A stretch of 64,000 nt of DNA, taken from positions 28,954,001-29,018,000 of the forward strand of contig NW_026262593.1 in NCBI RefSeq assembly GCF_021869535.1, in the 5' to 3' direction. Source of the DNA: Mytilus californianus. Taxonomy: Eukaryota. The stretch's first letter is position 1, and every line of letters begins with the position of its first letter. Shown piece by piece: positions 1 through 64,000 of the stretch. The notes under the pieces were generated by a model. It worked only from the letters and a program-made list of their open reading frames with translations. It did not search any database and was not told the origin of the DNA. A program made the position numbers and the translations under genes.

Positions 1-3000
1 TTTAGAATAAATTGACAGTTGTGAAAAACTTATAAAAGAGTTTCAGTTAAAACTTAACGAGAACACAATCATAAAACAATAAAAGTATGTGTCCTTTTAA
101 ACGTAATTAATGGAAACATGCAAAAATCGGATAGATCAATTGAACTTAGCTAAATCGTTTAATAAAATCATCCATAATGGACAACTGAGAATGAGCATTT
201 TGTCAATTGTGTTATCTTTTTAAAATATTACTTGTATAAAGTTCTGGGAAAAAATAAAAAGGATTCATTTAACAATTAATGTAAATTCCATTTTAATTTT
301 GGAGGTGGATACATATTTTATTTTTACATATTTCATGTGCTTTAGGTACAATTAGAGAGAGCAGTACTATGTTATGTGGTCAGTGATGTATAAATGGCAG
401 TATTAAATTAAATTATCGTTCATACAAATGTTTAATTCTGAATGCTGATTTGAGAGTACGCATGTGATCCTCCGGAAAGAGAGTGATGTTTATGAGTGCA
501 CGTGCGATTCTGGTGTCTGATTACGTTTGTATAATTATAATGTTTACTATGTACTGTCTATACACATTGTTTATCTTTTTATCTGTGTATTCATCTTTTA
601 CTTCTTGACTAGAAAATAAATTTGTTTCTTCCATATGAAAATAAGATGATGTGGTGTGATTAACTATCCTCATACATTTTTTACGACTGGACTTCGCTCG
701 TCAAGATATTATACAGGTTTCAATTAAAACTCCGTTTGTCAAATAGAAGGCATTCATTGCTTATATATGAAAATCCTTTATGACTTTGAATTAAATCTAT
801 GTTGTAGAATAATGTTTTTGTCGACATGGTCTATGCAATTTCTATTTCGTGAATATCAATGCAGAAAACGAGTATTCGGGCCAATTATACAAAATGTAAT
901 TGAAGCGCTTATTTGCAGCTTAAAGCTAAATATTAGCAAGTTTCTGTTAATAGAGTTAAAAAGAAACAAGATATATGGACGAGATTCAACAAATATTTTG
1001 TAAAAATAATTCTTGTGGTAAAAGATTATAAAGTTACTGGAACATTAAGGAAAATAATTTTAACGTTACGCGCAAAAGACTAAAATATCATTGTATAATG
1101 GTCTATTCTGACGCCCTGGAAAATTATACAAACACAGTTGCAAGTCTAATGCGAATCATGTAATGAACTACACTAGTTAGTGATCTTTGTGCAGTAATTT
1201 TGTCAATATCTGAGACTGGGCCATTTTTAAGAGTACTCGCAATTTCTAAAAGCTAATTCAAAGCGGTTACAAAATGACTAATGGTATGTAGTATGATTGC
1301 CAATTAGACAATTATCCACGATGTATGTCACATAAATGCTTCTCCTTGACATGTGTACATAAATAAACTATTTTCGTATTGTGTCACAGTTATTGCATAT
1401 TTGGTATCAAGTTATGCACCTAGTCATTCTGCTACCCGTTTTTCTGACCCATAAATGTTTCGTATTTACACGTATTACATAAGCTATGTTGACATTCTAC
1501 AAATCAAACAGTCGTGATTTTAAATATTTTGGCTACCAATATCGTGTTTGCTAAATTTAAATGTATTAAAAGATGTGATGTGTTCGGTCGAAACATAAAG
1601 CTAGATATAATGTCATATAATATTAAAATTTGAAACAAGTTTTTAAATCAAAAAAAATAAATCTATAGTCACATCACTGGTCACTTAACCCTTTTCCTGT
1701 CCATTCAATGAACATAATTTGATTCATATTTATCTTGAAAGTTGAATATTTTTGGCCGTCGATTCCTTTTTATTGCAACATATGAGCTGCCGCTTTAAAG
1801 TCAACGATAAAGTAAATATCAAATATCTGCATTTAACAGGGAAAATCATTGACTGCTGTTCACTTAGTTGGGCATTCTAAACCCAGATCATCGAAGGCAG
1901 TTAACACAATGTCCATTATGATGGTCCTGATATTAAGCAATTCGCATCTTCTGTGTAATTACATTTAACGCTGCCATTGTTAATGCACCAGGTGTACATT
2001 TCGACAATTATTGTCTATTATGTGATGCTCGAGGTCAACAAATTTAAAAAACTCAAAACCACATAGAAACGTTGAAGAGCTGAAGTAATGAAAAGGGACC
2101 AAATGTATTGCCAGCCTGGACAAGAAATCAGAGCTACGCATGAGGGATATTCATTCCTGATTTTAAAGTATTTTCTAATTTCTAAAACAGCAAACAACAA
2201 AACTAATCCGTGTTTTTATGATAAAACTGAACAACTGGTGGTGCTGGAGGTATCAACCCAGTGGTAGTAAGGTATGCTCGAAACAATTTTTTTTTCTCTT
2301 GCAACCAGTCGTTCTCTCGTTATACTCTGGCGTCCTCCGCCACAAAAAAAAACCTGCTGTTACATCAAAAAATGTTTGTAAAGCTAACTACACGAAACAC
2401 TAATCAGGTAAACAAAAAACTTAATTGGCCTAAACAGAACCACCAAAATCATCATAAATCAATTTTTTTCAAAGAGGATTGTAATCTTAGTATAGTACAT
2501 TAACTATATCTAAAACGTTTTGTCTCGTGCATATCTTACTTTCACGGGCACAATACCTCTGCTAATGGACTGTAAGTCCTCCAAGGTATCACAAGTCCAG
2601 AAGCCCTAGTATTCAGTACTGTCATGCGAACATTTTTTTAAGATTAATTAACAAGAAATAGTTCACATTTAATTGCTACACCAGTCATTTTAGACTAAAA
2701 CTGTATAACAGAACTTTGCTCAATGAAAGAGTTTTTCGCTAGAAGAAAATATGATAAAATACATACTTTTCAAGAATAGAGTGGTGTGTGATCATTTTCT
2801 GTGATGGAGGTCGGCATTAGGCATTTAACGGCTTCATTATTTTATTCTATGCAGAATTTCATTTTTTCCATTATGTATGAAGACAACGAAGAAATAGAAA
2901 TACTAGAGGAAAGCACACTGAAGAGTTGATTGGCAGCTATTGCGATTAAGACTCCATTGGTAATGAGGTGGACCTAGGAAATCTTCTTAGAAATACTACG

Positions 3001-3384
3001 CTTGCAAAGTTCATACTAGAGACAATGGTAAGAGGTGTAACCAGTAATTTGAAATTTTATATTCCACCATCTTGAAGGCCGTTTCATTGTTAGATTGTGT
3101 GTTAAAGTTGTAAGTTTTATTTTGTACTGGCGATTGAGCATCAGGCAATGACGTTTTGTCAACTACACAAGGTTGATAATTCCTAAGAACCAGTTTATTT
3201 TACCATGAACCCAACAGTAGAAATTTATATCAGTACCAAATATTCCTCATTTGATTAAAACTGCCATAAAATGCTTCAGCAATTCCTTTTTGCATAAAAA
3301 CTCTAGAATAGTATGGAAACATGGAAAGGACATCGCATGGATACACATTGTGCGTCTTTGAGAGAACATTTGGAATAGCTGTCA

Positions 3385-3905
3385 CTGGTAAGGTGAGGAT
3401 TGGCGCCTTTAAGCATGTTTAACCCCGTCACATTCTATATGTGTCTGTCCCAAGTCAGGAGCCTGTAATTTAGTGGTTATCGATTATTGCTGTTTATTTG
3501 ATTTTTTCAATTCTTTTTATAGTTTTGTATAGTTTGTTCTTGTGTTGTGTCGTTGCTCTATTGTCCTAGGTTAAGGGTACGTTTGCGCCTTCAAACATAT
3601 TTAACCTCGCAACATCATGTATGTACCTGTCCTAAGTCAGGAGCTTGTTGTTCAATGGTTGTCGTTGGTTCATGTCTGTCATATTTTTTTTCGTTAATTG
3701 TTTTGTTATAAATTAGGCCGTTACTTTTCTCAATTGAACAGTTTCATATTTTTCATGTCGGGGCCTTTTATAACCAACTATACGGTTCGGGTTTTTCTAA
3801 CTGCTGAAGGCCATACGGTTGTCTATAATTACTTACATCCACTTCATATGAACTTTGGTGGATAGCTGTCTCATTGGCAATTAAACCACAACTCATTATT
3901 TTTAT
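3385..3905 (-). repeat. Interspersed repeat family A (core GATTGCCAATGAGACAAC...GGCCTTCAACAATGAG...AAAAGGCCCC)
   Basis: Same sequence family as the copies at 12075, 37590, 53200, 58960, 60850 and 61200. A fragment also lies at 9530-9590. Confidence 0.85.
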
Positions 3906-3914
3906 AAGGAGCCA

Positions 3915-4210
3915 CATAGACCTTGCAGCATTATGTGCATGAAGGATAATTTGGCAGTTCAAATTCTAAGCGACAGCGTAGCAAATGCATTAGAACTGTT
4001 GTTTGATGACAGTGTGTCAGAGACACACACATTTTGGTTGCCAAAATGTGCGAAATCTGTTTGAGGGGTACATCAAGATAAATCATGATTTGGAACCCTT
4101 GACAGTAGCAGATGATCCTCGAGAAAATTGGTTGAAATCATCCTTTTTTCAATTATTTGAAGGAATGAAATCAGTCTGTCATGCAAAGACCAAACGTAAC
4201 AACATCTCAG
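3915..4210 (+). pseudogene. P-element-superfamily (THAP9-like) transposase remnant
   Basis: MKDNLAVQILSDSVANAL from 3939 resembles the MxVxLAAQxLSxSVAxAL motif. After a frameshift it gives CQNVRNLFEGYIKINHDLEP...DDPRENWL, resembling the CLNVR...DxRLxWL region. Confidence 0.6.
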
Positions 4211-5360
4211 AAATTAACTATGCAACTAAGTGCAGAAACTTTAGCTGGTCACTAAAGACACAAATGAGGACCCAATAACAACCCTAGTGTACCTAATGAT
4301 TTAATGTGACTCAGTTACGTGCCGATTGAGCTCAAGCGTTGAATCCATAGCGTGGAAATATTACCAATGTTAACAATATTGAAAATGTTATTGACAACAC
4401 CAAACTACCACAATACAGGTATAATAAAACCAATAGAGATAAGTAAAAGATACAAAGTAGTGATCATTGAAACAAGGAAAAGAAGACAACATTGTTACTG
4501 CTTAATATACACTTTGATTGCAAGTGGATGTCTAAGAATTGTAAAATTGCAGCATTTTTTGTAATCAGTGATGTTAACATAAATCATCATTATATACATG
4601 CACATTGTAAATTAATGATAATGACAACAAACTTGATTAGAACATATAAATATAAAAACAGAATAAATAAGAATTACTGTAAACCTAACCGATGTTCTTA
4701 ACCTTTAAATGATAGAGTTAATTGTCATGTACTTTCAAAACTTGTCTCAGACACAACGATCTCCTTGTTGTGACTTTGTCATTTATCATTTTGTTTCTTA
4801 CCACTTTGGCAATAGAAAAACCATGGATTGTCAAAAACACGTGAATGATGTCCTCCAAGATTGAAACAATTGTCGTAGTCAATATCCACAAATACCTTAT
4901 CATACTAATATATGATCATGAATGACTCCATTATAAGTTCTTTTAATTTGTCACATAAGAGAGACTTTGCATTTAGTTCTTGGTCACCAAGATGTTTCCT
5001 AACCACTGTCTAATTCTCTGGTCAACAAATATAGAAATTGCCGGATGGTGTTATCAAACCACCTATGTCTTTCTTCTCTGTCCAATTGTTATATTTGTTT
5101 AAAATGGTAGTAATGTCGAATGGTGTCTTGTCCTAAATCGCTAAATACAGCTTATATTCATTGACATTAGGTCACCCTTAAGCTTTGTGTAGGCACATAT
5201 ATTATAACCTCATATGTAAAACAATATGTTTTGTACATTCTCACTGAGCTCTGATTGATATATATTGGATAGTTTCTGTTTTTGGATTGTTCAGTTAGCA
5301 GCTGATTTAATAATTCTAACATAAAAAATTGGATGACATTTTTGTTGTCTAGTGGTGTAA

Positions 5361-5600
5361 ATAAAGGCAACAGTATTATACCGCTGTTCAAAAGTTATAA
5401 ATCGATTAAGCGAAACAAATCCGGGTCACAAACCAAAACCGAGGGACACACATCAACTATAAGAGGAAAACAACGGAACAACAGAAACACTGAAGTGCAA
5501 CAAACACAAACGCCAACATACATATGATAACAACTGCCATATTCCTAACTTGGTACAGGACATTTTGAGAAAAAATGGTGGGTTGAACCTGGTTTTATGC
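5361..5600 (+). repeat. Interspersed repeat family B (ATAAAGGCAACAGTA.TATACCGCTGTTCAAAAG)
   Basis: An inverted copy lies at 15545-15724. Confidence 0.85.
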
Positions 5601-6774
5601 AAAACCGTTTTGACTGAAGTGCTCTGTGTATCCTTTATTAATTGAATCACCGAGTCCTAAAGCTTTAAACTTTGTGAAGGATAACTCTTTGTCATGATAA
5701 AAACTTCAGTTATGATTTGAGTGTGAAGACTTTACTGAACAGGTCATAAAAAATGTCTTCAATTCACCACTATCAGAAACAGCTTTGGCAATTTTGAATA
5801 TTGTGGACTCATCAAATATATTGTACAAAGGATCTTCTTGAAAACATTTGATAGCATAATTGTATGGAGATTGAGTCAAGTGTGATAACTGTCTTGAGGA
5901 CCTTACCATCTTGGATTCAGTGTTGAAAAGCTATAAATTAAGTTATAATAACAATATATAAGAACTTGATGTGAAAGAATAAATTCAAATAATTAAATAC
6001 AAATTAACTATTGCACATGATATATATGCATTAAGTCAGGGCAAGAATACAATTTATTTACAGATGCTGGTGGATTATGTTTAGCATAATGGCCTGTTGT
6101 ATAAATTGATATTTTGGTATTCTAAGAGGTGAAAGACAAGGAGACAGCCCGAGTATGCCATTGCTTATTTGCTGTTTTAATGATTTACATACAGTTTTTG
6201 ATAATAATTGTAATCCTCCAGTTCTTGATACTTCAGGTATTCGTATTTTCAAGTTTCAAGATGATTTAGTTTTATCGTCTTTACCAGGGGCTTCTAAGGC
6301 CCTAGTAAGCTAAGTTAATATTGCATAAAATCTTAGTTAAATTGTTAGTACAAAAAAAGTGTTTAAAAATATGTACAAACAATTCCCTCATCTCCTTTTT
6401 GATGATAAGATTATGGCTGGCATTAAGAACAGAGGGCGACGCACACAACATTGATTCATGATAATTATGTAGTAGATCATCTTACATTTGTGTATTTATT
6501 AAAATATTCGTTTGTTGTATTCTTGTACACATATGTAATTTATTTGTTTTTTCTTGACACTTGTGGTTGAAATTTTGCAATACAGATATTCGATTAAGAA
6601 AGTCATATTGACTACTCTTAAATTTCATGTCTATATTGCTTAAATAGATGTTACGATGAATATTTCATTATTTATTATTCTACATTGGCAATATATGACA
6701 GATACAGGAAAATCAAAAATGGTACATGTGGTATTTTATGCTACACTAGTGGATGATTTCTTTTTGTCGATTAG

Positions 6775-7130
6775 CAAGTATCGAGTTTTTGAAAGTAATT
6801 ATTGAGAGGCAAAAAGTGATATCGAGTTATTAAAGGTGAGTATCGAGTAGCAAAAATTGAGTATCGAGTATCAAACAGTGAGTATCGAGTAATAAAATGT
6901 GAGTATAGAGTAGCAAAAATTGAGTATCTAGTTGTAAAAAGTGATTATCGAGTTATAGAAAGTGGCTATCGAGTTGTAAAAAGTGACTATCGAGTTGTAA
7001 AAAGTGAGTATGGAGTGGCAAAAAGTGAGTTTTGAGTTATAAAAAGTGAGTATCGAGTTATACAAAATGAGTATCGAGTAGCAAGCAGTGAGTACCGTGT
7101 TGTAAAAAGTGAGTATCGAGTAACAAAAGT
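6775..7130 (+). repeat. Tandem array, 21-24-bp unit GTGAGTATCGAGTAGCAAAAA, about 15 copies (left TIR)
   Basis: Directly visible recurrence of GAGTATCGAGT. Confidence 0.95.
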
Positions 7131-7559
7131 TATAATTTTTGTGTTTGTAAAATAATTATTTTAACGAATGATCATCTCATGGATTGTTTCTTTTGTTATT
7201 ACTGATCAATTCCAGGCATTCAAATAACTACTTGCAATATTTCAAAAACATTTGATAGATTTCTATCTTATATAAATGCATCGCAGAGTATAGTCAATTT
7301 CCCTCATTTATCTCTTTGAAATTTGCATTAACTTTGCATCCTTAATACTTTTTGTTGACCATTTTGGAAGAACTAATGTGAAAGTAATATTTCATTGATC
7401 TTTTGACATTGTTACGATTGTAGATGCATAATATGTATATGCCTTGAAAACATTTGCCAAATACATTAGCCCTAAATACACAGAGGACTCTAAACAGTTG
7501 TCTGCATGTGAATCTATAAAATACGTCATATCTCTGAAACAAGTAATTAAGGTTGAAAT

Positions 7560-7795
7560 TTCTAACAATTATATAAACTTCAATAAATAACTTCACAAAA
7601 ACTATGTGAACAAAATAAACTTTTTCGCTACAAGGATCTCAAAATAGTTACAGGGAGAGAATTTTACTCATCACATTTTGAATTTCGTAAATTCATTACG
7701 AAGTTAAGAATATGTGATCATAATTTGGAACTTGAAATTGGTAGATATTAAAAAAGTACTTGGAATCTTAGATTGTAATTTTTGTTCTTTTGACT
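7560..7795 (+). mobile_element. Degraded 3' fragment of a LINE (L2/Crack-like ORF2 C-terminus) inside the MULE
   Basis: Translates FRKFITKLRICDHNLELEIGRY, matching the KLRxSxHxLEIExGRY motif of such LINE tails. Confidence 0.6.
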
Positions 7796-7832
7796 AGTAA
7801 TTGGAAAACTTTTTTTTGTTTTTAAATCTATT

Positions 7833-8460
7833 CAAGCAATGGCAAATATTTGCCTGGAAATGGATAGAGATGGGAGTGGTGTCATGGTGGACGAATTTGC
7901 TTTCATTGATGCAAAACACAATCGATGCCGCGGATTTAAAACGTAAACATTATGGATGTATCACCAAGTATTACGAAAACTAGTTTCCTTGGCTATAATG
8001 GAAGTTGAAGAAGAAAACACAGATAATCTTACAATAGTTTGGGAACTTCTCAATGAAATGCTTGAAGCTTGTACCTGGTAAGAACTGTTCAACCCTTTTG
8101 GATTTATAGTCGGTGACAACCATGCAAACTGGTGTAGCATAAGGGACATTTATTGAGTTCACACGTTGGAAAGAGCTGTTTCGTGTGAATTTCATTATAA
8201 GCAAAGCGTTCAGCGACATTCACGAAAATTATCAGAAAATCAAACGAATTCATATATCTTGCAAATGCTATGTTACATGCACAGACCATAAACCAGTTCA
8301 ATGCCGCCTGTGAAAAAATGGAGACATTCTTCAAGACTAATAGTATAATATAATTACATGCATGGTACAAGTGGTGGCATGACTGACGATCACATATTTT
8401 TCGTGCGTTTAAAATGGAAAATGCGCCTTCTTAAAACCTTGCAGAAGCGGGACATGCAAA
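7833..8460 (+). pseudogene. MULE/MuDR-type DDE transposase remnant
   Basis: Manual translation through stops gives FAFIDAKHNRCRGFKT*TLWMYH...RKLVSLAIME...FNPFGFIVGDNHANW...SCEFHYKQSVQRH (CxxH). After a frameshift it gives WYKWWHD*RSHIFRAF...APS*NLAEAGHAK (conserved W and catalytic E region). Confidence 0.82.
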
Positions 8461-8477
8461 AGTATCAAGTATTTCAG

Positions 8478-8585
8478 GAGTCGGTTTCACAAAAAAAACT
8501 TACGACTAAGATTGATCGTAAGTCATAAACAATTCAGTATACTTACGATCAATCTTAGTCGTAAGTGTTTTTGTGAAACCGACTC
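8478..8585. mobile_element. 108-bp palindromic MITE with a CAG target-site duplication (Harbinger/PIF-like)
   Basis: The arms GAGTCGGTTTCACAAAAAAAACTTACGACTAAGATTGATCGTAAGT and its near-perfect inverse enclose a 17-nt loop. CAG flanks both ends (8475-8477, 8586-8588). Confidence 0.75.
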
Positions 8586-9909
8586 CAGATACCTATGTAT
8601 CACTTTTAGAAGATGCAAGGGTTAATGTTGCATCAGCAATAAGACAAGCAACAGAGATTCGTTTATTTCGGCTTTTCTACCTATTATACTTTTGTTGATT
8701 TTACCCACTAATCTTATATTTTTATAAAGTATATTTTCTTTTGAAACATGCATCATTAAATGCAAATTTAATTTAACATATTATTTAACACTTAATAAAC
8801 TATCTTTACCTTTTAAATTTCTCAGTACAAGTAGTTCACTGACATTTGACATACATGTACAAACAAACCTTGTCATAGATTAACGACAACTAACAAAACA
8901 TAGTATTATCTATTTCTTAATACATTTTTTGTCAATAAATAAACCAAATTGAATCCTTAAATGCTTTTTCATAAAAACACTGCAATTCTTTTGGTTTTGA
9001 AATGAATTAAGTTTCTTCCCAAAATGTTATTGTTGCATTGGAAACAACATTACTCTGGGGAGGACCTCGACTTTCATTTTAATTTGCATATGTATATTGG
9101 TGTCTAATTAAAAGATTCTTTATAATTACACTTTGTCTTTTTATAAATCAATTTTCAAAATATCTAATTATGGGAATATTCATCAAAACGTTTAGCAAAA
9201 TTTAAGGAAAAATAGACTATATATTTATTTTAGTTTTTTCATAAATTCATGTTATTTTTTAATTTGCAACACGTTTAGGACATCTTTACTTAAATCACGA
9301 ATCCTAAGACAGCCTCGAAATAATTTAGTGTTATTCCTCAACTATGAAAAAAAACTTATGCTAAAATCAGCTATATCACAAAATGTAATGGAACTAAAAT
9401 TCTTGCTTCATATTCATGAGGATGATGAGAAAATTTGTTACAGTTTACCAACGGATGCAGAACAAACAATGCTGTCGACAGAATCATCAGACTATAAATT
9501 GTGCAAATTTCAATTCAGTGATTAATAACAAGATGGGGTATGATTGCCAATGAGACAACTCTCCATCCAAGACAAAATGTCAATGAAACATTACCTGTTC
9601 ATATTTATATAAAACCTGTAATATATCAGTTAAGTGTAATTCCTTATCTACATAATTTTAAGTCTTGTTTAAATGAACTACATCACAGAAATGCAATAGA
9701 ACCAAAGGTCTTACTTCATATTCCATCGAAGGACGAGAATATTTGTTACAGTTGAACAGTTGGTGAAATGCAAGCAATGCGACAGAATCAAACCCGGATC
9801 CCTATGTTGTAAATTGGATAGTATGATTCGATTAATAAATTGGATAATTGTTTGTTAAAACAATTGTATCTACAAAAATATTTTTTTGTTGGTTATTAAT
9901 TTAACTTCT

Positions 9910-10560
9910 CACTTTTTGCTACTCGATACTCACTTTTGCTACTCGATACTCACTTTTTGCTACTCGATACTCACTTTTGCTACTCGATACTCACTTTTTA
10001 TAACTCGATACTCACTTTTCTTGCACAATACTCACTGTTTGCTACTCGATACTCACTTTTTATAACTCGATACTCACCTTTTTTTACTCGATACTCACTT
10101 GTTATAACTAGATACTCACGTTTTCCTAATCGATACTCATTTTTACTTATCGATACTCACTTTTTTGCTACTCGTTACTCACTTTTTATAACTCGATACT
10201 CACCTTTTTTTACTCGATACTCTCTTGTTATAATTAGATACTCACGTTTTGCTAATCGATACTCATTTTTACTTCTCGATACTCACTTTTTGCTACTCGA
10301 TACTCACTTTTGCTACTCGATACTCACTTTTTATAACTCGATACTCACTTTTCTTACACAATACTCACTTTTTGCTACTCGATACTCACTTTTTATAACT
10401 CGATACTCACTTTTTATAACTCGATACTCACCTTTTTTTACTCGATACTCACTTGTTATAACTAGATACTCACGTTTTGCTAATCGATACTCATTTTTAC
10501 TTCTCGATACTCACTTTTTTGCTACTCGATACTCACTTTTTATAACTCGATACTTGTTAC
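9910..10560 (-). repeat. Tandem array of the same unit, inverted, about 29 copies (right TIR)
   Basis: Recurrence of ACTCGATACTCAC. It accounts for the spurious 210-aa ORF at 9936-10568. Confidence 0.95.
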
Positions 10561-11298
10561 TCAACTAAAAGCACTTCGGCCAAAAATGTCTCTTCACTGA
10601 TGATCACTTGACTTATGGTAGGAATGCCCTCCAGGGGCCATTTCCTATATACAAGGTGATAGGACGTGCCACTGGAATAGGTCAAATTTCCCAGCTTGAA
10701 AATGTGTGAATAGGTGGGGAAAACTATCAAAAATATATGATAAGGTCAATAAAGTTCCCATTACTTGTTATATGAAAATCCCTGTAATTTTTTTCACAGC
10801 CGAAAGTCTCGCCGTAAGTAAACATTACAAAAGGAATCTGAGCCTCCGATCTAGATGAGCTCCGAGCAAAGATGATATTTTCTCGAATATGCCGGAATGT
10901 GATTCTCGATGGAAGAAGAGTTTCCTCGAGGATAGGAAAAAAAAAAACATTATCTTTCTGAAGGAATTATAAAACAATTTAAAATATTTTTCCAATAGAC
11001 TATCTTTAAAATTTGCCAAAATGTTACAAAAATGGAACATACTTTTTATATTTTTTTCTTAAAAAGTCAACCACATACAGGGTGTCAAAAGATGTAATAT
11101 CATATTGTAATGAGACACCGGAGCACCTGAGATTAATCCTGATTTTTATGAGAGTTCGCGTGGTTCATGTTTTTCAAGTTTCCAGTGATCTATGTTTTAT
11201 GTTATGTTTGTGGTTGTGGTTTGTACCAAGTTATGTCTGCTCTACGGTTTGTCTTTTAACTACTCCTTAGGTATGTTTGCGTATTTTTAATTAATTTA

Positions 11299-11329
<31 letters not shown>

Positions 11330-11379
11330 GGGGGGTATACTGTAAAGCCATAGAGTATTTATCTCCCAACTAATGTTTT

Positions 11380-11600
11380 GTTTGAAGTTGTTGCGGCCGT
11401 ATGCAGATTGTTTTGAAATGGTTCAGCGGCTCACGCAAAGGCCACAATGAAAGGTAATGTTGTTCACAGATTGAGTTCGTCTATTCAAAAATTTTACGGT
11501 TTTCACCACAATCTGATTGACCACTATAGAATGTCAGTTTCATACATGGCAAAACGCTTCACGGATCTCCTTATTTCACCCTTGGTTGTTGGTAGGGTTG
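11380..11600 (+). mobile_element. Penelope-like element RT C-terminal fragment
   Basis: Track ORF 11447-11650 gives RLSSSIQKFYGFHHNLIDHYRMSVSYM, resembling the KFYGRHHxLVDxY motif of Naiad/Chlamys-type PLEs. Confidence 0.6.
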
Positions 11601-12074
11601 CTGTTTGCATTTTTTTGTTTTTGTATTATTTGTTAATTCAATTTCGATGAAAAATTAACTTTAAAACCAATAAATGTTGACTAAGAAGCTGGAACTTGGT
11701 TAAATTATATGATAGGAAATAATTTTAATTTTTGTATAATTGCAAAAAGTAGTTCTTTATCCTAAAAAAAAAGAAATTTGATACTTTTACCTAAGCTTTT
11801 TCTCCGCTTCAAAATCGCCACCTCGTGTCAAACATAGCCAACACTCCGCATGTGGCGTTCTACACGGTGAGGTTGGATATTTTATTTGAACAAAGATGTA
11901 AACAAATCCTTTGCAATTATCTTTTGGGGCCCATTTGGACCTAAAGGGCGATACGGCGATTCAGTATATATATTTTTAAAATGGTGACATCCAAACTATT
12001 TCACAAAGTTGTTCCTTACCGTCACGCCCAAAAATGTATCGATGACGTCAAAAACAGACTAAGCATTCCCTTAA

Positions 12075-12410
12075 TATAAAAATAAGGAGATGTGGTATGA
12101 ATGCCTAGAAAACTATCTACCAGAGTTCAAATAAAGTGGAAGTAAGCAATTATAGGAAACCGCACGGCCTTCAACTATGAGAAAACCCAAACCGTGTAGT
12201 CGGCTATAAGAGCCCCCGACATGAAAAATATGAAACAATTCAAACGAGAATACTAACGGCCTAATTTATAACAAAATAGTTTAAGAAAAATAAATATAAC
12301 AGGCATGAACCAACGACAACCACTGAACTACATACTTCTGAATTGGGACAGTTACATAAAGAGCGGGGTGAAACGTGTTTATGCGCGCTCAACCCTACCC
12401 CTAACCTGAT
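12075..12410 (+). repeat. Interspersed repeat family A
   Basis: Aligns by eye with the 58960-59270 and 61200-61350 copies. Confidence 0.85.
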
Positions 12411-13607
12411 AACTTAATTTTGGCAAGATTTTTAACGTTACTCGTCATGGAAGTATCTCCATCTTACCTCAGTAAATATGCATCTTAATAAAAGACCACT
12501 ATGGATTAAACACAAGTATGTAATCCAGGACTAAAATGTCTTTTTTGTTGTTGATAGATTTTTCTGTATATATACAGTTCATCTCTAACTACTAAAGAGT
12601 TTGCCGAAAACACCCCCAAAAGAAATGGTTAAAATTGTACTTCAAGAGGAATAACAGTTTCACTTCAACAATTTGAACGGATCAGCAAAGAGCTTGTAAA
12701 AAATAGGTTCCTGTTTACATTCGACTTTCTGTAATTACTTTTCTAATGAACGAAACAGATGAAGAAACTGTAGCCCAAACTGGATATGTCACACCTGTTT
12801 CTTATTTTGAGATTGTTAAGTTTTGTAGAGAAGACTTTCTTCACATTCTTAGAGCAGTTTCCTGGTTCAGTAGTCATGAACTGCTTATTTTCTCATTCAT
12901 TTACATTCGATTTTGGCATAATTCTTTTTTTCCGAATATTTGAATAAAGAAAGGTAGGTAGTGCAGCTCTAGGAATTTCAACTGTTTAGTAGAGAATCTT
13001 GTTGATTTGTCAAAAATATATTGACGCATATTAAAGAGATCCAATATTTTCGTTTTTCCTGTTGATAATTCCAAACAAGAGGCTGTGTTGTGTTTTGTGT
13101 GGAATTGTTACCGGTAGTAAGTATACCGATACAGAGGTTGTCCTTTTATGGAGTGACTGTATTTTCCTTATTTAAATATCGAGAAGGAAGCTGGATAGAG
13201 ACATTATTAAGGTGTTTACATGAAATATTCCAAGCCCGTATATACCATTTGAACTGTGAACGTCAGTCTTTGTGAGAGACTATAGACTTGTTTATCTGGT
13301 GTGGCCATCTGCGTGTATTCTGGATTACTTGCAATTGTTAGATGATCTTGTTAATCCTAAATGAGTGAGAACAAGATTATTTATTTTATTATACTTCATG
13401 TCAAAATGCCAGATTTTGATTGGTTAATACGAGGGTGACAATTTACTCTATCCCATGGCAAATACTCTATTACCCTTCACGGAGACGCTTGCTTAAGTGT
13501 GCGCTTTAATAAATACTGATGATTGTTATGTAAGACGTCATATTTTATTACTTCGAATTTGAAATTTAATAGACAGTAATAACAGAACATTCAGTATGAT
13601 AAATTAA

Positions 13608-13746
13608 ATAACACATATCTGAGAGGGTGATAGAGCAGATTGTTTCCCCTCGAAAAAAAACATTGTCAACTTTGGCTTCGCCTCAGTTGACAATGTTTTC
13701 TCTGGGTAACAATCTGCTCTATCACCCTCTCAGCTATGTGTTATTT
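13608..13746. repeat. About 140-nt imperfect palindrome, probably the end of a non-autonomous element starting at about 13340
   Basis: AAATAACACATATCTGAGAGGGTGATAGAGCAGATTG...CAATCTGCTCTATCACCCTCTCAGCTATGTGTTATTT, with a GGCTTCGCC loop. Confidence 0.8.
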
Positions 13747-14494
13747 ATATAGTTTCCCATTTGAAATGCCTCGTCATCTTCAGGTTTTCATGGAGTTTTC
13801 ACGTCTTTGTTATAGCTTTTTTATTTTGCGGATGGATGTAAAAAGGATGATATTTATGGTAGTTGTTGTTTTATATTCTTATTTTTTTCTTTCAACAGAG
13901 GATTGTTATCTCATGGTATGTTTGCAGCGTTATAGAGTCTGTTCTTATATTTCGTCTTTTAACACTAGAAGAAGCTTTGCTTTTGGAGCCATTTGATTAA
14001 ATAATTATTTAAGATACCGCTGTATTAGTAGCTTTTTCTAATATTTTTATGACACACCTTAAATTATCACCTGTTGCAGTTTCAAGTGTTTGTATGTGTT
14101 GAAGATGTTTATTAAGTTCATTCACGTATAGGTTTGATTTTTGTCTTCCCATGTTAATGTATAGGCTACTGGGTTTTTCTTTGTTTCTATATCCTTATTC
14201 ATTTTTAAATCAGATTTGCGCATATTTTACTGGTATATGCCTTGAGGTGTTGACAGAATCCTAGATGTATATGTTAGTTACTTGTTGAATGCCATTATTA
14301 AATAGAATGTTGTCTATTTGAGAGGTAGCTTTTCGGTATTTTTAGAAAATATGTTGGTTTCTTAATGATATTTTGCGTTTGCTTTAAGGAAACCGGTAGC
14401 AGTAATAATCTTTTGAATTATTATGCTTAGTAGTTTCTTGTCGATTTCAAGGACTCATTTAGATTTCCACAAAAGATTAAATACTCTGAACTAG

Positions 14495-14630
14495 TTTACA
14501 TTGTTTAGGGATCAGCTGAAGCCCGCCTCTGGGTGCGGGATTTTGTCGGTGTGTTGAAGACCCATTGGTAGCCTTGGGCTGTTGTCTGCTCTTTGGTCGG
14601 GTTGTTGTCTCTTTGACGTTTCCATTCAAT
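14495..14630 (+). repeat. Interspersed repeat family C (CAGCTGAAG...GAAGACCCATTGGT.GCCTT.GGCTGTTGTCTGCTCT)
   Basis: A second copy lies at about 54640-54890. Confidence 0.8.
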
Positions 14631-15544
14631 CTTATATAGTGTTATTGATCATATCTGCTCTGGATGTTAAAATTATGTCGAGGCATTCCTAGTTTTCTCC
14701 AATAGAGTGCGCGGCGTGTGTTGACATGAAGGCATTGATAAGGTATGAAGGTTTAGGGGCTGTCTTAACTTCTATTGTTGCAATTCTCTCATTCATTTTT
14801 GTCATTACATGGCTCCGTTCAAAACCCTAATACGATTCTGAGGTTGTCATCCCACTGACACTTGTTATGTCGTAAATTTCGATTGTCGGAGTGATTCGTA
14901 GCAGGCCTTTCAAGTCTTCTCTCAGCGAAATGACAATGTTGAAATCGTAGTGAATGATTAATTATAAAAAGTATTTCCCAAACATCTGAATAGTTTCAGT
15001 ACTAGACGAGTTGTTTTCTATGCATAAAGGACAGACAAAAGGTTTAGCACTTATCTTATTTATGTGTTACTGACCTTTTGTCCAGCACAGAAGAAATGTT
15101 TTCATTCATCACTATGTTTGCACGCAACAGTACTTTCGCCTGCTATTTCTTTACACATAGAACAAATGTAGATGACATTTTGAGAGGTTTGCATATACAC
15201 TCGATGCTGTTTTGTACTATTCTATGTCCATCTACTTAAGTAACATCTTTATGAGGCGAGATTCTACTCCATTTGTTTACTTCAATATGTTTCAAAGATC
15301 TTTCAATGTCATGTTAATAGTCAAGTTCTGGTCAATGTCTGAAATTAATTCCAGTAACATTGGCTTTCTCTCAAGTTGTAAGGTTTGGCATCATTGGTCA
15401 GGGTTTAAGATGTTGTGTTTAACAATAACTGTAAATGTGTGCTGGTTCCAGATTCAGTCAGTTCTATTTTTGTTGTACAGCCTAAATCTTGTCTCAACCA
15501 TGGCTGAGGATTTGTCCACACCATTTTCAACAATTGCGAACTCA

Positions 15545-15724
15545 TCCATGTTCGTTTCTATGTATGTTGGCGTTTGTTTTTGTTGCACTTCAGTGTTTCT
15601 GTTGTTCTGTTGTTTTCCTCTTATATTTCATGTGTTTCCCTCGGTTTTAGTTTGTAACCCGGATTTGTTTTCTCTCAATCGATTTATGACTTTTGAACAG
15701 CGGTATACTACTGTTGCCTTTATT
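15545..15724 (-). repeat. Interspersed repeat family B
   Basis: Reverse complement of about 5361-5540. Confidence 0.85.
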
Positions 15725-18700
15725 CATCTCGAATTTGCAGTTTAGAAAGTATTTTGCCAACTCATATGAAGCAGAACTGAAGTTTATGCTGAGATTTTAA
15801 TTTTTCTTGGTTACATTTTGTATTGTACGAGAGGTGGATTACAATCACTTCATTTTTTGCAATGGCCTTCTGTTAGGTTTCTGAGCTACAGCTATACCAA
15901 CGAACTGCTGCTAAAGAGGTCGAGAGTATGGACTTAAGAAATCAAAGATCCTCCCGTTGCCATCTTATTTTACTTTTAAATTGTTTTCCTCGATAAGAAT
16001 GGTGTAGCGTAAAAAGCTTGCTACTGAACAGAAAACGCTGAATTTTTGTTAGGTTCCTGAATTTAAATGAAGATTAGGGATTTGCATCAACAGTTTTTTA
16101 CAATGTACATGGTTATGCGTGGAAAGCTGACGACTACCAAAAGAATGCAGGATTTTTGTTACTTTGCTATGTTTGAATGGATGTTGGAATTTATTGTATT
16201 AAATACAATTTGTATTATTCAATTGAATAGTGTGAAAATTTCCAATTAGTAACCCTAATTTATGGGAAACCCGATAGAAAGTGGGAAATGTTAATTTCTT
16301 AAAACTCTAAATTGTTAATGGTAATGTTAGACGTTGACCTTATATCAATTGTATCTCTCTAGTTGGTTATTTCACAGGTGCCAAGTCAGTTGTATATCCA
16401 AATATTACAGAAATACCTAATTGCTTTATTGATTGAGATATCTAAGACCATCCGCTGTAGTAGTCACGATTCATCCCACCATTGAATTTACGACTTCTTT
16501 GCGTGTACAAAAGGTACCTTTTGCCATCTGCATTATATTGGAGTATCTCGTTTAATACAAATATACCATTTGGAGTTGGCTGAGTGATTGAGAATAATTC
16601 TCAAAATAATACTGCTTCAAAGCAGGGCATTAATTTTGATGTTTTTGGACAATGGACTTCATTCAGTTTTACATCAAGTATGTATCCAGCATTAACCGTC
16701 CTATTGGAATTTTTTTTTAAAAGCAATTTGGTAAAACTTTTGGTCTTGAGCATACATGTTGAGAAATTTCATTACAACGAAAAGTGACATATGACTGATT
16801 AATTGACCACTGCTTAACACCCAGTGGTAATTATTGTATGCATATTCATGACAATAATATTTTACTGTGTTATGAACCCATCATCCTTTGTACCAGACCA
16901 CATACTGATCCTGATTTAAAATGAAGCAGGTTTCAGGGTAACATTCTAAACAAGAACCTGTCATCCTACATGGACACATTATTCTGTCACTGAGCCAAAC
17001 TGTCTTTGTTCCTGCTCTTTAATGCCAAGAGCTTGATATACAACAGCAAAAGTCAATTAAGTCTTTAACTGGGTCAAAAATTAGAACCAGAGACTCCTAC
17101 ACATAGTTGAAACGTGTTGTATGTACTGAAACCTGTATAAAAAAAATGTCTATCTCAGAATCATCATCGATTGTACAAATCAGGCATGTAGAACCTTCAC
17201 AAAGTGTAAAGAATTTTACCAAGATCTGTCAGATTGCATAGTAAATATAGAATAAGACAAACAGATAGCACAAGCTTCATTTATTTTGTTGTTTAAATTA
17301 ACATAGCTGCTTTCTGACAACACACTTCACACAGATGTAAATAAAAACAAATGTATCATTTAACATGGTGGTCAAATTCTACCCAATCATACAATGGACA
17401 GGGTTTTTCTGTTATAAAAAAATTAAATTCATGTTAACTACAAATATTTCAAATGCTATATTTTCCCATTATTTCTTCTTTTTGATGTGCTTCACTAAGA
17501 AACGAAAAAAAAATGTATTGTTGCATCTAACAGACATTTTTGGTTTCTTATTCTTTTTTTCTTTTAACATAAAATATTTTAAAGAAATTGTACTGAACCT
17601 AAAAAGGTGAACAGTCAACTCATCATCTGATTAGACAAATATGTCCATTTTCTTACATTTTACTACTTGACAAGGGTCATAGACAGTAATCATTTAAACA
17701 GTTAGTAAATATTGGTTTGATCATGGTTTTACCATTTCAAATGTGTCAAATGCCAAATATAGTTAAATGATAAATAAATTATTTTTTTCTAAATTCAAAT
17801 TTTGTTTAAACACAAACTGTTGGTTAATCTAATGATTTGTAAGTTAACATAAAATATCTGTTCCATTTTTTGAGTAGAAAGCATAAAAAATAAATCAATG
17901 ATAAAAATGTTCAGTCTTCAGGGCAAAACCAGAGATTTTTTCCAGATTTAAACCCTTCACATGTACCTTTTAAAAAAGTTAATAATAACAAACTCATTCA
18001 AAACAAACAAAACCATACTATTTATAGCATTGTTAACAAGTAGTCACATACATAAAATTCACACTTCTTTTTGTCCATCCAGCAGCTATGTTTTTATCTA
18101 TAAAAACCATTTTAATTATGTAAAAAACAAAGAAGACGTACAATTATAAATAATCTGAATCTATGATACATAAAGTTAACAATTCATTCACTCCGTTAAA
18201 AGCATACACACAAATAACAACAATTTAACAATTTCTCCGTTCATTATTCTTGAGTTAAGTTTAACAATTTCAAAGATTTTAAAACCTAATGTTCTTCTAT
18301 TTTCAGTTCTGTGGATATCTTCATAAAGAATTAATGACTTGTAAACTTTCTGCATTCAAATTCATATATTTTTCCAAATTTAACTTCGATCAAAATATTT
18401 CTGGAATGATGAAATAAACATTTTCCCTTTTATTACATCACTTATTTATGTTTATTTGCATGTATATGCTGAATAATACGTGAAATGTTAATGTGGCTGT
18501 TAGTTTTCAACATGTAAAAAATCATGCTGATGTACTTACAAATTAAACAATTTGACTTGTGTTGATAGCTAAAAAAGTTCTTATATTTCTTTACAATAAA
18601 GGATCCCTACAATAATATCAAGTCATGACAATATGATTTCAGTTCTTTAGATGCTTACAAAATAGCAGAATATTTTCATTATATGTTGGTTTTTCCCCAT

Positions 18701-21666
18701 TTTCATCTTACACCTTAATGGACCAACCATTTAATTTGTAATTATAGAAAGATTTATGCACAAATTTTTTTAAACAATTAAGATATGACATCTGTGTGCA
18801 AAATTGTTTGCATACTTTTCAAATCATTACCATATTCAATACCTGATATGCAAAGTTAGACAGTTGTGAATCAAATGTGTGTCAAATTTTGGAAAATGTA
18901 ATGGTGCCAAGTTCCATAGACATATAAACTCTTGTGTCACAACTGCAAACAGTTTTTTTGGTTTAATAATATTGTATTTCATTCATAATTTTGTTTATAT
19001 AATTATTGTTTAAATTGCATGGAGGAAACTAGACTTAAAGAAAACCTAATTTGCATGGCTACACAAAAATCTACATTTAATTCATTTAGATACTTTTAAG
19101 TCAATTTATTTAAAGCAATGTTTTCATTCAGAGAACCTCATTAAAAAAGTAAATTTTGTAAAAAGAATTTTTTTTGGAGGCATATTCCTCCGTTTGATTA
19201 TTCAAACTGTTTCAAAAGGAATGTGGACATCTTACACATACAGAAACAGAAGCTAATAGTTCATAAAATAGGCCAGTGGTAAATATCCATGCATATTTAG
19301 GAGTATAAACAAAAAAAGACCTATTGCAATTAAACTCATTGATTTCATATTCTAAGCTTCATATCATAAACAGTTTCACCACTGGTTAGTGATTTTCAAA
19401 ATTCAAACCTCAGCAGATTTCTTATAACTAACATTGTCTTATAAACCATGAGTTAAAACTTTTACATCCAAACTAAAGCATGTTACTTTCATCTTTAAAA
19501 TAATATTATGAATTATGGTCTACTTCCAGCACAATATCATCTAATCATAACCTTTCCTTTAACCACAAATCAACCAAGTAATAGTTTTATCCCTCAGTTA
19601 TTTATTTAACAACATACCATTTATAGAACCTTTCTCATTATGGAGTGCTCTACATAAACACAGTTGTAATATAAGAAGTGCCTGTGCTTGAAATAAACGC
19701 TAAAAAATCAGATTACCAACACTTTTTTATCGTCTATTTTTGTCAAAACATTTCCCCATAAAGTCAAATTTCTGAAAGTCTTCTCTAATCACCTTAATAA
19801 TAAATAAGTTCATTCCACTGAATTCATTTTAAAAGATTTTTTTAAATAAGAAAGGCCACATAGAGTATTTACATATTCTTTATAAAAATCATTAAAATTG
19901 ATTTATGAATATTTGAAAAAATTTTAACAGTTCATTTATATCCCTCTACATTTAAAGCTCAAATTCACCTTAAATTTCATTGCATAATAAAAGTCTATTA
20001 TTTCCTTATACCAACATTTAGCTTGTACTTTTGAGTTTATACATTTCATTTTAGAATCAATGTGCAACCATTCTTATGAAAGCTTTAACAAATGTGCAGA
20101 CACACTAAAAACAACAGCCCTATGGTTCCATATAAAATATACTCTCAATGAATTTAAATGATGGAGGTAAATTGCTCTATGATTTATATTACAATTCTCA
20201 GATTTGTTTGTGTGATCATGATATTTAATGGTCACAACATATGAACAAAACATTCTTGAACACATTCCCTTGTGACCTGCTTTCATTCGGTATAAATTAT
20301 GACATCAGACATAACCGTCCATTCGATACATGCATGTATTCCTGTTCATTTACTATGTTGGTTATCAACGCACAAACTTTTATAAACCAATTTAACTGTT
20401 ATCTATTTTGCACTTGTATAAACATATCAATAAATGTATCCCAAATATTTTATCAACAAAGCAAACCACACTTAAAATAAGTTTTTCATTTTTGATTGCA
20501 ATTTTCTGGCCATTTTAGGTCTTTTGTTATGATATTCATTTGACTTGCTTACATATGGTTTTTCTTTAAACTTTTAAAAACTGAAATTAATGCAATTTTC
20601 AATTTCCTCTTCAAAGTTACACTTGCCTCTGACATAGATTCATAGAATTTACATCACAAATGACAGTTTGGCTTTAATTCAAAAAGGAAAAAGACACAGG
20701 AAATAAAACTATTCTGAAAAGACTTTTGACAAAGTAGCTAGTTCAGATTTGTTCCTGCCATAAACATCAACGTTAGGAAAAAGGTTGAGAAAAATACAGA
20801 AAAAAAGCTATCCCTCAACCCTTCTTTGTGAAAATAGTTACCAACTACTTAAAATTTGCTACCAATAAATGTGTTTTGAATTCTTATTCTGTTTAAGAAG
20901 CTTTAAAAGAATCAAAAATAATTAACAGATAAATTACAACCACAGGAAGAGTTTACAGCTTGAAATACATTACAGATATTAAACAGATGTTTCTATCTAT
21001 TAAGCGTTCTCTTTTGATAAATTACATATATATATAATTGATCCTAACATACAATTCTCATAATTAAATAAACATAAAGAACTTGCTATACTTGTTCTTC
21101 TAATTTCATACATACTATTCAATAGTACTATCAGTTTTAATGTACCACATGTTCAATTTTAAATACTTTTGTTCTTCATTCAATTCTGTTCTGTAATTTA
21201 ACATGAAGACAATTTTTCAAATTCAAGGGAGAAAGACCATGCCAACTGAACATCTAACAGACTTTCAAGGTTTCTAACACATTGGATATTTTGCTAACTT
21301 ATTCCATTTTATATGTTTTGAAAATAACAAAACTAAGAATTAAATATTCATATTTTTATATTTTTGGACTGCATTATTTTGGAAAAAAAACACAAGAATT
21401 TATTAATGTATTGAGTAATCGAAATGTATATTTGGTCAGGAGAAGTAAATTGTATCAATTAAGGGGAGATAAATAAAAACCATTATTACTGCAAACCAAT
21501 CAGATTTTATACAGAATTTTGAAAACATACAAAGTTATTCCCACAATACTTTTTTCAAGAAAACAATAAATGTAAAAAAAAATCACCCAAAAGATTATCA
21601 ATTTTGTACATAAAATTTATATTCATTCACCAAAAAAAACATTTTCCAGAATCTGTATATCAAATA

Positions 21667-21874
21667 CTGTGGATTCATTATTATTCGTTGGATACCAATT
21701 TTCGTGGATTTCATGGGTACAGGTGAACCACGAAATTAAATGTTCAACGAATAATACATTTTCCATAGGCTTGTATGCAGATTTCGTCAAAACCACGAAA
21801 TTAAATAACAACGAACATGTAAGTTTTCCTTTGTCCACGAAAATTGGTACCCACGAAAATAAATGAATCCACAG
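21667..21874. mobile_element. 208-bp MITE with a TA target-site duplication (Tc1/mariner-like)
   Basis: TA|CTGTGGATTCATT...AATGAATCCACAG|TA, with internal CCACGAAAT-like subrepeats. Confidence 0.85.
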
Positions 21875-24800
21875 TATCATGGAAATATAAGCCACATTTA
21901 AAGAGAATGGTCTATAACTTACTTTAATACTGACTTTGTAGCCCTAACAGCTAATTTATGTCATCTTATTTGGATTGACTCTAGGTGTACACAGGTTGTC
22001 TGCAGGACTAGGTTTTATTTCTCACAATAATTAGGTATGCATTATGCAACCTGATATAGCAAATTCTATTTCCGACTTTATAAAATATGGCTCATCTATT
22101 TTATAGACAAATGTTATAAGGGTAAAATTTTGAGTTCTGTAGGCATAGTTCAATTTTGAAAAATATACAAATGAAATTCTATCCAAGCTTCTAAAGGCTC
22201 TTCTATTCTTACTGATATCTAACCAATTCACTTTCTGTTACTCCATTTCAATACAAAAATACCATACTACTTATAACATACGAGTGTGATAAAATGATAG
22301 AATGATAAATAATTAAAATGACTATTAAAGTCTGGTGGTTACATCTTTTTTAACAATTAAAACATCTATCACAATTCCATGAATTTGAATTTTTTACATA
22401 ATGAACATGAACAAACATTCTAGTCTAGATATATTCCTCAATATTTTTTTCTAATTGCAAACACCACATCTATATAGTTTTATTTTACAAATATTCAATA
22501 ATACACATCTAAATAGTTTTTATTCAACACCAAAAATATATATATGTATACTCAGCTAATGTTAGACAATGGTACAGGGATATTCCAGGATTAATATTTC
22601 AAGGGTTTAAGAGGCACTTCTTAAATAAAAAATTTTATCAAAATAATTTAATAAAAAACTGAAGTGCTTTTTTAAAGGATTTTCTTTCTTTATCTTATGC
22701 AAACTATCATTATTTCCATAGTGTCTTTATCACTAAATAAAATGATCCTGAAATAAACCTCAATGTTTTAATTAAAGTATGAATCTGAAGGCAAATTTTC
22801 AATTCTTATTTAAAAAGGAATACAAGCAAATAATTTGCAAGGAAATTGTAAAAATAGAAATAATCTTTAATATAAAATAACCAAATAAGTTTTGTTTCCC
22901 AAAATCATTATCTAAATATCGATAAATGAAATTTAAAGTCTATTTTTGCAAATGGTATCCCACATTTGTCAAAGGTAGTGCCTTTTTTTCAATCTCTATA
23001 TTTTGTATTAAAGGAAAAGGTATCATAAAAAACCACTTATATTTGTTACATCTGTTAAAAAAAAATAACTTAAAGGTATATTTTCAGCTTCTTTTGTACA
23101 ATTTAAAACAGATATTGATCCCTTCAATTTTCTACATCTTCTCTGTGCTATTCATACATTTAGTTTTAATCTAATTAATTTACGGATTTATTCTACAAAC
23201 ATACACTTGTTTTAAATTTACTGCAAAATAAAAATATTTCTAATTTTAAAGAATATCGAGCAAAAAAGTGTAACGTTGTAGTTGCTTTTGCAGGTGTATA
23301 TATTACCATAGCTGTCATTTCTCTCTACTAGACACAATGTTAATCTCAAAATGCTGTCCGTTACATGATTACTTTAAATATTTTTTTTCAATAAGCAATG
23401 AAATAATATAAATTCAATAAAATCACCACCTAGGCATACCTGATGTTTTTTTTTAATAAATCTAATGCTGACAAAATTGTATGATACAATGTTCAGTTAT
23501 GACATTTATATAAAAGGTGTTTATTCAGTGTAAGCTTACAAAAACAAAAAATAAAACAAATAATTCCACTTTCAAACAATCAGACAAAAGCAAACCAATC
23601 AAAACTTGTTAATATATACCTCGGAATATAAATCACCTAAATGTCTGGTGTATTTCATTTTGCCATGGAAGTGTTAAATTGACATAAATAATACTTCCAT
23701 GATTTTACCCTGTACAATATAATCAATTTTTGTGTGCTGGGGGTAGAAATAAAATGTCTCCTGCTAGCCGATTTTATGCAGGGAAAGCTTAACCCAAATT
23801 CAACTTGCCAGCATGGCCACTGAATTTCAATTAAATACATGTACGCACTATTTACAGAGCAAGTCAATTTAGAAAGGAACTTGCTTGCTTGACCAGTTGG
23901 ACATTACTTTTTATATCTACTCCTGTGTAACAGTAGCCAATGTTTTGCACATACAATGACATTGTTATTCTTATATTGGTGAATATCATCCTTTGTAAAG
24001 CATTATTTACACTAAAAGGCTATGTTTTTCTACTGCAGACAATATTCAGAACTATTAATGCAATAACCATTTATAATTTTGTTTTTTCATAGTTTCAACT
24101 TCAATGCATTTTTTTTATATGTAAATCAAACTTATTTTTGCCAAAAAAATGAAAACCTGTTCTTGATCAGTTGGTTGATGGTCAAGATGCCAATCAATTT
24201 AATTTGCTTACAAATAAACCCCATTATTTTATTAATCTTTTCGTAATATTGTATAAAAACAAACATGGTAAATATGGCATCTCTTACATATAGTTTACTT
24301 ACATCTATTTGACTTTCTTGAAAAAATTAACAAACCCCCATTAAAACTGACATATAATGAAATTACTATATTAAAGCATAATTTCAATTGTCAAAAAAGG
24401 GAAAAGAACAGAAAAATTTTCATTACAGAAGATAAATGTACTAATGAATATTACTTGCCAGACATTTAGATGACTTATTTTCAAAGGGTGATAACTCAAT
24501 TTACAATAAACAATGATTAAAAAGCACTAGTTTTGTGAAAGCAGAAGTCATACTGTCGAGATTTAAAATCAGACAAAAAATCATCTAGTACCTTGATCCA
24601 GGGCTTACAATTGTACTTAAAAAATATACATAATTTATAATAAAATCCTTGTATCCAACACACTAACCACATATCAATTGACAAACATTTTACCCTACCA
24701 TTTTTTATGAAAATGTGAAAAAAAAATTCACAATATAATGAACTGTACACGTTTCTATCTATACTTGTTTGATTATCAGGATGTTTAATTTTTGTATCTT

Positions 24801-25090
24801 ATAAGTCTAGATGCTGTATACTAACAATTTTCCAACAACTAACTGCATTTAATGTTTTCTTCAAATTTTCTCAAATCAAACATTTAATAATCAATGGCAC
24901 TGGGAGTCTTACTTAAAGTCAAGAGGCAAAGAAAAGAGAGAAAAAAAGAAGAAATGATACAGGGGATGATTTGGTCAATTTTGGCAGTGTTCTTCAGCAG
25001 GGTTATTGTATTTGTCAATAGATTTTGGTTATCTAAATTAACTTTCATGATAAAAATTTTCTCAATCACACCACATATCTGTACATACAA

Positions 25091-25861
25091 TCAGTTCCAT
25101 GCGCCACCTGGCTTACTTTGGGGTGTGCCCCACCCACCCACACCTGGACTGCTGCCTGGTTCACTCCCCTGAGAGCTGCCCCAACCAAGAAAGCTGTTTG
25201 CACTAACAGGAACACCGGTTGCTGCTGTACCTTGACTGTTACTTCCTATACTCCCAAAGCTCTGTACACTGGTCTGACTGGAAGAATCACCACCACCTGG
25301 TTGTGTTGTGCCGATTGGTGTTCCTCCCACACCAGGCGTGGCACCAGTTTGACTAACAAGTCCAACTGGTCCCCATCCACCTTGCCCACTCAACATGGCC
25401 TGGGCAGCTGCTAGCATTGCAGGGTTCAATTGGAAAGCTCCTAAACTGAGGTTACTTAGTCCTAGATTGTTTGGTATGTTCCCTGCAGGTATGGGACTAG
25501 GCTGTGTGGCAATAGCCTGGGTTCCTCCCCGTCCTCCCTGACTCCAGTGATTTGGGTTGTAGCCATGGCTGTAAGCTGGCTGGTTGATTACTTTCTTGTC
25601 ATTTTGACGATCATAGTTCTTCGGTGCAGCACTACTTATGTGTACACTTGCCCCCTTTATGATGTGATCTTCTCCACAAAGGCTTTGTGAGACTTCAGGG
25701 TCTGCAAATGTTACAAAGGCAAATGCTCTGAATGGCTTGGGTATGAATACATCAACTACTTCCCCATATTTAGAAAAATAGTGACGTAAATCTTCAGCTG
25801 TCATGTCATCTGTACATCTTCCCACAAAAACTTTTCTGTTCATCATTTGTTGGGCATTTTC
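25091..25861 (-). CDS. TARDBP: TDP-43 coding exon 4 (RRM2 and low-complexity C-terminal domain), 256 aa plus stop
   Basis: Acceptor TTTCAG|GAA. Encodes ENAQQMMNRKVFVGRC...KPFRAFAFVTF...LCGEDHIIKGASVHISSAAPK, then a G/S/Q-rich tail containing LGAFQLNPAMLAAAQAMLSGQGGWG (conserved helix), ending GGAWN-TGA. Confidence 0.97.
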   Translation of the reverse strand, partial: ENAQQMMNRKVFVGRCTDDMTAEDLRHYFSKYGEVVDVFIPKPFRAFAFVTFADPEVSQSLCGEDHIIKGASVHISSAAPKNYDRQNDKKVINQPAYSHGYNPNHWSQGGRGGTQAIATQPSPIPAGNIPNNLGLSNLSLGAFQLNPAMLAAAQAMLSGQGGWGPVGLVSQTGATPGVGGTPIGTTQPGGGDSSSQTSVQSFGSIGSNSQGTAATGVPVSANSFLGWGSSQGSEPGSSPGVGGWGTPQSKPGGAWN

Positions 25862-27659
25862 CTGAAATTACAGTAAAATTTTCTTAGATCTGTAAAAATT
25901 CTGACATCCCAACTCTTCGGATCAGCTTAATCCTAAATTGAAACATGCTATGTAAGATGTTATCAAAGTTTTATGAACTTTAATTGGAACATGAAACCCC
26001 CTGATTTTTATTGCATATGTATTTCTGATGTATTGCATATTTTGAGTTTTTTTCTCTTGCTGATCTGTTTTAATTACCATGCTGCACATACAGGGCCTTT
26101 CAGTATTTTTATATATAGGGTGCTTTATAAATTTTCATTTTCATCATCATTTCTGTTCAGGAAGCGAGAAGATACTAGTGAACTTGATAGTAAAATACTT
26201 AAAATATCAAGATGTTCACTTGTGATAGGTCTGTAGAACATAACTCATTCGCTGTATATTATAGAATATTACAAGACTTTTTACCGTACTTAAGGCATAT
26301 TAACTGAGAGATAAGTATGACTAGAGACAATAACATACCAATAAATGCTTTACACTATCATTGTATGAAGAAAATTATACAACAACAGTTTTGAAGGCCA
26401 ACATAATTGAGTAATATTTTTTAAATGTTTATTATCTCCCCTTCCCAGATTTGTTGCATCATATTATGATGAAATAGACATATAAACTCTAGATTAAAAA
26501 ATATTGTTTCCATTTAAGTTTCTAGAGTTCCTATCCCATTTCTGCAACTGTTATAAGTTAAATCCTGCTTCTTATTCAAGCAAACCGCTCTTTTTAAATT
26601 GTACTTATATATTATACCTAAATAAAAATAAGGCTCGCCAATTGCAAGCCCCGAGTTCTTTCTAAGATGATTTTGTTATTGACGTACTCAGCTATATGTT
26701 TTTTACTCCGATCTTATCAGAAATCAATTCAAAAGTTTAGATATAAAAATTTGGTTTGACATGGTGCTTTTAGATATTATGAAAAGTGGTTTATCAAAAT
26801 TTCATTTATGCCAGGATGTTATATGAAAATTTCAGAGGAAATAATTGAGCTCACTTGTATTTATTTTCATCTGAAATTTGCAGAAAGACACATCATCTGA
26901 TGTAAGTTTATCATTTATTTGTATGTTATAAACCAGCAGCTCTAGTTTCTATCAAGTACACAAATTCACCCTTATACAAATTAATTTCTAATGTTGAAGG
27001 ACAATCTTCTGCTTTTCATTAAAATAGTCATACAATTTTCAGAATTCAAATGAAAATCTTTTTAAGGTATATTTTTTGTGTAAGTAGCAATCTTTGTCCA
27101 ACATTATAAGAAGGGGAGATAATAAACAAATTAATACAAAATAGGAAATTTCTTGACACATTCAAGTTTTTCCTTTCTTTTCCTTTCATTTGACATCAAA
27201 AGGCCTAATGCCTTTGCTCAATTGTTTTTTTCTTTAAATCAAAATAGCATAATTTTTTTTCTGAGGATTTTATGTGTTATATGTGTATATACATGTAGCA
27301 TGAAAGTCAATTATGGTAGCTACAAGTTTACATCAGCTAATTTTTCCTTTATTTCAATTTATTTTATCCATTGTCAATGTTGGTTGTTGTCACAAATCCC
27401 AAAACCCAACCAAAACATTCAAGTAAAATGATTTATTTATACATTTATGTTGAATTCTTAGTGTTGAATTTGTGTCACAAATGCTAACTTACATTAAGAT
27501 GTCAGTTATTTAAGTGATCAAACTAAACCAAAATTAACTAGATTTGATCAATAGAACTAACAATTGTTTATCTTATATCTTGAATATACATGTAACACCA
27601 ACATTTTGATATATTTTTACATTATTTAACACTGAAATTAGTAAACGTGTTGTTTTCAA

Positions 27660-27847
27660 TTTTATATGAATTTGGTTAAATATACTTACCAGGATTTACT
27701 ATTATAAATATAAAATATGTTCTGCGTTTTAGTATGTTGCCAATCGCAAAAACATCGAGGAGACCGAGATCTTTAAACATCCGGTATGTTATGAAATCTA
27801 CTCACTCGATTCAAGGTAAGTTCAGTTTTATTTTTTGCGTTCAATTG
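27660..27847 (+). repeat. DIRS left ITR
   Basis: Reverse complement of about 32939-33130 with scattered mismatches. The shared core includes CAATCGCAAAAACATCGAGGAGACCGAGATCTTTAAACATCCGGTATGTTATGAAATCTACTCACTCGATTCAAGGTAAGTTCAGTTTTATT. Confidence 0.95.
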
Positions 27848-27926
27848 AACGGATGTTCTCATCGTAATTTAATATATAACTAGTATAACTTGTCAAAGTT
27901 TTATAATTACATCGATTTTCAACTAT

Positions 27927-29534
27927 ATGGACCGGTCTTCTTTGTACGAAGACACGCAGGAAAGTATTACTATAAAACCTGTTTCACCAAAGTCTGCAAG
28001 CACAAGCAAAGAGCCGCTGAAAACAACAGGTAAAAAGAAAAAGGTGTCAAAATCGGAAAAAATGCAGTCCGAATATGACAGAAAACTCCAAAGTATGGAG
28101 GAGAACTTTAATTGCAAGTTAGACAAACTTTTTGGTTTGTTAGCATCAAACAATCAGAAAAGGGAATCATTGCTCAGATCTGATTGTGTGAATATGGGTA
28201 ACCTCCCGTCTGGGGAGAGTAGGCCATTAATTTCACTAGAACCAAACTTGGACCTAAATCTGGGGTCGCCAAGAGTTTCTAGAAACCAAGATTTTGATAA
28301 TAGATCAGAGATATCTATACATGTACACCAAACTGAAAGGCATGATTTAGATATGAGATCAGATTATGATAGTGGGTCTGGAGGTAGTCCAGTTAGACAA
28401 CCCAATGATGAATTTATTTTACAAAATGACAATGTAAATAATCGTAAATGTGAACGATTTATTAATCATGTGCAAAACTCAAATGAAGGTTTTCCCCTGA
28501 ATGAGAATGTTGAGTCTGAACAAGGGCAGGCAGTCAATAAGAATGTTAACTTTTTAGCCAAAATATTTAAAGAAGATATTGCTAAAGACAAATCTAGTCT
28601 TGGATTAGTGTTAGACCAGGCACAGGTACATATATTGGAAAATTCCTGGCGTTCTAAAAACCCAGAAAGAATTTCTGCTTACAAAGAGGAATACAAGAAT
28701 GTTTCCCCTATTCATGATAGTTCGGTCGAATTTTTGCAAGTTGCAAAATTAGACGACTTACTTGAACCCATGTTGAGACAGACACATGGTGAAAAGGCTG
28801 TAAAATCTTGGGACAATCACAGGCAACTGTATTCACAACCACTCAAACAGATAGAGAAATTGGGTTTTCAGGGGCAATTAAGTGCAAGAATGAACATTAT
28901 TTCTGTTCTCTATATGCAACAAGCTCTAGGTTCACTTTTACAAACTCTTGAGAGTGATGATTTTGAGAAAGATGAAGTTTGTCAAACTATTAAAGATGTT
29001 TTTGCCATGTCGACTAAAACACTTGACCAAGCAGGCCGTACAGGTGCCTTTTTACATTTGGTCCGTAGGCAAGCTGCAGCTCAGGATTCAGGCTTAACAG
29101 GGTTGAAAGATATGAGCAGTAAATGCCAATATCTACCGCTTACAAATGATGGGGTATTTGGCAAAGGGCTTGAAATAGCTTTGGAAAAGCGCAAAGAGCA
29201 AAAAGAACAACTCTCTGATCTTTTACCAGAATTCAGTAGAAAGAGAAAGTTTGAAAATAATGCTCGTGAAAAGGGAAACAATAAGGTTTCCAGGTATTCT
29301 AGTGTGTCAGGTGGGCAAAACATTAAGAACAATAATAATGTGAAATCAAATTCTAATGCTACTAGTACATTTCCCAACTATAGGAAACCTGCACAGAATT
29401 TTCAGAAAGACAAGACAGCATCAGCACCTAGACAGAGTGGACAAGATGCAAACAAGACCGGCTTTAAGTCTGGCAAGAGTGCTACACAGTCCTCATGGGG
29501 TTCTTTTCTGATCCCCAAGAGAAAGGATAGCTGA
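27927..29534 (+). CDS. DIRS ORF1, gag-like protein, 535 aa
   Basis: Uninterrupted ORF between the left ITR and RT, with a low-complexity basic C-terminus. The gag call rests on its position in a DIRS element, not on a recognised domain. Confidence 0.8.
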   Translation: MDRSSLYEDTQESITIKPVSPKSASTSKEPLKTTGKKKKVSKSEKMQSEYDRKLQSMEENFNCKLDKLFGLLASNNQKRESLLRSDCVNMGNLPSGESRPLISLEPNLDLNLGSPRVSRNQDFDNRSEISIHVHQTERHDLDMRSDYDSGSGGSPVRQPNDEFILQNDNVNNRKCERFINHVQNSNEGFPLNENVESEQGQAVNKNVNFLAKIFKEDIAKDKSSLGLVLDQAQVHILENSWRSKNPERISAYKEEYKNVSPIHDSSVEFLQVAKLDDLLEPMLRQTHGEKAVKSWDNHRQLYSQPLKQIEKLGFQGQLSARMNIISVLYMQQALGSLLQTLESDDFEKDEVCQTIKDVFAMSTKTLDQAGRTGAFLHLVRRQAAAQDSGLTGLKDMSSKCQYLPLTNDGVFGKGLEIALEKRKEQKEQLSDLLPEFSRKRKFENNAREKGNNKVSRYSSVSGGQNIKNNNNVKSNSNATSTFPNYRKPAQNFQKDKTASAPRQSGQDANKTGFKSGKSATQSSWGSFLIPKRKDS

Positions 29535-29553
29535 CTCAGAAGTAAGTTTTTTA

Positions 29554-31597
29554 ATGTTTCCAGAGATACCTGTAGGGGGTCGATTACAAAAATTCCTTCA
29601 AAATTGGGAGAAAATAACATCAGATCAGTGGGTTCTCTCAATTGTAAAAGAGGGATACAAACTAGAATTCATTCAAAAACCTCTTTGGACGGGGATAAGA
29701 AAGACATTTGTACAAAAAGACCATCTAGGTATTTTTATGCAAGAAATAAATGCTTTATTGGAAAAAGACGTAATAGAAAAGGTTCATTTTCCACATTATG
29801 TAAAAGGTTTTTACAGCACGTTATTTCTAGTCCCAAAGAAAAATGGGAAGTTAAGAATGGTGACAAATTTAAAACCCCTAAACAGTTATCTCAAGAAAAT
29901 TCATTTCAGAATGGACACTATGCCAAAAGTAATAAATTTAGTGAAACCAAACGATTGGGCAATATCTCTCGATCTATCGGATGCATATTTTCACGTCCCA
30001 ATTTATCAATTTCACAGACAATACATGAGGTTCTGTGTTCAAAACCAATGTTATCGATGGAAAGCAATGTGTTTTGGTCCAACTTGTGCACCACAAATTT
30101 TCACAAAAATTGTATCAGTGGTGGCAGCATATCTCAGAGCTCAGAATGTGAGAATGGTGGTATATTTGGACGATTGGATGATAATCAATCAAGAGAAAAT
30201 TCAATTATTAAAAGATCGAGAGAAATGTCTCAATCTGATAGTCTCACTAGGTTTCATAATAAACAAAGAGAAATCAAGTTTAATTCCAAGTCAATCAGTG
30301 ACTTACCTAGGGGGAGTTTTTTCATCTACAAAAGGGAATAGTAGTTCCTACATTAGAGAGAATTCAAAAATTACAAATGTTAATTCAGAACATGCAGAAT
30401 TGGAAGACAATAGCTTTCGATTTTCTTCGGATTCTTGGTGTGATGGCATCATGTATAGAGTTGATTCCAAATGCACGTCTATACATGAGACCAATACAAT
30501 TACACCTTTTAAGTTTTTGGAATCCAATTTGCAGAGATATGACATTGGAAATTCCATTTACTCAAAATCTAAAATACCATCTATTATGGTGGACAAATTC
30601 AGTGAACACGCTGAAAGGCCGATCTTTAGTATCTCCAATATCCACTGTTACAGTCACGACAGATGCTTCCAAAAGTGGTTTTGGGGGTTATGTTGGGAAT
30701 CAATTATTCCAAGGGGAATGGAGTCCACAACAGAAAGAGTGGCATATAAATTGCTTAGAAATGAAAGCAGTTTACTTGACAATGAAACATTTCATGAGTC
30801 TGTTAGAGAACAAGTGTGTTCTCATCAGAAGCGACAATACAAGTGTTGTCCAATATATCAATTGCCAGGGAGGGACAAAATCAACCAGTCTTTGTCTTTT
30901 AACTTGGGAATTATGGCAGATGGACATTCAGAACAAGATAGTTTTGAAGGCAGCACATATAATGGGCAAGAAAAATGTGTTGGCAGATCAATTAAGTCGA
31001 ATAAAAATACGACAAACAGAATGGACATTGAACAAGACAATTGTCAATCAAATATTTCATCATTGGGGTACTCCAGTGATAGATCTATTTGCGTCCTGGG
31101 AGAACAGACAGACAGAGGTTTTCTGTACATGGATTCCTCATCCCAATGCACTAGCTTTGGATGCATTAACAATTCCATGGGAGAACATGTTTGCCTATGT
31201 GTTCCCTCCAATTTGTCTGATTCCGAAGATATTAAGATATATGAGGCAGTTCCATTGTCAGATTATCTTAATAGCACCTCAGTGGCTAAGGAGACAATGG
31301 TATCCGGACATTCTAGTTATTGATAGCTCCTCCTATCAGAATTCCACAATGGGAGAATTTATTGACTCAGCCCAAAACCCAAATTTGCCATCCAATTCTC
31401 AAATGTTGAATTTAACTGCATGGCTCCTCTCGACAGAAACTTCAAAGCAGAAGGATTTTCTGAATCGGCTAGAAACTTGCTCAATGCATCTTGCGTGTCT
31501 TGGCGAAAGGGTACAAGAAAAGACTATATTACAAAATTCGAAAAGTACAATAGCTGGTGTGGTGAGAAACAAATTAATCCCTATAAAGCTACTTTAA
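29554..31597 (+). pseudogene. DIRS pol: reverse transcriptase, RNase H and DNA N6-adenine methyltransferase-like domain; 681 aa after repairing indels
   Basis: RT motifs SLDLSDAYFHVPI and YLDD (30163-30174). RNase H motifs TTDASKSGFGG, HINCLEMKAV and RSDNTSVVQYIN. MT motifs IDLFAS, DAL..PW and YVFPP. Broken by +T at 30317-30322 and by compensating -2/-1 deletions at about 31316 and 31395. Confidence 0.93.
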
Positions 31598-32420
31598 ATC
31601 AGGTTGCTGATTTTTTGGCTTATCTGTTTGAATTAGGTCTGCAGTACAGAACAATATCTGGGTATCGCTCTATGTTATCAGCGGTGTTACCACCAATTGA
31701 AAATTATCAGGTTGTCAACATCCTTATATTTCAAGGCTGATAAAAGGAGTTTTTCATTCTAGGCCTCCAAAGGTTAATTTATTACCTGAATGGGATTTAG
31801 AGATGGTTCTCAAAACTTTAGAGAATGAACCTTTTGAACCTTTATCTGATGCATCTTTAAAGTTTGTTACTTTTAAAACAGTTTTTCTCATTGCTATAAC
31901 AACTTTTAGAAGATGCAGTGATATACAAAGTCTTAGAATTGATAAAGAGTCTATGAGGGTTCAGGACAAAGGTATAACTTTCATTAGACATGGACTTTCA
32001 AAACAAGATAGGCAAAGTCATTTTGGAACAAAAATTCATGTACCTCATTTCGCAGAAAGAGAGTTTTTAGATCCAAAAAGGCCAATAACTATTTATTTGG
32101 ATAAAACCAAGGAAATAAGACAGAAGTTAGATGCATCTGACAAAGTCAAATTATTTTTAGCAATGAAAGAACCTCATAAACCTGTAACAGCAGTGACAAT
32201 TTCTAGTTGGATTGTCCAAACAATCAGGTCTGCTTATTCAAATGACAAATTAAAGGTCAAAGGTCATTCAACAAGAGCAATTGCTCCTAGTTGGGCTTTA
32301 TATAAGGGAGCTTCTACAAAATCAATTTTAGATGCGGCAGATTGGTCATCTGAATCAACTTTTGTAAGATTCTATTTACGAGATATAGATTCTGACAAAG
32401 TATTACAAAAGACTTGTTAA
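31420..32420 (+). pseudogene. DIRS tyrosine recombinase (C-terminal part of a much longer overlapping frame)
   Basis: N-terminal core-binding region WRKGTRKDY...FLAYLFELGLQYRTISGYRSMLS. Catalytic motifs TTFRRCSD (R), KGHSTR (HSTR at 32265-32276) and AADWSSESTFVRFY (W, Y). A 1-nt deletion at about 31714 splits it into the track ORFs 31420-31740 and 31803-32420. Confidence 0.93.
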
Positions 32421-32771
32421 TAGAACATATACCACAAAGAAATTATTGTATATAAAGATAAAAAAAGTTTTACATAATTTAATTTTATAAAATTGATATG
32501 ATATTGATACAATTTTATTTATGGACAAATGTATATAGTGCATGTATACAAAGTATTACATAATGTTTATTATATAAATTTTTCAGGATGATGACTAGTA
32601 GTATCCTGTAAATAGTTATTTTGTTTTTGGTGGAAGTTTTTTATTGGGCGACAGTATTTTACATTTTAATGGAACTGTATTTTGGTGTGTTTTCTTCTGA
32701 GGAATATTTCTTCATATCCAAGAAATTTATCCGCCACCTGCTAAGCACTGCTTGTTAATCAGTGAGTATTC

Positions 32772-32890
32772 TATATTTATAATAGTAAATCATGGTAAGT
32801 ATATTTAACCAAATTCATATAAAATGGTAATTTTTGTAATCTCAAGAAGAGATTTTATATGAATTTATAGGGTTAAATATACTTACCAGG
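32772..32890 (+). repeat. DIRS internal complementary region (ICR)
   Basis: 32772-32824 is the reverse complement of the left terminus (27660-27712, one mismatch). 32825-32890 is the reverse complement of the right terminus (about 33092-33157, one mismatch). The halves are joined through AAAA at 32821-32824. Confidence 0.95.
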
Positions 32891-32938
32891 AACCACCACC
32901 ACCCCGATATAAATTTCTTTTTGGTGTATATTGGTTAT

Positions 32939-33161
32939 CCAATTAAACGCCAAATAAAACTGAACTTACCTTGAATCGAGTGAGTAGATTTCATAACATA
33001 CCGGATGTTTAAAGATCTCGGTCTCCTCGATGTTTTTGCGATTGGGAACATACTAAAACGTGGAACGTATTCTATATCTATAATAGTAAATCCTGGTAAG
33101 TATATTTAACCCTATAAATTCATATAAAATCTCTTCTTGAGATTTCAAAAATTACCATTTT
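32939..33161 (-). repeat. DIRS right ITR plus right extension (rE, about 33131-33157)
   Basis: Inverted copy of the left ITR, followed by CTCTTCTTGAGATTTCAAAAATTACCA. This extension is absent from the left end but complementary to the ICR. Confidence 0.93.
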
Positions 33162-33214
33162 TTTCAGCATGATATGCCATTATTGTTCTTTATACATGTG
33201 TAAATGCATGTTAC

Positions 33215-33355
33215 CTTAGAGTTGGGTATTCTAACATCACACCATCGTCCATCAATCATATGCCTCTGTGTCATACATTTCACTTGTGATTCATAGTCAC
33301 CAAACCGAATGAAACCAAAGCCTTTTGATAGTCCACTTTTAGGATCTTTTTTCAC
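33215..33355 (-). CDS. TARDBP: TDP-43 coding exon 3 (rest of RRM1), 141 nt
   Basis: Acceptor TTCAG|GTG and donor AAG|GTAACA. Encodes [47 protein letters not shown], with RNP1 KGFGFIRF. Same 141-nt length as the human exon. Confidence 0.97.
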
Positions 33356-33873
33356 CTGAATAAAAAAATATAAATAGATTTATACACTTGAAACTTAAAA
33401 ATTAAGAATTCTGAATTCCAAAACTCACCAACTGTTCACAGCCCATAAACAGTTGCTCTTGTCCAGTCAACATTGTCTCTGGATATATTGTGTATACAAA
33501 AAAGTTCCCAAGTGTTTGGTTCTCAAGGCATATCATCTGTATGTTTGAAGGTGCTCCAACTGTAGGAGGACCATAATCACAGCATTTTAACATACAGATA
33601 TATAACATGGCAAAGGAAAAAATTATTCAAATGATTTCCTCATTAACTATTTTACAGTTTGTGATGTTGCTGTTTAATAATTTAACTGATTAAAGAGATA
33701 TTTCTGTTGTTGATTATATCTTTTTTAGTTTATGACATCACCATGATGATTTTGATCATCACTTTAACATGCTTACCCAAACTCCCAAATGGGATAAAAT
33801 ATAAATTAACTTTGCTTTTTTCAATTTTTTTATTATGGGGAAAATATTAAAAAGGGCAATTAATCAGTTTTAA

Positions 33874-34262
33874 GGATGTTCGCTCCTCATGTTTTTGATA
33901 TTTTGCCAGATATTCGGAATCCTCTGGTTTTATCCATGTAGTACCATTTTAAATTTCTCCCACTAACCTCAACTTTTCTTTTCATAATTTTATTTTATAT
34001 AGTTTAAAAAGCCATATTTGAAAATGCTATAAAATCCTAGTTATTTTTTCATAATTTTCGAAAGAAAAAGGGTGCCAATGTAAAATGTATGAAAAATCTA
34101 GAGAGAATTATTTCCCGCCAAATTTTCAATGGCTTATATCTCGAAAACAAGCACACGGACCATTCATTTTTTTCTGCTTTTTTAGTTCCTTTATTTATAT
34201 AATATCAATTTATAACAGTCTTTTAAAAAGCTTGTTATTTTGAAACAGAGTAGCGAACATCC
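33874..34262. mobile_element. 389-bp non-autonomous DNA transposon with a TTAA TSD (Kolobok-like GG...CC ends), in TARDBP intron 2
   Basis: TTAA|GGATGTTCGCT...AGCGAACATCC|TTAA. Confidence 0.8.
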
Positions 34263-35368
34263 TTAATATTCCCAAAAATGATATTAAAAAAAAAGGCAAA
34301 AGAAATCTGTACATCCCATTTGAATATGTTAAGTGCATTTAAAATTTCACCCACTGACATTTTCACTCAAATAAATTATCCAAATTTAACCATTCACACA
34401 TGATTAATTGCAAAAACTAGTCAAAACAATGTGCATTGTATAGTGTTAAATAATTCTTGTTTTGGGGGAAGCTTGCATGTTTTTTGCATCCATTGTGTTC
34501 TACAATGCACATGTACGTCCAATAATTTGGAATGCTTGATACAGTAAACAGTGTATATATTTTGCTGTCTGCAGTCTGTAGATGGGAAAAGTTATAGATT
34601 GTTCATGCTTTTAAAGATACATAGAAATCAAAAGTTATCTCCCTTGTTCCAAGAAGCTTTATCAATGTGGAAATGAACTGTACCAAACTTTTTAAGATAA
34701 CCTTAAAGACGATTTGGACCACATGGATGGAATTTTCTTACTAGCTTAGTCCACATTGGTATTCATGTCTACATGCTAGGGCGAGTGACACAGAATATAT
34801 GTACTGCAAATGTTTCACTGGATAACTTGTTCATGCTTTTTAATGTCTTGACATCATAAACACATGTGTAATCTACAGGTAATATAATTCAAAATGATAA
34901 AATCTATACTTATCATGTAAGCTACATTTGTACATTAAGTAAATATGTACATTATCAGAAAATATAAAAGTCATTCCTTTGAGCTTTATAAACAGGATGA
35001 AAAGCCAAGCTCTCCAATGCAAGCTTTTCTCCTGTTTCATAGCAAGTACAAATATATCAAATATTTTCTGAAAATATACATGTACATATATATGTATTGT
35101 TTTATCCTGAAATTAAATCTTTACCCTTTAATTTGTTTATAAATGTTTAGGAACATGCAACTTGGTTTAATTTGTACTTTCATATTTGCAACATATCCAA
35201 ATATAAGGACTTATAATATTTGAGAGATAGGCTGTGCTGACCTGTTTGTTTCAGATGATGTAGTTAATCCTTTAATTTACAATTCATACTTTTTTAAACA
35301 ATTACTCTATCATAAGCAAGATACAAACAACTGTTTGAAATTGACAGGTCGACCTAGTATTATGTTCC

Positions 35369-36372
35369 AAATAAATTGCTTTGCTGAGCGCAGCTGGATA
35401 CGACCGCAGATGTCCAACCCTGAAAAGTTGGGGCCAAAATAGACACAACATTCACGCTTATTACAGGTCTGAATTTGGATTGTAATTAAATTTTTGACAC
35501 ATAATAGGTTTCTGACACAGAATAACTGTAGTCAAAGAACTTCAAATTGGTTATATGATTTGAATTTATATTCAATTTTTTGCTTTCGTGCAATACACTA
35601 TGCGAATTGACCCCCCCCCAAAAAAAAAAAATTTTACCCTGTTTTTTTGCGTTTGTGCAATACACTATGCTGTTGAATATTAACCCCTCAAAAAAAAATA
35701 TTTGAAGAAATTTTCTTTTAATTTCTGAAATCTGAAATGAGAAAAATTGTCCTCCTCCAATTTTTTTCACCTCCCCCTTTCCCTTATTCAAAAAAATAAT
35801 TCTTTCCCTCAAGTTATGGTCAGTATCTCAGTCAATCATCATTTCTTAATACATAATTTACAAGCAGTGTAAGGGAGGTAATCAAACATTGTTATTTAAA
35901 TTGATTTGGATTTTGATTTGGATTACCTCCCTTACACTGCTTTTAAATTGTCTCAATTGTACTTCAACCAGAAAAACCCTTGTTTTCCCCTTTTTTTTGC
36001 CCCTAATTCCTAAATGGTTTGAGCCATTACTCCCCAAAGTCAATCCTAACCATCCCTTTGTAGTATGGAAACTTGTGGTATAATTTTAGAGAGATTCATA
36101 CACTTCAACACAAGTTATTGTCTGGAAACTACAAAAATGCTTATTTGGGCCCCTTTTTTGGCTCCTAATTCCTAAACAGTTTGGACCATAACCCCCAAAA
36201 TCAATCCCAACCTGCCTTTAGTGGTTATAAACCTTGTGTTAAAATTTTATTGATTTCTATTTACTTAAATTAAGTTATTATCCGGAAACCATCTGTCTTC
36301 GGACGACGCTGACGACGACAACGTGATACCAATATACAACAAAAAATTTTTTAATATTTTCGGTCATATAAA
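35369..36372 (+). mobile_element. Helentron/DINE-1-like non-autonomous element in TARDBP intron 2
   Basis: Subterminal IR ATACGACCGCA near the 5' end pairs with TTCGGTCATAT near the 3' end. It also has internal duplicated segments, a (GAC)n microsatellite and a 3' stem-loop. Confidence 0.6.
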
Positions 36373-36399
36373 AAAAGTTTCAACCCTGAATGTACAAAC

Positions 36400-36596
36400 C
36401 TGCACCATTAACAGTTCACCAAAATTTGAAAAATATTTTCTCAGGTCTTCTTCTGTACTTTTCCATGGTAAGCCAAGGACAATTAGGTCACTGCATCTCT
36501 TTTTGTCATACATTTTCTTCCTGTTAATGACAGCATTATCTGCATTGATTGGTTCTTGGTCTACAGCTGTGGCATGGGCTTTCTTTTTGTTTTCAG
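36400..36596 (-). CDS. TARDBP: TDP-43 coding exon 2 (NLS linker and start of RRM1), 197 nt
   Basis: Acceptor TTTCAG|CT and donor CAG|GTTTGT. Encodes (S)ENKKKAH...KKRCSDLIVLGLPWKSTEEDLRKYFSNFGELLMVQ. Phase is compatible with exon 1. Confidence 0.95.
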
Positions 36597-37589
36597 CTGA
36601 AAATACATGAAAAGGTACATGCAATTTTTCCTTGCAACACCCCCCTACGGATATTTGTAAAAAAAATTGTTGCAATGACTATTTGGGCAATCTCATGTCA
36701 TATGGCACAGGGAATAAACATCTCAATTTTGACAAAACAATACAGTCCACACTACCAAAGAGATACATTTCTATACATGTATGTGTCTTAAAGTCATGTA
36801 GAAGCAGTCCATGTATTTTAATCACTCCAATTCCCACTGATTGGTTTTGAGTTACATGTATTTATTTTAATCAAATCTTCTTAACTGGGCCAGACTATTT
36901 TTTACTGGTTATTTGGTCCAGTAATGCATATCCCTTACAAAATGTAACTCGGCCAAATCATTTTTTACTGGCCTTCATCAAATGTCCAGCGACTTTGGGA
37001 ATGACTGTTAAATAATAATGATTATTATGTCTCAATACATGTATCTACATTTTGTGTGATTCAATACTTATTATAACTTATCACTGCATACATGACATAT
37101 GCATGTTTGTATTACTCAAGTAATTTTAATTTGTGTAAATGTTTTCAAGTATAATTAAACAATCAGAATTCAATTTGATAATTTATTATATGATTATTAC
37201 AACTAAATTTATCTATTTCAAAAGTATTTCTTATTCAGTAAGTTATAAAGTTGCAGGATGAGGTTTCCACATATCTTTTTTAATAGCATGCCAATAAGCA
37301 TGATGTCTTGTACAAAATGAGTCAATGCTTTTTTAACCTAACAAACGTGACAAAGTATAAGCTGCAATGTTTTTTACAAAATTCCAAATATATACATGTA
37401 AATATTGTGTAATTTAACACACATTTTATGTACAATAAACATGTGTATTATATTCTTTGTATTCTATATCATGTACATTTGTATATGTAATTCTCTGTGA
37501 TTATTTGAAATGTAATGTAGATGTACACAGAGTATGCACCTTGTGTGGATTGAAAGCAAGTTTTGTCAGTGTTTTATATCAAAAAAAAA

Positions 37590-37790
37590 ATGTGGTATCA
37601 ATGCCAAAGAGACAACTGTCCACCAGAGACCAAATGACATAGAAGTTAACAACTATAGGTCACCATACAGCCTTCAACAATGACCAAAACCCATACCGCA
37701 TAGTCATGATAGTCAGATATAAAAGGCCGCAAAATGACAAATGTAAAACAGTTCAAACAAGATAAGTAACAGCCTGATTTATGTACAAAC
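37590..37790 (+). repeat. Interspersed repeat family A, in TARDBP intron 1
   Basis: Contains ATGTGGTATCAATGCCAAAGAGACAAC...ATAAAAGGCCGC. Confidence 0.85.
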
Positions 37791-38446
37791 CAATGAACAA
37801 AAAACAAACATGATATACAGCCTTTGATAAATCAAATTAAGTTCATATTTAAATATTAAGAAAAAATGTATAAACTGTACATTTCTGTGAAACTGCTATT
37901 TGTTAACACTGAAAATCTGCCTTAACAAAAACTTGAGAAAAGTTAATAATCATTTTCATAAGTGTAAACTTTTACTTCTAAAATTACTTTTTTTCAAGTG
38001 ACTTCATTATGTTATGGTGTCATGTTATGATTTTAAAGCAAAACTTAAATAAGCGACCCTGAAGTCATCTTTTGAAGTAGTCAGCTCAGGAAGTCTTCCT
38101 TTCAAAATTTTGAATTAATAAATTTGTAATAAACAAAAATGCTAAAGAGAAATAGATTGAAATATTTAAAAGCAAAACGTCAACAATACAGTTATCTCCC
38201 TTAGCTGTCAAACAGAAAGTTTTAAACGACCTTCAATATTTCACAAAAAGCAGCATATTAAGTGATACTGTAACAAAAACCACCTATGCAGTTATGTGCA
38301 ATGATAATTACTGCATCATACTGCATAAATAATTAATCAAAATTCTGTCAAAAAATCGAAAAATTAAATGATTTTGTCGAAGCGTCTGCTTGCTGTTCGG
38401 AGGCCAACTGGGTTCCAGTTCGTAAACAATATTTGAAAACACTTAC

Positions 38447-38684
38447 ATTTTGGAAACACGGCAACATAAATCCTGTTAGCCCATTCCGTATCTGGTGGAT
38501 ATAATCTCCCATCTGAAAGTCTTATGCCTCTCATAGCACCGGTATCGGGATTTCTGTATTTCAAACCACAGGCACCAGGAAACTGAGCTGACAGGGTAGA
38601 CAGCAAAAGAGTTCCGTCGTCTTCGCTCGGGACTTCCATAGGCTCTTCGCCCTCCTCTTCTGCGACTTGAATATACTGACTCAT
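38447..38684 (-). CDS. TARDBP: TDP-43 coding exon 1 (N-terminal domain), 238 nt, phase-1 end
   Basis: Translates [46 protein letters not shown]...YVAVFPK, the TDP-43 NTD. It ends at AAAT|GTAAGT. The 238-nt length equals the first coding exon of human TARDBP. Confidence 0.97.
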
Positions 38685-38786
38685 TTCCCTTTTAAATTAG
38701 ACACACTTTCAAAGCATTGAGAATCAAAAATGTCTCTAATTTTGGGGTAACCCACTGTGGTCCCGAACTGAAGGTGCGCGGCGTAC

Positions 38787-38834
38787 CAAGATGGCGTCTT
38801 CTGTTGACAATTTAAGCGATAACAGCGCCATCTT
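38787..38834. promoter_or_regulatory. Likely TARDBP core promoter/5' region with two opposed YY1-type motifs
   Basis: CAAGATGGCG (38787-38796, +) and CGCCATCTT (38826-38834, i.e. AAGATGGCG on -) lie in a local CpG-containing patch 100-150 nt upstream of the ATG. Confidence 0.55.
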
Positions 38835-39759
38835 TTAGTGACCTAAAAAATTTAATTTTCCTTTCGGAGTTGTCGTTCTTTTATCTTCAATCGGTCGCCG
38901 TTGGAATCTATATAGTTCTAAGATTCTTTTTGTGACTTTCTGATTCTTTTATAATGAATACTTGATTATTACTAATATTTACAATTTGTGTTCTACTTTT
39001 TTAGGTAATAAAAAAGATACTGTAATGCTTTGTTCTTGTAAATCAGTAAAAGGGGGAGGGCATGACAGATATCTTACTAAAAAAATCTCTTGGTTTTCAT
39101 TCTGCTTTGAATTCTTTTTGGCGGATTTCAATTTTCTTGCTAATTAGTCTTTTTATTGAGGTATTAGCTTTATGCTATTTATTTAGTACTTGTTTTTGCT
39201 ATTTCAAATGGCTAACTTGTATGCTACATTAGTCAGTGTCATAGCTTGTACGATTTTATTTGTGCTTTTGTATCTATGTTTTAGATCATTCTGACTTCCT
39301 TTTATACTTTTGTTTATATCGTGTTTATGTGTACATATGCTAAAGATTTTATAAAGTCCTGTTGTAATTACGAGCTAATTAATATAATAAAAATAAGGAG
39401 ACTCAATGTAGAATCATCTGACTTGCCAATGAGACAGCTATACCCACAAGAGTTAAAAGGAAGACAGCTCTCTCACAAACAAAAAAAACATTATTAGAAT
39501 ATATAAGGTCATGTAATTTTTTGTTATATATAATTCATGTGCCGACTCTAAATATAAAAGGCGGCTTAGCTTCGGTTGAAATATTGCAACATACATCAAG
39601 GGTCGTCGTTGCTTTGGAATCCTATGTTGATTTTATCTCTGTGCGTTTATAAGACTAGGATAGCAATCATATAAAAAAGAGGCGAACAATATTAAAGGGA
39701 AACGTATAAGTAGAAAACAAACTGACAATGCCATGAGAAAAAACGAAAAACGATAAAAA

Positions 39760-41380
39760 ACTAAACAACAGTACACAAAACATATAACATAGAAAACCGC
39801 TCAATTGATATAGCATATCTTTCTAATTTTAAAAACAATATATATCTTGCTTCGTTGTGAAAAGGGCACTCGAAAAAATAGTGAATACTATCATTAACAG
39901 GATGGTCACAGCTGCATGCGGGATTGGGTTTAATATTAACACGGTACAGATCTGCATTTAAAGAACTGCACATATTTCTCAAATGTGTATGAACTAGACA
40001 TCATTGAGATTGGAGCCATCTCTGTGGGCCCCGCTGACCTCGAACGTTGACCTAGGAAGTTGTACAAACATTATGACACACCCTCTGGTGTTGGTTAATA
40101 TACATGTCAAGTATAATTTATGAAATTATAACGGTTCTCTAGATATAGAGCGGACACAATTTGTTACGGACAGACGAACGGACAGCCTACGGTGACTGAT
40201 CACTATAGGGCGACCCGCCACTAGGCGGGGCCCTAATAATATTAGGCTTTCTATCACCACAACTAAAATAGGAGGGTGGCTGTATCAATTTATATTTCAT
40301 CTTTCGTTTGAATATATTTATATTTCGGGAAGTACGTATGTCGGGGTTTAAGCCATTCCATTCAATAGTAGTAGATGGAAAAAAAAATTTCTGGTTATAT
40401 CTAGTCTATAACGGGGTACTACATAATTATTACTGTTTCGCAAATCATAATTAGATATTTGACGAACAAGTGGGGGCATTAAATCGCAGAGATAATCAGG
40501 GGCAGTCCCATTATGTAAAGAATAGAACATATTGAGCTTTCTGGACTTTCTTCTGTCCACCAGCAATTGCCAGCTTTTTTCGAAATATATAGCTTCCCGA
40601 CTAGCAAACACGGGCAACCCAGTTACTAATCTTCCTGTTTCCAACAGAACATGTTCTAAATTGTCGGAATCTTGTTGAGTACAACCATCTCATAACTCAC
40701 ATGCATATTCCATAATTGGTCTATTAAATGTTAAGTATATACGAGCAAGATAATTTCTATTCAATACATATTTCAATTTTTTAAGAACATTTAATCTTGT
40801 GTTTGCACAATTTATTATGTTTTCTATATATGTATGGAATTTACCATCTATTTAGTATCAAAAGTAATTCCTTTAAGTGTTTATGACAGGAGACAAATTC
40901 TACTGCGTGATTTTGAAATTCTATTTCTATATCGTCTGGGGAAGTACTAAAGGAGAATATCATAGCCTTTGTCTTATTAGGATTAAAATTAATTAGCCCG
41001 GCAATCTTTAGACCATGTTGAGATTTGTTCTAAATCGCTGTTTAAGACAAAGTGTCAAAGTCAAAGTGTCCATCTTGACTGGAATAGTGAGAAAGTGTGC
41101 ATGTTCTTTGTGTTCGTTTAAGATTTTCGGTTGGTACTTCGGCTAGATTGTGTATTCATTTACAAAATAAAATCAGTCTGTTTTGTCTTTGCCTATCTTT
41201 AATGGGTTCTAGTTTGATTTGGTAATAGGATTGAATTCATTCTACCTGGTTCGTATCTGTATTTCAATGTTATGAATCTTGTTACTCTTTCCTGAACTTT
41301 TTTCTAGTTTGTCCTATAGTTTGTCCTTTAAATATATTTGATAAGGGCCTTCTACGCTACTCGCACATTCTAAGACAGGT
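39760..41380 (-). mobile_element. 5'-truncated, decayed CR1/L2-group LINE, interrupted at about 39992-40240
   Basis: ORF 40348-40644 gives GRLVTGLPVFASREAIYFE...RRKSRKLNMFYSLHNGTAPDYL. ORF 39761-39982 gives CSSLNADL...PACSC...DSIHYFFEC. Both are typical ORF2 C-terminal motifs. Confidence 0.8.
39992..40240 (+). mobile_element. Helentron/DINE-1-like element inserted into the LINE
   Basis: GGACAGAC-type microsatellite followed by the 3' hairpin CCCGCCACTAGGCGGG. Confidence 0.6.
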
Positions 41381-42639
41381 CGAATTAGTCCCTTATCGTC
41401 AGTAAATTTACCTCCATAGGGCATGCTGAAAGATTTCGCTTAAAGATACAAAGGAAATACCTTAAAATTTGATATATAATAAGTGTTTTTGCGGAATAAC
41501 CGGTATTGGAACGGTGCTATAGGAGATGCTCTATGTTGCACTGTATATGAAAAGTGTTCGTCCACATGTATGGGGAAAAAGAAATGATTGATTTGAAATT
41601 TTGTCTGGAACTTTATAAAGGTGAATTGTTTCGTGTAAACAATTTGCCTGTTGCGTGCAGAAACTTTCTGTTTAACATGTACCGTGTGAACGGTTATCAT
41701 ATCTGCCGGGCACTAACTTCCTGTTTAACAGTTTTGGGAATTTTTTCAAATCTACTAAGCATGGAACTTTTCGTCGCATATATCTCAGCTTCGGAATAAA
41801 GCAACGATTTGATATTATACACCCACTCATGTATACTCCTACTCTGTATAATGCATTCACCTTGTCCGTCCATCCGTACGTGCACAACTTGTGTTGCATT
41901 TTACACAGCTTCAGTATAAAGTAATGATTTGATGTTTGGTCTAAGACTTTATTATGATGAGTTGTACCCTGTAAGCGATTTTCAAATAATTCCTGTTGCA
42001 GGATACTTTGAATAAATGACGAGTTGCGTAGAACGTGTAATAGATATAATGCTAGACAGTCACTCCCTGCTAGATGATATCGCGTTGAAACTGCTTGGTT
42101 TTCTTCTAAAAACTTTGTCTCAACACCCCACGCAATTATTTTCATAGAAACATTAATAGCTGTTTATATTTCATGATACTATAGCAGACCATTTAATAAA
42201 AGTTGCTGGAAAAGAGTAACGTTAGCCAAAAATCATAGGTGAGGGCCATCCTGCGTAAAAACATGCCTTTTTTTGGTTATTTTTGTCGTTCAGTTGTTGT
42301 CTCATTGACGTACATGACCCCTCATGTTCTCGTATTTGCACAAGTACGTTTTTGGTATTGATGCTCTCAAAAAATGTTGTTGACTTTCTGGACCTTTTGA
42401 TCTGTACCGTACGTCAAACATATTGGAATTGCTATCGTTAGTTTATTAATTTCAACGAAATTCCATAATTGGGAATAGTGATACTTAGTATTAAATAAGC
42501 GTTCTCTGTACGTTAACGAACACGAGCGGATACTATCATTATAATTTAAAACGCTCGATATCGATATCAGAATGCACGACGGGCATATGCATATATATGA
42601 ATCAAATGCACTTACTTGGGTCATGAATCCCACTATATT

Positions 42640-43600
42640 ATACTACCCCACACTACGGAGTAGCGGGTGTATACAGTTCGTCCGTCCACCAGTCAGAGCG
42701 TCAGACATTTTCGTTTCTGGATGCTTACATAAATACCTAAAATCCGATTGCACATTTGTTTTCCTGTTTGCCGGTCAGTCAGGCAGTCAGTCAGTCCGTC
42801 CATCCATCATTCAGAGGGTCAGTCATTTTCGTACGTTTCCGGATGCTTACATAAATTCCTCAAATCCGATTGCAATATTACAAAGCGATATGGTCACATT
42901 TAATGTAAGAAAAATCTCTATCTATTATATGGTCATAAGGTCAAAAGTCTAGGTCATAGTTACCATAAATACTAGTAGACTGAAATTGTGCAGAAAAATT
43001 GTTTTCGGGTGCTAAATCATGAAAATTATACTGCATATGGTATTTCAACTTTACTTGGATATATGATCACATATGAATAGAGGAAGCTCCCTATTGATTT
43101 CGAGTTCAATACCTCAAAGATCAAGGTCATCGTTATTAACATAGACCGGAATTTGTGCAGAATGTCGGTTTCCGGATGCTAAATCATATACTTTATATGT
43201 GATTACAACCTTGCTTGGATATATGATCACATATGATTAGAGGAAGATCCTTATTGATCTGACTTTCAGGTCACTTTGTCCAAGGTCAAGGTCATAGTTA
43301 CGATGATATACTACAATTTATACGGAAACAGGGTTTCCAGATGCCAAATCAAGTACTACATATTAGGTCACACATTATGTAAGGGAGATTGACCCTATTC
43401 ATCTTGAACGTTTCACTTTGTTCAAGGTCAAGGTCAAAGTAACTAAACGATATACCGGAATTCTTGCAGAAAAGTGGTTTCAGGATGATTAATTAAATAC
43501 TACATAATCTATTGCAACCTTACATAGATATATGGTCACATAAAATAAGTGGAAATCCCATTGATTTTGAAATCACTTGGTCTGAAATACGTTTGTGTAA
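42640..43600 (-). mobile_element. Helentron/DINE-1-like element with about 150-bp core tandem repeats
   Basis: Terminal hairpin-like CCCACACTACGGAGTAGCGGG, a GTCC/GTCA microsatellite and recurring GGTCAAGGTCA / GGATATATGATCAC blocks. Confidence 0.6.
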
Positions 43601-44393
43601 GACACTATTACTGTCTTAAACCATAATAGATTGATTGATTGATTGTTGGTGGCTAAACCATAATAGAAAATAATCATACACCTTAGAGTAAATAGAAAAA
43701 AACACTATGTCATCAGGTCACTAAAATCGTTTCTTATTTAAATGAGGAAAAGGGGGAGGGGTTGAGGTACGTGAGCTTGCTAACTAAATATTCTTTGATG
43801 CCAAAATATTTGATTTCACCTTAAATTCTTTTATTTTCTGTATTTTTGCTATATAGCTATTACCGACACCATTTTACACATTTGATGTTTTTTTTTTTTT
43901 TTTTTTTGCAAATAACAAACTCAGTTAAAGTTGAAATTTGAGTTATTGCCGTTTACAAAATTAGACGTTCACGGGGAATCATCGAAAACTGACTACATAT
44001 ATATGTGCAGGCGGTGTCGTCTCGATATATCAATAGCATGAGTTCGAATCCCAGCGAGGGAAGAACAAAAATTTGCAGATTTAAAATTGTTGTGCTGATA
44101 TTTAGAGTAATTTTGAATATTATATGTGTTTTCAGCCGTGTATCACCTTCACTGGTGATCCAATGGATGGATCTGTCGAGAGTTGTCACTTGTTTAGACG
44201 TACTTATCAAAATAATTATTTCTGTGACTGCAACATATGATCCTTTACGATAGATAATTTAGCAAATTTAGCTAATCTGCAATCAATTCCATCTGCATGC
44301 TTAGTATATCATGTACTGTGTTACAACTCTAGATTCTACTGACGAGGAAAGGTAACACTAGGCCACCGAAAGCTTAATTTTAAGTTAAGTCTA

Positions 44394-44545
44394 GGTGGCC
44401 GAGTGGTCTAGAGCACTGGACACAGTGCAGGCGGTTTTGTCTCGATATCTCAACAGCATGAGTTCGAATCCCAGCGAGGGAAGAACAAAAATTTGCTTGC
44501 GCAAATTTGCAGATTTAACATTGTTGTGCTGATATTTAGAGTTAT
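44394..44545 (+). repeat. tRNA-derived SINE-like segment; a partial second copy lies at about 44003-44105 (period about 420 bp)
   Basis: A box TGGCCGAGTGG (44396-44406) and B box GTTCGAATCC (44462-44471). The cloverleaf is not intact. Confidence 0.7.
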
Positions 44546-44760
44546 TATATATATAATATGTGTTTTAAAAAGGACCAACCAGCAAATTTACTATGTACCG
44601 GATCGTCTAAAATAGATAAGGAAAAAATATATAAGTCTAAATATTTGCACAACGGTATGTATATATATATATTAAATGTCTGAATAATAGCCAACGATAA
44701 ATCTTACGGGGCGATGTATCATATAATCATGATACAGTACACTACAAAATATAATATATA

Positions 44761-44877
44761 ATAAGCAAGTCTAAAAGGGTACAACATCACAAAAATAATA
44801 AAATCATGAACAAAATTAAACATTAGTTCAGGATTTTTTTTTTGGTGATGTTGTGTACCCTTTTAGACTTGCTTATC
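44761..44877. repeat. Long imperfect inverted repeat next to the Penelope-derived unit
   Basis: ATAAGCAAGTCTAAAAGGGTAC...GTACCCTTTTAGACTTGCTTAT, with arms of about 50 nt. Confidence 0.85.
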
Positions 44878-44898
44878 ATATATATATATATATATATA

Positions 44899-45620
44899 TT
44901 GTCGAAATCGGGATATGCATGGTGTACTAATTTTTGCACCTTTTGTTTGCGGTATACCATCTTTTCCGCAAGTTTATTATTGTTTTCTGTTTGGTATTAA
45001 ATTAATAAATAAGATCCATTTTGTTACATCTGGTGATCCGTTTATTTGGCAATCGCCAATGGCAGTCAGCAGGGTTTAAGAACATCCGTTGTTCGACCTG
45101 CTAGTCAAATGCGTTTTGTTAAAATATACTTTTTCACTTTTTTGGTCTTTGGGAAAATGTTGTTTGTGCTGTATTTAGACCCCTCTACCAAGACATTTGT
45201 TTTGCATGCACACGTATAAAAATTGCGGTTTTTATCCAACGCAATCATAGGTTTGAACGTTGTTTTCAATTTAGACTTGTTTATATTTTTTTATCGTTTG
45301 GGATTGTATTATATTTGCCTTCGGGTTTATATGATCCGTTCATCCTATTTCGACTCTTCAAAATTCAAGAGTCTATCCTAAATTGAGGTAAATTATATGG
45401 CTTTCCAAATACCGTTTCGATTCTTAACATCACTGAAGAGACATTAATTGTCGAAATCAGGATATTGTGTACTAATTTTTGCACCTTTTGTTTGTGGTAT
45501 ACCATCTTTTCCTCAAGTTTATTATTGTTTTCTGTTTGGTATTAAATTAATATGTAAGATCCATTTTGTTACATCTGGTGATCCGTTTAATTGGCAATCG
45601 CCAATGGCAGTCAGCAGGGT
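44899..45620 (+). mobile_element. Penelope-derived pseudo-LTR/retrozyme-like tandem unit, period 549 bp, about 1.3 copies, abutting a (TA)n tract
   Basis: An about 175-bp segment starting TTGTCGAAATC recurs at 44899 and 45448. A hammerhead motif lies at the unit junction. Confidence 0.7.
45428..45469 (+). ncRNA. Degenerate minimal type I hammerhead ribozyme motif
   Basis: CATCA-CTGAAGA-GACA[TTAAT]TGTC-GAAA-T[CAGG]A-T-A-TTGTG. The core, a 4-bp stem II, a minimal stem III and the AUA cleavage triplet are present. Stem I has one mismatch. Confidence 0.7.
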
Positions 45621-46426
45621 GGCATCGTGAGATTTTGTATACATCTTTATTTTACTATAAGAATACATGTAGTTTTGTCCTGTAGATGGTTAATTTTTCG
45701 TTGTATTGCTGTCTCATTGACATATACCCGACATACCCTTAAGATTCATACATATGAATGATTCATACTCATACTTATATTAAATTACATGGTTTTGCCT
45801 GTAGAATTATACATGTATCTAGTATAATTAGTTTATATCTGATGTTGTCTCGTCATGTTACATGTATTGGATTTTTACCTATGTTTGAATCATAGGTGCT
45901 AATCATGAATTGACCAATACTTTAAGATAGATACAATAAATATGACGACATAATTTTGTCATGGAAACTATAGTTGTGATTCCTAATTTTTAGTAATTCA
46001 TGTTAACAATGAAGTGCGTGTTATAACTGATGTATCTATATTAACCAATGCCCGCTGTGTGTTGTATCTGGTGTTACTGTATCAACCAAATAACTGTTCA
46101 ATGAAATAACTGATATAACTATATTTACCACTGATTGTTGCATCACATGTGAGGTAAGCGTAGAATTTTGATATTTCTTGCATTTTGCTATAGTTGCTTA
46201 GCTTAACTCATATTTGTCATTCATAAAAATTTATTTTTAGTACATTTACTTAATTATCTCGAAGGTATACTATTTCCTTATTGTGGACATGTAAAACACC
46301 TTGCATGTATCATATAAAGGTAAATGCACATCATATAATGAAAATGGTCATAACAAGACAGTGTTGGAGTTCCATATTATGAATGTCAGGGTGTACTATT
46401 ATATGTTCATCAGATACAAAGACTGT

Positions 46427-46715
46427 ATGTATTAGCCCGTTTATGAGATACATAGGCAGTATTAAGCTTTCTCTGTGTTCTACATGCGAATGTATTAGCC
46501 TGTTTAATAAGATGCATAGGCAATATTAAACTTTCTTCGTGTTCTGCATGTGATTTTTTTAGCCTGTATAATGAGATACAAAGACAGTATTAAGCTTTTT
46601 CCATGTTGTACGTGTGAATGTATTAGCCTGTTTAATGAGATACATAGGCAATATTAAGCTTTCTCCGTGCTCTGCATGTGAATTTTTAGCATGTTTAATG
46701 AGATACATAAACAAT
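46427..46715. repeat. About 63-bp minisatellite, about 5 diverged copies
   Basis: Recurrence of ATGTATTAGCCTGTTTAATGAGATACATAGGCAATATTAAGCTTT. Confidence 0.85.
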
Positions 46716-47724
46716 GTTCTACATGTTTATAACTAAATACAAAATAACATGTATAGTAATTTATACATTTACTAATTCCAAAGAATTGGTTTGTTCACAA
46801 TGTTAATTGACTAACGTATTTTACAGCTGTACTTTCAGGGAACATTTAATAGATATACCCATTTCTAATGGATTCAAACGTACAAAACGAATAGCACAAC
46901 CTGAGACTGTTTGATATATAATTTGTTCCTATATTCACCTGGTTTCATAAAAAGTAAAATAACAAAAATACCGAACTCCAAGTGGCAAAAATAAAACCTC
47001 AAACATATCAAACGAATGGAAACCAACTGTCACATTCCTGACTTGGTACAGGCATGCATTACCAGCCATACGAATCCAAACTCAGGCAAAATTTCACAAT
47101 CGGTAATAGGACGCAATAGGTAAAATTATCCTCAGCTATTCGATTTGTGTATTGTCATCTAGATTTCGATTTCTTTTATTTAATACAGTCAGTTTTACAT
47201 ATTTATTATTTACCTGAAATTTGACCCAAACTCCACTGACAAGAAAAGGCACATACGTGAAGATTATTTTAAAACGAAACAAGTTTAAGGACAAGGAACA
47301 TATAAAAATTCATTAAAAAGGAAATTTATGTATCAACAGCATACAGTTTTTCAAGAAAAATCTATGTATTAGAAATTAGAGATTTGATGATTATAAGACT
47401 AATTTAAGAATTTTTTTCGCCGATTCTATGTGCTTTCTATACAAATGTTCACCTATTTTGAAAGAATTCAATCAGTAATGTTACAGATAATAAAAGAGAT
47501 AAATGCATTATTTTTTCGATTTTCAGTTATAGTTCTACGAGCCAAAGTTGTATGCAAAATTTTACCAAAATCTGTGACATATCACGAAAAACTAGCAAAT
47601 ATCATCCATTTATTAAAAAAAGGAAGACAAAATTACAAATAGGAAAATTCAACATCACGAGCCAGAGATGCATCATACAACGTTGGTCTCGCATGGTTGG
47701 CTGTATAAGTTAATAATTAATTTG

Positions 47725-47982
47725 AGCAGTGTCGGATAGAAATCGACCTTATGCAAATCAATATCAATACATCTGTTAACCTATTTTGGGGTTGAACAAA
47801 TTTCTATGCGGAGTCTGACGTGAGTTTAACTGTTTGAAAATTGAGTTGATATAAGAACCCAACAAAACAGACCAAAATCCATCTCTTATTTCGTATTTGA
47901 ATGTCCCAAAATCAATCAAAAGTCTTATACATGTACATGTATACGTGCACTTGCATAAGGTCGATTTCTATCCGACGCAGCT
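47725..47982. mobile_element. About 255-bp MITE
   Basis: Perfect 26-bp inverted repeat GTCGGATAGAAATCGACCTTATGCAA (47731-47756 / 47951-47976). TSD unclear. Confidence 0.75.
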
Positions 47983-48639
47983 AATTTAATGTCAACTTAT
48001 TATATTGTTTGCATATAATTGTGAACTAATCTAGTTTTTTTGTGTGTGTTTGTTTTTGTTCTAGCTATTGTTGAAAGTTTAATTTATGGTTATTTGAGTT
48101 CAGAAATTTAAGATCAGAATTGTTATAGCCAGTCTGAGGATGACAGGTCTATGCTTTTTACTTCCTTCATTACACGTGTACTAAAGTGTCAAGAATTCAA
48201 AATAAATTAAATGCTATGCGATGAGTTCGATTTTACGATCTTTTTTTAGGGTCTGGAAGGGGACCTTCATTTCTGAATTCTATAACAATTTAGGTCATTT
48301 TTCTCTATTCTATTTATTTTTTGGCCATTAATCTCTATTCTTTATATTTTAGCACCCCATTATTCTCTAGTCTTTATTTTTTAGGCCTATTTTTCTCTAT
48401 TCTTTTTTTTTTGTCCATTTTCTGCAGTATTGGCCCATTATTCTCTATTCAATGAACCCCATCCAGACTCTCATTTATAAAAAAAAAGAAAACAAAGTTG
48501 ATGATACATTAGATGATTTCCTTCCTTATATCCATGAACTTTATATACATTCACTATAAAAAATATAGAAGTTTCGGAAAAAACGCACAAATTACGCATA
48601 ATATAATATATTTCTCATTGAGATGTGTACAGAATCCAT

Positions 48640-49170
48640 GTCAAGAATAATTCGAACGTGCGAACATTAGAAGATTCTAAAGGTAAAATATCTTTAATTA
48701 GGCTAATCCACTTGCAAGCTAAATCAATATGGTACTTAAAGAGGAAAATTAAGAAACCATGATATGAAGGGGAATGTGAAAATAAGTACAGAAATCTTAA
48801 ATGCTTAGTTTGATTAGAAGGTTTTTGTGAAACACCTTCGGTTAAAACTTTGAGACTATATATATTACAACAGAAATAGAGTTTAATAATAGAGCAATTA
48901 TGATAAAAGTTTTTCGATACTATTTTGGAGGCAGAAAAGTTTAATCCTGAAGAATTTTTAAAGAGCCATAAATATATATACTTTGAAACCCAACAGATAT
49001 TCTGATCAGGAATTGCTCGAATACTTTAAGAAAATTCTGATGTATAAAGTCTATGACCACTTTAACTCCAGTATACTCAATAATGACAAACCAACTGAGG
49101 ATTAAATATTTGAACTACAATCTGTAAAGAATAGCAAAGCTTGTGGCGCTAATGGTGTTACAAATTCATG
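48640..49170 (+). mobile_element. Possible LINE ORF2 fragment (region just before RT)
   Basis: Translates KPTED*IFELQSVKNSKACGANGVTN, resembling the LKxxKAxGxDGI motif. Heavily decayed. Confidence 0.45.
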
Positions 49171-51034
49171 TTCATGTACAGCAATGTATGTAAACTTATT
49201 TAATCACAATTAATCGAAATACAGTTTTTTTGTACAAACCATGTTTTTATAATATAAATCATGTCTCATTTCATAACATTCTTAAAGATATGTAGAGGAA
49301 TCTATTCTGTGTAATTAAGGTAACACGATACCAAATGGCATATCTCCTGATTTTTTTAATTTTTGGCAAACTTGAACTTTGATTCGAGTTACATTAGAAT
49401 TTGAAATAAAAATGAGGGTCATCATTTTTGTTTTTTTGTAACTTTTATTAGAAAACGTCAATTTTGGCGACAAATTTACATAGATATATAGGGAAAATGC
49501 CTTTTTTTAACATATTATTTTTAGATTTTCAATGGATGGCTGTGTTCTTATATACTGAGAAAGACTAAAAACTAACATAATATCCAGGATGGTATACTGA
49601 ATCCATGCATGTATGGAAACACATATATCACCATCCTTGTTTTTTTTAGATAAACTGCTTCAAAGTTGACCGATACGCTTAAAATTTGAAAGAAAACGTG
49701 TCGTTACTGAATACATCTAATAACGTTATTATTTTTCATAGGTAGTGAAGTATTGTATAAGTGCTTCAAAAATTTTATTTGGTAAACAGTGATGTTGAAG
49801 TAGAAAATGAATTGATTGATTGATGGTTGCTTTACGTCCAGTGGCAAATAGTTCACACATTTTCAGGACGATACAATACAATTTGAAATAGTTCTGTCTA
49901 AAACACACATTTGATGCAGCAAAAAAGGTTTAACATTCTGTTAGTTGTAAAAATTATATAGAAAACCAACAACCTGATAAAATACACTATCGCAATATAC
50001 TATCAAAATGCCAAATTCAGCAACCCGTCATTAAAATCAAATCTGACAAGATGCGCATTTTAAGTATATGTACTAACACCAGGTACATAATTTAGCCCTC
50101 TGTAGTCCTAAGAAATCAGCCGTATAAACCCTATATACCAAGCGCGGTACGGACTGTCGAACGAACACGGGTAAAACAATATGCTACCAGCATTTTGTCG
50201 AGGGAGAAAAAATATATATTAGCATATATGATGATGTTCTATTGTATAAGGCATTTGGAGGCAAAATATTTTTCTGAATAAGCAGCTCAGAGTGGAATGG
50301 TAACTGGGAGATTTCAAATGTAGTAATGTAAACAAGCTAACATCTATGTCATTTGGTCTTTGATGGAAAGTTGTCTCATTGGCAATCATACCACATCGCC
50401 TTATTTCATAATGGTTTGAGTTTTCTCCTGAAATACAAGAAGTTTAAAGACTTTAACAAATATGTACTAGGAGACTGAAATACGTTGCTGTTATAGTTGA
50501 AATCTAACTTTTGTTGTGAACATGTGATGTTATAATTTGATAGATTTAATACTTGCTATACTAAATATACTTATTAACTTTCCAATTCAAGGGATCAATG
50601 AATCTTTATTTGAACTACAAATTAGCAGTAAAAAAATACTCGTCCATCTTGCAATAGTCACGTGTTATCTAGATTTCTTTGGTTTTGTATGTCGTTAATT
50701 GGCCAGTTGCTGTTTTATTGTATATTCCACATCTACATTTATGCACACAAACAAAAACAATCCTTTTATTTTACATACACACTTGTATACTTATTGTAAA
50801 AACTCCTTATTAGACTGCGAATACTCTCGGGCTTTCCCCGACGCCTATGTGAGCAATATGCCCCTCCACCCAAAAGGCACATTTGCTAATCGTCTGTGAG
50901 TCTTTTGTCTCCCCAATTTGCGAAAAGGTGCGTTTTTCATCAGCTGTACCTGTATATCATGTCCAACTAAAAACACCAAAAACACACACCCATCCCCGAA
51001 GACCCAAGTGCAAATAACATGAATCTAAAATCAA

Positions 51035-51480
51035 AATGATCTCGTTGTTTTCTCCCCCGCGCGACGCGTTGTTGGCACAAAGAAATACCGGGCGTCCGTC
51101 CTTCCGTCCGTCCGGTCTTGTTAGCGCTCTTACGTATATAGTTCTTGCCAGATTTTTATAAAACTTATATATTAGGTTTATATCAGCATTGTCGCTGACA
51201 AGTTTGAAAATCAGTGCTGATCATTTATTTTAAAGAGTTATGCCCCTTGGAAATATTAATTATACGGAAAATTGCATTGTAAGCGTTCTCACGTGTACAA
51301 TTTTTGCCAGATCTTTATAAAGGGTATATCAAAGGTTTATATCAGCATTGTCTTGGATAATTTCGAAAATCAGTGCCGATCAATTTTTTTTAAAAGAGTT
51401 ATGCCCCTTGGAAATATTAATTATATCGGAAATTGCATTGCATTTGCTCTCAAGCCTGAATTTCTCTGTTAACGATATTT
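51035..51480 (-). mobile_element. Helentron/DINE-1-like element
   Basis: (GTCC)n microsatellite plus a duplicated block of about 150 bp ending AAGAGTTATGCCCCTTGGAAATATTAATTAT. Confidence 0.55.
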
Positions 51481-51850
51481 ATCAAAATTTAAAGAACAAA
51501 CCAAATTTTTTTTTAAAGTTATAATGGCCATGGACAGATATAATATGAACAACGTGGGGAGCATTGGAACTCTGTTCTATTAATCAGTTTTTTTTTGCCG
51601 TTTGAATAAAATAGGTTAATGAAAGTATCTTTTTATAATTTGTTTGCGTTCGACGCTCTTTTCTGGATATACCTGCATCGAAGCACCGATCATTCATTTA
51701 TTGTGGGGTCACAAATTTTTAATGAATCGTTTGATTGTAAATTTCGTGAAAATCATTTATTTCAGAATGGAATTGAAAAAAAAATGTAAGGGGATCTGAA
51801 TGGATATTTAGTGTTGACATCCCATATGTTTATTGATAAGTCTTTGCTAA

Positions 51851-52344
51851 CTTTCTCCTGATTCCGATGTAGCTGTCCTGTGCAGAGTGTGCGTACTTTC
51901 TTCTGATTCCGATGTAGCTGTCCTGTGTAGAGTGTGCGTACTTTCTCCTTGTTCCGATGTAGCTGTCCTGTGTAGAGTGTGCAAATTTTTAATGATTCCG
52001 ATGTAGCTATCCTGTGTAGAGTGTGCGTACTTTCTCCTTGTTCCGATGTAGCTGTCCTGTGTAGAGTGTGCGTACTTTCTCCTGATTCCGATGTAGCTGT
52101 CCTGTGTAGAGTGAGCGTACTTTCTCCTGATTCCGATGTAGCTGTCCTGTGTAGAGTGTGCGTACTTTCTCCTGATTCCGATGTAGCTGTCCTGTGTAGA
52201 GTGTGCGTACTTTCTCCTGATTCCGATGTAGCTGTCCTGTGTAGAGTGTGCGTACTTTCTCCTGATTCCGATGTAGCTGTCCTGTGTAGAGTGTGCGTAC
52301 TTTCTCCTGGTTCCGATGTAGCTGTCCTGTGTAGAGTGTGCGTA
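51851..52344. repeat. 45-bp minisatellite, about 11 near-identical copies
   Basis: Unit TTTCTCCTGATTCCGATGTAGCTGTCCTGTGTAGAGTGTGCGTAC. Confidence 0.97.
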
Positions 52345-52632
52345 TACGATTACAATGTTTGTAGTTTATTTTAAACAAGCTTAATTCCGAAACCATATCG
52401 GATTTCTTCTGTACGGTCCAATAAATTTCAAAGACTTGAAACATAGGAAAAGTTGTTCGGCCAAATAGCTCAACTCTTCTTTTTTCATTCCATGCCAACA
52501 AACCATTTTTTTGTATGAGTTTCCACGTCTGCTTGTACGGTCCTTTTTTTCTCTCGCTAAATTCTATCTGTATTCTTTTCAAAATAAATTTCATCGGGAA
52601 ACGGCGTGCATTATTAATAAGAATTTATTTCC

Positions 52633-52663
<31 letters not shown>

Positions 52664-53199
52664 AGAATAAAAAGCTCAGTCTGCTATGCATAAGAACACA
52701 TATAGATAAATCGTACAAATGCTTACAGAATATTTAAAACGTATATATTTAAATGTAAAGAATGAGAAGAAGAATGGGAGGAAGACGACGAAGCAATCAA
52801 TGTCAAATAACGTATTGCATCAAATCCTCCACACTCTGCATCTATGCAAAGATACTATAAAAATGTTTATTGAAAATGTTAATCTATTATTTTTTCGTTT
52901 CGCGATAAAAGTACAGCCTACATGTAGTGTGTGGTCAACCGCCAGAAACTCGACGCAGCCTGCTCTATTGACTGGTAATGGTATCTATGAACGTTGTTCA
53001 ATAACGTCAGGAAAGATAACTTATAAGTTAAACGTACAGTCATTTTTATCGTGTTACCTTAAACGAAGGGTTAACAGAATCCCGTTGGAGAAAAACAAGC
53101 GTGCATTGAATGCCTTTCATTGTTCTATCTGTATATAAATGACTTATATTATATCTATTTTTGTCCATCTGATGAGTTCAGCTTTTTTCAACTGATTTT

Positions 53200-53560
53200 T
53201 ATAGTTTCTTCTTATGTTGTACTGTTACACCACTGTCCAAGGTTAGAGGAGGGTTGGCGCCTTCGAACTAGTTTAACCCCGCCACATTCTGTATGTGCCT
53301 GTAATTCAGTGGTTGTCGTTTGTTTTTTATGTAACATATTTGTTTTTCGTTCATTATTTTTTAAATAAATTAGACCGTTAGTTTTCTCATTTCTATTGTT
53401 TTACATTTGTCATTTCGGGGCCTTTTATTAGCTGATTATGCGGTATGGGCTTTGCTCATTGTTGAAGGCCGTACGGTGACCTGTAGTTATTAATTTCTGT
53501 GCCATTTGGTCTCTTGTGGAGGGTTGTCTCATTGGCATTCATACCACATCTTCTTATATA
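53200..53560 (-). repeat. Interspersed repeat family A
   Basis: Contains GGGCCTTTT...GAAGGCCGTACGG...GTTGTCTCATTGGCATTCATACCACATC. Confidence 0.85.
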
Positions 53561-53562
53561 TA

Positions 53563-53937
53563 TGGCAATCCGTTTTACAATTTATTCTAACTTCAAGATA
53601 TCTAATAAACTTTATAAGATAGCTCATATAGTTTATAAGATATCTTATATATTTTCTATAAGATATCTTATATAGTTTATAAAATATCTCATATAATTTA
53701 TAAGATATCTCATATAATTTTCTATATAAGATATCTTATAAACTTTAGAAGATATCTTATATACTTTATAAGATATCTTATAAAATTTAGAAGATATCTT
53801 ATAAAGTATATAAGATATCTGATATCTTATAAAAACTAGATTATATAAGATATCTTATAAAAATAAGATTATATAAGACATTTTATATATTATATGAGAT
53901 ATCTTGAAGTTAGAATAAATAGTAAAACGGCTTGCCA
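53563..53937. mobile_element. 375-bp foldback MITE with a TA TSD, filled with ATAAGATATCTTAT palindromic subrepeats
   Basis: TA|TGGCAATCCGTTTTACAATTTATTCTAACTTCAAGATATC...GATATCTTGAAGTTAGAATAAATAGTAAAACGGCTTGCCA|TA. Confidence 0.8.
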
Positions 53938-54639
53938 TAGACTTAATCACTATATTAATATTGGTAGCTAATGTGATCCTACTAAACTAAATGACAAAAA
54001 TATACCATAAAATTGAGAATGGAAATGGGGAATGTCTGTCTATTATATGCAGCTGAGTTTGTGTTAATACTTACATATATCAGAATATCAGAATCAGAGG
54101 TTGGCTTACTGTGTTAAGTGGAATTTGACTTTTAATCTACACAAAACTACTGTAATGATTTTCAATAAGTCGGGAAGGATTTTAAAAATTAAAAACATAA
54201 ATTCAATGATCAGACAGTTAATTTGACCAAAGAATATACATATTTTGGAATTTTATTTAAGTCTCCTAGAATTTTTTTCTAACACAGTTAGCCATCTGTG
54301 TTCAAAGCATTAAAGTCAATATTTTGCATTAGAAAATCTTTATTCTCTGATAAACTGAAATTGTATCCACATTGGAAACTGTTTAAGAGTTGTTTGAAAA
54401 CTGGTACTTGTTATGATAAGCTAGAGAAACAATTCCAGTCTTGAATGTAGATTGTTAAGTTCCAAATGTAAAGTTTGCAATTGTGAATGTCTTGTTGTGT
54501 AATTAAAGCTACAGTTAACACTACAGTTTTAGCAGAAATAGTATGTTTCCGATGGCTATTGTTGGACTTTTTTTTTATCTTTATTCTAATATTTTTTAAA
54601 CATTTTTATACAATGATTATGTTACATGTTACACAAGAA

Positions 54640-54890
54640 TAGTCAGCCTCTGGCCTTTGTTAGTCTTGTATCATTTTTAATTTTAGTTTCCTGTGTATAA
54701 TTTGGAGTTTAGTATAACGTCCATTATCACTAAACTAGTATACACATTTGTTTGGGGGTCAGCTGAAGACGCCTCCTGGTGCTGGAGTTTCTCGCTGCAT
54801 TGAAGACCCATTGGTGGCCTTCGGCTGTTGTCTGCTCTATGGTCGAGTTGTTGTCTCTTTGACACATTCCCCATGTCCATTCTCAATTTT
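54640..54890 (+). repeat. Interspersed repeat family C
   Basis: Matches 14495-14630. Confidence 0.8.
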
Positions 54891-55790
54891 ACAAAACAAT
54901 AATGTCATATATCATCAACACAACAATAATCATTAAATAGTTAATGCAATAAATGCTATAAATTACATGAAGTTGACATGGCTAACATTTACATCTTTAA
55001 ATGACCCAATTAAACCAAACATAAATACTTCTTCATACACTACTGCATTCATTTTATCAGAGTTACCATTAGTAAATAAAACCAACAACTTCTGTTGCAC
55101 AAACGTATGAAATTCTACTAGTTCAGAACATAATAAAAATAAATGAGTGATATTTTCTACTTCCTTTTCACATACATACATCAGAAAAATTGGTACCGTT
55201 AATGTTATAACATACATTGTAATTAATAAATTTCATAGTCATAAGTTTACAATTAGTACAAATACAATGATGTGCTATTTTAAAATCAAGATCCATTTAT
55301 ATAGATGGTTTCCAGTAAGAATTGACGTTGTTCCACACTTAACAAAGTTCATGATCTTCAATCTAAAAAAAGTTCCGTCCACTTTTTATAGCAAACAGGA
55401 TACTGATAAAGTTTAATAGTAAGTAATACATATAATTCTTTTGTAGAACACATAGATAACTCTGACAATTTGTATTTGAAAATAACAGCAACATTTACAG
55501 AGCGAGATAGATTTCTCCTATGAACATCTTTACGAATAGTTTCAGTCCATTCTTTAGGCAATATTACTTTTAAAATATCATATATTTTTACAATATTTTT
55601 AATATCACAATGAAGAGTTATATTTTTTATCATTTCAACTATAGCCATTTCTAGTAAAAAAAAAATAACCTCATAACATATATCTTTTACCTGAAAAATT
55701 CCAGCATTTATAAAATCATACCATATAATAGTTTTTCCACCAAACAACACATTTGAATTACAAAATAAAGGTTGATCGGATATATTTTAA
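54890..55790 (-). mobile_element. Decayed L1/Tx1-type LINE ORF2 3' fragment
   Basis: ORFs give WYDFINAGIFQVKDI and CEKEVENITHLFLLC (C-terminal Cys/His motif). Confidence 0.6.
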
Positions 55791-55842
55791 GTGCTAAGAT
55801 CAAATTCAACATTATCTCGTATAAGATCAAAACCTTTGAACA

Positions 55843-55999
55843 TTTAAGGAATGACTGTTATATTTTTTCTTTCCTTGAAGAAATAACATAAAAAATGTGG
55901 TGCACACTGAATAACCTACGTAGCGTGTTATTTAAAAGTGTGCGCCACATTTTTGAGGTTATTTCGAATTGACAGAAAAAATATTACAGTCATTTCTTA
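55843..55999. repeat. About 157-nt imperfect palindrome, part of an element extending to about 56150
   Basis: TAAGGAATGACTGTTATATTTTTTCT...AGAAAAAATATTACAGTCATTTCTTA. Confidence 0.8.
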
Positions 56000-56759
56000 T
56001 AATTTAATTCTAAATTCCATTTTTAAAGAGTAAATCATGAAAAAGAGCTGATGACGTCACAGTCACATGACAAAAAAATGTCTATGAGCTGATAGACAAA
56101 ATTCTTTCATCCAACCAGAAGAGGTGTTACACTCCAAAATTAAATTATTTCTTTACAAACATTCGGAATACATATCAAGTTTTCTGGTAATGACATGCAT
56201 AATAATTCTTCTGATAAGTTAATATCAATTTTTTTTTAAAATAAAATATCTAAATGTAGACTTCTATAGCACTTTATAAATCTTGTCTAAAAATCTGGCT
56301 AAATATTTAATCTAACTGCATACATCTTTGATTCAATATAAGGTAACTGTAAACCTCCATTAAACTTTTGGTCAATTTTGGTGTTGTATTTTACTAAGTG
56401 TGCACCATTATTTCGCATAAAATGAATACATGCAGTTTTAATATCTTAAAAAATGATCTGGCATCGATGTTGCAAACAAACAATACCATAATCTTGATAT
56501 AAGTAACGAGGATACCTTGTATTGTCAATTACCTTTGCATCCACATATGCTTCAGTAAAGGAAGTGATAGTAAAATCCCATAATTTGTTTGACGAAAAAA
56601 AATAATAGTTTAACCAGTAGGACATACTTTCACACTAATAATCTTAATAAATTTACACATATTTTTCTAATTTTATAGTATTTTAAGAATTGAATAAAAC
56701 ATCAAATGTGTATGTATTTGCAGTTTTCAATAAAATATTAAATATGCATTTTGTTCTAT

Positions 56760-58830
56760 CTATTTAGTGTTAAACAAGTCATAATGTAGTGGTATTCGTC
56801 ACCAATTTCAGTTGAGCCACAAAGTGACATACTTTATCGTCTCGAGCTTGAAAGACCATGCCATCTTCCTGTTTCAACTGGCAATCAATGACTACTATAT
56901 TTAAATTTGCACAATGTATACAAATGGTTAGTTGACAAAATATTAGAATATTTCTCAAACTTAATTTCTGTCTTAAAAATTCTATAACATAACCCTTTCG
57001 GTAAAGTATTTATATCTGACAAACATGACAGTTTATATTGATCTTGTAATTGTTGGTCTTTTTGACTTTTTGATACCCATTTAACAGCAAATTGCATATG
57101 CCATATGGTTGACATTCCACAACTGTCTAGAATATTTTAACCATTGCACTTAAAGTATTTAACTATCAACAAGCACTGCAGGACCTTGATTTAGAAGAAC
57201 ACCTAAAAACAAACCTCTGACATGTGACTGTTCCCACTCGCCTTATATTTACAGCCCCTCTGGCCATGTTATTATTACTGAGGATCTAAACATACTTCAA
57301 CATGATCATCTCCGAAAGGTGAAATATCATGGTCCTAAGTTCAGAGAACTCCAACACATCAATTGGAACCATAACTGCAAAATAATAATGGATTCCATTG
57401 AGGACTACGCCAGAGCATGGGCTAAAGGAGAAGAAGTTGAACTGGACACTTTGTCAGAATGGGTCAAAACAATCAGGTCTCTGACAAAACGTCGAATTCA
57501 TAAGTTAAAAAAAAGTGTGAATAATAGACCAAAATCCGTTAATAGATACAGAGAAACTACTACGAGTGTCTTGAAAATGAATTACGAATAATTAAGCACT
57601 CAGGTAATCCCACAAAAAATATCATTTGAGATGAGATTTTGGCTAATCATAAGTCCTTCATGGAATCAATGAACATTACATTGAACAGCAAATCAGAGGA
57701 CTTATCTTGTTTGTATTGGATACTTTCACAAAATTCCGTACAAACAACGGTATATTGCTGGCTCATCTACATGTTCTACAAAGGAATTATCCATTAGATT
57801 GACAAAAATTCTGTCCGCAGTGGTGTTCTCTTTATTTGACTTTGTATATTTTTTAACCTTTACTGTTTAGTTCATTTTTGGTAATATACTTTTGGCATGG
57901 CTTGGTATTTATACATCCCGCCACTGTGTAATTGTGCTATTGTCATTTTTGTTTTCTTGTCTTTCATTTTTTGCTTATCATCATGTTCTTTGTCTATAGA
58001 GTGTCTAAATGCCATTTCTTTGTTGAAATAGTTATTTTTTATCATAGTGATTAAGATTATAACACTATGTTGACTGCTGTATCCCATTGATGGCATTTTT
58101 ACCTATTATGTCTGTTTGTTTTGCTAACACATTGTTGTCAAAATAATGGAATTCTATATGACTGTCATACAAGTGTGAGGTTTTAAATTAGTTAGCTATA
58201 AAACCAGGTTTACCACCATTTTCTTCATAAGGAAATGTCTGTACCAAGTCAGTTGTATTCGTTTCGTTTGATTTTTTTGAGCTTTTGGTTTTGCCATTTG
58301 GTAAAGGACTTTCCGTTTTGAATTTTCCTTGGAGTTCGGTATTTTGTTATTTTACTTTTTGATATAAACAAGCCACTTGTTTTGATATCCATAAATACTA
58401 GTAGTAAAATTGATGAATAAAAGTGAATATAGTAGACAAGATATTTTACTTTTTTTATCATTTCATAATCTTCCCCAGAAATTTATCATACAAACTTTAG
58501 CCTTTAATGATATCGGATATCTGCCAAGCTCGGCAAAAACAATAAAATTGGGTGTGCTTTGTTTAAAATGTAGAATCATCTTACAAAATCTGAGGTGGAT
58601 ACGTTCCAATTTATCAAAATGTTTAAAACCTCATATTTCTGAGGCATATAGAAGAACTGGCACTACAGCTTTATCAAAAATATCTACTTAGCTGACACTC
58701 TATAGATAGATTGTTCTGTCTGCATTTTTTAAGGCAGAGTACATTGCTTTCATACCTTGTTCATATAGATATTTTCTTGTCAAAAACGAACCACTTCTTG
58801 CGAAAAATATACCAAGATGCTTGTAGTCTT
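56760..58830 (-). mobile_element. Decayed L2/Crack-like LINE in two pieces (about 58440-58830 and 56760-57130), split by later insertions
   Basis: The upstream piece gives AVVPVLLYASEI*GF..LERIHLRFCKMIL...STPNFIVFAELGRYP (RT thumb). The downstream piece gives LCKFKYSSH*LPVETGRW and IGDEYHYIMTC. Confidence 0.7.
57190..57825 (+). mobile_element. Penelope-like element fragment (region N-terminal to RT)
   Basis: Translates GPKFRELQHINW...DSIEDYARAWAKGEEVELDTLSEWVKTIRSL, then YWI..HKIPYKQRYIAGSSTCSTKELSIRLTKILSAV. Confidence 0.75.
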
Positions 58831-58959
58831 TGACAATTTTATTCTTACTATCATTGATAAAAAAATCAAATTTTGTGGAAATCTACCACCTGAAAAAAAT
58901 AGTATTTTGTTTTTTCAACATTAATAATCAGCTTCCATTTTTTTACAGTCCTAAGAGGT

Positions 58960-59620
58960 TTTGTATGATTGCCAATGAGACAACTATCCACCAAAGTTCA
59001 AATGAAGTGGATGTAAGCAATGAGAGGCAACTGTTCGGCCTTCGACAATGAGAAAAACCCATACCGTATAGTCGGCTTTAAAAGGCCCCAACATGAAAAA
59101 TATGAGAAAACTAACGGCATAATTTATAACAAAACAGTTGACGGAAAACAAATATGACAGACATGAACCAACGACAACCACTGAAATATAGGCTCCTGAC
59201 TAGGGACAGGCACATATAGAATGTGGCGGGATTAAACATGTTTTTGAGCGCTCAACCCTCCCTTAACATGGGACAGTGGTATAACAGCACAACATCAGTA
59301 CAAACTATAATAATCAGTTGAAAAAGGCTTAACTCATCAAATCGATACAAAGAAGAAAAACATCAAACAAAAACATAGACCGAACGTGGCAGGGTATTTA
59401 TCCATCCCTCATCCCTAACAACAACAAAAAAGACATTAAGTACAGATCTGAGAGTACTCGCAGTTATAGACAGCTAGTTCAAAGCCAATAACAACTAATA
59501 AAAATCATGTATCTAAGACTAAACTATCAATCAGTACACATCAATCATCAAATGGATTTAGTGTAAAGGCTTCATTAACTGTCAGAGAAAAACATGACCC
59601 TGTGCAATGCCAAAATAAAG
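58960..59620 (+). repeat. Interspersed repeat family A with a long 3' extension
   Basis: Core matches the other copies. The extension runs to about GCCAAAATAAAGGTATCGAC. Confidence 0.8.
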
Positions 59621-59819
59621 GTATCGACATATTTTAGTACCGTTAAAGTGCATATGTGTATAACAATACTATTTAGTATGGTTTTTATTTACTGATAACA
59701 CAATCAATATTTATACCAATTAAAACACTATTCAAAGATCTAATTACAGTGTTGAATTAATAACCTTAGAGAATAAGTTAATTTAAAGGAGTAATAAGTT
59801 TACCCGGATCGTATATAAA

Positions 59820-60680
59820 TTTCCGGGCTCGGTAAACAGCATCATTGTAAAATTTAGGATGTTCTATTCCGTCTGAAATAAGGTACAGCCAAACTTGCAA
59901 ACCAAATCTTTGTATCGATGGAAGAATTTAGTAAAGAAATCCCTGACTTAATAATTTACCAGTAATACATAGATAACGCGCATTGAAGTCCAAAACGTCA
60001 CTACAGACACGGGCATAACGAACGAGTTGGGATATATAAACCCCGTAAGACGGTGCCAGAGGAACATCTCCGCCCAAAAAAGGAAAATTAACAACAGGGA
60101 AAGAAAAATCACCCCTTTTGTCGTAAATTTTTGTGTAGGGTTTCTGGTGTAAAACTGAAATGTCTAAATCTTGGAAAGGACACTAATTGCTGTTAATATT
60201 TGATTTATTTATGGTAAGTTTCTGTAGGATAATTTCGGCAGTATATATAGAGAATTCTTGATTATTTAACGAAAAAATATCATCAAGATAACGGCAAATG
60301 TTGAATTTATCAATTAAATGGAATTTAGACGGGTCTTTACTGAGTTTGACCATAAACTGTGAATCATAACACTACAGGAACACGTCTGCTATTGAAGGGG
60401 CACAATTGGTGCCCATAGGAATACCTAAAATCTGTCGATAAACATAATTGCCGAAACGTACACAAATGTAATAAAGGAGAAAATTAATGGCTTTAATCAT
60501 CTCATCACACCTCCAGTAAGAATACCTAGCATATTTACCTTTTTCGTTTTAAAAAGGCTCTCTATGAGTCGCAGCAAATAAATTTTCAATCAGATTTTTC
60601 GTCCGACCATTTAATTAAATAGGAAAAGTTTTGTTTGATAAGATTGTGTGGAAGTGTAGTGTAAAGAGTGGAAAAGTCAA
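59820..60680 (-). mobile_element. Penelope-like element RT fragment
   Basis: The minus strand gives QILGIPMGTNCAPSIAD (RT motif) and DFSFPVVNFPFLGGDVPLAPSYGVYISQLVRYARVCS. Confidence 0.85.
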
Positions 60681-60849
60681 AACTGTCAACCGAATCAAAG
60701 GGAAAATAAAAAGCACGTAATTTATCTAAAACGTCCAAAGATTTTTACACTCCAAAAATGGTTAATTCACTTGTTTTTGTTAATATGCATGTCTTTTGAT
60801 TGAGTTAAGCCATTTCAATTGATATTTTATAGTGTGTCTTTCTATGTTT

Positions 60850-61350
60850 TTGAAGTTACACTATTGTTTCAGGTAGGGTGAAGGTTGGCGCCTATTAAAA
60901 CGTTTAAATCCGCTGCATTTGTTTGCACCTGTCCTAAGTCAGGAATCTGATGTTCAGTGGTTGTCGTTTGTTGATGTGGTTCATAAGTATTTCTCGTTTC
61001 TCGTTTTTTATATATATTAGACCGTTGGTTTTCCTGTTTGAATGGTTTTACACTAGTCATTATGGGGCCCTTTATAGCTTGCTGTTGAAGGCCGTACTTT
61101 GACCTATAATGGTTTACGTTTACAAATTGTGACTTGGATGGAGAGTTGTCTCATTGGCAATCATACCACATCTTCTTATATCTAATTCCGCTATTTTCAT
61201 ATAAAAATAAGGAGATGAGGTATGATTGCCAATGAGACAACTATCAACCAAAGTTCAAATAAAGTGGATGTAAGCAATTATAGGCAACTGTACGGCCTTC
61301 AACAATGAGAAAAACCCATACCGTATAGTCGGCTATAAAAGGCCCCTAAC
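60850..61350. repeat. Two head-to-head copies of family A (- at about 60850-61180, + at about 61200-61350)
   Basis: GTTGTCTCATTGGCAATCATACCACATCTTCTTAT faces ATAAGGAGATGAGGTATGATTGCCAATGAGACAAC across about 25 nt. Confidence 0.85.
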
Positions 61351-62146
61351 AAAACATAATGATCAGTTCTTTGATAGTAGTTAAGGAACTCGTTAAAAGC
61401 ACTGAAAGATTAGTAGTAGAACATTTAATAGAGGCCGTGATGAAACGATATTTGACGGGTTTTTTTTGTGTAGTTTAGGTAACCAATACATAGTGGGGAC
61501 CTTCAAATGTTCAGAAGATGCCTTAAGCTGAGCTGTAGTAGTGACATGATTATTTACTATATGACTCTCTGTGGAACGTACGGCCTTGAATGTAGTTGAA
61601 TGTATAATTTCATTCTTAATGACTTCCGCGTAGTATTTACGTCATACCACCACCCATTGTTGGTTGCTTTGTTGGCCGGTACGAACACAAAACGTTTTGC
61701 GAGTACTTAAATTCTTTAATCCTAGAAATGGGCGTATTACTTATTTTTTTATTTATTTCTTAATTATTTTCGAAATGTGATATCCGAATATCAACAATAT
61801 TTAGACATTTATTCAAATAGTAATCAAGTGACTTTTTGTCAGATTTTTCTCGTTTACACCATTTTTTACAATAGGATGAAAGAGCATCTTTAATAACCTG
61901 ACGACACTCTTCCCAATTTATTTTCGATGGTGGACGATATTTTTTTCAGAAAGTTTATAACCTCTCGGTCTTGAACGATGTTGAGGTCCCTGTAATAACA
62001 TGGCCATAGGGATCATATCTAAACTTCGATGTTTCACAGTCTCATGTCGAAGGAGCATTATTTTCTATACTGACGTCTGATGTAACTGACGAATAATTAA
62101 AAATCAAACATCTACTGGGTTTTTACCCATAACTGTAACATACACT

Positions 62147-62990
62147 AACTAGAGGCTCCAAGGAGCCTGTGTCGCTCACCTGATATTTTTCTTTACAATT
62201 GATGCATGAAATAATGCAACCGTTATACATTTGCTTTAGTTTCAGAGATATAAGTCAAAAACTGCATTTTCCCGCTAAGTTCTATTTTTAGCCATGTCTG
62301 ACATGTTGGTTGGCAGGCAGGGTCATCGGACACATTTTTTAAACTAGATACCCTAGTGATGATTGTGGCCAAGTTTGGGTAAATTTGGCCGAGTAGTTTC
62401 AGAAGAGAAGATTTTTGTAAAAGATTACAAAAATTTATGAAAAATTGTTAAAAATTGACTATAAAGGGCAATAACTCCTTAAGGGGTCAATTGATCATTT
62501 TGGTCATGTTGACCTATTTGTAGATCTTACTTTGCTGAACATTATTGCTGTGTACAGTTTATCTCTATCTATAATAATATTCAAGATAATAACCAAAATC
62601 TGCAAAATTTCCTTAAAATTACTAATTCAGTTGGCAGCAACCCAACAACGGGTTGTCTGATTCGTCTGAATATTTCAGGGAAGATAGATCTTAACCTGAT
62701 GAACATATTTACCTCATGTCAGATTTGCTCTAAATGCTTTAGTTTCATAGATATAAGCCAAAAACTGCATTTTACCCCTATGTTCTATTTTTAGCCATGT
62801 CGGCCGTCTTGGTTGGCAGGCGGGGTCATCGGACATATTTTATAAATTAGATACCCTAGTGATGATTGTGGCCAAGTTTGGTTAAATTTGGCCCAGTAGT
62901 TTCAGAGGAGAAGATTTTTGTAAAAGTTAACGGACGACGGACGACGGATGACGGACGCCAAGTGATGAAAAAAACTCACTTGGCCCTTTG
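62147..62990 (+). mobile_element. Helentron/DINE-1-like element with a duplicated core
   Basis: Blocks at about 62230-62420 and 62730-62925 are duplicated. A (GGACGAC)n microsatellite and a short inverted end GCTCACCTG/CTCACTTGG are present. Confidence 0.65.
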
Positions 62991-64000
62991 AGCATGTATG
63001 TCCGCTCTCTTTTTCGATATAAGTATGATAATCTTTGATTCGACTTCCGGCTGGTCTGCACCGTGGATGTGTTCACAAAATGTTTTCATAATGGTTTTGA
63101 TTTCCACACGGTTGTGATTCTGGCTTTGCAAGGTGTGTTTTTTTGTACATCTATATGACTTCCACCTATATATAATGTGTGGTCATTATAAACAGTAACG
63201 ACTTATTTCTTCTGTTTGTCTCCGGTTGTATAAATATCTATCTTGTTCATGAACATTAACGCTTTACAATCCATTTAAACGTGATTTTGATATATTTTTC
63301 TATGATATTTTTACAACATTTTTGAAAATGCTTTTAAAACATAAACAAAATGTAACTGGGTCTATACCTTATAAGTGACTCTTAGTTTTGTTTGAGAAAT
63401 TGGTAAGAACTCACTAAAATTTCCAGGGGGGGATATTTCTTATACAAAGTTAGTAATTAGGATACAATGTATATATAAAGTTTTACGTCATATGTTACCT
63501 GTAAAATGGCGCAAAGACAATCTACTTAAAATTTATATCTATATTAACTCGCATGCTCGTATATATAAGATGTATAACGAAATCAGAGTTAAATATTTTA
63601 ATTAGATTGGCGCAAAGGCAGTATATTTTTGTATAGCGTAAATGAAATACTGCATTTTCAAAAATATTTGCGCAAACGCGTTCTTGTCCTGTTATTGTAA
63701 ATAAGGATAATAGGATAATAATTACAAAGTAAATGATAATCCCATTCAGAAAGTAGCATGTAAAGTGCTTCCGGTCAATGAAGAAAGGAAATTGTTAAAT
63801 CTTTTATAAATTTTAAATGCTGTAATTATATTAAGTCCTCAGGGATCTCCTTTTATCTGTTTCTTGGTCAGTGAGAATCTATAAATCAATGTACATGTAT
63901 GATTTCATTTTTGGCGTTTCAGTAAAGGGCTATATAGCTAGTTTAAGTGATGCAAGGAATTTCTTATATTTTGACGGGAAATTTTAGTACAAATTGTAAA

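What the first reader, a model, noticed from the sequence alone, without database searches (positions are those of the whole stretch)
29532..32420. Gag and a hidden 962-codon tyrosine-recombinase frame are separated by one TGA-C stop, with about 2 kb of dual coding over pol
Seen in sequence: after the gag stop (29532-29534) the same frame stays open (CTC AGA AGT AAG ... TTG GGA GAA, continuing as track ORF 29604-30341). Four repairs are needed: remove one T at 30317-30322, add 2 nt at about 31316, add 1 nt at about 31395 and add a G at about 31714. The frame then runs without a stop through the C-terminal half of track ORF 29554-31323, VIDSSS...NLPS, MAPLDRN... and the YR domain to 32420 (962 aa). 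The first three repairs also restore a 681-aa RT-RH-MT ORF, including the DIRS-typical LLIAPPIRIPQWENLLTQPKTQICHP segment. Two frames are therefore open over the whole of pol, and the YR frame has no ATG for over 150 codons after the gag stop. Established: overlapping YR and RT ORFs occur in Dictyostelium DIRS-1 and relatives, and UGA-C is the leakiest stop context. Inference: YR may be made as a roughly 1500-aa Gag-X-YR readthrough protein, and the roughly 630-aa overprinted segment is an uncharacterised polypeptide kept open by selection.
Basis: partly seen in the sequence, partly recalled or inferred. Interest (0 to 1): 0.78.

Follow-up and report, generated by a model that had tools for sequence, protein, structure and literature searches.

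The report
DIRS retrotransposon's stop-free recombinase frame
This is a decayed DIRS1-like retrotransposon in a mussel genome whose recombinase reading frame runs, free of stop codons, from the gag stop across the whole polymerase gene; comparison with dozens of intact relatives suggests the recombinase is made by reading through a leaky gag stop, a testable answer to how these elements express it.

Summary
In the window the gag frame stays open after TGA-C (29532). With four small frame breaks it runs over all of pol into the tyrosine-recombinase (YR) domain.

Naturally intact relatives show the same layout unbroken. Gag ends in one stop, followed in frame by a 955-1013-codon X-YR ORF, with pol nested in its +1 frame. 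This holds in 32 of 36 lineages where gag was found.

Synonymous-codon shuffles of pol predict about 30 stops in that frame. Zero are observed, and the gag and YR controls behave as expected.

The X part (about 690 codons) is not sequence-constrained. Synonymous sites in pol vary as freely as in gag and YR, and AlphaFold2 predicts no fold. X therefore behaves as a translated spacer.

The gag stop is a leaky type: TGA-C in 21 lineages, TAG-G/C in 9, and TAA in none of 32. True terminators in the same elements use all three stops. Several lineages have no ATG in X for 290-500 codons.

Readthrough to Gag-X-YR is therefore the best-supported mechanism, though it is unproven.

Extensive YR/pol ORF overlap is already described for DIRS1-like elements, so the element is a new member of a known kind. 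The expression model is what this analysis adds.

The parts
27654..33161 (+). Whole DIRS1-like element, termini included
   Evidence: Inverted repeats and internal complementary region; gag, pol and YR lie between them.
27674..27833 (.). Left inverted terminal repeat
   Evidence: 160 nt, 96% complementary to 32952-33111 (I1).
32952..33111 (.). Right inverted terminal repeat
   Evidence: I1.
32767..32891 (.). Internal complementary region (left and right ICR)
   Evidence: 32767-32830 is complementary to the left terminus 27654-27717 (I3). 32821-32891 is complementary to the right terminus 33091-33161 (I2).
27927..29534 (+). gag ORF (535 codons plus stop)
   Evidence: ORF list. 45% identical to the gag of intact relative L031. 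No Pfam hit.
29532..29535 (+). gag stop TGA followed by C
   Evidence: AGY-TGA-CTC is conserved in four diverged subfamilies of this genome. TGA-C is found in 21 of 32 independent lineages.
29535..30338 (+). X frame, first piece (gag frame), overprinted on RT
   Evidence: Open for 268 codons. Aligns with the X part of intact L031. 0 stops against 12.1 expected.
30340..31320 (+). X frame, second piece (after the frame break near 30311-30340), overprinted on RH-MT
   Evidence: Open to the TGA at 31321. Aligns with the X part of L031. 0 stops against 15.2 expected.
29512..30336 (+). pol, RT part (+1 frame relative to gag)
   Evidence: RVT_1 E = 1e-24; tblastn to L031 pol.
30311..31594 (+). pol, RNase H and methyltransferase-like part (frame-shifted copy)
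   Evidence: Weak RT_RNaseH/RVT_3 hits. 58% identical to L031 pol. Two compensating small indels near 31315 and 31394 relative to siblings.
31366..31737 (+). YR core-binding (SAM-like) domain
   Evidence: Weak Phage_int_SAM_4/5 hits. The homologous segment is the one confidently folded part of the model (pLDDT 72-86).
31701..32420 (+). YR catalytic domain and stop
   Evidence: Phage_integrase E = 1.4e-5. 60% identical to L031. The R, HxxR, W and Y motifs are readable in the ORF translation.

Best explanation
The stretch is the coding core of a decayed DIRS1-like tyrosine-recombinase retrotransposon in a Mytilus genome.

The hidden frame is the N-terminal extension (X, about 690 codons) of the element's recombinase ORF. 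In intact relatives, gag ends in one stop codon. The same frame then continues for 955-1013 codons, with X first and then the core-binding and catalytic YR domains. The whole RT-RH-MT pol ORF is nested in the +1 frame of X.

Shown here:
- X is kept free of stop codons by selection on the third bases of pol codons.
- The amino-acid sequence of X is not conserved beyond what pol imposes, and it is predicted to be unfolded. X behaves as a translated spacer, not a domain.

Inferred:
- Ribosomes enter X by reading through the leaky gag stop (UGA-C here) and make a low-abundance Gag-X-YR fusion of about 1500 residues. Such a fusion could tether the recombinase to Gag assemblies.
- Pol has no nearby AUG in many lineages, so it is probably also made as a Gag fusion, by a +1 frameshift in the short gag/pol overlap.

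The confidence of 0.62 is for the readthrough mechanism. The architecture and the selection for openness are near certain.
For: Architecture:
- Stop maps of intact relatives give gag-TGA-C followed in frame by 955-1003 codons, with pol in +1.
- In 48 of 48 intact metagenomic and other elements, pol is +1 of X-YR.
- A profile search finds 4631 representatives at E <= 1e-30. The top 150 are nearly all 920-1000 aa and match end to end.

Selection for openness:
- 0-1 stops are observed against 27-40 expected from synonymous-codon shuffles in eight element-level tests. Gag and YR controls are as expected.
- T at pol third positions before AA/AG/GA codons occurs 0-2 times in about 170 cases, against 34% elsewhere.

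Spacer nature of X:
- Synonymous third-base identity is 0.469 in pol, 0.450 in gag and 0.460 in YR.
- pLDDT is 24-38 with no secondary structure over X, while the core-binding domain reaches 72-86 in the same model.
- X has no Pfam hit.

Entry from gag:
- X is in the gag frame in 32 of 36 lineage clusters.
- The gag stop is TGA-C in 21, TAG-G/C in 9 and TAA in 0 of 32. TGA-C occurs at 1 of 72 and TAA at 20 of 72 pol and X-YR terminators (p = 5e-13 and 3e-4).
- X has no ATG for 289-505 codons in L038, L040, L062, L064, L067, L077, L084, L087 and L088, yet it is stop-free from the gag stop.
- In the two minority arrangements, X is open 34-407 nt upstream of the gag stop.
Against: - No protein or ribosome data exist for this element.
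- No conserved RNA structure was found 3' of the stop (-8.7 kcal/mol, no covariation).
- Several mussel lineages have an X-frame ATG 21-105 nt after the stop, which could serve internal initiation.
- Four of 36 lineages put gag in another phase, so readthrough cannot be universal.
- In Tca2, an in-frame gag-UGA-pol junction did not direct readthrough by context alone (PMC2194720).
- The lineages are related, so counts of lineages overstate independence.
- A 690-residue unconstrained linker is a costly design.
Confidence: 0.62

Rival explanations
1. X-YR is a separate protein that starts inside the X frame shortly after gag terminates. Initiation would use an AUG at +21 to +105 nt, or a non-AUG codon, by reinitiation, leaky scanning or internal entry. 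There would be no Gag fusion.
For: X-frame ATGs lie at +21/+24 (L032, L033) and at about +96 to +105 in L003, L005, the L017 group, L031 and L037. ORF callers annotate such starts.
Against: The +105 ATG falls on the conserved QW of pol (CAA-TGG) and is GTG in the window and L011. Nine lineages have no X-frame ATG for 289-505 codons although X is stop-free from the gag stop. Independent initiation does not explain the leaky-type gag stop with no TAA in 32 lineages. From general knowledge, reinitiation after a 500-codon ORF is inefficient in eukaryotes.
Confidence: 0.2
2. YR is translated from its own conserved ATG (31420), or from a spliced or subgenomic RNA that removes gag-pol. X would never be translated.
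For: The ATG at 31420 is conserved in all lineages compared. Other first-reader notes propose splice signals around the gag stop and splicing out of gag-pol.
Against: This ATG is forced by the conserved AW motif of pol in the other frame. An untranslated X would collect about 30 stops, but 48 intact elements have none. In L038 only 12 nt separate the gag stop from the conserved pol motif, which leaves no room for the proposed branch point to acceptor spacing.
Confidence: 0.08
3. YR is made as Gag-Pol-YR by a -1 frameshift from pol into the YR frame near the end of pol. The upstream openness of X would be incidental.
For: X-YR is the -1 frame of pol in all 48 intact elements, and pol overlaps the start of the YR region.
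Against: No canonical X_XXY_YYZ slippery heptamer occurs in pol phase in the last 150 pol codons of any of 12 intact elements. This model needs only a short overlap and does not explain about 690 stop-free codons or the leaky gag stop.
Confidence: 0.07
4. The long open frame is a compositional accident of pol codon usage.
For: None beyond the general point that alternative frames can be open by chance.
Against: Shuffles that keep the pol protein and its codon usage never reach 0 stops (minimum 16 in 2000 shuffles). The other alternative frame has more stops than expected. The feature recurs in lineages with GC content from 37% to 61%.
Confidence: 0.01

Closest known systems
DIRS1-like retrotransposons (Dictyostelium DIRS-1 and animal relatives; Piednoel et al. 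2011, PMC3266345)
   Same: The element has gag, an RT-RH-MT pol, a tyrosine recombinase, inverted terminal repeats and an internal complementary region. It has the extensive pol/YR ORF overlap, with the catalytic YR domain in the non-overlapping 3' end, exactly as described.
   Different: That survey reported no long overlap in its mollusc elements, whereas this mussel family has it. The papers I could read describe the overlap only. They do not mention the in-frame leaky gag stop, the full nesting of pol, the lack of sequence constraint on X, or any expression mechanism.
Gammaretrovirus (MuLV-type) gag-pol stop-codon readthrough
   Same: One in-frame leaky stop ends gag, and a minority of ribosomes would continue to make a Gag fusion that carries the enzyme. 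A subset of DIRS lineages even uses TAG-G.
   Different: Here the readthrough product would carry the recombinase, not pol, and only after about 690 codons of overprinted spacer. No stimulatory pseudoknot was found. The comparison rests on my own knowledge of MuLV.
Candida albicans Tca2 gag-UGA-pol junction (PMC2194720)
   Same: A retrotransposon with gag and the downstream ORF in one frame, separated by UGA.
   Different: In Tca2 the flanking sequence alone did not direct readthrough in reporters. This is a caution that an in-frame UGA is not proof of readthrough.
Overprinted (overlapping) genes of viruses
   Same: Two reading frames are used over the same 2 kb. The younger frame is serine-rich, hydrophilic and predicted to be disordered.
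   Different: In typical overprinted genes both frames show constraint, seen as reduced synonymous variation. Here only the absence of stops is conserved.
Stop-codon-stimulated +1 frameshifting (antizyme UCC-UGA-U, bacterial RF2 CUU-UGA-C)
   Same: Pol lies in the +1 frame of gag, the frames overlap at the gag stop, and many lineages have no pol AUG nearby.
   Different: No conserved shift heptamer or stimulator was identified. This is a lead for pol expression only, recalled from general knowledge and not tested.

Membership tests
DIRS1-like retrotransposon | Tyrosine recombinase instead of a DDE integrase | tested here: met
   Phage_integrase E = 1.4e-5, which at 25.4 bits is just under Pfam's 27.1 cut-off, plus SAM-like N-domain hits. 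The R, HxxR, W and Y motifs are invariant or nearly invariant in alignment A1 and present in the window ORF. The profile finds thousands of relatives.
DIRS1-like retrotransposon | RT and RNase H pol of Ty3/gypsy type, without protease | tested here: met
   RVT_1 E = 1e-24; RT_RNaseH and RVT_3 hits are weak. No protease family was hit.
DIRS1-like retrotransposon | Methyltransferase-like domain after RNase H | tested here: inconclusive
   No Pfam hit covers the pol C-terminal third. The region is conserved among relatives (58% identity to L031), but I did not test it against a methyltransferase model.
DIRS1-like retrotransposon | Inverted terminal repeats plus an internal complementary region matching both termini | tested here: met
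   160-nt ITRs at 96% complementarity; ICR 32767-32891 is complementary to both termini.
DIRS1-like retrotransposon | Long overlap of the YR ORF with pol | tested here: met
   described in PMC3266345 and PMC6681497.
Programmed stop-codon readthrough | Downstream ORF in frame with the stop and kept open | tested here: met
   955-1013 stop-free codons follow the gag stop in 32 of 36 lineage clusters.
Programmed stop-codon readthrough | Conserved leaky stop codon and 3' context | tested here: met
   TGA-C in 21, TAG-G in 6, TAG-C in 3, TGA-G in 1, TGA-T in 1 and TAA in 0 of 32 lineages, against mixed usage at true terminators.
Programmed stop-codon readthrough | Stimulatory RNA structure 3' of the stop (present in many cases, not all) | tested here: not met
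   RNAalifold on eight lineages gives -8.7 kcal/mol with no supporting covariation. This feature is not obligatory for UGA-C type readthrough.
Programmed stop-codon readthrough | A readthrough protein is actually made | not testable with these tools
   Needs reporter assays, ribosome profiling or proteomics.

The most novel reading that the evidence does not exclude
In DIRS1-like elements the end of gag is a recoding hub. Termination gives Gag. Readthrough of a leaky UGA-C or UAG-G gives Gag-X-YR through a 2-kb overprinted spacer that is free to vary in sequence but kept stop-free. A +1 frameshift in the gag/pol overlap gives Gag-Pol. Neither enzyme would then need its own AUG, splicing or a protease. 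Minority lineages permute the three phases, with pol in frame and X at -1, or X at +1 and pol at -1, while X always stays the -1 frame of pol.
Probability: 0.3. Interest if true: 0.8.

Novelty: new member of a known kind. Interest (0 to 1): 0.55.

Why it matters
DIRS elements are abundant in many animals, fungi and amoebae, and they form the centromeres of Dictyostelium. How they express pol and the recombinase from three overlapping ORFs has nevertheless been left open in the papers I could read.

The comparative signature found here has four parts:
- an in-frame leaky gag stop;
- about 690 stop-free codons that are otherwise unconstrained;
- no AUG near the start of X or pol in many lineages;
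- pol always nested at +1 of X-YR.

Together these turn the open question into a concrete hypothesis that a reporter assay or ribosome profiling can test.

There is also a practical lesson. ORF callers report the X-YR frame and drop pol, and eukaryotic gene models fuse pieces of both frames. Annotation of these elements is therefore systematically misleading.

Finally, a 2-kb frame selected only to lack stops would be an unusual kind of dual coding.

Tried and rejected
Third-base identity at same-amino-acid codons is 0.469 in pol, 0.450 in gag and 0.460 in YR. At four-fold sites it is 0.361, 0.341 and 0.344. I reject a sequence-constrained X polypeptide.
- **Fold of X.** AlphaFold2 with a 12-sequence alignment gives pLDDT 24-38 and no secondary structure over X, while the core-binding domain folds in the same model. 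X has no Pfam family. I ran no fold search because the model has nothing to search with.
- **RNA stimulator 3' of the stop.** None was found.
- **Frameshift (-1) from pol into YR.** No canonical slippery heptamer was found.
- **Conserved Asp codon of pol as the reason for TGA-C.** I rejected this because lineages with TAG-G, TAG-C or TGA-G put Arg, Ser or Glu at that pol-frame position.
- **GTAAG after the stop as a splice donor, and CTGAC as a branch point** (lead). GTA is a conserved Val codon of the pol frame in the mussel clade. The motifs are absent or too closely spaced in L038, L040 and L041. This reading is not excluded, but it is not needed.
- **Literature.** Six full-text searches and eight papers gave no statement on readthrough or frameshifting in DIRS. 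Goodwin and Poulter 2001 is not held. I did not look up Poulter and Goodwin 2005, so prior mention there cannot be excluded.
- **Copies L006-L010 of this genome.** They are too decayed to be informative.
Full report
**1. What is in the window**

The stretch lies in a complete-looking but decayed DIRS1-like retrotransposon.
- It has 160-nt inverted terminal repeats at 27674-27833 and 32952-33111, 96% complementary. An internal complementary region at 32767-32891 pairs with both termini.
- Between them lie a 535-codon gag (27927-29534), an RT-RH-MT pol and a tyrosine recombinase (YR).
- The host genome is 1.65 Gb and AT-rich. It is a Mytilus mussel, judged from 85-92% identical proteins of M. 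edulis, M. coruscus and M. galloprovincialis.

**2.

Open stretches, with frame given as coordinate mod 3:

| Frame | Open stretch | Content |
|---|---|---|
| 0 | 27873-29531 | gag, closed by TGA at 29532, next base C |
| 0 | 29535-30338 | hidden frame, 268 codons |
| 1 | 29512-31320 | RT, then continuation of the hidden frame |
| 2 | 30311-31594 | RH-MT |
| 1 | 31366-31737 | YR core-binding part |
| 0 | 31701-32417 | YR catalytic part |

I describe them only. I made no mended or consensus sequence.

**3. Intact relatives show the predicted frame unbroken**

- The genome holds at least 51 related stretches at 65-98% identity.
- Diverged subfamilies keep the gag frame open after AGY-TGA-CTC for 400-815 codons across pol (L017, L020, L021, L022, L026, and L005 allowing for one frame break).
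- A word-based protein search with the 815-codon natural ORF of L021 found full-length ORFs of 925-990 aa in other samples.
- Their contigs carry whole elements. L031, L032, L033 and L037 have gag ending in TGA-C, followed in the same frame by 963, 955, 959 and 965 codons. Pol (711-784 codons) is nested in the +1 frame.
- A profile of 12 such ORFs (A1) finds 31,737 representatives at E <= 0.001 and 4631 at E <= 1e-30. The top 150 are nearly all 920-1000 aa and match end to end. This is the standard layout of a very large family.

**4. The frame is kept open by selection**

I permuted synonymous codons within pol, which keeps the protein and its codon usage.

| Element or piece | Stops expected in the hidden frame | Stops observed |
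|---|---|---|
| L021 | 30.7 +/- 4 | 0 |
| L017 | 32.0 | 1 |
| Window, RT piece | 12.1 | 0 |
| Window, RH-MT piece | 15.2 | 0 |
| L038-L041 | 27-40 | 0 in each |

- The other alternative frame has more stops than expected.
- Gag and YR regions, which are not overlapped, match expectation (for example 65 vs 67.5).
- The mechanism is visible in the codons. Pol codons that precede AA, AG or GA codons end in T 0-2 times in about 170 cases. In the TGA-stop lineages that have such a case, it includes the gag stop itself. T ends about 34% of other pol codons.

**5. X is a spacer, not a conserved polypeptide**

- Between intact elements, amino-acid identity is 0.59-0.69 for pol, 0.55-0.69 for YR, 0.41-0.55 for gag and only 0.36-0.46 for X.
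Third-base identity at same-amino-acid codons is 0.469 in pol, 0.450 in gag and 0.460 in YR. At four-fold sites it is 0.361, 0.341 and 0.344 (nearer pairs).
- X is serine-rich (15-18%), poor in hydrophobic residues (24%) and basic. It is somewhat more serine-rich and less hydrophobic than the same frame of shuffled pol.
- X has no Pfam family.
- AlphaFold2 with alignment A1 gives pLDDT 24-38 and essentially no secondary structure for residues 1-602. The core-binding domain in the same model reaches 72-86.

A frame that must be stop-free but is free to change sequence is what is expected if ribosomes have to pass through it to reach YR.

**6. Where ribosomes enter the frame**

A scan of metagenome contigs with A1 gave 80 further loci.
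- Of the 88 loci searched that had both pol and YR hits, 48 are intact (X-YR at least 850 codons, pol at least 600 codons). In all 48, pol is the +1 frame of X-YR.
- Gag was identified in 39 of these, including L041, which falls into 36 clusters at 60% identity.

| Arrangement | Clusters |
|---|---|
| X-YR starts at the codon after the gag stop, in the gag frame | 32 |
| X-YR in the +1 frame of gag, open 236-407 nt upstream of the gag stop | 2 |
| Pol in the gag frame, X-YR in the -1 frame of gag | 2 |

In the 32 in-frame lineages, the gag stop compares with true terminators of the same elements as follows:

| Stop | gag stop (32) | X-YR stop (36) | pol stop (36) |
|---|---|---|---|
| TGA | 23 (TGA-C 21) | 13 (TGA-C 1) | 4 |
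| TAG | 9 (TAG-G 6, TAG-C 3) | 12 | 23 |
| TAA | 0 | 11 | 9 |

- TGA-C at 21 of 32 gag stops against 1 of 72 terminators gives p = 5e-13.
- TAA at 0 of 32 against 20 of 72 gives p = 3e-4.
- The pol-frame codon that overlaps the stop is not conserved (Asp, Arg, Ser or Glu). The stop and its context are therefore what is kept.
- Nine lineages have no ATG in X for 289-505 codons, although X is stop-free from the gag stop.
- The GC content of the elements ranges from 37% to 61%.

From general knowledge, UGA-C and UAG-G are the classic leaky contexts and TAA is the tightest stop. Together these points favour readthrough to a Gag-X-YR fusion of about 1500 residues.

**7. Caveats and rivals**

- The lineages share ancestry, so counts overstate independence.
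- No conserved RNA structure follows the stop.
- Several mussel lineages have X-frame ATGs 21-105 nt after the stop, so internal initiation cannot be excluded for them. The ATG near +105 sits on the conserved QW of pol and is GTG in the window.
- The conserved ATG at 31420 is forced by the AW motif of pol.
- A -1 frameshift from pol into YR lacks a canonical slippery site in 12 intact elements.
- The splicing ideas noted by other first readers would not require X to be open. In L038 only 12 nt separate the gag stop from the conserved pol motif.
- The Tca2 case (PMC2194720) shows that an in-frame gag UGA is not proof of context-driven readthrough.

**8. Pol**

- Pol's conserved N-terminal motif begins 12-45 nt after the gag stop.
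- The pol frame is always open across the stop, overlapping gag by 50-431 nt in intact type-A elements.
- In many lineages the first pol-frame ATG lies 190-420 nt downstream.
- This suggests a Gag-Pol fusion by a +1 frameshift. I found no shared shift site, so this stays a lead.

**9. What is known**

- Piednoel et al. 2011 (PMC3266345) state that pol and YR may overlap considerably, with the catalytic YR domain in the non-overlapping 3' end. They saw long overlaps in half of 28 elements and in none of their mollusc elements.
- PMC6681497, PMC9210276 and PMC3783388 repeat that the ORFs overlap extensively.
- None of the papers I could search or read proposes readthrough or frameshifting for DIRS.
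- Goodwin and Poulter 2001 is not held. I did not look up Poulter and Goodwin 2005, so prior mention there cannot be excluded.

**10. Verdict**

It is also an already described trait of DIRS1-like elements, and this copy is a dead member of a mussel family.
- This analysis adds the following: quantitative evidence for selection on openness alone, the leaky in-frame gag stop across lineages, the frequent absence of an AUG near the start of X or pol, the constant +1 nesting of pol, and the three phase arrangements.
- The readthrough model is the best-supported mechanism (about 0.6). It needs a reporter assay, ribosome profiling or proteomics.

Noticed in passing
window 33164-33355 (- strand): A 63-codon ORF reads like the RRM1 of TDP-43 (motifs KGFGFIRF and MIDGRWCD). 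It lies only a few bases beyond the element's right terminus, on the opposite strand. The element therefore sits inside or beside the host TDP-43 gene, antisense, as another first-reader note says.
   Followed up: no
L031, L033, L038, L040, L064, L067, L084, L087, L088 (pol frames around the gag stop): Pol has no ATG for 190-420 nt after the gag stop, although its conserved N-terminal motif starts 12-45 nt after the stop and its frame overlaps the end of gag. Pol is probably made as a Gag-Pol fusion by a +1 frameshift. No shared shift site was found.
   Followed up: partly
L034, L035 (X at +1 of gag, pol at -1); L039, L100, L114 (pol in gag frame, X at -1): Minority phase arrangements of DIRS1-like elements. 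X-YR always stays the -1 frame of pol, but gag can sit in any of the three phases. In L034 and L035 the last gag sense codon is a Lys codon preceded by A (A-AAA-TAG and A-AAG-TAG).
   Followed up: partly
L034:2233-2256: Gag ends in TAG-TAA, and an in-frame TGA-C follows two codons after the TAA (AAC-TGA-CAG). It resembles the gag stop of the majority arrangement and may be a relic of it.
   Followed up: no
P0001, P0002, P0004, P0008 (Mytilus gene models): Annotated 'uncharacterized' Mytilus proteins combine RVT_1 with Phage_integrase, or carry pieces of the X frame. These are gene models that stitch the two overlapping frames of decayed DIRS copies. Prokaryote-style ORF callers report gag and X-YR and never pol.
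   Followed up: no
window 31420-31422 and homologous sites: The ATG that opens the MAPLDRN ORF is conserved in every lineage, because it overlaps the invariant Ala-Trp (GCA-TGG) of the pol C-terminal LxAWxLS motif. Its conservation cannot be read as evidence for a start codon.
   Followed up: yes
L031, L038, L040 X frames: X is 4-5 standard deviations richer in serine and poorer in hydrophobic residues than the same frame of synonymously shuffled pol. This may be a side effect of moving T-ending codons away from AA/AG/GA codons, or weak selection for a soluble, unfolded spacer.
   Followed up: partly
window 29509-29511: In this copy a TGA in the pol frame lies 21 nt before the gag stop. It comes with a CGG-to-CTG difference in gag relative to sibling L003, so the pol/gag overlap of only 20 nt here is probably post-insertion decay.
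   Followed up: partly
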